From: Hyphochytrium catenoides
Lineage: Eukaryota; Protista; Hyphochytriomycota
Assembly (NCBI GenBank): GCA_900088475.1
Contig: FLMG01002277.1
Location: 1 to 57,582, forward strand
DNA length: 57,582 bases
Direction of reading: 5' to 3'
Shown piece after piece: positions 1-57,582 of the stretch; the stretch's first letter is position 1; the number at the start of each line of letters is the position of its first letter. A program made the translations under genes and the position numbers. The notes under the pieces were generated by a model. That model made no database searches. It saw only the letters and a list, made by a program, of their open reading frames with translations, and was not told the origin of the DNA.

Positions 1-2772
1 GTGGGCAGGATGGAGAAAGCGAGAGAGCACTTGCGAGGAGAGAGACCCCATTGTCTCCGATGCCATTATCGCCTAAGTACAGAAATGAAAGATTGGATCC
101 CTGTGAGAATGCTGCCGCAATGGCTTCGAGCCCCTCATCCTGCAGTTGATTAGATGACAAATCCAGTTCCTACAGCGGTTGATGAGTTACATCGTCATGA
201 ACGAGGAAGTCAAAGAAGCAATAGGGTCAAAGAAGCANNNNNNNNNNNNNNNNNNNNNNNNNNNNNNNNNNNNNNNNNNNNNNNNNNNNNNNNNTGTTGA
301 TGGGTGGGCGGTATGCTTGGAGCCAAGGCAGCTGCGGCAGCAGAGAAAAGAGATTATCAATCGGCATGCCTAAAGCTAACCTTCAGCGTCCGGTTCCCAG
401 CAAGAAGATCCTTTATAGCCTTCGCACCTTCTTTGGTTACCCCGCAGCTTCGAAGAGACAGTTGTTCGACTGAGGTGTTTAACGCCAGCGCCTCTGTCAC
501 GTTCCGAAGAGCTGATTCACTGAGCACTATGTGGGAAAGGTCTGGCCGAGAGGGAGAGAAAAAGCAGTTGTGGCGGGAGGAGCATATTAGCAGAAAGAGT
601 CAGCAGGAAGAGAAGCTGCCCAAGAGACGAAAAGCATGAGTGGCTCAATGAAAGGTCTTTGGCAGAGCCAGGCGAACGCTACGTAGTAAGGAATTGTAGA
701 TATAGGGAAGGGAACGCAGAAGCCTATCTTACCTAGCACTTTGAGCGGCGAGACAGAATCCACACCTAAGCTGGACTTTAGCTCTCTAAAGAGTTCAAAC
801 CCCTGCAGTCTAGCCCGACGGAGAAAGAGCGATGATAGAGTCGTGTTTGACTCTAGACCTGATAAAAGGGTTGAAGTTCCTCGTTCTGTGAATTGATTGT
901 TGGAGACATCTAACGCGGTGAGTGTGTTGTTTCCTATAAGCGCTATGGAGAGCGCTGTGATTCCAGCATCCCCAATGCTATTGCCGCTTACGTCAAGGAG
1001 TCTAAGTTGAGTGGCAGTATCATCGCCTATCAAAGGTCGAGAGGAGGATAGTTAGGGGCGGTCTCACGGGTCTCTGTTATCTACCATCGCCCCTCTGTCT
1101 CATAGCCAACCAAGTATAAACAAACCGATGCACTCACCAAGTGTGGAAGCCAAAGCGGAAGCCCCATTATCGCCTATTCTATTTTCCCTGAGCTTCAGCT
1201 CCGTCAAAGAAGGATTTTGGGAGTAGACATCGGCTAAACTTTCCGCTCCTTCCCTTCCTATGCGATTGTAAGACAAGTCTAAGGAGCTTAAGCTCTCGTT
1301 GACTTTCAGAGCATCAGACAGACCCACAGCTCCTCCTGATTTTTAAGGGACGCGGTTAGTCAATGGTAGTGGACAAAGCCACTTCAACGCGGGCACCAGA
1401 GCTCACCATCACCGATCCGATTCCAAGAGAGATCGAGGTGGACCAGGATAAGGTTGTCCATCAAAGCTTCAGAGATTGCAAGCGCCCCTGCATCCTCTAT
1501 TTGATTGCCTTTTAGATTCAAGGTTTCGAGGACAAAGTTCTCATTCAGAGCGTCCGCTAGGGCCCAAGCGCCTTCGTTGCCTAGCTTGTTGTGCTGGAGG
1601 TTGAGGGTCCGAAGAGTTTGGTTGTCGGCTACGGGAGTGGCTAGGGCCTACATCAAACAGGAAGAAGAGAGCTTTCAGCGGCCGAACTCTATCAATTCTC
1701 TCCTGCCGGTTGCATCATACTCGGCTAACCTCTACAGTCTCTAATTCTCAAGATAAGCGCTTAGCCCCCTTCTCCCAGATGTCTCTATAGCCTCTTTCTC
1801 CCTATCACTTCGTTTAGATTTTTACATCTTGATCTCCTTCTACTCTCTCACTACCTGTGCTCCTTCAGGACCTAAATTATTCCAAGAAAGATCTAATGAG
1901 GTCAACTGACAGTTTACAGTCAGCGCCCTGTCCAACGCGGTCGCACCAGAAGCACTAATACTGTTAGCTGATAGGTCCAAGACGAGAAGAGTGGGGCAAT
2001 CTGGCAGTGCACCTGCAATAATAGCAGTACCCTAGATGATGATGGAAGAAAGCCATTTCGTTAGCACATTTGAGGGTCAAAGAAGGTCAGACTTTAGACA
2101 AAGAAGAAGTCGAGAGGGCATAGGTGCAAGTACGGGTACGGAAGTGGACAAGAGGTTGGTCCGCGTCAGCAGCAGCTGGAGAAAGGAGGAAGTTGCAGAT
2201 AAAAGACACATATTCGATTAAAAAACAGAGAACGAACGAGAAGCGAGACACAGAAAAAGGGATCGATAGGGCGATTCTATGCACACTGAGACTGCTAAGA
2301 TGATGGCTTGGCATGCTCCACCTCGACCGATGCCCTTGCAGTAGTAGGATCACGAGGAAAGATGAGGGACATGACCTGAGAAAGATCGAGATCGCGGGAC
2401 AAAGGAGGATGAAAGCTAAAGAGAATAGGTCCCTACGTCTCTCAGTACCTGGTCCGCAAGCCCATTGTTCCCTAAGTAGAGCTGCCTAAGTGGCAGCTTA
2501 GATCTAAGAACTTGCGCCAGGTCTTCGGCACCTTGTGCTTGGATATGTGACCCGCTCAAGTCTAGCTTACGCACTGCTGCCGCCCTGCAGAGGAGGCGGC
2601 TGATGTCCTTAAGTATGTCGAGCTTGATGGTGTTGTTTGCCAGAGAAATGCTGGAAGCTCCGCCACAGCGGATGTCCTCAAGGATATAATCAATCGTATC
2701 GTCTGCAATGCTCCGCTTTATATCTAGCAGGACTCCGCCTCCGCCTTCCAACCTCTGCGTTTCTCCTCTCAT
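1..2772 (-). CDS. Ribonuclease-inhibitor-like (NLRC3/RanGAP-type) leucine-rich-repeat protein, multi-exon; 3' end runs off the window and the start is tentative
   Basis: About 7 exons, each encoding 28-aa LRR_RI repeats, e.g. LDLSGSHIQAQGAEDLAQVL, LDLSANSISASGATALDRAL, LNLQHNKLGNEGAWALADAL, LDLSYNRIGREGAESLA, LDVSGNSIGDAGITALSIAL, LDLSSNQLQDEGLEAIA. GT-AG junctions, e.g. donor at 2448. Confidence 0.85.
238..294. other. Assembly gap (N run) inside an LRR-gene intron
   Basis: Run of n characters. Confidence 0.99.
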
Positions 2773-3022
2773 GCTTGCCGTCTTCCTCTGATGACTATGT
2801 CTGATCCTCCCAGCTTATGGCATAAGGCCGATGCCTTGCCCTGCAGTGATCTGCATGAAAGATCGGGTACCGCTGCAGACGACTGAAGATGGACGTTTGA
2901 AGTATTGAGTCCCTCGCGGGGCGGCGACGACCAAGGAAAGGTAAAGCTTGTAGTAGCTTAGTGCTGGTGTCAGATGGCGTTTGGACAAGCTGCTGCTTCG
3001 CATCACAACAAAAGGCCTACAC

Positions 3023-3280
3023 TCTTCTTTCTCTCTCTCTCCGCCCTCTTCTCTCTTTCACTCTCCCCCTCCTTCTCCTCTGTCTCCTTCTCTCTTACCT
3101 TTCTCTCCTTTCTGTCTTGCCTTCTCTCCTTTCTCTTTTCTCTTTCTTTCCCTCTCTTCTTCCCTCTCTTTCTCTCTTTGTCTCCTCTTTTTTGTCTTTC
3201 TCTGATTTCTCTTTTTGTTTTCTCTCTCTCTCTCTCTCTCTCTTCTCTTACCATTCTCTCTTTGCCTCTTTCTCTCTCTC
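3023..3280. repeat. CT-rich polypyrimidine / (CT)n low-complexity tract
   Basis: Almost pure C/T on the + strand. It generates the spurious L/S/F-rich and E/R/K-rich ORFs here. Confidence 0.9.
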
Positions 3281-3818
3281 GAGTGTCTTTCAATTCTCTG
3301 TCCCACGGCTTTTTATATTCGCCTGTCTCTTCCTCTTATCCCTACACCCTCCTCTCGCTACATACTCTACCTTATATACGCTAGGTTTGTCCACTCTGTC
3401 TCTCACCAGAACTGACTCTTCCTCTGGGAGAAAAACGAGGAATGTTTGTCCTCACACAAGATCACAAGATCTTTGGTGTCGATCTGATTCGTGAAAAGAT
3501 CACCTGCTGACAATCATAAATGAGATTATCACTTTAAGATCTGCAAGGCACCTGACCGCTAACGGCACTATGTTAAACAAAAGAAGAAAAACCTAAGGCC
3601 CAAGGATCTCTTCCAATGAAAGATACGCAGATTTATTACCAGCAGGATGTGGAGAGATCGGTATGGAGCTTGCAGGTTCTCAGATGTACGTTCAAAGGCA
3701 CCACGAAACCGCTCGCCTCCTCAACACCCACTGTGACTCTGCTACGTTGCATATTGCAGTTGCTAGCCTCCTCACTATCAACTACGGTGCGCATTGCCAG
3801 CCACATAGCCGCTTAAGT

Positions 3819-6449
3819 ATGAAGCTCGCACTGTCGGTGGGCGTTGTGTGCCTCACAGCATTCAATGCTGTCGGCTTGACCTCGGCGAGGTCTCTTTTTG
3901 GCGGCTCCGCAAATTCTAAGAAGACAGTTGTTTTCTTCAGCGATCAAGCAGAAAAATCAGCCTTCGGCACTTTTCTGGGAGAGCTTGAAAGTAGGTCAAG
4001 TGACTTCAACTTCCCTTGAACTTGGACTGTCCACTAACCAGGTTTTAATGCAGGTCGGGGCCACAAACTGACATTTGCCAGCACCAGAGACTCGGTCAGC
4101 CTGGAGCAGTATGGCGAATGGTCCTTTGACAACCTTGTCTTCTTGGCGTCCGATCTTGATAAGACTGCCCAGACGTTCAAGAAGTTGCCTGCCTTCTTGG
4201 AGGCTGGGGGAAATGTTATGATGGCCTTACCAAAGTAAGTGCACCTTTTGATTGCTACGGGTAAGCCCAACTCACAACCATCGCGACGTGCAGAGTCTCT
4301 TCTTATCCAAAGGCATCAGTCACCTTCTTGGAAAAGATAGGAGTGGATGTGCATCCAGCTGGCAGCCAAGTGGTAGACCATTTTTCTAATTTTGATGGCA
4401 ACTCCACAGTCATCAAGACGACAAACTATTGCAAGGCAAGCTCTGCGTCCTTTATCGATGTCCCTCTCTCTTACTTATTACATTCTCAGTGCCATTGTGA
4501 ACGCATCGTTCCTTCCAAAACGTGATTGTTATTCTGCGTCCTTCCCTTTTGACGCGCCTTCTTTCTTCGCGTGTCACTCCCTTTAGCATTTCTTTGCTCC
4601 TTATTATGGCTATATGAATATGGTGCTAGCTATACACTCTTTCTCCCTCGAATGTTCTCCGCCTTTTCAGGAGGACGGGCCCCAAGATATGTTTCACTCT
4701 TTTTGCACCCTCATTCTAATATTGGCCCTCACCCAACGGCTCTTGTGTAGATTCCTTATGTAGTCGGAGAGCTCTCCCGGACAAGTCCCTCGATTGCCTA
4801 CGATGGAGTCTCTTTTGACGTGCAGAAGGAGAACTATCTAGCTGTGAGTGTTTTGAGAGGAGATTCAACCTCTTACTCAGCGGATGCCAAGAAAAAAGAG
4901 GCGAAACCTTATAGTGCAGGGTCAAAGACCCTCCTCGTAACTGCGATCCAGGTAACGCTTGCCTTTCAGCTCTTCGTGTTGCCAGGATCCTCCCCGGCCA
5001 TTCTTTATTCGTGTCACCCTCTCTATGCACGGATTGAAAGCGATGCGCTTGGCCTCGTTAGAGGACCTCTTTGTCTAATGGAGCCTGTCTCGCGCAGTCA
5101 ATATCGGTCTTCTGACTTCTTTTGCATACCACTATCTTTCTAGGCTCGAAACAACGCGAGACTCGTCCTTACGGGCTCTGCAGCCATGTGCAGTGATGCA
5201 CTCCTTAGTAAGGGAGAAGGAAACAAGGTCAGTGGCGAGAGCCTTCCCTTGTCATGAGCGATTCTGCATGGATATGTCATATACTAGTGCTAATAGCAAA
5301 TTGTAGGCACTCTGCTCTGCGTTGTCAAAGTGGGCCTTCCAAGAGGCAGGTGTTATCCAAGCCTCCAACATTGAGGTAGGACCTAGAGGTTTAAGGAACT
5401 AGCAGATCACTCCGTGTCTCTCTATGTTTAATGGTGTTTGTCTCAAGCCTGGCTCGCCATTTTTGTCTCGATCCTCCTCTCACCCGCTCATGACATTCTT
5501 TCCCTTTTATGTGGTTACAGCATCATCGGGCGGATGGGAGTGCACCAGATCCTATGCTGAAGGCTGTGCAAAGGGAGGATCTCCCTTTCTCACTTTACCC
5601 GGATCCTGAAATTGCCAGGGAATCTCTTACCTACCGTATCAAGGACGAGCTTATCTATGCCTTTAATCTGAGCGAATACAAAGAGTAAGTTAGCAAATTA
5701 GGGGCACATCGCGTTCTTGGAAAGATTCGGTTGAACGCTATGAGTGTGGTGTACCCTTTTCGCTGAGGTTAACCCAAGGATGATGCACCTCATTCAGCCC
5801 ATTCACCTCTCGCTGGCAACCCTTGACTTACTTTAAATTCTCCTTTGCCTTTCATATTCTCTTCTTTGTCATTCAGAGGCAAGTGGGTGCCATACAGAGC
5901 GAACGACGTCCAGCTTGAGTTCGTGATGCTGGATCCATATGTACGAACGACGATGAAACACAATCAAAAAGGGCGATTTGAAGCTAAGTTTACTGGTACG
6001 AAGACGGCCAAAAGAAAGCTTTTCTTCTCCCTTTATTCAGAAGCACCGTTGATCTGGCGCTTATGTCTCTGTCATTTGGACTTTTGCTTGCCGTCTTTTG
6101 CGTCTTTCGCGTCCGAATTGCCTCACAGGATCTGTATAAATATGTCCATTTAGAGGGTCTTTTTAGGATCCTGCCCTTCAATCTCCTGCCCTCGTAGCTT
6201 GTCTTATCGTCCGTACCTCGCCTCTCCCTTTGTCTAGCACCGGATGCGTATGGCATCTACCAGTTCCGCGTAATGTATCGCCGTCCCGGTCTATCTGTGC
6301 TGCACTTCACGACCCAAGTCAGCCTTCGGCCCTTCAAGCACGATGAGTATGAGCGCTTCATCACTGCAGCAACTCCGTATTATACCTCCGTGTTCTCGCT
6401 TATGGCCGGCTTCCTCCTCCTCTCGATGATGTTCCTCTTTGGGAAGTAG
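3819..6449 (+). CDS. WBP1: Oligosaccharyltransferase 48 kDa subunit (OST48/DDOST/Wbp1), ~10 exons
   Basis: Signal peptide MKLALSVGVVCLTAFNAVG. Family motifs LEQYGEWSFDNLVFLA, FLEAGGNVMMA, VVDHF, LLVTAIQ|ARNNARLVLTGS, YRIKDELIY, WVPYRANDVQLEFVMLDPYVR, PDAYGIYQFRVMYRRPG, RPFKHDEYERFITAATPYYTS, then a C-terminal TM helix. TAG at 6447-6449. Confidence 0.95.
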
Positions 6450-6781
6450 AGCAAGACCGACTACGGTGGTGCCAGCCGTATAAACTCAGCTTGCATATAA
6501 TAATCAACACGTAGAGAAAAACAGCATAACGCGTTTGTGCCGATTAAGAGCCACTTAGCTATGGGACGAGAAGAGAGGGTTTAAATAAGGAAGAGAGGTT
6601 TGATGCTTCTGTTGATTTTATTAAATTCCGTGCCTACAGCTTCTACAAGTTGCAGGACGGTCGAAACCGGAACCTAGGACTTTCCATCCCCATAAATAGA
6701 CAAGAAAATTGGGCCATTCTCCCTCTACAGGAGACGCCGAACTAGAGATACCTAAGTAGCACTTCAGAGAAAGTTTGCTAG

Positions 6782-9700
6782 CTAGCTTCTTGGAGTGGGA
6801 GTGATGTCCTTGTCGCAAAGCGGCTGAAAGAGTGCCAAGGTGGTCGTATATCCATGGACAAAGGTTCTTGGGCCACAAGGACCAATTTCTCCGGAGCAAA
6901 AGAGGCCGATGGACGGCCGCTGAAGTTAAAGTTAACATTAGAGGCTAAAGACGGAAGAGAGGCAGGAATACGTGGATTGTCAAAAAGATTGAATGTGCTT
7001 AGACCACTATTCCAGGTGGGGAGGGAAACTTCCAACTCCGGCATAGCTCAGCAAAGTTTGGCATGAGAGAAGTCCGAGCGAGGAAGTTGAAGAAAGGACT
7101 ATTAACAAGAGAAGGGAAGGGCCTGAATGACTGCGTGCAGCAAGGGAGCTTTTGGTCATGTAGCTCCATACCTTCCCGAGAGTCTCTTCAAGAATGCCAC
7201 TTTCGTGGTTGGGCAATCCATAGAAGCTTTTACCNNNNNNNNNNNNNNNNNNNNNNNNNNNNNNNNNNNNNNNNNNNNNNNNNTTCGCTTTGCTTGTGTT
7301 TCTCCAGCAAAGTCCTGAACTCAAGAGAGGACGATAGAGAAGTACGATAGTGGAACTGGATAGTCTGTCCTTCATTTATGTCTCCGCTTGGCATAGCTAT
7401 GACGAGCGCCGAGACCTCTTTCCCTTGCACCCAGTCCTATATGTGAAAAGCCGCAATTACTCTTCCACCAGCCCAGAGAACAATATAGTTCCAGGAGAAG
7501 AGAGAGAAGCTGTATGCTATGAAACAGTATACAAAGTGCTAGCAAAACACATATCGATGGGATAGAAGGGTTGGACGTTGATATGTATAGAAGCAAAGCT
7601 CTACAAAGTCTTTCGGATTGCTCCGTGAATACGATAACTTCACATTTACTAGGAAGAAACTGAGGCTAGAGGCACACCGAAGGACAGATATGTAAGAAGG
7701 TTCACCTTAAGCAAACCACCGTGTCGTATAATATAGTCAGTATTCGATCCCTTTGGTCCTGTGGCTCCTAATTCTCCGGTGCTTGTCGAGCTCGGAAGCC
7801 TAAAGCCAGCTAGAATGACATCGCTAAAATGCGCCCTCTCAGTAGCATCCAGCTCCTGCAGTAACAACCCAGTTGAGGATAAGACGCAGGAAGTGATGTA
7901 CACGCAAGAGAGACATTTCAGCATGAAGCCTATACATCTTGCTGTCTTCTTGTCGGGATCATCCTAGCATTAGTAAGCACTCTGAACTTCCATCCTCCAC
8001 CATGCCGTAACCCCAGATGGCACCATTGTCCAGCCTGCTCTCCCTATTCTGTGTCTCTCCCCATCCTATGTGTACTCATCTTACCTGGAACCATTCCGAG
8101 AGCGCTTCTCTTAGCGGCTTCCCATTCAACCCGTAGACGACATTTCCCCTTGCTGAGGTGATTATAAGGGGGCGACCCATGGGCCTGCATCTGAACAGAT
8201 GAGGAGCAGAGATGAAGACACTTTAACGTCAACGCAAGGGGCTGATGTGGACAAAGGAAGGGACTTAGCTATTGGAGAGAGAGAGATGATTAGGAAAAAT
8301 GACCAGGAACGGAAAGGAAATAGGACGCGAGAGTCGTTTGTTGGAGACGTACGACCAGACGATACATAAGTGCCTGTGAGTCAAAACCCTTTCGGTGGTG
8401 TTGCACTCAATAAAAAAGCGAAGCATGTTTCAAGAAAAGCAAATCTACAGATAGATCGAGGTGAACAGTTAAACTCTAAACAAGCTCGTTTTCTTCTCTC
8501 TCACCCTTGAGAGACCATGGGGTTCATTTTGTATTCCCCAAATAAGACTAGGCCCAAAGCTCCTTCACTTCCTCTTCGCTCCCCATTGAGGTAGAACTCT
8601 GTGGTGTCATTCTGCGGGACCATGCCCCCAATAATGCGGGAGAAAGGAAGCACGTTGTCCAAGTGCTTAAGGAACTCTTCAACAGTGAAGAAGCCCTGCC
8701 AGATTAGTTAGTAGGAGGATTTGCGTCGAGCACACTTATAGAAGTCTCGAAAAATAGAGAACAGAGGAAGAAGGCATCCCTGGAAAAGCGGAAACTTTTA
8801 AGCCATTGTACTTTATAGAGAGAAACACACTATGAAAGCGTAAGGCATTCCTATCAGCCAAAGCAAACACACGGTAGGAATGTGCTGTCTGCATTGTACC
8901 TCTTCATCAGGATTATTAGAGAAGTTGAAGGCTCTCGGCTTCTCGGATGCGAACACTACGGCAGAGGGTGCCTCCGTTTCAGGAAGACTGACTAGAGCTC
9001 TCCATAGGTCAGGCCGATCCTCGATTGCTATGTGCTCTCCTTGTACACTGTCGTCCTCATCTCGTCGGGGCAGTTGAAGTTGAGGGAGAGATGAGGTCTT
9101 TGAGAAAAAGGGAGCTAGGACAACTCCAGGTAAGGATGCACCTAAAATAGCTACGACAGGGTCGTCCGACTCCACCTACGGATGGGGCAAAGGAGAGGGA
9201 TGATAACGATCTATCAGAACCTCACATATGTCCGGGAAAAATCGCCGCTCTCTCTTATTTGTCTGTCCAAAGCTGCAGAGCCTCGGTCTCTAGCATTAGA
9301 AAGGCAATACCTCCACTCCGTCAGCAATGACCCCTCCAGGGGTTGTCACTCCCAGCACAACGCCTGGCCTTAAGCTCTCCTCTAGCTTCTCAGAGAATCG
9401 AGCTGAAAGAACTGAACTTGTTGAAATAAAGATCACCTGCATAATGGAATAAGTAAAGAGCGAAGTGATTTGAGAAGCCTAAGCACTAGAGTTTAACCGC
9501 AGCAGCTAGAGCAGAAGGAGAGTCGACAGAGGCTGCCGCCTGAGGGTGCATGATGAGGAGAGAAGGAGGAAGGTGGGCACAAGCCGACGTGATGAATTTT
9601 CCTTAATGCTGACGGCACGTCAACAGGATTGTGTAAGACCACCCCAATTGAGGTGAAGCGAGCAAGATAACTTCCAATGACCTACCAAATCTAGTCTCCC

Positions 9701-9946
9701 TTTGTCATTGGTCTTCAGCCCTTGGAGCTTCTCTTTCCAGGCGTCTGAGTCTACCTCCTCCTGCCCTCTCAACAGCATTGATGACCAGGTAGCCCTTGCC
9801 CTGGCCCCACTGAAGCGTCGAGATCGGGTCGACCCTGCACGCCCACTTGCTAAAGGACTATCAAAAGAGGGGAGAATAGAGGATGGATAGCCCCTTCGGC
9901 GTGACAGCCGCCTCAAAATAGAGACCCTAGCGACTAGGAGCGCCAT
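6782..9946 (-). CDS. FIST_N + FIST_C domain protein (NosP-like small-ligand sensor family), multi-exon, with an R/S-rich N-terminal presequence and no F-box
   Basis: Spliced translation reads TWSSML..RLDL|VIFIS..GVTTPGGVIADGVE|VESDDPVVAILGASLPGV..LDNVLPFSRIIGG..GALGLVLFG..MVSQG|CRPMGRPLIITSARGNVVYGLNGKP..DYIIR..GQTIQFHYR..GKSFYGLPNHES..GLFCSGEIGPCGPRTFVHGYTTTLALF. QGCRPxG, QFHxR and GEIGP..HGYT are hallmark FIST motifs. Confidence 0.85.
7235..7283. other. Assembly gap (N run) inside the FIST_C coding region
   Basis: Run of n characters, located where the conserved 'F.C.GRG' motif would be expected. Confidence 0.95.
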
Positions 9947-10811
9947 AGTTGATGGACCGAGTTCCTTATGTGCTGTCGAGGCCTTCTCCCTTTCCGGATG
10001 TGAATAGCAGCACCTTTCGTTGTACCTCTTTCTCCGTAATCCCTGCGTTGCTGAGTCTATGTCTCGGCGCGCTCTTCTACTTCTATGACTCTTTCAGGGC
10101 TTCACGCCGCCTCTTGTCTCGAAGAAGATCCACAGCTCCTGCTCTTCAAAGCTCAGAAACTGGAAAATATATTGCTTGCAAGAAGTCTTCTTCCTGTTCT
10201 TATGTCAAAATTCAAAACCTCCTAATCCTTGTCTAAAATGCCAAGCACCAAGTCAATTTCAGTTGGTAATTTACATTTTTGACAGCATAAGAATTTGGAC
10301 CTCCATCACCCTAGTTTACATATTACTCGCTCATTGTGAATTTACCACAACTCGCACCGTCATTTTGGCAGGATGAGAGCTGAAGGTTTTGCGAATCCAA
10401 AGGACGTGACTTCTGGCACGGTCGTGACCTCCTTCGGCGGGCTCTTCATCGTATGGTTCCACTGTGAGGTAGGCCCTCGAGCTAGGGAAGGTGCTGCTGA
10501 TCGGAAGGGCGTTGAGCTGATTGAGGGCTAGCCCAGCAGAGAAGAACCAGAGAAGAAGCAGGCCTCAGGAACGGTCCCACCAGGCGGACCGTGCCGTGGG
10601 AAAGGCTGGTTAGGAAACCCAGGCATGGACTTGTCCTCTCCGAGACTCTGTTTGCACTGCGAACGGAAGTTCGGGACTGACCAAGCGTCTCCGTCGAGAG
10701 TTCCAAGCAGCAGGACTAGAAGAGAAGAAATGGCAATAGAAAGAACGCGTTGATGAACAGTCGTACACTTGGCACTAAGAATACGGATTACCTCGTGAAT
10801 GAATTGCTGCA

Positions 10812-12282
10812 ATGGCGAATTCATCCCCGAAAGAAGAGGACTATGCGGATGACTTTGACGATGAGGAGACAACCAAGGAGAGCAAGCAGAGTGAGGGCGT
10901 ACGAATACCTTCTATTGCTGAAGGCTTGACAGGTAAGCCTTATGTGCTTGCCTTTCTCCACCTCTTAGGCCGCTCTTCAAGTAATGCCTTTCCGTCCATT
11001 CCTTTCTGACACTCACACTGCATCCTTGTTAGCGTTCTTCTGGACTCTTGCCATTTCGACTTCTACCATATGTGCTCTATGGACCTTTTCCTTCCTGACC
11101 CACTGTCAAGATAATCTCTTCATCACGTGTCTCTTCATCACTGTGGACGGAGAGCCTCATTAACGGCCCTATGCCCGTCTCAGTTCCCTTTACCTGCTCT
11201 TGCGTCAGCCCTTGTAGGGGAACGGGTTGAGGTCTATTGGACGGAGTGCGGAGAGTGGTTCCAGGGAGTAGTGACTTCTATCACAACCGATAACAAACTG
11301 CATGTTAGCTATGGTAAGCAACGAAGTGGAATAGATGCTAGCCCAAAGCGAGACCCGCTTGAGATAGAGAGCGAGAGGATCACACATGCTGACAATCATT
11401 GAGAACAAGCATGCGCTCGTCAGATAGAAAGAGGTAGAGATTAAAGAGAAGGTAGACATGACATGTCCAAGAAGAAAATGGCGGAAAGGGGACAAGGAGG
11501 ACCCCTACGCTTGTCTCTGCCCCATCTTTCAATTTTTGCTCCCTTTTGCACTCTACTCTCTCTCCTTCCAGACAGAAGTTCGCCTCTCTCTCACCGACTC
11601 ACATCTTCTAAAAGTCACGGGTACAGTGCCTTATTCTACCCACGCATTCGCAAGTCTTTGGTCTTGTCACTGTGCAATAGCTAACCGCGCAGCATGTCAG
11701 ATGATGGTGATGTTCGGGATGAAGAATTCAACGCTGCCAGCGTTAGGCGCGTAGGGAGTGGGAGTAAGAATGCAACGATTCAAGAAGATCCGAAAGACAT
11801 TACTAGTGAGCAGTCCTCTGCCTCTGCGCCGTGAAGTTTTGTTCCCTTTTTCTTCTCTCTTTTGTGGCACTGAATCCACGTACAAAACTCTGATGTGCCT
11901 GATATGCCTTTAAAAGTATGCGGCCGTTGTTGCGACAGGCTTGACCCTTCTAACTGAGTTGGTTTGACTGGCCTTCGTAGAGAAGTCCCTTCAAGGCTCT
12001 TCTTCGCTTACACCACCAGCACCTCAACTCCCTCAAGCGACGGATCTCACCCAAAGTGAGGAGAAAGAAAGAAAGGTTCACAAGGTTCACTGGACAACAG
12101 TCTTGCAGGCCGTGCATGGCAAGAATGAGGATAAAGTGCTGTCGGCAGTAGAGAAGGTGAGAACCGCTGCCCTGAGCAGCAATGCGACGAAAAGGACCTC
12201 AAACAGTAGCCACCAAGGGAAGTTAAATGGGAAGAATGGGAACGATAGAATTTGGATGGCAACGGCCATGGGACACGGCTAG
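10812..12282 (+). CDS. Small Tudor-like domain protein, ~4 exons; 3' end uncertain
   Basis: Acidic exon 1 (MANSSPKEEDYADDFDDEE..., donor gtaag), then LVGERVEVYWTECGEWFQGVVTSITTDNKLHVSY|DDGDVRDE, which matches the Tudor consensus VGxRVxVxW..WYxGxV..HxVxYDDGD. Confidence 0.7.
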
Positions 12283-13093
12283 CACCGTGGACACGACTAA
12301 CTCTTAGCAATTGACGAGAACAAGATATCATATCGCTAGCAAGAAGCAGAGTGGCTTTTAAAGCCGAGCAGCAGTGGGACAGCGAGTGCAAGAAGAGGGG
12401 AAGGTGGCAGCCAATAAGCTTTAGAAATGCTACGCTGCCCCACCCTTGAAGTTTGAATGTACACTGACTGCCAGGTGGGTGTAGGCACGAAAGAGGTTGA
12501 GAGAACGAAAAGATAAGGATGCGAGAGCGCAGCGGTATCAGCGAGAAAAGAGACCCCGGTGCGGAATGGGCTGTAGTTGCTGTCCAGAGCGCACCGAGGT
12601 GATGTCTATGCCGCCCATAGAAAAGCGGTAAGCTATTCATACGTCTCTTCATCGTCCTTGTGTTTTCGTTAACCCACCCACTTCTCCTTTGGTTCCCTTG
12701 ATACTTCCACGCACTTGATTAGCATTCGAGAATATAAAAAGCAAAAAGAGGAGGAAGAGAGGGCGAGCAGAAGAGTCATTCCTTGGTATAAAAGAAAGCC
12801 AAACTCGCGGTAGCGGAGATCTCTTAGGAGGAAGCTTTCCGGCTCGTATAAAGGAGGTGTCTCTTCTCAAACTTCGGCCCTGAAGATACTAGTGGAGCAG
12901 CAGTTGTTTGCCATTATTCACGCCCTTTTTTGCTTAACTTTGCGGTCATTGGGTGGGGAAAACGGACAAAAAGAAGTGGGCAGGTAGTGACCGGCTTCCA
13001 CTTCAAGAAGAACATCAAGAGGCATCGAAAGTGCCTACAGAGCATAGGGCAAGAAGTTTGCCGGAACCCCTCGTGCACTTGAACAAAGAACAA

Positions 13094-16000
13094 CTAATAT
13101 TTGAGGCGGCTGGGAGCAGAAGAGGTGACAGCAGCATGGTGCTCGCGTGTAGGTACAGGAAGGATCGGACATAATAATAATGATTAGACGTTAGGAAAGA
13201 CACCTGCACTGTATGCACTGCCTTTACTGGTCTTCTTCTTGCTTTTTCCGGTCCCACTGTACGGCGAAGGAGCGGAGGACACAGGGTTCCCCTTGGCTTT
13301 TGCCGTCTTCTTTCCTGAAGTGGCAACTACCCATAGGTAGCGAATGAAAGTAGACAGCGTGTTAGGCATACCTTACTCTAATGAGAGACATGCATGGCGC
13401 TACTCTGTACCTTTCACTTCCTTGGTGAGTGCATCTATATCAGCATTGAGGGCTGCAAAGACTCGATCAAGGGAACGAGCAGAGTGAGGTGAAGGCAGGG
13501 ACAACGAGTCTGCGGCTTCAGCCGTTGCAGCTGTTGCCGATGCCCTAAGGGAGGAGCGGTAAATTCGGATGAGGATGGTCACACTCACTTTCCAGGTGCT
13601 CTGTGCTCCTTTGTCCCTCCATCTAGGTGTACGTAGCAGCTTGAACTCCATCCATACTCGTCCTACGCTGCTGTCATCGCCTTATCTATAGCCACGGGAG
13701 CCCAATCCGTTCTTTGGTGGGCAGCACATCCCGTAACCCCCTTGCTGTCGTTCTATCTTCTCTGAGTCTGATCCTGTGGGCTTACCTCGCGTTCTTTTTA
13801 TTTCCTGCCCTGTCTACTGAAGGCAATGACAGTTGTTTGCCGCTACTATCATCCACCTGCCACACAAAATCCGTGAGGTAACAGCACCGTGGTCTCAACT
13901 TCCAGGTCGGTCATGATAGCCTCTTCTTTGGATTACGTCTCTACCTCTTGATCTCCCTATTTATGCATGCGGTACGTACCTCTGGTCCAGCACTGCCCTG
14001 GCTTCGTGCGGAAGAAGGAAGAGGAGGAGGAGGAGATTGGCTTCCCTTAATACCTTCCCGTCCTCCGCCTTTACCTTTGCTAAGGGCCTCTGAGGCAGCC
14101 TGAATGGTAAGAATGCTGGTACTCCGTGTTCCCATATAATGCGGATCTTCCTGTATCGGAACGTGATGTTAGTGCTCACATGTGAGGAGCAACAGAGCAA
14201 TAACGGACCCCCAAGATAAGCTGAGAGAAGTCCAGGTAAAGCAGAGAGCAAAACCTCTTGACCAAGACGGTCCAAGTAGTAAGGAGCACTATGCTCCAAT
14301 GGACTGTCCCCCTACGGACTGTGCCCCTACGCAGTGACATTGAGGCAACTTGATAATAAAGAGTGTGACCTACATCCAAGAAAATCCTAACCAACGGCTC
14401 TTCCCTCTCCTTCTCCACTCTCTCTGTCCCTATTTCTGAAGCACCATCTATCTAACCTCTGAGTACTGACCTCATCAGGATACAGCTCACGCGGGCCAGG
14501 ACTATGGTTAAGGTAGACACCAAGATTATCTTTCGTCAGACAGGATTTGAGTGATAGCGACAGAAGAGCAAGAGACGACAGACTATATGCAGAAGGGTGG
14601 CGATGAGAGTAACAGAAATTCGTGGACGTGAGGCCCGCAGAAGAGAAGAATGGGCCATTATGCCTACAGTGCCCAACGTTAAACACTGAAAGCAGCTTGC
14701 CACAGGTGGATCAAGGGTAAAGTGAAGCATAACCGCAGGGACTTTACTGTCGAAGCAAGCTTCCCACGACAAACTCTCTAATAACGTTACCTAGGTTGCG
14801 GGTGCTTGGATTGTTGCTTAGAAGACGGAATACCCGCAATGTCCATGCCGATCTGAGCAGCGATCTGAGAGAGTGGCATCTCGAAGTCGTTCTCACCCCA
14901 TTCTCCTCCTAAAGCTCTCTTCTCTCCTTCTCTCTTTCCCTCTTCCCGAGTTTGCGCTTCTTCTCTATTTCTTTCGTGTGAAGACTGTTCAGTCTCAGGC
15001 GTTGCAGACGGAGGTCGAGATGGTTTGGAAGACTCTGAATCTCTCCGGTTGGAGGTTGCAAACTCTTCCTGATTACTGCTACGCGAAGAAAATGGAGCCA
15101 AGGGTTTCGCCCTGAAGAGCAAGTCCCCCGCTAAGTTCAGGGCACTCATCAAGAATGCAAAACAAAGTCAATAGAAGAAGAAAAGAGGAGGAACAACAAG
15201 GCGTGTCCAAGAGCAAAGCCGAAGGAAGACAGGGGAAAGTCTCATCTCCGATTTGGAGGAGTGATGTAAGGGCGAATGTGGGTCTAATATTTTCAAGCTT
15301 CATACTCTCCCAGAATACCTGGCTGTTTTTCTTCCCGTGAGTCTGCTAACATCAAAGGCTAAATCCTCCGTCTTGCCCACCTTCTCTCTCAACAAATGGC
15401 TCAGTTCCTGTAGGGAGAATAGATACTCAGAATGAGTTTCAACAGGAAGTTATCAACGTACATATCAATTAAGCTTAAGAGAACGAAAGGTAGAAGAGAG
15501 AACTAGGCTGATTAAGTTCAACTGGTGAAGAGTTGCGATACTTTCTCTTATTACCGTCTTTGTTGCCTCTGCCTCTACCCTGAGCTCATGCTCTGTCTCC
15601 AGAGCTCGCTGCAGCTCCTTTAGCTGAGTCTCAGCGTTTCTCTAGGATGGCATATGAGTCAAGAAATCGTTCGTTCTTTCCCTGCTCCCCATCTTCCTAG
15701 CCTTTCCCTATAACACCTTCTATCGTGCTTCCACTTGCTTTTATTTTCCTTTTATTTTTCTCTAATCCTCTTCATCTTCTCTTTCAGCCTATTGACTCTT
15801 AAGCCAACGCCCACCTAGAAAACATTTTGCCGCTTGTTACTTCCTTTACTTACCTCTGCCACCTGGACACTTGCTCTTAGTTCTGCTATAGTCGCATTGG
15901 CGGCTTGTTGGGTGGCTCTAAGCTCGGCTCTGAGCTTTTCTTCTTCTCTCTCCTTCTCCTCTTTCTCTCCCTCTATTCGCTGAAGCCTGTTTCTCAAAGA

Positions 16001-19000
16001 AGAAAGCTCCCTCCTGAGACTCTCTACCACAAGTGCTGAGTCTTCTTCGTCATGATTGGAGTTGGTAGATGTATTCGACTCCCCGTTCCTGTGGTGCTCA
16101 GGTGAGAGAGCAGCACCCATATGGATATCGAAAGGTACGATAGAATAGCGGAAAGGCAAGAAAGAGCGAGACAGGAAAGAGGAGGTTGAAGATGTTTGAG
16201 AGGACCAAAGGGAGAGTGCCGGCATGTGCCAACTGCGACAGTTAACTACCTTGGAGCACCTCGCTCTTGCAACCTTGCCAGCTCAGCAACTAGAGCAGCG
16301 TTCTTTTCTCTCAGGCTGGAAATATCACCCAGAAGCTGAAAAAGGATGATAAATGAAAGATGGTTAACGACCGAGTGAGCCCAGCCCACCAGGTACCGAC
16401 GAGAATGGGGCCAGAGGTGATCAAGAGCGGCATGGGGCACACACGTCAATAGAACCATTTAAGCAAGCGATAGCAAGGTTAGTATAGGCGTGGCTGGCCG
16501 CCATCATACCTGATCCTCAGTGGCCTTCCTATCCTGAACCAGGGATTCTCTCTTTCTTCTCTCTTCCTCCTTTTCTTCCTTGAGCACCTTGATCTCCTGC
16601 AATAAGAATGCCGTCTCTTTTTCTTTCGAGGACTTAAGCTCATGGTTTCCTCCTAGCTGTGCAGTTAGGACCTCAATCTCTCTTGTCTTGGAATCCAGGA
16701 GCTACGAAAATGAGTGAGGTACACGGCGATCAGAGATCAGAAAACTGAGCGGACGGCCCCTGAACACAAATTGGAGAAGATCTCGAGAGCAATTGCCAAG
16801 GGGAGGAAGCCAGGCTACTGGCCAACTTAGTTTAATCCCCGGAGCAAGATATCCGACATGGGAGAGGCAGGGGAATAAAGGTGGGGGCATAGGAGCACTA
16901 GTCCATACCGCAAAGCTCTTCTCGGCCTCTTCGTGCATCCTCTGGAGCTCGAGTCTTTGCCCTTCGGCTTCCTCTCTAAGTGCGGCTATGGTAGCTTTAT
17001 TCGCCTCACTTCGCTATCAGAGGCGGAAAGGCAGGTATGTGAGACGAAGTACAATGGTGATGTGACGGAAAACAAGAGGGTTTCAATCAAATTCATCAGT
17101 GTCATCCACATAGGTAGAGCAAGGAATGGAACTGCGCTAAATGCTAGAGCACAACGTACGCGAAGGAAAGATGCCTTCGCAATGCAAGCTGAGAATAGGA
17201 ATGAATGGGAGGAACCATACTTACCCGTTCCATTTCCTTCTCCAGCTGGCTTATCTGGACTCTGAAAAGGTCTCTTTCCTTGCCTGCTCTATCTCTCTCC
17301 CCTTTTCCTTTGTCCTCTGAGGCTTTCAGCTGAGCCCTAAGGTCTGCTATTGCCGACGACGACGAGCTCTGAAGAGTAGCTTGACGAGCTTGTGCCTCCT
17401 CGAGTGCGATACGAGATAGACGGAGCTCTTCCTTCAGCTTCTCAAGTTCCCTCTTTGTGCTCTCAAACTCTTCTTTCTTGGCTGTCAGACGTGAAACGAA
17501 CAGATAGGGGAAGAAAGTGTCATCCACACACGGAAATAAGAACATTGCCCGTGGCGAGGAACAGCAGAGCACTATATCGTCAGAAGGAGAGAAGTCCGAG
17601 GAAGATCGAATCCAATAGCATCACCCTTAGCTTTTCCTCTCAGATTGTCGCACAAAAAATTAGCATGAAGCTAGGATACCTCTCTCTCTCTCTATCTTAA
17701 TCTATGGGGTGTTCCCCTTCGTTGTTACGCTTCTCTTCGCACTCTCTAAGAAAGCTCCTCTTTTGTAATCTTACCCTCTCCTCCGGCTGCTTGCTCTCGT
17801 CTGAGCACCGCCAGCGCTCGGGTTGTCTCATTTAGTTCTCCTGTCGTTCTTTGCAACTGCTCCTCTAGCTGTTGGCTTCGCTGTTCTCTCCTTCTCAATT
17901 CCATTCTAACTCGGTCCATTTCACTTTCTAAGGAACATTTCAGTGCATCGAGCTCCTTGACCTGGGATTATGGTCGGCCATGAAGGACGATGATGAGAAG
18001 GCTTGAGAGAGATTACAAGCAATAACAGGCTTTGGCTCGAAATCAAGGGAGATTGGACACCGCGACATAGGGTAGAGAGATAAAGAAATCTCATGGAGGA
18101 AGGAAGTTGAGAGGTGGAGACAAAAGCAAAGGCCACAAAGACCTGAGCGAGAGCTTGGAACTTTTGTTCTTTGAGTGTCTCAAAATCTTTGAGAAGATTC
18201 TGTTGGTCCATCCTCTGCGCCTCTAGTGAAGCCTTAAGGCGCTCATTTTCCTGAGTAAAAGTGTTCACCGAACGGACAGCTTCCTCGAGATCCCTTGAGA
18301 GGCCAAAGAAGGCCATAAAGAGGAAGCGAACGACAGGGAGTGAAAGTAAAGGAGAGACCAGTAAAAAAAGAGTGAGGAGCATAAGAATTGCTGCTTAATA
18401 TTCAGGGATGGCGGACTTAGAATAGATTCAAGAGCAAGAATGAACACCTTCAGTGACTAGAGCAAGCGCGGGAAAGGCAAGGTTTTGAACTACCTGAGAG
18501 GGTGCAAGCGAGGCCAACCCAGAAGGAGTGAAAACAACACACAGATCATCAAGGTTTAGATGGAAGCAGAATGGCATTGCAGTAGAGAAAGGATCGAGGA
18601 TGAAGTGTCCACATCTAGAAAAGGTATAATAGTGGCAGAAAAAAACAGTGTGCCGCACAGCACCGGGTGCACGCTTCAGAAGAAAGGAAGAAAAGCGACG
18701 TGATACTTACCTCCGGAGCTTGGTGCTGCTGCTAGTGCTGCTGCCCTTCACGCTTTCTAGCTCTGTTCTTAGGTTAACCACCATAGATGCGGCCTCCTCG
18801 AGCTGAAAACGACGATCCAGTTGCAGTTAGAGACAAACAGCGAACGCCACCCGTGAAGCAAGTCACACAGAGGACATCGAACAGGTTCCACAAGGTACGA
18901 CTTATCTTCTTACAGAGGAAGAGCGACAGATACTGACAAGAGAATAGGGGATTTGCATAGTGTGGTAAGAGTAGTACATAAGACAAAGGTTGACCTTCGC

Positions 19001-22000
19001 CTTCTTTTCTTGAAAGCTCTTGGTAAGCGTTAGGTTTTCTTCCTTCTGATACGCTAGCTGCGCTGTTAGACTCTGGACCTGCTCATGCAACGTCTTCACC
19101 TGTAAGAAGGGGTCGCAACGTCATCGAGAGTGAAGGTAAGACGGTCGCTGCTGGTAGGTAACTTGGTACATACAATCTTAGGGAAATGGGCTGTCAGTGT
19201 GACCTTAGATTACAGCTAGACTGACAAGAGGATGAGAGGTCAAAGTTTACCCTCAAGCCAGGACCATTTCTCTAGTCATGAAATAGAGAATTGAAGGAAA
19301 AAACGGCTTTTGGCATCACTTACTTCTGCTCCTAGCGTGCCGGTAGCCCTTTTAAGCTCTTCCTGCAGTCTCTTAACTTCCTCTTGCAAAGAGGCACAAG
19401 CCGAGCGGGAGTCCGAGAGCTGTTGGGAGCTCTGTTCCTGAACATACAACATATAGGGGTTAGACATATGTCAGAACCAACTCCGTTGTCGACAATTTGT
19501 AGAGCGACCAGGCGTATCAAGAAAGACGGAACGGGTACAGAAAAGGATCAGAGGAGAAAGATAGCAAAGAGAGCGTCAGGTTCAGTTGACAACGTCTCAT
19601 AAACAGTTCATCGAGGCAGCTTTCGTGGTAGAGGAAGGACAGGACAAAGTGTTCCATTGAGCTAGTGTACTGTGCCGAACACGAGATGCAAATGAGATAG
19701 CGGAAGCACAAGGAGGCAAACCTTGAGCTTCTGCAAATCGATCTGCAGTTTACTTTTCTCTTCTTCTGCAGCTTCAAGTTTTCTACTAGCTGTCAACTTC
19801 GCTTGAACCTCCGCCTCTATCCGCCCATCACTCTGAGCGATGAAAGTGAGGTGAGAGATGTGAGCGAATGAGCACAACTCCAACTATCATTAATCTAGGG
19901 TGGAAAAGACGGCCACTGATGGCATTGATGAAATAACAAGGAAGTATGAGAATGGAAAAACTGACAACTATGGCGACAGTGGAGCAGAGTCGTGGGGTAA
20001 AAGTAGCGCAACGCGGCAGTGCGAGAGACGAAGCCACCGGGATGGAAAACTCTAAAGATGCAACTTGTGTGGTCCCATCAAAACATTGGAGGTAGAAAAG
20101 CAAGAACGAGCAGAAGCTATTTGCGATCATATCAGTGGTAAGAAGATGTAAGGTGACTGATGTCGTTGGCAAGAGGGTAGACAAGCGGGGGCATCCTAGT
20201 ATCGAGCATGGAGAGGGCCACGGCAACGGAGATGGAGCCACCTCTTTCTTTTCCTTCAGCAAGTTTCCGATGTCTCTATTGAGAGTATCTGCCTCCTGAA
20301 GTAGCTCCCTCTTCTCGTCCTCTAGGGCGACGACCCTGTTCTTGTGAGTCTCCACGAGCTTCTTCAGCCTGTCTTGCTCCGCAAGAGAGAGCCTGATCAC
20401 ACAAGAGGTAAGTGAAGAATGTGAGGAGAAATCAGTAAGAGACTCTTTCAAGCAAATTATAAGCCTGCTCAATCTTAGAATTCCTACTACGCTCTTACGT
20501 CCTGTCTTCCTCCCGAAGTGGGGGGGCTCACGTGATACTACTGTTTTGTTGACCGTGTTCCACCTTTTCCCCTGCCTTCTAGCTTCTCTATATCGAGCTC
20601 TCCTTCAGACCCCTCTAACTTACTTGTTAAGGGCCTCTAGATCATTTTTCAGCTCCGTGATAGCTTTAGAGGATCTAGCCTTTTCTTTTTCCTCCTCCTG
20701 CTGCGTCTCCTGCAGTGACTTGATCAGCAAGTTCTTCTCGTTCTCTGTCTCCTGCAGCGTTTCCTGATTGACAGTGAGCAAAAAGACAGGTGAGGTTCTC
20801 GATTGACGAGCAAGGGAGCAGAGGAGAGTGACAGAAAGGATCGGCGTGGGTCAACAAGAGGGACGTATAGCTGAGGGCCAGAGAAAGGGGCTAGTGAACT
20901 TTCGGTAATTTAGGATAGCCCAACCCGTCTTCTGAGGATTGTCTCTGTTACTTCCTTCTCCTATCAAATATCTGATAATCAACTTGTGGGACGATTCTCT
21001 TTCCCTTTGCTCTTTACCGTTAAGCCTCTCAGCTGCTCTTGGGCTTGCTCAAGCTCAGACTGCAATCTGTCTTCGGAAACGTTGAGACGGCTCTGCCACG
21101 AGCAGCAAAAGTGAGTCGTCAAAATGAGGGAAGAGTCATGACTCGGGAATATCATCAGGCAATATCCAAACAGTAGGGAGACTTGAGACGCCTAACAATT
21201 CAATAGACGCCGTATATGCTCCTTGTAGCCCCTTACCTTAAGTATTTGTGCCTCTTCAGCCGCCTTAATCAGTTCTCTCTTGGTCTGGTCGAGCTCAGAG
21301 ATAGCGCTGACAGGTAGGCGAGAAAAAAGCTTATCAGTTGACACCAAGCGACAGGGAGACGGAGCGAATGGATCGAAGAACTAGCGAAGCAGTACAAAAT
21401 GTATGGAAGAAGCACCCATAGTAGCAACCTAGGTATTAGTGCCGCAATGGATCTCCCGGAGCAAGACGTCACAATAGAAGCTTAACTATGGAAGACAGAA
21501 CAGACGGAGAACAGGTGTTTCGCAGATGTAGGCCGAGAGAATGGTGGCGAGGATAAGGTTACAATCTAGACGGACAGAGAGTCCTCGTACTTGTTCAGTG
21601 TTTGGGTTTCGTCGCCTTCATTACACCGTAGGAGGTTTCTCAGTACTTCCACTTTCTGAGAGAGAGATGTCTTCTCATCCTTTAGCAGCTTATTGCTTCC
21701 GGTAAGAGCATGCAGTCGTTCACTGAGGTCTTCCACTTTCTCTTTCTCGGCTAACTTGTCTTTTTCTACAGAGGAACCAAAGTGGATAACATGCAATGTA
21801 AGGCGTGCAAACGCACCTAGAAGGAAGACTGACCATAAATTAGGCAAGTGCAACCAAAGCCAGGCTCAAGAGAGGAGAAGAAACTAGACGCAAAAAAGGG
21901 AGAGGCAGATCAGGTGAGAAGCAGGAATCAAATTACCTGTCTGCTGGAGTTGGGCCCTCAGCGAGGTAAGCTCCCCTTGGCATGCTAATAGCTCCTGAGC

Positions 22001-24770
22001 TGTTACCGCAAGAAGGGTTAGGTGCCTATCTTCTCATAATCTCGCGTCTTGCCTAAGTTCAATCTCATACATCTCCTCACTGACGTTTGAGCAGCTCGTC
22101 ATATGACTGTCCAAGATCTTCTTTGCTCTGTCATATCTGAGCTGTAGGTTCGCGGCTTCCTAGTGCAAGCGCAACCTGATTCTCTCTCTCTCTCTCTTTG
22201 ACCTGCCGCCCTTCTCGGCCCCATAATCGTATCCTCTACTATCGGTTCCTGTTCTCTCACCTTGCTTGGCGACAGAAGTCTTAAGGCTGGTCTGTTCCTC
22301 CTGGAGGCCCTTTTTATCTGCCTCCAATCGGTCCAGCTGGTTGGAGAGGGACTAGAGGGACACGGACAGAGGATGCACCCGGTTTGGTATAGGCAATAGT
22401 GAGAGAAAGAGGGTAGGCACCGTATGTCGCAGAAGTTAGCATGTGGTAGAGTATTCCTTAGAAAGAAGTAACGCATCCACCTTTGTCTGCTCTTTCTCTG
22501 TCGCCAGTCTGACTTGGAGACTTAGGTTCTCTCCCTGAAGTTCTTCCGCCTTCTTTAGAGCGGCTGAAACGGTTTCATTGGAAGAGCTCTTGGATTCTGA
22601 TAACAGCAGGGAAGTGCGGTTTAACTGCAGTGCAAAGACAAAAGTCGGGTTAGATACTGACGTTTAATTAAATATTAGTAGTGACAGGTGTCCGTGGAAT
22701 ATGAGCTTAGCCTGCAGGGCTTTAGCCGCCGTCTAAGAGAGAAGAATATCCCGGACCAAGTGATTGATTGAACGCTAACCTGCTCTTGAAGCAGCTGGAT
22801 AGTCTGCTGCTGGTGCGCTAACGTCAAATCGTGGGACTCTCTTAGCTTTTGCTCGCCCTCTTGGTATCGCCGAAGCTCCCCCGTGAGAAGCCCAACCTGC
22901 TGCTCCTTTGCTTGCAGTTCCTATGGACGCCATTACGTGAGAGAGACAGAATAGGCAGATCGATATTTGACAAGTGAGCCAAGATGCAAGCCGGACAGAC
23001 CAAGAAGAGAAGTATTGAAAGACCATACCCCTTTTGCTTGCTTGCATTCCTCAGTAATATTCCAAAAGTGCCGATTCATTTCGCTTTTTTCCTTCTCCAT
23101 TGCTGCTATCGCATCGTTTAGTTTCTGCAGAGTCTGCCGGTGTTCGGCTGCCTCCGAGTTTGAGGAAGTGGTCACCTTGATGACCTCAGCGTTCAACGCC
23201 TGCCCCGAAGCAATAAGAGACGTAACGTAAGAGATAGGATTTTGGGCCCAGGAACAGACATCTTGCCAACCCCCTCTTGCTTGTCATTCGGAAGGCTATC
23301 CCATTCCTCCCTCCCACGTGTGATCCCTGTCCACTTAGTCCTCCCTTTGCTATGCAGCCACTTCGCTAGTCTGTCCTTAGAGATCCGTTTTCCTCTTCTT
23401 GACACCTTCATCCAACATCTAAAGGATTGCCCGGATCTGCTTTTCTCTCTCTCTCCATTGGCCCTCGCACACCCTCATTATCAAACTTCAGCACGTCTAC
23501 TGCCCCGCGACCAAGACCTGGTTTGTGCTTTTTAGCTGCTGGAGTTCAGCCGAAAGACTTTGTATCTGATCACTTTTCTTGGAGGACAGCAACTCTAGCT
23601 CTGCTGCTTGCTTCTGCAGCTGGTTCGCTAGTTCTTGTTGCGCCGCAATCTTTGCATTTAGTTCGTTGGATAGCAACCCCTTCTCTTCTCTTTCTGACGC
23701 AACAGCTTCGTTGAGCTGCTGCATGGCACTGCGCATATCTGCAATCTCGCTCCGGAGTGTATCAGTGATCGTGCCATAAGTCTCCTATAGAAGCAAAGGC
23801 GAAGGGTCGTGTAAGAGGAAGGCTCAGAAGAACAAGTCGAAGCTTTCTAGCGAAGAATAGGTTGTATCACGTAAGGGAACAGACGATACTAAGGTCAACG
23901 AAGATAGCAGGCGTTTTTCTTGGTTCTCCGTCTTCCGTCTTTCGTTCTTCTCTTTCCGTTTTTCCCCTTTCTAATATTTCTCACCGTCTTCTCTTTCAGC
24001 TCCTGCTGTAGGCCGGCAACCTCTTTCCTGCTTGCCTCTAGTTCTTCCAGCTTTTGTTTCCAAGTCTCCATCGAGGGCATGCCCTGAGAGTTTGCAACTT
24101 AGAGGAGAGGCATCGGATAGACTGAAGAATGAAGAAGATGAAGTATGTGTATATAGACAGAAGGAGATTAGGAGCGAGGAAGAGGCGGGTTTAGGAATAG
24201 TCTGGCCAGCGACATGAGCAGCAAGGTGTACGGCAAAGGTTGTTTCAAAAGAGAAGAGAGACCTGGAAAAGTGGAGCAAGATAAGAGGCACATGAAAGGC
24301 TAAACAAAGAGTGTGATGGGGTCGACAGACCTCCGTGTTGAGCATTGTTAGCATATTCCCAAGCTGGGAAAAGATCATCTCCTTCTTCTGCAGTTGCTGC
24401 AGTAGCTGGTCATGGGTTGGGTCGGAGACTGCCGCAGTTGCTGGGCGGACTGACCGGAAGGAAGCACGCCGAGAATAGGCAGAGTAAGCGTGAAGAATTA
24501 CCTCAGAAAAGAAAGCGCTAAGCTCACCTCCAGCTTGTTCCTCCACATTGGCACCGGTGTCTGCAGAGGCCGCAGATGGAGGAGGCGAATATATCATGGA
24601 ATCGGTGGTGCCTGGTGACCGCTATTCAATGTGTTAGAAGTGCTGAGTTCCAAGATTATAAAGAGCCTCTATACCTGCTCAACAGCTTTTTGTGGAACAG
24701 GAAGAGATGGTGCTTTTTGCATGTTGGCGGCTTTGCCTGGAGTGCTCCTCTTCTTAAGTACAGCCTTCAT
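13094..24770 (-). CDS. Very long coiled-coil protein (myosin-tail/golgin/centrosomal-like), >25 exons, with a low-complexity C-terminus; both ends tentative
   Basis: Many short GT-AG exons with E/K/L/Q heptads, e.g. LRRELSSLRNRLQRIEGEKEE, KRELEKLKEELRLSRIALEEAQ, LQKQAAELELLSSKK. Probable start MKAVLKKRSTPGK at 24770. No catalytic domain seen. Confidence 0.7.
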
Positions 24771-25391
24771 GGTGCTTCGTCAGGCAAGACCTAGCACTCT
24801 CGTCTTGACGAAGTAACAGAAGTAAGCCATAAGGGCTCATAGGCCATCAAAGGCAGAGATCCATTTTTATATGCTATTGTATAGTAGTCGCGAGTTCTCG
24901 CGGGTGCTACGGAGAGCAATCAGCAAAGGCTCCGTATCGGGACCATTTTAATGAAGCTCATCGGGGTTCTGACGAAGCTCAACTCGCGCTGTTTCCGATG
25001 CTCAGGCTATTCCATGCAGGACGTTACATGGGATATCAGTAACTCATCCGCTTGGTTATATGTTTGATTACTGAATCAGAATTGATTCCTTGATACACTA
25101 CGAGTACTTGTTAGGTGGGAGACTTGGCAGCTGAGCCTGCGGGAGGGGAACTGAAAGATCTGTTCCGAAGCTCCAAAAGCGAAACTCTCTCTGATTCCAA
25201 GCACAATGAGGTTCTGATCAGAATGCGGTACGAACGGCGACCCAGCTGTCACGGCTACGCATTGTTGTTGTTGAGCTTCACTGCGGCTCTAGATGTATAA
25301 ACTCCCACCACTCTTTCAAGGAGCTATCAACGGGAGTATTACCACATACGCTCAAGTCAGATAGCGTGATCTCTACGTAATAGACTGAATT

Positions 25392-26825
25392 ATGGCAGTG
25401 AGAGCTGTTACTCAGCAGCTTGCCCAGCTACGGAAGGGCTTCACCTTCAACCAGACAATGATCCGTGTGAAGGACCCCAAGAAGTCGCTGAATTTCTATC
25501 AGAAGTACTTTGACATGAAGCTTATTGATCATCGGGACTTCTCGGATTTCTCTCTGTACTTCCTAATCACCGCCCCTGAAGGACATAAGATTCCGGAAGT
25601 GGGAACGCCAGAGGCGATGGAATATTTGAAGTTGGGCGCTTACGGCTGCTGTTTAGAACTCACGCATAATCATGGGACAGAGTCGGATCCTGCTTTTTCT
25701 TATCATAATGGCAACACTGAGCCTAGAGGTAGGGCTGCCTATATAGTCGAGGTCATACTCTGCTTAAAAGCGAACCTCATCAGAAATCTTGTTGCCGCAG
25801 AATATGTGTTGACTTAGTTTTTTACGTCAGGGTTTGGCCACGTGGCCTTTCTTGTGGATAATCTGCATAGCACCTGCGAAGACATGATTAAGGACGGCAT
25901 AACTTTCAAGAAGAAGCCTGAAGATGGCAAGATGAAGAATATCGCGTTTGCCCTGGACCCAGATGGGTAAGCTAGGAGAGAGAAGAGTTGTCTTTGTCCG
26001 ATCGAATCAAGTCCTCCCCCTTGCCCCACTCTTCCTTCCCTCTGTATCTTACCTCGATGCCTGATCATAGATATTGGGTGGAGCTGATTGCCAGATCTGG
26101 GTCGGCGCCGCTCAAAGGACGACCAACGTACAATCACACGATGCTTCGAGTGAGAGATGCGACGGCGAGTTTGGTAAGTCCTTTGAATGGCACAAGTACA
26201 CGCCCACAATCTTCATTATGCCCTTCTTATACTCTCTCCGGGCCTCTCGCTATACCAAGACGAACGTCATTTTCGTCATTTTCATGTTCTTACTAGCTCT
26301 TTCTAAGCCCTTTCCCATGATTAGACAAAGGGCCGCCGCTCTTACTAACGCGATGCATTGCTGTTGTATGATGAACAATGCTAGAATTTCTATCAGTCTG
26401 TCTGCGGGTTCACGCATGTCGACACGCTTGACTTCCCAGAAGATAAGTTCTCGCTTTACTTCTTGGGTACCGTCCCGGAAGACATAAAGGCCACCCTTCC
26501 AACTCCGGGGTCTCAAGAGGCTCACGAATTTATCTTCGGATACCCAGGCCAGCTCCTAGAGCTTACCCATAATCATGGGACTGAGAGTGATGCGTCTTTC
26601 CAAGGCTATCACAGTGGTAATACTGACCCAAGAGGCTTCGGACATATTGCCATTATGGTGGATGATGTGTATGAAGCAAGTAAGGCGATGGATGAGAGCG
26701 GCGTGCAATTTCAAAAGAAGCCTGACGAAGGAAGAATGAAGGGCTTGGCCTTTATTAAAGATCCGGATGGCTATTGGGTTGAGATTGTGAAGAGGGGACT
26801 AAAGGAGAAGACTGCGGACTTCTAG
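25392..26825 (+). CDS. GLO1: Lactoylglutathione lyase (glyoxalase I), two-domain monomeric type, 4 exons
   Basis: FNQTMIRVKDPKKSLNFY..LELTHNHGTESD..NGNTEPR|GFGHVAF..KKPEDGKMKNIAFALDPDG|YWVE. The second domain repeats this: YNHTMLRVRD..LELTHNHGTESD..GFGHIAI..KKPDEGRMKGLAFIKDPDGYWVEI. Confidence 0.96.
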
Positions 26826-27230
26826 ACTTGACAGGGAAGTGGAAGACGCACTATCTGCTTATCCTAAGTTCGGATAAATAGAATAACGTGTGCCGTCATC
26901 TTCCAGCAACGCCAATAGAAGGACTTCGACAGACGAGACTTAAATGATTTGATCGTACAAAGGCAATGAGAAGATGAAAAGAATCCTGGTGCACCAGCTC
27001 ACTTTTTTATGCATAATCAGGCTTCCTTGAGAACTAGCGGCGCTACAACGAGAACAGTGTAGTAGAGCATGGTTTGGTGTGAGCAAGGAGGAAGCGCAAG
27101 GAAAAAAACATGAAGTCACACAAGCTCTCTCCTACATCGACGCTAGAGACTCGCAAGGGTCTCGCTAGCATACATTATTGTTTTCTGGCTAATAATAAGT
27201 AAGGGCGTCCCACAATCAGAGAGTGTCGCG

Positions 27231-28316
27231 CTAACTCTTCTGGTCATCCTTCGCATTCTCCTTTTCGGCCTGGGTTAATAGCCGCCCTTTCTCTCGCTTT
27301 TCCTCCCTCTCGCTATATCTATCAACCAAGAAGTCCGCGTGCTCCCGAAGAATGAGAGTGTATTTATAGAATTCCTCCATTACATCCACAACCCTGTTCC
27401 GGAAGTCAGAGGGTTTCATCCTGCCATCATCTTCAAACTCCTTCCAGGCTTTGGCCACACTGCTTTGATTGGTACAGCAAGGCATACGCATCCAGCGAGC
27501 AAGAAGCCTTAAGGTGTTCACAGCGTTAAAGCTCTGTGAGCCGCCGTTTACCTACAGCAAAGCAGGGAGTGAGGGAGCACAAAAGGGAGACCAAAAAGAA
27601 TCCATAGGAGATACGTGAGCTACACTAAAACAGATTTGCAAAAGCGTCCCTCTCATGGACCTTGAAGCCAGTGCACTGTCTTTTTCTTCGCAGTCTCTTG
27701 ATAGTATCACTTGAGCCCCACTGCCTTCTCTTACCTGCAAAACAGCTACTGTCTTTCCCTGCGTAGGCCTGACAGAACCAGTATTCAGCGGAATCCAGTC
27801 AATTTGATTCTTCATCACCCCAGTGATCTGACCATGCATCTCGGGAGACACCCACACATGGCCCTCACTCCACTCAACCAAAGATCTCAACTCTTTAACC
27901 TTCGCGCATGTGTGCTCCAACGTAGGGTTGCGAACAGGAAGACCGTCAGGATTGAAGACTCTCACATCTGCCCCAAGCTTGTCCAGCAGTCTAGCGCACT
28001 CATAAGCTAAGAAGCGCGAGAAGCTCTTCTCCCGTAGGGAGCCATAGAGGATTAGTATCCTGGGCTTGTGCAGCTTCTTTGCTCCAGGAGGGGTAAAGGC
28101 AATCGCCCCATCGAGCTCCAACTCTTTGACCCAGCACTTCTCTATGGCCTCAGGGGACTCGAGAACGTGAGGGCGCCAGTTGGGTGTCGGCTGGGCAGTC
28201 TCTTCCATTTTCAGGCCACCAGTTGTCTGACGTGAGAGGCAAGAGGCGTAGTTGCGTTGATGGATAGGAGGGCGCTTCCACGGGCCAAGGAGTGTTATTG
28301 CGAGAGCTCTTCGCAT
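27231..28316 (-). CDS. arsH: ArsH organoarsenical oxidase / NADPH-dependent FMN reductase, 2 exons (intron 27552-27734), with a predicted mitochondrial presequence
   Basis: [81 protein letters not shown]|[53 protein letters not shown] are ArsH-specific motifs. Confidence 0.93.
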
Positions 28317-29434
28317 GGACAACTGCAAGCTGGAAGACGTAAAGGAGGTGGCAAGCGGTAAGGTCTCCTCTGGGCTTCTTGCAAGGGATACGCAGCTCCT
28401 CAATCAGCTATAAACATTGAGGAACATAGTGGAACAAGGGTAGGTGTACCAAGAGGAATCTCTTCTGCGGTCGTGGAGACGTGACAATCACCCCACCATC
28501 TCACAACCTTTGATACCTCCCCTCTGCTTTACCCACTTCCACCCCCCGCCCCCACAGGGAAGACATACTAAAGACATTATCGCATCTTTGAGACTCTTTC
28601 TCTCTCCTTGATCTATCTAGAATCTATCTTTCTTTCTTGCTCAATTTACTCTGCCTCATCCTTCTCTCTCTCATTCTCTGTCTGCCTCTCTCTCCGCACT
28701 GGAATCGACCAATGGTCTTGTGACCAACAAAAATTCTGATCGGTGACCACCTCCGGCCACTCAGATTCGGGGGACTCACCCATGCCGTTGTCCCAAGTAT
28801 CTTTATTGGAAGGTAAATTTGTTAGTGACTCCGTCATTCTATAGGGCTCTCCTCTGGGGCTACTGTGTGAAGAGTAGGTCCTAGTTTAGTTTAGTTCCCC
28901 AACCTTTTCAAATGATTCTTTACCATTGATATAGCCCTTGCCTGATAATCACCTACGGTAGTTATCAATTTAACAAACTGCACATACCGCTAACGGGAAG
29001 GTGCCGCAAACCGATGAGAGCTGCAGAAAGAGCTCCACATACACAAATCTCATTCTTCTGAGGGCTATTACAAGCAGTCCATTACTGATCATGAACTTCT
29101 CGCTTTTCCCTTGGTGTTAGTGGCGTCCACATCCATCATCTTCCATTGGCATATTGCCCTCCACATCTATCCGGGGTTAGCTTTGGGAGGAGCAGTGGTA
29201 GAGGGTGGCTTTCTAGCAGGCTATAGATCCCAATTGGCCTACAAGAGGGTGGATCTGTGAGACTGACAATCGAGCAGGAAGATTTGGCGCCTGCGTAGAA
29301 GATATCTGGAGAAACCTTGAGAAGTGAGCACTTGGCAACTAGAGTACGAGTGCCTAGATCCAGCTGGATGGTACGGAACGGGCCTTCTGGCCAACTCTAA
29401 AACTCCATCGTATTGCCATCCGCGTAAAGGCACC

Positions 29435-32400
29435 ATGAGCTTTGAAGATGAAGACGACCTATTTTTCGAGTTTGAGACTTTTTTGCAGGTATGCAACAAT
29501 TATAGCGGAACCCGGCCTTTTAGACCACGGCTAACACTGTAATTGCTTGCCTGTCTCTTTCTCTACCAAAGACACAAGATGCCGAGGCTAGTGCCCTTGA
29601 GGGCATACCCAATTCACGACTACCTGGTGGCGGCCTCTCAGGTGCCGCAAGAATTCGAGATTTCAAGAGAGGAACCGTTGTCTGTCGACATTGGCTTCGT
29701 GGTCTTTGTATGAAGGGGGAAACATGCGAGTTTTTGCATCAGGTGAGTCATACACGCAGACAACGTGCGGGTGGCCCTCAGGCATGCTAGTAGCCTATGG
29801 GGGTGGGGTGGGGGGTGGAGGTTGTGCTGCAGTTGACCAAGAGCTTGCTTACTCCACTGGCCGGATCAAAATCATGAAGAAAGAGACAGAGAGAGACATA
29901 CAGAGAGAGAGACAGAGAAAGGAAGACGGAGAGAGCAAAGGGACAGATAGACAGAGTATGATAGCCCATCATCTTTAGAGATGAAACTCGGAGATGACAT
30001 ATTGATGCCAAGTGAGAGCCAGATGATAGGCTAGGTTAACAGGAACAAGGGAGATTTAGAAGTGCATGAACTTCAAGAACTAATGCTCTTCTTCTTTCCC
30101 TTAGTACGATTTAGAGAAAATGCCCGAGTGCAGGTGGGGAACCCAATGCCAAGTAACAGACTGTCCCTTCCGGCACGTGGCAGAGGAAGACAGAGTCGAA
30201 TGCATCTTCTACAAGCAAGGTTTCTGTGTTCATGGGCCTATTTGCAGATATAGACACACAAAGATAGCGCCCGAAGACTGTCCACAAATAGCAGACTTCA
30301 GCTTCCAAGAAGAAGTGGTGGACGAGGAAGGAGTCCGGAGGAAGAAAACTCAGCCTGCAAATGAGTACTTCAAGACGGTCATGTGCAAGAACTGGGAGGC
30401 TGCGGTAAGTAGTCCCATCATCGACGCTTGGAATTTAGGGTTGCCGTGTAGAGTAATCCTTTAGGGTGGGAGATGGGGGACATTAGGTTCTTCCATGGAT
30501 GTGCTCGTTTCTCTTTCTTTATATCTTAGTCTGTCTCTCGCTTTTATGACATTCCCTCCTGACGAGAACAACCATCTTTCCCGACTGCAGGGAGAATGCC
30601 CATTCGGCACAGAATGTCACTTCGCACACGGCAAGGACGAGTTGCGACCTTTCCCAGGAGACAAAAGAATGAAAAAGGGAGGTGACGAGGCTGCATTGGA
30701 AGATCTACCTGATATTGGAGAAGGAAGCAACGCCTACTTCATTGTCAAGAGTTTCGACTATAGAAACGTTCTCATAGGGAAAGAAAGAGGCGTCTGGGGA
30801 CTGTCTCCTGAATTATCAGCCGCATTTGCTTCGTCTCTGGGAAAGGTTGATCGGGTCTTTTTTATACTCACGGTGAGCGCTAGCAAGCACTACCAAGCGC
30901 TCCTCAGGGTCAAGTCGAAGACCATAATAGATAACGTTAGTAAAGAGCCAAAGGGCAGGTTCAATGCGCCTCCAAGCGACCGAGAGGCGAGGGACAGGAC
31001 CCTACCCTGGCCTCAAGAGGTGGAGGTAGAATTCCTTAGAATAGTGGAGCTTCCTTTCTCAGAGGTCGTGAACCTGCATAACCCTATGGATGAAGGGCTT
31101 CCGGTCACAAGGGCGAGAAACTTTCAACAACTACCAAATGACCTGGGTCACGAGCTGGTAGTACGTATATATGAGGAAAGTAAGGTCCCTCTTTCGTGGG
31201 TAAGTGCCAATACCGACTGCGGGAAATTGAACTGAGGCGATAGGTCGCGTGGCTATTCGCCGAAGTTTCATGCTCTCGCTCCCACTTCATTGGTGCTGTC
31301 TTTCTTCAACACTTATACTTGTCTCTGTATCCGGCCGCGCTCCAAGCACCGAGTTCAACAGAGTAGCCTTCGGTGCTCCTGTGCCCTTCTCTGTGCATGG
31401 CGATGCGGCTTTGCTTGCAATGTCCTCCCTGTCTGCTTCCAAAAGGGCCCTAATGCTACCCAGACTTTTTCATTTTTCTTATTTATCCTCCTCCATCTCG
31501 ATTGACCTTTGTTATTTTTTGACAGGATGATCTAACAGTTTCCAATGAACCTGAGATAATAGCGCTAGAGAGAAGAAAGGTTGCTGAGACGGAGTCTCTG
31601 AATGCTCCAAGCCTGGAAGGCCTCAAATGGCCTACGTTTGGGCCCGGTTTCATGTTTGCTTGCAACAACCACACGGTGGACGAGGTATTTGGCCGGATGA
31701 TTATAGGGTCAACGAAGGAGCATGAGCAGCAGACCAAGGTGGTACGGCCTGGAATGACTCTCTTTATCGTGAACATGGCAGACAGAGCGATAATGGGCAT
31801 TTTCCAAGCGATATCTCCAATGATCGTCAACCTTGAGCCTACAGCTTTTACCAGAGGACCAAACCAACAGTCTCCATTCCCTGTGCAAGTGAGTGCCATC
31901 GTCAATGTCAAAATTCCAACTCCCTTGGCTTCGGTTGCTGACTGTCATCTTGGTGCTCCTATTGCCTTCTTTCCTGCCTGTTAGGTGAGGTTTTCCGTAG
32001 TCTTAGAGGGGAAGCCGATACCTGAGACAGACGAGGCTGTAAAGGAGATTCTAGGTGAGAAAGGCATAAAGCTGGGCCAGATGCGTCCCGAGCTAGTGCA
32101 GAAGTTGGCGGATCTCTTTGCCGAGAGGTGCAATCTTCCTGTTTTGTCGTCTGATGGTGCCGAGGAACTTCCCAAGTATACAGAGAAGATACCTTTGACC
32201 GTGGATGAAAATGACTTCCAGGTTCGTTAGTCGTCTGCAGCGAGTTAATTCTCTTCCTTGCGTCTTGCTTCTCGATGTTCTCCACTTCTGCTCAACGCCT
32301 TGATCGAAGCCTCCTTTCCCCTTCAGACTCTTTGTCTCGGAAATGATGGTTTGTGCGCTGCTGCCTCTTTTGGCATTTTAGTTGTTATCGGGGCACCTTC

Positions 32401-33176
32401 ACATGCATTGCCTAACCTTTATCTCTTTGCTAAAATAGCTACTACAAAGAATACGTGGGGAGGGTGACGAAAACCTTCTACGAATAGAAGCTGCAGCAGG
32501 AAATGGCACTCACATTTCCGCAAGAGGGAGATGGAGGGGAAAAGCAAGCGACGAAAAAGAGCCTCCTCATCTACTGGTGGAGACGAGAAGTCCCGGGAGT
32601 CTCAAGGTGGCCTGCGGAATGGTAGCAGAGATGCTGGACATGGTATTCCAGGTAGAAGCCTCTCCCTTCTTTCACGCTCGTTTAATTAGTTATTGGTTTA
32701 GACCTTGTCTGGCATGCTTCGCTCCAAGTGTAGTCCATTAGGAACCGCCTATCTATACCTTGGTCCTTCTGGCTCTCGATCTTCGTCTATAAGTCATTCA
32801 TGCTGATGGGCGATGTTAAAATTCTCTTACAACTGAAAGACGATGTTTGGTGTCACCTGTTATAGCGAGTGGCTCATTCACCTAGATGGTACGACGGTTC
32901 ACCATGTTGCTGACTCTTCTTTCTTTATCTTACTATTAGGAGTACAGCCAGTTCAAGATGATGCACGGACCAGGTGGCGTCTTTCCTCCTGGTCCCATTC
33001 CTCCTCCTCCTATGGGGGTGTTTGGTGCGATGCCTCTTCCACCACGTGGTGCATTCCCGCCTATTCCCCCTCGGGGACCTCCGCGTGGTCCGATGCGTGG
33101 TGACTTCCATGGAAATGGTCCTCCTCGCCCTCTTCCTCCACCCGCGGGGGGCCGAGGCTCAGATGGACCTTGGTAA
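29435..33176 (+). CDS. CPSF30: CPSF30/CPSF4-like protein: 3 CCCH fingers, a fourth TTP-like CCCH, YTH, DCD and a Pro/Gly/Arg-rich tail; ~8 exons, 3' end tentative
   Basis: N-terminal DLFFEFETFL. Zinc fingers TVVCRHWLRGLCMKGETCEFLHQ|YDLEKMPEC..CPFRH..ECIFYKQGFCVHGPICRYRH and YFKTVMCKNWEAA|GECPFGTECHFAHGKDELR. YTH: YFIVKS..NV..GVW..ELPF..LHNPMDEGLPV. DCD: GFMFACNNHTVDE..VRPGMTLF..GIFQA..NLEPTAF..SPFPVQ|VRF. Confidence 0.88.
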
Positions 33177-34227
33177 GTCTATGTGCATGCAAAAGACAAA
33201 GCGAGGGAGTGATAGAGGGTTACGATGATTTGTACAGGTCTAATCTGTTGCCTCCGTTTACCTCCGTAGGCGGGGTAAGCGCAAGAGATGAGGCTTACAA
33301 ACTGCACCTGGGAACACAAATAAACTTGCGCCGGCGTGACTTACTGGGTCTCTAGCAGCAGAAGACTTTCCGGGCCTCTAGCAGCAAGAAGACCTTCTCC
33401 CGTGCGGGTTGAGACTCGCCCTTTATTCCGCTCTCCCACTCTCTTAACTTTCCCTCAGTCTCTTTTCGAATCGATTCGCACCTTCCTATTTAACTTCTTT
33501 CTTCTGCACTTTCCTTACTATTTGTGGCACTCTCGCTTATTTCCTCTGCATCCTCGCTTGTTTCGTTCGGACATCTGCTTTGCACAATGTGAACTGGCCC
33601 TTGTCCCAAATAAAAGAGCTGGCAAGCCGTCGCGCAGAGATCCGTACTGACAAGGCGCTGCCGCTGAGCAAACTGTCTGGAATCACGAGCACTTTATTTA
33701 TTGCCGCTCTTCATGCGGCCCTCTCAACCTCCTCTTAGCACCTGCTTTCTTTTCTCACACATCCTATGCCTTAAGGTCTGTTAGGGAGGTCCCCTCTAAC
33801 ACTAATGACAGTTATCCTGTCGGTAGCTTTACCTTCGGCTGGTCTTCGTCCCTCAGAACCATCCTTCTCCTCCTCAGTAAGTGCGCAAGGACTTGAAGGG
33901 CACGTAGTTCTAGATATGGATAGAGAGTAAGATAGCTTGATAGCGGTGGTCTTTGAAGGGAGACGATAGAAGAAACTTCGCGAAAAGTTAGTGATCGCGC
34001 AGCAGAAACGAGGAGTCGTCCGTAGAAAGATGAAAGGTCGGAAGACGCAGGGAACACTAATCTTCTAAGCCACCAAAACAAGTACTGAAAGTGCTTGTTC
34101 TCACTCATGCCAGTTGGTCGAGTCTTGCGATGGCATCAGTGAAGGGGTTCTAGCAGACACTGTCGACTGCACGATCTCTTATAATCTAGTAGTAGAGAGT
34201 AAGAGCCCGGTTTGCCCATTCTTTTCG

Positions 34228-34273
34228 TGCTGGGGTCTTCCGTACTCTTGCTGGGGTCTTCCGTACTCTTGCT
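34228..34273. repeat. Short tandem duplication (~21 bp x2, tgctggggtcttccgtactct)
   Basis: Direct repeat visible in the sequence; it gives CWGLPYSCWGLPYSC in ORF 34114. Confidence 0.8.
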
Positions 34274-34959
34274 CGTTACTCATCGTTGCTGTTCAACTTC
34301 ACTCTATCTTCCCGCTTTTCTTGTTTGAGCTCATCCTCCAAACATCTGGCATTGGGATGAGTTTTAAAGCTCATCTTAGCCATCCAACAGCGAAGAGATA
34401 CAGAGAACTCGTGGCCTTGGTGAAGGAAACGGTTCCTTCTCTCGCTGCCTCCACTTATCAACATGCTCGCTCTTAGGGTCACTGATTCTCTTTCCCTCTC
34501 TCCAGCGCTCTCTCCTCAGCTTTCTCACTCTCTCATTAACCATCCACCAGGGGACTGTATCGAAGTAGTAGCTCTACCACGAAGAGTAGAGAGGACCTCA
34601 CAAGAGCTGCGCAACAACAGGGCGGCGGCGTAAGATGAAGGCGTGTTTAGTTCAGCCAAAGTAGTAGGTTGCCCCTCGACAGTCATCGACGCGAGAAGTT
34701 CATAGTCTTCTCGACAAGACAAGGCGCGGAAGTACACCACGGACAGACCGCCGACCAGGCAAGGTGAGACGGAGGAACAGAGAGAGAGAGAGACGTTCAT
34801 GGGCCTGTTGGTAGCGAGGGCTCACCAACAGAAAGGAATGGATCATCGAGACCACCGCCGGAGACAGGTCGTTGCACGAGAACAAAAGTGTGCACGTCTG
34901 TTCAAGTGTAATGCACCAGAAACAGAGACGATGACGGGGAGATAGAGCAGTGAGAGCAA

Positions 34960-34986
34960 CAGCGAAAGGGAGGAAAGAGAACAAGA

Positions 34987-35043
<57 letters not shown>

Positions 35044-35165
35044 AGAGAGAGAGAAGAGAGAAAGAGAGAAGGGGAAGCGAGAGGACAGAGTGAGAGAGAG
35101 AGGACAGAGAGAGAGAGAGAGGGAAGAGAGAGAGAGGAGGCGAGAGAGCAGAGAGAAGAGAGACA
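34960..35165. repeat. (GA)n microsatellite / purine-rich tract
   Basis: Long agagag runs. Confidence 0.9.
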
Positions 35166-35495
35166 CAGACCACTTGGCTTCAGAAGCCTTGTCAACCACA
35201 ACCACTACTGTAGAAGGAACAGCTGTGAGTAAGAATAGGTTAGCATGGCAGACAGAGTAAGGGAGAAAAGTGACAAAGGACATAGAGGTCCTTAGGGAGA
35301 GTGGCAGCCAGAGTGTGATTATAGATTCAAGAGGATGGAAGAGAAAGACAGAATGATTGTCAGACTCTTTTTATCTCTTATTAGAAATGACCCCCTCAAC
35401 AGGAACTGGGAACTTCCTGGTCTCCATTCCTTGGTTTGGGGTCTACTGTACTTCATCAGAAATTTAGAACACCAATAATTAAGGCCTTGTTCCTT

Positions 35496-35684
35496 TTACC
35501 CCATGGTTCTAAAGTACGTGTGACTAGATTTTAGGACCTCATCTTGTGTTTGTATCATGGCGGTGTATGTATATAGGCGACTTTCGTCCTCTATGAGAGC
35601 GTGGGTTTGACTAGCCGGACGTTGTTCTAAACCAATAATTATAAAGCGTTTGCCCTTTGGATACACAGAGAACCAATGATACAT
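35496..35684 (-). pseudogene. Possible decayed retroelement integrase-core fragment
   Basis: KGKRFIII..IEDESRLYTYTAMIQTQDEVL loosely resembles the rve motif 'GxRYxL.xDDxSRxxWxYxLxxKDEV'. Short and degenerate. Confidence 0.2.
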
Positions 35685-35784
35685 TTTTGTTGCGTTGCCC
35701 CCAGTTATTGATCACAGAGCACCATTTCTTCTGTCTAGAGGTAGGTCTCCTAGTACTGTGAGTTTCCGGAGAGGCGTTCAGTTC

Positions 35785-35986
35785 CCTCTTTCCTCTCTCT
35801 GTCTCTCTTTCTCTGTCTCTCTCTTCTTCTCTGTCTCTCTCTTCTCCCTCTGTCTCTCTCTTCTTCAATGTCTATCCCTGTCTCTCTCTTTCTCTGTCTC
35901 TCTCTTTCTCTGTCTCTCCCTCCTCTGTCTCTCCTTCTCTTTCTCTCTCTCTGTCTCTCTTTCTCTTTCCCTCTCTCTGTCTCTCT

Positions 35987-36033
<47 letters not shown>

Positions 36034-36060
36034 TTCCTCCTTTCTCTCCCTTGCTCTCTC
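35785..36060. repeat. (CT)n microsatellite / pyrimidine-rich tract
   Basis: Long ctctct and ctgtct runs. Confidence 0.9.
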
Positions 36061-36833
36061 TTGTGCGTGCCCTTCTTGGTTCTCCCTCTCACACCTCTCC
36101 TCTTCACCTCTCGCTGTTGCTGTTTCTCTCTTGCTTCTTACTACTCTGTCTTCGTCATCCCTCTGTATCATCGCGATGGGACAGACGACGAGCCAACTTT
36201 GACGACTGATGACCCAATGGCCTGCTGCGCTGAGGCAGGGACGGACACCGTCACTTGACCACCGCAGCACTTCTGCAGGATCCGACCAAACATGAAGAGA
36301 CAGTGCAGGCGACGGGGGAACAGGAGAGCAAGCAACACGGAGATGATGGCAGGGATAGTTCTATTGTAGGAGCAAAGAGAGCAGAATTTCTATGCCAAGG
36401 GACGGCGTGGTGAGGAAAGCGGGGTAAATGAGCATCAAGAGATACATGGAAACACACGCCAGCGTATCAGAACGATGACCGTTGACTCATGAGAAGAGAC
36501 ATGGCAACCTCTTCCCCTTCCAATCCCCTCCTGCTTCTCCTGCCACGGGCTTGTGACGTCTCCTCCAGACAGTCCAAGGATGACTCTCACCCTCGCTGAG
36601 AAAGAGGCACTGGAAGAGAGAACGTTGGTAAGCAGGACGGGAGAGAGGGAGAGGTTCTTTCGAAGATGGACTCATTATCATATTTCCAAGCCCGTCAACA
36701 CCGGGAACCTTCCACCCTCAAGAAGCCTTTGGGACAATCAACAGGCCCAGTATTTCCCAGACAAACTCTTGCCTCTAGTACGCTAGTATAGGCCACACTC
36801 TTTTCGAGCCCCACTTCTATCTGCTAGGGAACC

Positions 36834-37760
36834 ATGGCTAACGCGGTCCAGATCACTTCGATAATTGTTTTCTTTGGCATCTCTATCGTGGGGACTCTAC
36901 TTCCCCTCTTCTTCTCCAAGAAGATAGAGCTTCTGTCATATCTGAACATCTTTGCAGCGGGAGTCTTCCTCGCCATCGGGCTGATGTCCATCCTGCCAGA
37001 AAGCGCTGAACACCTGCATGAAGCTTCAGAAGATTTTCATGAGTTCCCGCTAGCTTACTTCCTCACAATAGTAGGCTTTTTCATCATCTTCGCCTGTGAG
37101 GAGGTGGCTCACTCTATGTATAGGAAGGCTTTTGGCCGCTCTTCTCATGATGAAGAGCGAGGAGAGAGAATAGAAGAAGGGGACAGAACCCCTAACACGG
37201 CTGAGTACTCTGCTGCGATAGACCCAGCAGTAATCAAGGCAGCAGCAGAGGAAAAGAGAGAAAGGGAGGCTTCCCTACTAGCTGCCATCGTTCTTCTTGT
37301 CGCACTATCTGTCCATGAGATACTGGAGGGCTTTTCTATCGGAGCTATGGGGGATGATGCCACCTGGGGACTGTTCTTTGCCATCGTGTTCCATAAGACA
37401 GTAGAGAGCATTGCCCTTGGTGCTGCCTTCGTCCGGGCACAAACCAAACGAACTATCTTCTTCGCTATCATCTTTGTCTACGCCCTCACTCTACCTCTTG
37501 GTATTGGGCTAGGACTGGTGACCTCTGCAGAAGGAAATGTTGGAACAGGCGTTGTGCTGGCTCTCTCTGCTGGATCCTTCCTCTATATTGCGACTGTGGA
37601 GATCATCCCGACAGAGTTCCAGTCAAAGTACCAGGTGAAGCGGTGGCTGCGCTACGCCGCACTCATTGGCGGCACGATCATTATGTCTGTTCTCATCCTT
37701 CTAGAAGAGATAGCAGAGCACGCAGCAGAAGGGGAGGAGGCAGAAGAGGAGGAGAGTTAA
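36834..37760 (+). CDS. ZIP (SLC39) family Zn/Fe transporter, single exon, 308 aa
   Basis: About 8 hydrophobic segments. NIFAAGVFLAIGLMSILPES, FPLAY, TM4 ALSVHEILEGFSIG, TM5 AIVFHKTVESIALG, ALSAGSFLYIATVEII. Confidence 0.93.
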   Translation: MANAVQITSIIVFFGISIVGTLLPLFFSKKIELLSYLNIFAAGVFLAIGLMSILPESAEHLHEASEDFHEFPLAYFLTIVGFFIIFACEEVAHSMYRKAFGRSSHDEERGERIEEGDRTPNTAEYSAAIDPAVIKAAAEEKREREASLLAAIVLLVALSVHEILEGFSIGAMGDDATWGLFFAIVFHKTVESIALGAAFVRAQTKRTIFFAIIFVYALTLPLGIGLGLVTSAEGNVGTGVVLALSAGSFLYIATVEIIPTEFQSKYQVKRWLRYAALIGGTIIMSVLILLEEIAEHAAEGEEAEEEES

Positions 37761-37986
37761 TCTCTTACCATATCGTCTTAAATGCGTACTTTGAGCTAAG
37801 CCAATAGACCTCTCTCTGCTTCCTGGTTAAGGAGGTAGTGCAACCTATATATATAAATTTATCCATCGCGTCGTGTGAATATTGGCATGAGAGAGACAGA
37901 GAAGGAGCAGAACGATCCGGCGATGGACCAATAAGCTCGTTGCTATAAGATTAATTAGACATTCTTCTCTTCTCCTTTATCTTTAT

Positions 37987-40216
37987 CTATTGTTGCTTGC
38001 AATCTACATCTCCCTCCTTAGTAGCTTTTGCTTTCGCGCGCTCTCGTCGAGTAGCTTCTTCAGCTTGCAAAACTGATCCAGGCTTCTCGTACTAATACGC
38101 AGGAGAAAAGCATGGTCAGAGACAGATCAATGAGTAATTGAAGTGACAGAGAGTGCTGGTTGGTAAAGGTTCAGACGATTGGATAGGGGGCTAGAGACAT
38201 CGCTTGAAAACAAAAGAGCAAGAGCAATTGACCACTAAGAGAGGGGCACTAGCAGGCTATTCTTCTTACCTCAATCACGAGAGTATTGTTCGAATAATTA
38301 AAACTAAGGGCTGACGACTCTAACGGCAGACCTTCTCTCACCATCGATGGCACTGCAAGACGCTTATAATACCTGGAGAAAGATTGAGGAGGAAGGTAGC
38401 TCAGTGACTGACTTTACGGGTCCTTCACGTGACTTCCTGTCCGGTTTCACTGTTGGGTCTCGAGCTTACTCTGCCGTTACCCTTAGGGCCCTCCACTCTT
38501 CTTGCTCTTCCTTCCATCCCCACGATCCTTCTCATCAACTTCTCTTCTATGATTCTTCTCATTACTCTCTCCTTGGCTGGGTAGACCATATACCCGAACA
38601 TGTCGGTCTGCCCCTCTGTCCTCTCCCTCCATGTATAAACTCTTTCTCAAAGAATGTGAAGAGGGTCTCTAACACTGCCTAAGAGCGAGCAGCAGAGACA
38701 GACAATGTGGCCGCTTACTTCTTATTTGACGTTCTGATGACGATCTCGTTCGTCTGTTTGTCTATAGACACATCGTATACATCCTGTACGTTGGGCATAG
38801 TGTTAGGGTTCTCCCCAGAACAAGACCTCAACGTGAGCGACAGACCTAAGCTCAAGCATAGGTCCAAAACCATTCCTCACTGTCACTGACTTTAGACCTT
38901 AAAGGCAGAGGCTTTGACGCTTAGCAAGAGAGCAACAATCAGCAGAAGACTATAAAGACAGGGAATGGCAATTAGAGTTGACAGCATAAGGAGAAGTAGC
39001 AGTGGTGTAAGATATTTGACGTACCTTGGGGTAAGTGAGGTTCCTTACCCTCCAAATCCAGGCTTCCTTTGTATCTCTAGGGCAGACGACGGGCTACAGG
39101 TGCCAAGCATTATAGCACGAAAGAGTTAATTAGATGTGGATTGAAGGCGTCCGTTTTGCCTCTACTTTTCTATTATTCCCTTTCTCCCCCGGTACGATCC
39201 TGCTAGCAGTAACACCGCTAGGAAAATATTCTTTGCTGTTCTGCTCTCCACCATTGCACGCCGTCTCTCTCTACCACTTCTTACGTTGGAGCTTTTCGCC
39301 ATGATGAGATGGGTAGTACTCTTCTGGCCGGGAGCCTTGAACAGCCGTTTAGTCAGTGTAGTTATCCGTATAAGGAGCGTTTAGAGCCATTTGAAAGAGG
39401 TGAGTACCTCCGCTGGGTCACCAATCTCGTACTCCCAAGGTGTCTCTTTCCCTAGCTTTGTCCGGCCCTTCCACCTTCGAACTTTCAAGAAAGAAGAAAA
39501 GGCAGGCAAAAGATAGGTAAGAGCTTGGATGAGGCGAACAGAGAGGCGACGACAAAAGGTGTAGCAAGAAGGTGTTCTGATACGAAAGAGAAGCACTGTG
39601 GCACTAAGGATCTATTCGTGACTTGTCAGCAAGAGAGTTTGGCGTACCTATGAGCTCATCAGTCATCATATCGTATTCTTCCACCTGTAACACACGTGAG
39701 GCCATGCAAATAATGACTTCGGACCCGGTCGGCGAAGCAGATTGAGCAGGATGCCGAGGGGAGATAGAAAAAAGGCTACAAGCACTAAGAAGAACCCCAG
39801 ACAAGCTAAGCAAGGTTCCAGTGAGGGGAGATCAATTAGAAGGGCAACAAGGGTTTAGGAGATCTTAGAGAGCGGGCACCGCGTATCCGAGGGAAAGTGC
39901 TTCAATACAACGACAAACATCAGGAGTGCTACTAGGCGACTAAACGTAGTCAAGAGCAATGTGTGGTGGGCTACCATTTCCACGCCGTCGGGATAGACGG
40001 TGGACAACCGCTTCCTTCCTCCGGCCACCATTGCCGTAGATCTTCCAGTTCCATGCTTTGAGAACTGAAGCCAAGGGTGAGAAGAGTTAGAAAAGATCTC
40101 AGGTAGCAGGGGAAAGGACCCACAAGCTCTGAGGGAAGCCATCTCACCAATGAACTAAGAGGGTTAAGGAGCAAAAGGCAGGTTCACTCAACACAGCCGA
40201 TCCAGATCCTTACCAT
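37987..40216 (-). CDS. DPCD: Protein DPCD (deleted in primary ciliary dyskinesia) homologue, ~9 exons
   Basis: Spliced translation: GGRKRLSTVYPDGVEM|VEEYDMMTDELI|VRRWK..LGKETPWEYEIGD..SSN|PVVCPRDTKEAWIWRVRNLTYPK|DVYDVSID..IVIRTSNKK|YYKRL..NNTLVIE|YEKP..EGDVDCKQQ*. The C-terminal CKQQ-type end is typical of the family. Confidence 0.9.
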
Positions 40217-41499
40217 AGTCAACTTGACCCTTGCGGCGTCTAGCGAACGCTTGCACTATCGGTAAGCCAGACGATTAGGCCTCCTCTTGTCGAGATTAGG
40301 CGAGGAGCTCCTTAACGCGGGGATTAGACGGGCACTAGGAAGATAAACGCTAAGGCACACCAAGCAGGTGCAGGTCTCAGGCCTACGTTTGGGAGACGAT
40401 CGTGGCCGACGTTCGCCTGGGCTAGAGATCAACAGAGTTCAAGGCAGCGGCCTCTGTTTGACGGCATTAGCTTGATGTTGCCGCGAGACAAAAGTGTGCA
40501 TGGAGCAAAGGCTGAGCAAAAACCTGGAAGCAGGACTTGGAGCAGGAGGACAGAAGAGAGGAAAAAAGAAAGGAAACAGAAGAAGTGACAGAGAGAGGAG
40601 GAGGAAGTGAAAGGGTAACAGTAGAGGACTAGCGACGTCGTTTCCTAACCGGAACGATGACTGCTGATTCTAAATTAAGTCTATAATAGGCCCAATTATT
40701 CATAACCAGAATATCTTCTAGGCTACAGTATGATCTCCGAATACTGTGAAGTTGATGATGATGATGTTGTCCTCGTTGTCGTCCTCCTCCGTCGCTGCTC
40801 CTCCTATAAATTATCCTTCTTCTTCGATGATCGGTGGAGGATGGATGATGATGATACAACGGTCCTCGTGGTGTTCCCATCCTCGATCCTCCCTCCTCCT
40901 TCTTCCTACGAGTAGTTGGTCTTTTTGCCGTGCTGATGCCATCATCCCACCACGAGCTGGCCGGCCATGATCAAACTTATTAGTAGCCTTCTTCTTCTCT
41001 CCTTTTTATAATCTTACGAGAACCTCGATAGATGATGGTGGTTGTTCTTGTTTGTGTTGTTGGCAGTAAGCAGCAATCATCATCATCATCAGCGTTAAAG
41101 AAAAACCACCGACTACTACAGTTCACAAGAAGGCCGGTTCGTGGAGGAGGTGGTGGGCGCATCGGGAGTGTTAACAGGTGCTAGTGGTGGAAGGCGCGAA
41201 ATGAGGTGCTGTTGAATAGGGGTCGTCGGTGAGTGAGTAGCTCATTCATCTAGAAGGAAGAAGAAGCTTCTTCTTCTTCTTGGGAAACCAAAGGTCTGTT
41301 GGATAATGCATCACACAAACTTAAAAAAGAGTTATTGACTTCCACCAGTACTGCTTCTTGCTCAGTGTATGACGAGAAAAACGACTGAAGATTACCATGA
41401 AGAAGGAGAAGTACACACCACACTTTACAATTAATGGAAGACTTCTCTAGGCAAGGGGTCATGGTTACGAGAGTGATCAATAATAAGCGAGAGCCTACG

Positions 41500-42270
41500 G
41501 CAAAGCATTGGCGTATATTATTATCACGACGAACGGGATGACTACAAGCCCGCTGATAATAATGAGTGTTCACTTTTGTCTTTTACCTATTGTACTACCA
41601 GCGTAGTGAACTGAATCGGCTTCCATGACTACTAGTCGGTTTGGTCGGTTGAGGAGGAGCACCGCGAAGGAAGGATACAAGACAAGGAAGAGGTAAAGAC
41701 AAAGAAATGGAGAAGACCTTTCTCACCACAACAGAGCTTCTTGGTCAAAAGGTAAGCCACCACTCATCAAGACAGCTGTGTTTACACCACCAACATGGTC
41801 CACCCCCGAAGAAGCTCTTCTTGTGCAAGCAGTTCTTATGAACCTCTTCCTAGTAGTAGCAGGTCCTTGCTTCCAATCTCCCTCGGCCTAATCAGTCGAT
41901 AGGCTTCTTCTCAACTAAAATCTGAAGAGAACCCCCGATGTATGGGATTGGACAAAAGAAAGCCATAACCCAGACATCAGTCACCCAATATGAGAATGAA
42001 AGTTGTTGATGGTTCTGTGGTGCTTTGGGCTGTGGACAGTAAGAAGTCTTCTCTGCAGATCGGCTGGCGCGCAGCAGCCGCTGATTGTTGTTGCTGCACC
42101 GCTATTACCAGCTCGCTGTTGCTGGTATCTTCTTGGGCATGCCGCAGATCATCTCTCTTGACATCAATCTTCCCTGGAAAATACTTCTAGTTCTGGACAA
42201 TGGTAGATTATCTGCTCGTCAGTGCAAACTGCTTGACATCGATCAGTGTCATCCTCGCCCATCATCAACA
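41500..42270 (-). mobile_element. Possible highly decayed Ty3/Gypsy pol relic (RNase H end followed by integrase zinc finger)
   Basis: Minus-strand fragments YFPGK (cf. YxPGxxNxxADxLSR), PADLQRRLLTVH..HH (cf. integrase H2C2 lead-in) and IRPREIG occur in Gypsy order. They are broken by frameshifts, stops and trinucleotide expansions. Confidence 0.25.
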
Positions 42271-42466
42271 TCATGAACAGTCAGCAGGGATATGTGAGAT
42301 AGCCCACTCATTCAGTCAAATTCAATGTTGAAGCTTTCCTTCGAACGTTAATATACAGCTTATTTGACACTATAAACCTTATTTGACACCTCATACAGCC
42401 ACATACTTGACGCTTGTGGTAGGCACAAATGTAAGTCTTGGTAAATTTACTCACTTCCCCGCTTTT

Positions 42467-42503
42467 TTCAAATTCTTTGAATTTCAAATGCCAAGTTAAC
42501 GGT
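42467..42503. promoter_or_regulatory. Cluster of three CHR-like TTTGAA/TTCAAA hexamers plus a MYB/MSA TAACGG site upstream of KNL1
   Basis: ttcaaa 42467-72, tttgaa 42476-81, ttcaaa 42483-88 and taacgg 42497-502, in an AT-rich stretch ~670 bp before the ATG. Confidence 0.4.
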
Positions 42504-43157
42504 CACTTTGACGGCTTTCCTTGGGTTCCTACATTCCAAGTCCCGGCTTTACATATCTCAATCACACTCTGTCTTTCACAGACTTCTGTGTTACTTATAG
42601 ATTTACTTGCGGACTTACGTCGCTCTGTCATCCACTTCCGCTGACAATACTCCAAAATATCTCTTCCATTTCATTCCTCCCGTCTCTCTTTGGGGATGGC
42701 GGATCTCTGTCTCCCAAGTATATCCGCTAGTTATTGCTTGGAACAGACACTGCGGCACAGAGCTTGAAACTTGGCGCTGCTGCCGCTGTGAAACTTGCTG
42801 GCGAGACGCGGATCTGGAGCTGAGCGTCTGCAGATCGGAGATTTGAAGATCAGTTTCGCAGATTTATCATCCAGCCCTGGATTTTTTCGAGGTAACCTTT
42901 GCTTCTGCATTGCTGTTGATATGGATAGTTAGTGGTGTTGGCTGGCTGAACACGTTGTCTTCAAGAAGAAGCGCGAGCCTTCCGCTCCTGTCAATCCTTC
43001 AACCACCACTCCGACCTTCAGGGTCTTGAGCCTTACTTATGGATATCTCTGTCGCTTCTTTCCAGGCTCTTTAAACCCACTCTTCATGCGGCAAAAGCAA
43101 CGAAGTTCGTCTTCAAAGCGACTGGTCGCAGGCTTTCTTTCTTTATTCGGCTAAAAG

Positions 43158-46100
43158 ATGGAATTGCTGAGAGACCAGCTCGACACAAGATCAGGACACA
43201 AACGACCATCGTCGGGGAGGAAAGAAGTGAGTCCCACCCCACACTTCTTTGCCTTCTGCCATACATAGCTCTACCTCTGATCCTCATTATTTGAAGCTTG
43301 CTGCGTGGTGCTTCCTCCTTCCGCCTTAAGGATTATAGCGTGATGGAAGGCCATTCACAATTCAGAGTCCTCCTGTTGTCTTATCTCTTACTCTTCCTTT
43401 CCTATACAGCGTCTCCCTCTCTCCAGCCTCAGCCCTAACGGCGGCTGGAGTCAAGAAGAGTTAGGAAAGAGAAAATCTCCAGCGAGAAAGAAACTCAAGG
43501 CAGAGGACCCTGCAGAGATGCAATCTCACCGAGAGGTAACTCATGTTCTCTGGGCTTGGATCTGCCTGTTGTTTCAGTCTGTCGTTCATTGTGATTCTTC
43601 GACAAGTTGCCTTCCCCTCTATGTAAGTCGAGTGTGACGCTTTGGTACGTCTATGTGTAACAGGACCGTACCGCGAGTCTTACAAGCATAATTCGGCTCC
43701 AAGAAAGCCTTTCTCCTCAAATGAGAGGTAAGACCCAAGTCATTGCTTTGTCGTGGACACCGCGCTTTCAGTGGCCCTCTATAACTGTTTTAGACTTGAT
43801 GTTGCACGGCAAGGGGTCTAACGTCTCCTCTCCTGTTTGGCAGGGCCACGTGCCTTCAGTCCGATGTCCGTATCCTCCGCAGGAGAGGATTTGGGCTTCT
43901 ATACTCCTAACCAAAGCGAAGCAGAAAAGAGCTTCCGCTCAGAGCTAAGCAGCATATCTAGAAATCTTGATGAGGAAGAGTTAGCGAAAACCGTGACGGA
44001 GAAAGAGAAACAGAAAGATGGGGGAGCAAGAGCGAGTGGGAAAGGAGGCAGGAGAACAGCTTCTCCCTACACCCTTCGCTCTCTGATCGAGCAAAATGAG
44101 AATGTTGACGTGCAGAATGGTACAGAGCCTCAGGTCGAGTCTGAAACGAAGACAACCACACCGAAGAAGTCCACTCCCAAGAAGAATAAGAAAAGCAGAA
44201 GAAACACTGCCTCTCCTGGCGCTTTGAAGGACCTTCTGACACTTGCTGACGATGATGATGAGAATGAGGAGACCTCAGGTGCTCCGTTCTCTAAGGCTCC
44301 TTCGTCTTCCTTTGTCATGGACAGTCCAGCCAGATCTACCAGAAGCGCCACCCGCCGCCAGACTACGTCTCCAGGAATGTTAAGAAGTCTTATTGCGGAA
44401 GAGGAAGTGAAAGAGGAGGAGGAAAAAAAGAAGTCCTCACGTAAATCCAGAAGACGGACTGCATCTCCTGGCGTCCTTCAGGACCTCCTCGTTCAAGGCG
44501 CAGAAGAGGAAGGACAAAAGGAAGAGGCACCCGCTCATCCTCTCCCCTTGGAGGACAAATTCCAGTCTCAGAAGAAGAAGTCTGGGAGGAGACAAACTGC
44601 CTCACCTGGCGCTGTCCTTGAACTTCTACATGACTCTCCTTCCTCTCCTCTTCCTTCTCAAAGACGTGTCAGCCAAAGGCGGCGGAACACCGCCTCCCCT
44701 GGAGCTTTGAAGGATCTGATCTTTTCTCCAGAAGAGGCCACAGAAAAGAAAGAGAAGGAAGAAAGTCCAATGCAGGACTCGCCAGTTCAAAATAAGAGGT
44801 ATCCAAAGTTCTTTGTGTCCGCATAATCTCTCTTGTTTGATAGACTGACTGTCAATCTTTACCGCTCCTTCATCTCTACTAAAGGTCAAACAGACGGAAA
44901 ACTGCCTCTCCTTCCACTTTATTGGAACTCATTTCTTCATCACCTGCTGAGGGAAATGAAGAGACACTTTCTGCATCTCCGCCTATGCAGTCACCTCCTG
45001 TTTCTACAGAAAGATCGCTTGCGCTTGGAGGAAGGCCAGAGGTCAACAAAGAGAATGTCTTTGTGGAACCTACGCCTGTAAAGGTATGATTTCGATCAAG
45101 GGACTTCGTAACGTACGGGTTAACGCGAGAAAGAGGACGAATAGATGTTGGCAAGAGAAAAGAGAAGCAGAGATAGCCAGCCCCACAGCTAAGAAGATGA
45201 CTGACGGGAAAAGCGTAGGATTGGGGACGCCGCTTGTACGGACATGACGAGAGCGAAGGAGGACTTACTTAATTCCTTATCAGCAGGCCATGAGCGCCTT
45301 AAAGAGTTGCTTGAGCTCTCACAAGGGGGACAAGAAAGCTAGGGGCAAGAGCGTCGTGTTTGGCTCGCCAAGTAAGGAAGAGAAGTGCACTTAGGATTTT
45401 GCCTACGCTGTCCTTGTTTTTATTTGTCCTTTAAACGTTGCTGTTGATTAAGTAGTATATGGAATGTTGCTCGTGGATGTATATGGGTTGTTGCTCGTGG
45501 ACTATCAGCCTTACCCTTCGTGCCTCTTTACGGAAGTTGCTCGTTACGCTCGCCCAGCTCTTCGCACTGTTCTTTATCACCGGGGATCACTCCAATCTTT
45601 ATGGTATCTAACTTGTTCCCAACCTACGCCTGTGTGTTGATCTTCAGCGGGGGCTGAGTTCAGGATTGATGATCCTACTACAAGCTTAACTCCTCTGGCT
45701 AAGCGAGATGTTCAGCGCTGGTTCACGCTTGAAGAGAAAGAGGATGAAGAGGAAGAGGAAGATAACGATGAGCAGACAAACCTTAACAGCTCACTTCTGG
45801 AGGAAGCAGACGAGCTGGGGTCTGATTCTGAGGGCAAGGGGCGATTCTCCGATGAGGCGCTTAGTAAAGAACAAATGCCAGATGATGAAAAGGAAGAGAA
45901 CAATACTTCCTCCCCAGATGCTAAGAGCTTGGATCAGTTTGGCTCATCTCCCAAACGCCCTCGCAGCGCTCAGCGGTACGTTGAGGCCCCAATCCTCCTG
46001 ATAGCTCGTCCATCAGTCCACGCTCTTAATGAGACTATCCTCCAGAAGCTCACTCCCTCTGCTTTAGCAACAGGCGATCTTCAATTCTATTGAGGAAAGG

Positions 46101-49100
46101 GGTTTCCACTCCAGATGATAAGCTATCCATCAGTCGCTCCCTTGCTGAGGAAGATCAAGCAGAAAGCCAGAATGGAGAGAATATGGAGGTTGATGATGTG
46201 ACTGCCGAGGTCAAGTTGCCCCTGTCAGAACCTCAACAGACTAATCCTCAGAATCAGATGGGGGTGACAGAGCTTCAAAACTCTTCGTTTTCCTTCTCTG
46301 ATTCCGAGGAAGAGGAAGAACGACAACACGAAGAGAGAACCGTAGAGCTTGGCACTCTTCGCTCACTTGCAGAGGACGATACCCAGAATTGGAAGCCTCA
46401 TGCCGTCTCCTCTACTACTTCCCTTTCCATGGCCCTGGCGGACGAGGATAGGACCACCCAGCTTGGTACCTTAAAGGATCTCATCTCAGAGGAACTCACA
46501 GAAAATCAAGTCCCTCTCTCACCCTCACAAGCTCCTCTTTCTCCAGCTATGGAAAAGGAGCAAAAGGAAGAACTTGAGTCTACGCAGAAGGTTGTGGAGC
46601 GATCCTCCCCTTCGCCCCTCCCTGCCGGAAGAGAAAGTCTGCCTCTCTCTCCGGCTTCTCCCGCAGAAAGGGAGAAGCACAGACTAAACATCAGCTCCAT
46701 GTCTTTCACATATTCTGATTCTTCTCTCGATCAATCAGATATCCTCCAAGAGTCAGCTATCAAGGGCTCACTTAACAAGGGAGAGGAAGATGAGGAGGAC
46801 TTCCCACCCACCCAGAGGGAAGACGAAGACGAGGTTGAGGCAGGGTTCACACAAGAACTCTCTTCATCTCCAGCTTCCAGCCCTGTCCACCATGCTTCGC
46901 CTTCCCAAGCAGAGCGTAGGCTCTCTCATATCCCTCCAGAGCAGCAGAGCGTGACAAAGAAGCTCTCTATGAGGGCGCAAGAAGCTCTTAGGGAGACAGT
47001 GAGTGAGATAGAGGAAGAGTTTATCTCAGCGCCTCTTTCATCCAGGAAGAGCGTCGGCGCTGCAAAGAGAGCTGGAGCCTCTCTGACGCCGCGACCTCGC
47101 GCTGGACGGCCCTCAAATGCGGCACAGCTCCTCAGAGGAAGGATTGAGAGTATGAAGCAAGGCCAGCAAGAAGAGGAAGACCAAAAGGAGGAGAGGGGCA
47201 GACAATCTCTTCTTCCCCAATCCGCTTCTCGTCGGTCTAGTATTGGCCTTCTTTCTGTCCCTTCAGAGGTCCGCGAAGAACCGGAGCAGCAGGCCAAGAT
47301 GACGGTTGAGGAGTTCCTCAGCTACTTTGAGATACCTCTGAACTGGGCACCATCCACGTCGCTTGATAAGGTGAGCGCCAATACGCTGTGGTTACTTCCG
47401 CATTAATGAGGAGTACTCAATTACTACTATATACTATATCCCTCGCTTGTTCTTGCCTCCTCTGTACTTCGAGTTATCCGTCAACTCAGATAGCCTTCTT
47501 TGACACCTTCAGTTACTCGGGGCTACCTTATGCAATAGTTCAAACCTCATCTTTTTCATATGGCATTCTCTTTAAACACGTCTTTTTTGTGGTCTTTGTT
47601 TGGTTAGCTCTCTCTGGCTACTGAGCTGAAGAGCGCACCGGAGGGTAGCGTGCCCCGGCCATCTGCACGGCTGCTCCGCTGGGGCTGTGAGGAGCTGCGC
47701 GGTACTGTCAAGGCACTTACAGAGGTGAATGAGACAGCGATCAAGGAGATCAATGAGGAACAACCACCTATCCTTGAAAAGGTACGCATTATTCCCGTTG
47801 TTAAGGCTACTCCTGTCTCCTGGCTGCACATATAATCATAAACTCTTTCAGTTCATCTCAATCCTTTCGCAGAGCTCTCTCTGAACCGTCAGATATTTGC
47901 TCTCCTAACCATTGCCTTTGCACCTTGCGGTCTCGCCTCACTTTTTTTTTCACAGGGGTTGCGAGCCAAGCAGGGCTTCTCCTCCAAGTATCTCTTCTCT
48001 TCTTCTCTCCTACAAGCACGACAGTATGAGGAATTCAAAGTCAGAACGGGATGGTACGAATGGAGACAGAAGCTGGAAGCAGGCATTCTCTCCGAGCTAA
48101 ACGAGGGAATAGAGAGACTTGACGAGGACCTGCGCTCTGTTTCTTCCGCAGTCTCTAGCCAAGAAGAGGTTCTTGCCCTTCTGCAGCGTAAGTCTAGAAA
48201 TTGCCCGCAGAAACGTATGCCCAGCGCCCCCTAACTTCTCTCCTGGCTTGCTTTTTCTCTTCTCCATGTTATTTGCTCTCTCGGTGTTTCAGGCGAGCTG
48301 GACTCTTGCTCTGCTGAGATGGAATCAGTGGTACAGCGTTGTGCCTTAGCTGAGGCTATCATTGAACAAGATTCCATTGAGAGAGAGTACCTCGGAGAAA
48401 CCGTCAAGTTGGAAGAAGAGCTTGTCGAACTTGAGGAGCAAAAAAGAAAACTTGATGAAGAGATTGCCAAGGTAACATGTGCGCGTAAGAGCACCCATAG
48501 GTCATCATTAAAGTTGCTAGTGCCTACATGCACAATCGTCCGATAACTGCCGGTAGGAAACGGAGCAAAGGGAAGTAAGAAAGGGACTACCCTCCTGGGC
48601 TCAAGAGAGATAAAGGAGAGATGGGAAAGATAAATTGAGAACCGAACTGCCATTTAGATTGAACCTGACTGTTTCCAATCGTCAGTATCAGGCCCAAGAG
48701 AAGGCGCCCCAGGAGATGGAAAAGCAGTTGCAAGGAGCAATGACAGCTAGCAGAAAAGCGACCGAGAGGCATCAGCTGCTCCGAGCTCTACAGCTTTGGG
48801 ATCTCTCTTTCCCTTCGCCGTCTTCGCTACGGCTCTCATTTACCCATCCTAACAGCTCCTGCACTGCTCTAACGTTTATGACCGAACAGATGGTAGGAAG
48901 TGCTGCTTTACGTCGCAACTGTTCCGTTCTGTCGTCTATTTTGATCGTCGCAGTCTTCTGCTCTGGCTCTCTTCCACTGGTCGTTATCTTGAATCTCAAG
49001 CACCCTTCTACCCCTTGCCCAGGCTTGTATCTGATCGTCTTCACGTTTCGCTGTTTCATTCAATCAATCTCCAGGGCAACCTAAGCCTTAAAGTTGACTA

Positions 49101-49642
49101 TCATCGCCCCATACCAAACGGAGGGAAAGAAGACAGCAGATCACTGTTCTGTGAGCAACTGCTGTCCTCTGTGACCTCGTCTCTCAAGGGAAAAGTGGTT
49201 GAGGCAGGACATCTCCCCTCCATTGTCAGAAAGACGGAGCACTGCTTTGGCAGGCTACACCTTTTTCTTGAACAACTCTTCACCCTTTGCTCACTCTTTC
49301 CTCTAGCCTTTTCTCTATCTCAAAGCAAGCCAACTGTGACGGTCCCTTTTGTTTCTAAGAGCAAGGAATTTGCTTTGGAGATCTCTTTCTCAGTGTCTGC
49401 ATCTCAGTCCGTCACAGTCGAGTTCAGCGTGGACGTCAAGTGCGGAGAAGTAAGTCTCACTCGTTTACACTGTTTCTCTTTGCCCCTCCCATGCCACTTA
49501 ACTTTCTTTGCTCGCCTGCTCTCTCTCTCTCTACCTCTAGGTCTCACAGTCAGAGCTTCTGAACCTGGTTCGAGAGACTGAAAGCGGCTTCCCTAACCTT
49601 CCCAATGTCTGTGAGGCACTTAACCGCAGGCTTCAGGACTGA
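43158..49642 (+). CDS. KNL1: Kinetochore scaffold KNL1/Spc105/Spc7, ~13 exons
   Basis: SILK/RVxF-like pair LKSCLS..GKSVVFGSP (~45290-45371). Large acidic S/P-rich disordered region with MELT-like repeats (ERTVELGTLRSL, DRTTQLGTLKDL). Spc7 region MTVEEFLSYFEI..LLRWGCEEL..EEQPPIL..GWYEWRQKL, then coiled coil and a beta-rich tandem-RWD-like C-terminus ending ..LNRRLQD* (TGA 49640-42). Confidence 0.8.
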
Positions 49643-50065
49643 GAACTACCTACTCCATGTCTCACACTTTCTTAAGGTTACTTTCTCCTTGTATGAGCCT
49701 TGTATCATCTAATTATTGAATGGCAGACTTTTCATAGCACAGAGATGCCTTGTTTAGTTAGCTACTCCTTGTCCACGACCCCAGAAGAGGCTTGATCTAC
49801 CTCTATGAGCTCTCTAGCAAAGTTTAGCTAGCGCTACGTATCTCTTCTTTCCACGTTGCCACTCGCACCTCGTCTACCTCCCGAATCACTTGCCTCAATC
49901 ACAGCGCAGAGCTTCATAATCTCCCTCCTTCCTTCACCACTTAGTTAGGTCTCGGTCGAAAGTGCTATTCTTAGCGGCGTTAACCTTGGCACGCTAATGG
50001 CGAAAAGTAAAAGCTCAACAAAGGGGTTGGGGATGGAGGTTTCTCAGCGCATGGAGAGGGGTACC

Positions 50066-53000
50066 TTATCTGCCTTTACCCTTGGCCCACGACTTCATGA
50101 GCTGGGAACCAGTAAGAGAGACCCCTCCCCCCGTCCGTTGGCTCTTTTGAGGCCTGGACATAAAGGTAGGCAACGTTCTCTTTCTTCCTCCAGTTGCCTG
50201 GGTCTCGATCTCCTCCTCTCCGTCTTCACCTCTCACATCCAACTGGGATGTGGTTAGGAAAGAGGAGAGATTGCTCTGCGTCAGCTTTGGTGCCGCTTTA
50301 GCTCTAGGTTTTGGTCTTCTTCCCCGAGTGGACGAAGAGAGAGAAGGCGCAACATCGTCCTCGTCGCTGATTTCTATTTCTTCTACGTCAGAGTCAGGAA
50401 GAGCCGCCGCCACTTTCTTGCCTCTCCCTCCTCCCCGCTTTGCTGCGACTTTCTTCTTCGTGGGTGCCCTCTTTGCCCTGCTCTTGCTGGCAGGCTTTGC
50501 CGCAGCTGTGCGCCCTCTTTTAGCTGGTCTAAAGTCCTCTTCCTCGTCGTCATCGTCAAAATCCAAATCCTTGCCTTCCTCTTCGTCATCGTCTCTGTCT
50601 TTTCTTGTCTCGTCCTCTTCTTCTTCATCGATTCCCCCCTCTTCTTCACTATAGGAGGCGATGGCTTTGGCCGCTTTCTTCGCCGAGGCTCTCTGTGTGG
50701 TTCTTCCTTTGGGGGAAGGGCCTCGGCCTCGCACACCCCCACGGAAATCCTCGTCAAAGTCTAGGTCAGGCTCTCTTCCTTCTTTCTCTTCTTCCGCTTC
50801 TTTTTCTCTTCTGACCTCTCGTCGACCCGCTGATGCGTTATTGAGTTGTGTCTCCGTCGCGTCACCGTTTACGCGATTCTGTGAGTATTAGCAAAAGTTA
50901 GACTCATAAGAGTAGGCTTCATGCTGCCCACAGCGAGAATGACACCGAGGCACTCGAGGATGGCAGACAGAAGACGGCAATGCTCGATGCCAGGTGGTAG
51001 ACCTGACAAAGTGGAGTACAAGGCCACATGAGGTGGGAAGGTGCCACAACACGGTTGCCAAAGGAAGAGGAAAAGAGGAAAAGGCCTGTGGCTGCAAAGC
51101 CACTAAAGTAGTGGACGAAGGAAGAACCATAAAGGACAGCGCATTATCTACCTGGTCAGCTCTTCCCCTCTCCTCTGTTGGCCTAGGCTCTTTCTCTACT
51201 TGTTCCGATCGAGAGGATACTACTTCCTTGATCTCTGACACTTGTTTCACCTCTTTCTTCTTCTTCAGTATCTCCTGGAGCGTCTCAATCTCCCGCTCTA
51301 CCATTTCACCTATTGCCCCCGCATCTCCCTTGATGTAACTCTCAAGCGCCAGCCCTAGCTTGTTTACTGGCAGCGCCATGAGTTTGCTGGCAGATGTACG
51401 GAGCTTCTCAGCAACAAAGTCCTCAACCTTGGTTTGGTCCAGAGGAAGAGGCCTGTTGAAGAGTCAGAAGTATTCGCGGCGACAAATAGAAAAGGATAGG
51501 ATTATGCGTGAGGCCAGCCAGTGCGAAGAGAAAATAGAACAAGAGACTACCCAGGCAGCGCATAGATAAATGGATTGCTAGACAACAGCTGCAAAAGATT
51601 ACGGCTTATAAAGTTTCGGTGGCATCAAGATAGAGCGAAAGGCGCTCCTATACGGAGCCCAAATTAGGACAGCACGGATAGGCAGGAGATGAATAAGATT
51701 GAGTAGCGATGGATGATCGAGGACCGGGCTTTATAATATCTGTTCTGAATGGGTGAGCTTACCTCAGAGGACCAGGCATTGGCCTTTTGGCTGGGTCTTT
51801 CTCTGCACATGGCCATTTCCAGGGTTAGCTAACAATCCTCAACAACTTATCGGGACAACACTAGATACAAAGGAAAGCATGGAAGGAGCAGGAGTAGGTC
51901 GACGGACATTTTACACTCTTCTAGCATCGAACTGGGCAATCAGCCACAAACCAGGGCCCCATACGAGAGAACTGACAACAAAACCGAGTGCAAAGGGTTC
52001 GAGAGAGTCAAATAGCGTAGCCATCGAGAGATACTGTTTCTTGCCTTCGTCCTCCTTTCCCTTCCTCCGCCTAAAGAAGAGCAGGATATCATTGGGATTG
52101 GCTACTTCCCCTACAAACTGGCGGCCAAATCTCTGGTTATTTAGCACCGGAAATCCTGAGTGCTCCACGCGCAAACGGACGAGGATCTCCTTGTATTTAA
52201 TGTTTGGCTAAGGGCAATCGCAGCGGCAGCAAAAGGAATAAGAGATGAGCGACGACAAAAGAAGAGTCCCACGTGGGAGAATACATACGATCGAGACAGG
52301 GATGAAGCGCAGCAAGCAGCGGAGCTTAAATAGGGAAGTGGGCAGCAACAAGGGAAAAAAACGGACAAACAGAGGGACAGGAGCAACCAAGCGCAAACGA
52401 TGGCGTGAGTTAGTTTGGGAAGGAGCGAGTCTGCTGACCATCTGCTCCTTCGCATCCAAGATAATATCCTTGACAATGTCAACAAGCTTGGCTGAGATCT
52501 TATCCTGGATATTCGGGTCGTCAGGGTCCAGCTCCATGTCAGACAGAGAGACCTCGTGGAAGATGAACGGCCGCACATTTTCAAACTTTATCCGGGTTAT
52601 CCTGCAAAAGGGAGGAGCAAAATAGTGTAAGGATTAAGGGGGAAAGGCGAGGCAGGGAAAAGACAGAGCGAGAGAAAGAGAAAAGCAGAGGGAGAGAGGA
52701 ACTGTGTGGGCGAGATAGTCAGTGCTCTGTAAGATCTAGCAGAGTGCGGCACGCAAGCCCTTAACCAACCTGAACTCCTTATCTGCTATCTCTAGCACTC
52801 CAAAGTGTTTCGGTACAGCTTCTCCCTCCACGAGAGAGGTAGCTACAGAAGAGCCCGGCTGTGTGACAAAGAAGTCACCCTTCAAGCTATATTCTGGTGA
52901 TATCAGGCACTCGTGCTCATGTCCCCAGAGCACCAGGTTTATAAAGTTAGGGATGAATGACTCTGGCACGCAGTTCTTGCTTCCTCTCCCGCGGTTGTCT

Positions 53001-53885
53001 CTATTTTGATGGATGATAAAGATATTGAACCACGGAGAGTTGCCATTCTCGTCCGAGGCTGGAAAGTGAAGGGCCATATGAAGGAGATAAAGACAGAACC
53101 CGTGTCAACGATGAGGTTGATAAAAGAGAACAAGGGCATGAAAGAGACAGTGAGAGAGAGAGAGAGAGAAAGAGAAAGAGAGAGAGAAGAGGACAATGGG
53201 GCCGAGACAGCTCGGCTGCCCATAAGGACTGACAGAGTCAACCATGTGGGGGTGAGAGAGACAGCTTACCTCCGTCTACGGGCTCTAGGAACTTCACTTT
53301 CTTTTGCGCAAACATTCGGTTAAGTCTCTCATCCCTTACACTACCTAACCCATAGAGAGCAATCTTAGTCGTGCCCTTCTCCATCAGGATAGGGTGAATC
53401 TCAATGTTGTCTACTCTCTCGCTCTTCCCAAAGTAGTTCACCAGATTGGAGACAGAGAGAAGATCTAGCGCGGCAAGTGCAGTCGTTCCTCCCTCTCTCG
53501 TGGGATCGTCATGGTTGCCGTGTATGCTGAATACTGGGAGCTGCACGTTGTAGTTGGGATCTTGATAGTTGACGACCTCGGTATTGGGAAAGTTTATCTT
53601 CTGGTCGCTGACAATCTCGATCTTGATATCGCCGTCACCCATGCAGTAGTTGCGCAATAACGCCATAGTTCTAAAAAGAGTCTGTCTGGAGGGCTTGTTA
53701 TCGTGGAATAGATCTCCGCCAAGAAGTAAGAGATCCGCATTGATGTTTAAGGCATGCTTCAGCACTTCTTCAAAGGCCTCGAAGGAGTCATTGCCTCGTA
53801 CAGGATCTTTCTCTAGATACCCCAGGTGATTATCGGTCGAGATGACAATCCTAAAGGTGTTCTCCTGAGGGGGTTCCGCGGCCAT
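50066..53885 (-). CDS. MRE11: Double-strand-break repair nuclease MRE11, ~7 exons
   Basis: Phosphoesterase motifs STDNHLG, GGDLFHDNKPS, IHGNHDDP, DERLNR, HQNR, WGHEHEC, QPGSSVATSL. Capping region VRLRVEHSG..NNQRFG..VANPNDIL. C-terminal GAR (RGG) and acidic tail. Confidence 0.97.
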
Positions 53886-55064
53886 CGCTTACACTCCGCT
53901 TCTGCCTTGCTGAAACGCAGGGCCGTCCTCCTTTCAAGTTCGACTGTCAGCTGTTGCTCCCCGGTCCATCAGTCGCATCCTGATCCGTTGTCATCTTGCT
54001 ACATCAAACCTGTCGCGCCGCCGCTCCTATCCTTTAACAGCCCTCCTCAGTCAAACAGGCCGGTGCTACCTTGGCTCTGAGCTCACATGGAGCTTCACTT
54101 TTCATTCTTTCATCGGCCTCAAACTATGGCGAGAACGCCGATAAGAAGCAGCGCGAGATGTTGTTGGCGCGAAACTCATTCGCACTCACCCTCTTCATCA
54201 CCTCTAACACCTTTATCGCTGATAGCCACTCTATACCTTGCTATTATTCTTACCAAGCAGCGCATTTATCCATAATGAGGAGGCGCAAGGTCATGAAAGA
54301 CTTTATTGGTAGTTTTCTTGATGATTGTAAGGGCTTCTTCTAACATTCGCAGGCTCCTCCTGTCTGCTTGGGCAGCAGCCTGGGATGCTGACGCTCTATC
54401 TCTTCTTCTCTCACTAGTTCTACCTAGTTAGTGAAGATGTATCAGTGTTCAAGCGTAGGCTTGCTGCCTCTCCTCCATTTGCGGCCATGGCACTCTCTTG
54501 CACGCCTTTCCTCTGAGCAAGATTTCTTCCGGAGAGCTGAAAGCGAGCTCACGATGCTTTTGGGGACAATGACTCTCGAACAGAGGAAGAAGGATAATTT
54601 CTAAGAAGATAGTCCAGGATGGATAAGAGATCCAATTCATTGAGCGATGATAAGAGGTCGCTAGTGGCGCCGCGTGCCTCTCAAAAGAGATGAAGCAACA
54701 AAGCTTAAATCTCTTTCAAAGGTAACGTCCCGAGTCCCATCAAGAAGTTTCACTGCCATCATGATCTCATGCCTGCGTTCTTTCGCTGACTGCCTGGAAG
54801 AACATTTATTCCATCACTTGACTCTCCCATCCAAGTAATTGTTCCGATGATGGAGCTGAAGGCCAATCGGATTCAGCATAGTAGTAAAGGCTTCAGCAGG
54901 GAAAGGAGCAGCCCGGAGGAGCAGACGAAGAAGAAGAAGTGGCGGTACAATGTATCATATGGATTCAGCCCTCTTGTCGCTTCTCCTTCCCCCAATACTC
55001 CCCATATTAATGCCTTCCGCTCTTCTTCCACAGCCTTCAGGACAGAAATCTGTAGAGGGTCGCA

Positions 55065-55280
55065 TGAGACTCAGACTGGTCATGTTATACTATCGTCCCT
55101 GAGCCCTTTCTGCAGCACATTCGAGCAGCCTTCCCTCTCCCGTCGACCTAAGCGCTAATTCTTCAACAGCAAATGAGTCGTCTGAAGGTACTGCCGCCGT
55201 CCAAGAAGTGTCAGCAGAAGGACTTAGCAGCAACAGCAGCAAACAGAAACGAAAGTACAACATGACCAGTCTGAGTCTCA
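55065..55280. repeat. 27-bp inverted repeat (55065-55091 / 55254-55280) with 1 mismatch and a 162-bp spacer
   Basis: tgagactcagactggtcatgttatact versus agtacaacatgaccagtctgagtctca. Confidence 0.9.
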
Positions 55281-55486
55281 GAAAGAGTCTGCGTGAAGAG
55301 TTCAGAAAGAAGGCAAAGAGTGCAGAAAGTGTGATCAGGCCCAAAAGGGCCATATCTGCCCCTTTGCTCCTTCCGCGGAGCCCTAAGCAGGAAGGATGTG
55401 TGTTTGCTCGGGACTCTAGATACTTTCTTCTTAATAAAAATATCTCTTTCTGTGCCTGTCCACAGGCACTTCCCTGTCGGCCACAC

Positions 55487-55732
55487 TTCTCTCTTCGACC
55501 CTGCCCTGGCTAACTTGCTTTGGGTACCACTCCACTCACTTGGGAATCTATCACCAATGCTTTATATAACTACGAAGCTATTTAAATAGCGGATCGTCCA
55601 AGGAAGGCTTTGGGTGAGTGGTCGTACCGCTATATAGATAGCTTCGTAGTTATATAGGCATTGGTGATAGATTCCCAAGTGAGGGGAGTGGTACCCAAAG
55701 CAAAGTTAGCCAGGGCAGGGTCGAAGAGAGAA
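55487..55732. repeat. Long imperfect inverted repeat (hairpin): arms ~55487-55600 and ~55619-55732, loop ~18 nt
   Basis: Left arm ttctctcttcgaccctgccctggctaac..gaagctatttaaatagcgg pairs with right arm ccgctatatagatagcttc..gttagccagggcagggtcgaagagagaa, with a few mismatches and indels. Confidence 0.92.
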
Positions 55733-56286
55733 CCGATAAGGCCGACGAGGAGACACACTACGATAGCGGTCTCATCCAGGTTAACCTTGGCTAACTTGAG
55801 CCGTCTATGAAGGTCCTTCACTTTGTTCACATAGTCCCTTATGGGACCACCCTCATATCGGGACTGGAAAAGTTCTTGAGCAAGGAAGAATGAATGATTC
55901 TTCGTCAACGACTTAAAACGCCGTTGTAGCTCAGACCAGAGAGCTCTGGGACTGTCCTTGAATTCAAGGAGTTCTCCAAGAAGCGATGAGTCCACCGTCG
56001 AAAGGATGGCCCGCATGACTTGGTTAGACCGTTTCTCGTAGAGAGCGAGGTCCCTAAAGTCCGTCGACGCGGGTTTCTCCTCGGTTGTTACCAGGGACAT
56101 GGTCCTTCACACTTGAAATATTTCTCCAGTTGCCATCCCAGACCTCAAAGTTTTTGATTGGCCAGTTAGTTTGACCGCTAGAGAGAGAGTACTAACTGAT
56201 GCAGAAGCACCAGCAGGAGTAGAAGCTTGAGCAGATAGCGAAGAGTCCGACGAGGACCAAGAGACTGTAGTTTGTCCCGAAGTCAT
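55630..56286 (-). pseudogene. Ty1/Copia gag (Retrotran_gag_2/UBN2-type), frameshifted and truncated
   Basis: KLTG..NFEVW..WQLEKYF (frameshifted), then ILSTVDSSLL..SPRALWSELQRRF..IRDYVNKVKDLHRRLKLAKVNLDETAIVVCLLVGL. No zinc knuckle or pol follows. Confidence 0.8.
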
Positions 56287-56344
56287 CTGTCTCCCAAAGA
56301 CTGAAAGATAGAAGAAGGTAGCACCAAAGATCTAAGTCAAAAGA

Positions 56345-56746
56345 CGTGGGCCGAAATAACCTGACAGCGGAGTGGTGAACGCGCAGAGGATGCTCAGTGG
56401 TGAGCGAGAGTCTTAGCTAAGGTGCACTTGTGTCTTGGTGAGAGAAAGCTTTACTGAATGAGTTATGATAGATCCTACAGAACAGAAGAAGAAGGAAAGC
56501 AAGTACAATAGTATGGGAATACAAGTACTAAAAATATGTGTGGAGAAGGACAAAGTCTGTTGTTAATGATAAGACTGAGGTAAGATAATAGTGACTGTTC
56601 AATGATGAAGTGACTCTTGATCAGTGACTCTTGAGGATAAGGTGACTCTTGAACTCAATGAGTCGACACAAAGGCTGTGACGTAAGTGCAAAGCAAACCG
56701 TAACGCCAACACTTCGAGCCCTTTTTGCTTGTCCACACATGTGTCA
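56345..56746 (-). mobile_element. Putative 5' LTR (inner end at 56362, outer end uncertain) and Copia-type primer-binding site
   Basis: The minus strand reads ...CTGTCA|GGTTATTTCGGCCCAC just upstream of gag, resembling the Copia half-tRNAi-Met PBS GGTTATGGGCCCA. Possible TGACA..TGTCA termini (56362/56746). Three copies of gtgactcttga at ~56610-56652. Confidence 0.55.
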
Positions 56747-57493
56747 GTAGCCCTCTCAGTGGAGGACGCTGTCCTGGTCGTCTCCGGAGCCAGGGCAATA
56801 GACTTACATCCCTCGGCCCGTGTCAGGAGGAAGGGCTCAGCACCTAGGCATCGGGACCTCACTAATTATAGTGGCTGTTGCCTTCCTCCCCCATAGTCAT
56901 CTCAGCAGCGAGATTGGCCTGAGAGTTATCATCTGATCCTTGGAGATGGTGATCCCGAGAGAATTGCGGTAGATAAAGAGCAATGGCCTTAGCGACTGCA
57001 TGTCCCTAGGGGGAGCCGGGCTCCATTGTGCCCTGCGCAGTAAGGAGAATGCTCGCGACGCAGGCTAAGAAGGTGGTATCTCCTGAATGGCCTTGAAGCC
57101 TCTGTCCCTGCGGCCTGCGCGCGCTTTAATTGTCAGATAAGGCGCTTGAGAGCAGCAGGATAACGGAAGAGGGAGCCGGACAACGGGGCTTGCAGTGGAG
57201 GTTTGGACTGGAGCTTTGGAGCGGTTGGAGCTTTGCGCCATCTGCAAGGATGCGCCTTGACGTAGGAAGAGGAGGAGAGCGGAAGTGACGCCGCTGCATG
57301 AAGGACAGCGATCAACTGCTTTTGTCAAAGAAAGACTGAGTCAACTTCAACATGAAAATGCGACGATTGTAGGAACTGGTGCTTGTGATACTGCATCGCT
57401 ATAACCGCATAGGTATTCCTATGGAGAAAAGGTGAGAGACTAATAGCTTTCTTGGGAAACTTCTCGTCTATCTCAGGGCCAGGATGACATGAT

Positions 57494-57548
57494 GGTGAGA
57501 GAGAGAGAAGAAAGAGAGAGGAACACAGAGAGACAGAGACAGAGACAG

Positions 57549-57582
<34 letters not shown>
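57494..57582. repeat. (GA)n microsatellite at the window end
   Basis: gagaga runs. Confidence 0.9.

Follow-up and report, generated by a model that had tools for sequence, protein, structure and literature searches.

FIST gene and flanking genes

The window analyzed here is the whole 57,582-nucleotide stretch of contig FLMG01002277.1 from the stramenopile protist Hyphochytrium catenoides. According to a model built from the genomic sequence, it contains an intact nuclear FIST gene on the minus strand, with a start ATG at 9946 and a stop TAG at 6782. The neighbors are an Agenet-like gene, which is divergent and starts near 10812, and OST48, which is convergent and ends at 6449, ~330 bp past the FIST stop codon. 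Given the spliceosomal introns and these two flanking genes, the eukaryotic setting is certain. The features of the locus are as follows:

6782..9946, minus strand: complete FIST coding region in 8 exons separated by 7 GT-AG introns, ~503 aa if the assembly gap is taken as 16 codons
9947..10275, minus strand: 330-nt stretch lacking ATG in three frames, candidate 5' UTR/promoter in common with the divergent Agenet-like gene
9791..9946, minus strand: leader, codons 1-52, rich in Arg, Ser, Leu and Ala and without a counterpart in bacterial homologues, candidate mitochondrial presequence
9686..9946, minus strand: exon 1, aa 1-87, leader plus first strand and helix of the FIST fold
9311..9436, minus strand: exon 2, aa 88-129, FIST_N profile positions 5-44
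8900..9175, minus strand: exon 3, aa 130-221, carrying a lineage-specific insertion of ~28 aa relative to bacteria
8505..8695, minus strand: exon 4, aa 222-285, ending in phase 2, FIST_N profile positions 100-164
8085..8190, minus strand: exon 5, aa 285-320, end of FIST_N (24.0 bits alone) and start of FIST_C
7706..7855, minus strand: exon 6, aa 321-370, FIST_C
7172..7436, minus strand: exon 7, aa 371 to ~458, FIST_C, with the assembly gap inside
7235..7283, no strand: assembly gap of 49 N within exon 7, hiding ~16 codons
6782..6919, minus strand: exon 8, last 45 aa and TAG, with conserved G-L-F-C-S-G-E-I-G-P and H-G-Y-T

Introns 1 to 7 are 249, 135, 204, 314, 229, 269 and 252 nt long, in that order, and all seven have GT and AG at their ends. 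Exon junctions are supported by homology in two places: a conserved E-x-E crosses the junction of exons 2 and 3, and VSQGCRP, which is identical in a Nonomuraea FIST protein, crosses the junction of exons 4 and 5. An earlier note on this DNA had proposed a full FIST_N and FIST_C cut by about seven spliceosomal introns, and the eight exons, the seven GT-AG introns and an end-to-end alignment to the family profile bear this out.

The sequence can be read for 421 aa ahead of the gap in exon 7 and for 66 aa behind it. No codon is split at either edge of the gap, and when the gap is filled with 16 X the protein aligns to the bacterial profile with no indel at that point, so its true length is expected to be divisible by 3 and close to 48 nt. 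Instead of the 49 written, either 48 nt itself or a different multiple of 3 is probable, and uninterrupted coding sequence of ~48 nt would fit the gap. Because the shortest intron of the gene is 135 nt, an intron within the gap is unlikely. By alignment, the hidden residues would be those of the most conserved motif of the family, F-x-C-x-G-R-G.

Domain content and family core

The Pfam model PF08495 (FIST_N) matches three exons in colinear order: exon 2 at profile positions 5-44, exon 4 at 100-164 and exon 5 at 166-189. The score of exon 5 compares with a gathering score of 23.2, and of the 30 Atlas clusters nearest to exon 4, 29 are FIST N. No exon taken singly reached the Pfam threshold for FIST_C. 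The spliced protein aligns across the entire FIST_C part of a profile made from 30 bacterial stand-alone FIST proteins, which come from nine phyla and all have both PF08495 and PF10442, and its FIST_C region also aligns to residues 237-396 of the Nonomuraea protein. A comparison of exon 5 with PDB sequences gave a chance match only.

We compared the spliced protein locally using blastp, hmmsearch, MAFFT and IQ-TREE. Against the bacterial profile it scores 207.8 bits (E 2e-60) in one stretch, with aa 85-492 corresponding to positions 36-395 of 398, and the best pairwise bacterial matches (blastp) have 27-31% identity over 400-495 aa and up to 151 bits. The invariant columns of the family are kept at 17 of the 18 positions that can be assessed, while three invariant residues, those of C-x-G-R, fall in the gap; among columns conserved at 80% or more, 49 of 72 assessable ones are kept. 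The bacterial stand-alone proteins, which include those of Nonomuraea, Thermoleophilia, Planctomycetota, Acidobacteriota and Cyanobacteriota, match its two-domain body over the whole length and have no further domain, and share E-x-E, G-G, S-Q-G-x-x-P, G-E-I-G-P and H-G-x-T with the Hyphochytrium protein. In contrast, identity to them is only 27-33%, and in this comparison the seven introns, the 52-aa basic leader and the ~28-aa insertion in FIST_N are on the Hyphochytrium side only. Two substitutions also set it apart: the invariant Asp after the conserved Arg (R-D) is Thr, and the near-invariant D-P is S-E. Judged from these alignments, the protein falls into one sequence family with the ~390-420-aa bacterial stand-alone proteins annotated as 'FIST signal transduction proteins' in many phyla, and the comparison demonstrates a single module, FIST_N plus FIST_C only, that retains nearly all of the assessable invariant core of the family.

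On this bacterial profile human FBXO22 reaches 41 bits, compared to 208 bits for the Hyphochytrium protein, which agrees with the earlier description of this gene as a bacterial-type stand-alone FIST. FBXO22 (PDB 8s7d, 8ua3 and others) also has the FIST fold, it shares the motifs F-x-C-x-G-R-G and G-F-F-x-x-G-E-I-G with the bacterial family, and its Cys326 is equivalent to the invariant Cys of that family. However, FBXO22 has an F-box and acts as an SCF substrate receptor, and the Hyphochytrium protein has no F-box. FBXO22 and plant F-box-FIST proteins had been given as the familiar eukaryotic members; the list was incomplete, since oomycetes have proteins composed of a signal peptide, FYVE and FIST, such as PsFYVE1 of Phytophthora sojae (bioRxiv 10.1101/2021.12.02.470886). 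In domain content PsFYVE1 resembles our protein in being a stramenopile FIST_N and FIST_C protein without an F-box, but it carries a FYVE domain behind a signal peptide and has been described as an effector that is secreted (bioRxiv 10.1101/2021.12.02.470886), whereas no FYVE was found at the Hyphochytrium gene. Our literature search found no report of a mitochondrial or stand-alone eukaryotic FIST protein.

The expectation that neither an F-box nor an output domain is present also held. Neither F-box nor FYVE gave a Pfam match in exon 1 or in the ten minus-strand ORFs upstream (9947-10911, ~1 kb), and because the convergent OST48 ends so close to the stop codon there is no space for a downstream output domain.

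Origin and searches for kin

In the IQ-TREE phylogeny, the Hyphochytrium protein is found on a branch of 2.44 substitutions, outside all sampled bacterial clades, and no donor phylum is indicated; of the two routes suggested earlier, endosymbiosis and HGT, the tree favors neither. We searched exon 4 (63 aa) against a library of 1.84 billion representative proteins built from public genomes and metagenomes and obtained no matches at E<=0.001, not even a self-match, indicating that proteins of the Hyphochytrium genome are absent from that library. No entry in it reaches ~36 bits on exon 4, and the library presumably includes the annotated oomycete proteins. A word search with the exon 1 ORF gave 14 candidates, of which none was significant, and when metagenomes were scanned for six 8-residue patterns taken from exon 4, the 599 matching stretches included no related one. 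A word search with the Nonomuraea protein returned close actinobacterial FIST proteins only and no eukaryotic kin.

Comparison with NosP

The earlier note had called the protein NosP-like and proposed an organellar sensor of heme or NO. NosP binds heme and senses NO as a FIST protein that stands alone (PMC12570481), and the Hyphochytrium protein is likewise a stand-alone FIST protein with no output domain. This shared architecture is what favors the idea. On NF041558, the NCBIfam equivalog for NosP, the closest bacterial relatives score 14.5-17.7 bits where the cut-off is 450, and the Hyphochytrium exons, searched singly, gave no match; with relatives at or below 18 bits, the NosP-like heme/NO sensor is unsupported. 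Gene context also differs. Beside the closest bacterial relatives there is no conserved histidine kinase or c-di-GMP neighbor; among 76 loci no neighbor is conserved in at least three phyla, and synteny is seen within Actinomycetota only. The Hyphochytrium gene has no kinase or c-di-GMP partner either, being flanked by the unrelated eukaryotic genes OST48 and Agenet-like. The NosPs that have been studied come from Pseudomonadota, a phylum absent from the best 80 bacterial loci. Based on these sequence comparisons, we consider that the Hyphochytrium FIST protein is not NosP, and we see no indication of a heme/NO function of the NosP type. An organellar nitric-oxide sensor that binds heme as NosP does is therefore very improbable.

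The N-terminal leader

The leader had been described as ~50 aa rich in R, S and L with one acidic residue, and this proved accurate: its 52 aa include 12 R, no K, 10 S and a single acidic residue (Asp), for a net charge of +11. At the N-terminus, a hydrophobic run is interrupted by Arg7 and followed by R-R-x-x-R-R-R, a pattern that speaks against a signal peptide of the PsFYVE1 kind. R-x-(F/L)-S motifs occur at aa 12-15 and 43-46, the second being R-R-F-S, of the MPP R-2/R-3 type, and homology to bacterial proteins begins only at aa ~53-57. Thus the features of a presequence (a basic extension, few acidic residues, a position beyond the conserved fold and an MPP-type motif) are all present in the leader. 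Among 167 ATG-started open stretches in the window, 12 are moderately presequence-like, while two are equally basic and acidic-poor (top 1.2%). We consider the mitochondrial presequence proposed earlier plausible.

Proposed explanation and alternatives

Our preferred reading, which we place at a probability of about 0.55, is a single-module FIST protein with a mitochondrial presequence that would bind a ligand or partner in the matrix and signal by protein contact. Translation would start at ATG 9946, the first ~52 residues would serve as a cleavable presequence, and the mature FIST body would be delivered to the mitochondrial matrix. Given that the protein has no effector domain, it may act as FIST modules do elsewhere, by binding a small ligand or a partner protein. 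The candidate binding surface consists of E-x-E, G-G, S-Q-G-x-x-P, R, C-x-G-R-G, G-E-I-G-P and H-G-x-T, and the signal would be relayed by protein-protein contact. This mechanism is proposed by analogy, as we know of no member of the bacterial stand-alone family with a known function and found no neighbor conserved across phyla beside the bacterial genes.

The same stand-alone protein could instead be cytosolic, either because translation starts at Met57 (ATG 9778), which would make the product cytosolic, or because the basic leader has no targeting role; it would then be a ligand- or partner-binding module, like the FIST body of FBXO22 minus the F-box. Met57 aligns with the start region of the bacterial homologues (residue 4 of the homologue L080 corresponds to residue 57), and by codon usage and GC3 the leader is indistinguishable from non-coding DNA, so codon statistics give no coding support for codons 1-52. 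Arg, Ser and Leu are abundant by nature in random translations, and non-coding DNA often translates this way. Orthologues that could speak to leader conservation were not found in the searches with exon 4, the exon 1 ORF and the metagenome patterns. On the other hand, ATG 9946 is the first ATG past the 330-nt ATG-free stretch and the only one in ~500 nt of the minus strand, and it has a good initiation context (A at -3, G at +4), whereas at ATG 9778 these two positions are T and C. The reading frame is also open for 106 codons upstream of Met57, and the charge and acidic profile of the leader lies among the most extreme of the open stretches, as noted above. We regard a cytosolic protein as possible but somewhat doubtful.

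Another alternative is a protein-recognition module akin to FBXO22 or to the FYVE-FIST proteins of the PsFYVE1 type, whose N-terminal partner domain has been missed or lost. The FIST domains of both FBXO22 (bioRxiv 10.1101/2024.06.03.596960) and PsFYVE1 (bioRxiv 10.1101/2021.12.02.470886) bind proteins, and FBXO22 has C-x-G-R-G and G-F-F-x-x-G-E-I-G in common with the bacterial family. However, exon 1 and the upstream minus-strand ORFs contain no F-box or FYVE, and the start of the divergent neighbor leaves little space for a missing domain. FBXO22 is also far less similar to the bacterial profile than the Hyphochytrium protein is, and exon 4 had no match in the 1.84-billion library, which we take to include oomycete proteins. 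A recognition module of this type is thus quite unlikely.

Significance

As far as the sequence evidence goes, the annotation is well supported: the gene is real, its model is correct, and it is not NosP. It is a fairly ordinary addition to a family that is known but poorly understood. Few sensor-type domains of unclear function are as widespread as FIST. Work on it in eukaryotes has dealt almost exclusively with FBXO22, where it binds the substrate and which is now a target for drug discovery.

A bolder possibility, which we hold to be unlikely, is that this is the first FIST protein working in an organelle, an ancient, bacterial-type one-module ligand sensor in the mitochondrial matrix of a stramenopile that reports a metabolite. 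If this is true, the metabolite would be reported to mitochondrial partners through a conserved pocket containing the Cys equivalent to FBXO22 Cys326, and its retention or acquisition would be ancient, in view of the great branch length and the lack of close kin of exon 4 among 1.84 billion proteins. With its full bacterial body and nearly all of the assessable invariant core, no F-box and perhaps a mitochondrial location, the Hyphochytrium protein may offer a second, independent eukaryotic setting for the question of the FIST pocket and its ligand.

Gene structure

We read positions 6600-10100 of the minus strand in three frames with anchored splice sites, and this gave a sequence-based gene model that we consider solid, in which the coding region runs from an ATG at 9946 to a TAG at 6784-6782 in eight exons.

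Exons of the FIST gene
9946-9686, minus strand, exon 1
9436-9311, minus strand, exon 2
9175-8900, minus strand, exon 3
8695-8505, minus strand, exon 4
8190-8085, minus strand, exon 5
7855-7706, minus strand, exon 6
7436-7172, minus strand, exon 7, holding the N run 7235-7283
6919-6782, minus strand, exon 8

The seven introns (249, 135, 204, 314, 229, 269, and 252 nt) are all of the GT..AG type (7/7), and the predicted protein has 421 residues ahead of the assembly gap and 66 beyond it. The choice of acceptor site at the exon 4/5 junction was settled because VSQGCRP, which bridges that junction, is identical in the window protein and in a FIST protein of Nonomuraea gerenzanensis. The coordinates, the estimate of about seven introns, and the N-terminal peptide quoted in the earlier note were all right.

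The 49 N at 7235-7283 mask the position of the family's best-conserved motif, L-x-F-x-C-x-G-R, and the Gly that follows it is readable immediately beyond the gap. With frames set by the flanking splice sites, the bordering codons are whole on either side, and with 16 X in the gap the protein needs no indel there against either the Nonomuraea FIST protein or the 30-sequence bacterial profile. In-frame continuity across the gap, whose closing the earlier note had listed among its checks, is thus compatible with the sequence. A real gap of 48 nt, or of some other number divisible by 3, would fit, and the 49 as written would break the frame. An intron within the gap is unlikely, since the shortest intron of this gene is 135 nt.

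Relationship to bacterial FIST proteins

When single exons were used as Pfam queries, FIST_N (PF08495) matches were found in exons 2, 4, and 5, colinear along the profile, with exon 5 exceeding the gathering score by itself. FIST N clusters accounted for 29/30 matches in an Atlas feature search with exon 4. A tblastn search of plasmid records with exon 8 led to an unannotated ORF in Nonomuraea gerenzanensis (PF08495, 122 bits; PF10442, the FIST_C model, 84 bits), to which the spliced window protein aligns over 372 residues at 26% identity (99.8 bits). When species-representative bacterial genomes were scanned for patterns taken from exon 8 and from actinobacterial C-termini, 534 confirmed relatives emerged, the best 80 of which belong to the Actinomycetota (mostly Thermoleophilia), Planctomycetota, Acidobacteriota, Cyanobacteriota, Verrucomicrobiota, Nitrospirota, Chloroflexota, Myxococcota, and Omnitrophota. 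Among the ORFs of these best 80 loci, the top match to the window protein reaches 151 bits, and identities are 27-31% across 400-495 residues. In appearance, this bacterial stand-alone family (L002-L081) is an "orphan" sensor module.

A profile of 30 of these relatives (A3), each with both PF08495 and PF10442, gave the window protein 207.8 bits in a single stretch that runs from position 36 to position 395 of the 398-position profile. Seventeen of the 18 readable invariant family columns are kept, the sole change being the Asp after a conserved Arg, which is Thr402 here, as are 49 of the 72 assessable columns with a conservation of 80% or more. Because of this match and these retained columns, we infer from sequence that the protein is an intact, member-like homologue under constraint and not a decayed copy. 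The proposal of a stand-alone, bacterial-type FIST protein therefore stands, with both domain regions spanned, and the protein adds a eukaryotic member to an established domain family whose function is obscure.

A maximum-likelihood tree was built from the window protein and 76 bacterial proteins. The bacterial proteins mostly sort by phylum, and the window protein, whose terminal branch measures 2.44 substitutions per site, falls outside every bacterial group and in no supported set (top identity 33%). Pseudomonadota are not represented among the best 80 of the 534 loci, a sample picked by C-terminal similarity. Short queries gave no relatives: exon 4 against 1.84 billion representative proteins (nothing at E<=0.001), the exon 1 ORF in a word search, and a metagenome scan. 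From these sequences, neither a specific HGT donor nor an endosymbiotic origin can be named.

Neighboring genes and additional domains

Other features of the window
587-2772, minus strand, exons of an RNI-type leucine-rich-repeat protein (LRR_6, 32 bits)
about 3663-6449, plus strand, multi-exon OST48/DDOST (oligosaccharyltransferase 48-kDa subunit), tail-to-tail with the FIST gene (PF23358 at 5845-6153 and 6273-6449)
about 10812-11402, plus strand, Agenet/Tudor-like gene, head-to-head with the FIST gene (weak matches in one of its exons, 21.8 bits, under the cut-off)

The Agenet/Tudor-like gene has an acidic N-terminus. At 2961-3494 on the plus strand, CT-rich low-complexity DNA holds long Ser/Leu/Phe-rich frames open in two frames; a simple repeat is more probable here than a gene.

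In oomycetes, FIST proteins occur that also carry a signal peptide and a FYVE domain; one is PsFYVE1 of Phytophthora sojae (bioRxiv 10.1101/2021.12.02.470886). Neither an F-box nor a FYVE match was found in exon 1 or in the ten minus-strand ORFs of 9947-10911, in agreement with the earlier reading that the F-box is missing. That reading was also correct in seeing no output domain: because OST48 ends at 6449 and the Agenet-like gene starts near 10812, there is no room for one, and little for an additional 5' exon.

N-terminal leader and localization

Similarity to the bacterial relatives starts at about residue 53-57. The preceding leader (residues 1-52) has 12 Arg, no Lys, 10 Ser, and 1 Asp, for a net charge of +11, with R-x-(L/F)-S motifs at residues 12-15 and 43-46. 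A mitochondrial presequence is plausible. If the host has no plastid, a basic leader lacking a hydrophobic signal peptide would point to the mitochondrion. It could instead be argued that the leader is not genuine and that translation starts at Met57 (ATG 9778), the next in-frame start, given that Met57 matches the N-termini of the bacterial proteins, that R, S, and L are common in random translation, and that the leader's codon statistics are uninformative. In favor of a genuine presequence, the context of Met57 is poor, while ATG 9946 has A at -3 and G at +4 and is preceded by 330 nt free of ATG in all frames, where about 5 would be expected, and only 2 of the window's 167 open stretches beginning with ATG are equally basic with equally few acidic residues. 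ATG 9946 is the sole ATG in any frame in about 500 nt of the minus strand (9778-10275; 330 nt before it and 168 nt after it), a scarcity that looks as if upstream AUGs had been selected against in a long 5' leader. We consider it about as likely as not that the window protein is mitochondrial.

Possible function

The earlier note had proposed the label of NosP-like heme/NO sensor. The bacterial relatives score 14.5-17.7 bits on the NCBIfam NosP equivalog, for which the cut-off is 450 bits, and the window exons gave no score on that model. NosP genes share operons with genes for a kinase and for a c-di-GMP-related regulator (PMC12570481), whereas no gene neighbor shared by at least three phyla was found within 2.5 kb of the bacterial stand-alone FIST genes. 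With scores so far under the cut-off and no cross-phylum neighbor, the label is without support.

As read around the gap, the FIST module is intact and effector-less. NosP is a heme-binding protein that controls a kinase through contact (PMC12570481), and FBXO22 and PsFYVE1 bind proteins via FIST_C (bioRxiv 10.1101/2024.06.03.596960; 10.1101/2021.12.02.470886). By analogy with these modules, the one in the window would bind a ligand or partner, and the signal would then be relayed by protein contacts. Most likely, the protein is a ligand- or partner-binding regulator acting via such contacts, mitochondrial or, failing that, cytosolic.

The only solved structures found by the bacterial profile were those of human FBXO22 (40.9 bits), which has the motifs F-x-C-x-G-R-G and G-F-F-x-x-G-E-I-G in common with the bacterial family. 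The Cys of the first motif is present in 100% of the 30 A3 sequences, from nine phyla, and pairs with FBXO22 Cys326 (PDB 29hg_A/8ua3, residues 322-330), the nucleophile to which aldehyde-forming NSD2/XIAP degraders attach covalently. The equivalent position of the window protein falls in the unread gap. The pairing of the invariant Cys with Cys326 would fit a conserved small-molecule-accessible site. Because its counterpart is invariant across nine bacterial phyla, the cysteine targeted by FBXO22 drugs is ancient and a family-wide invariant.
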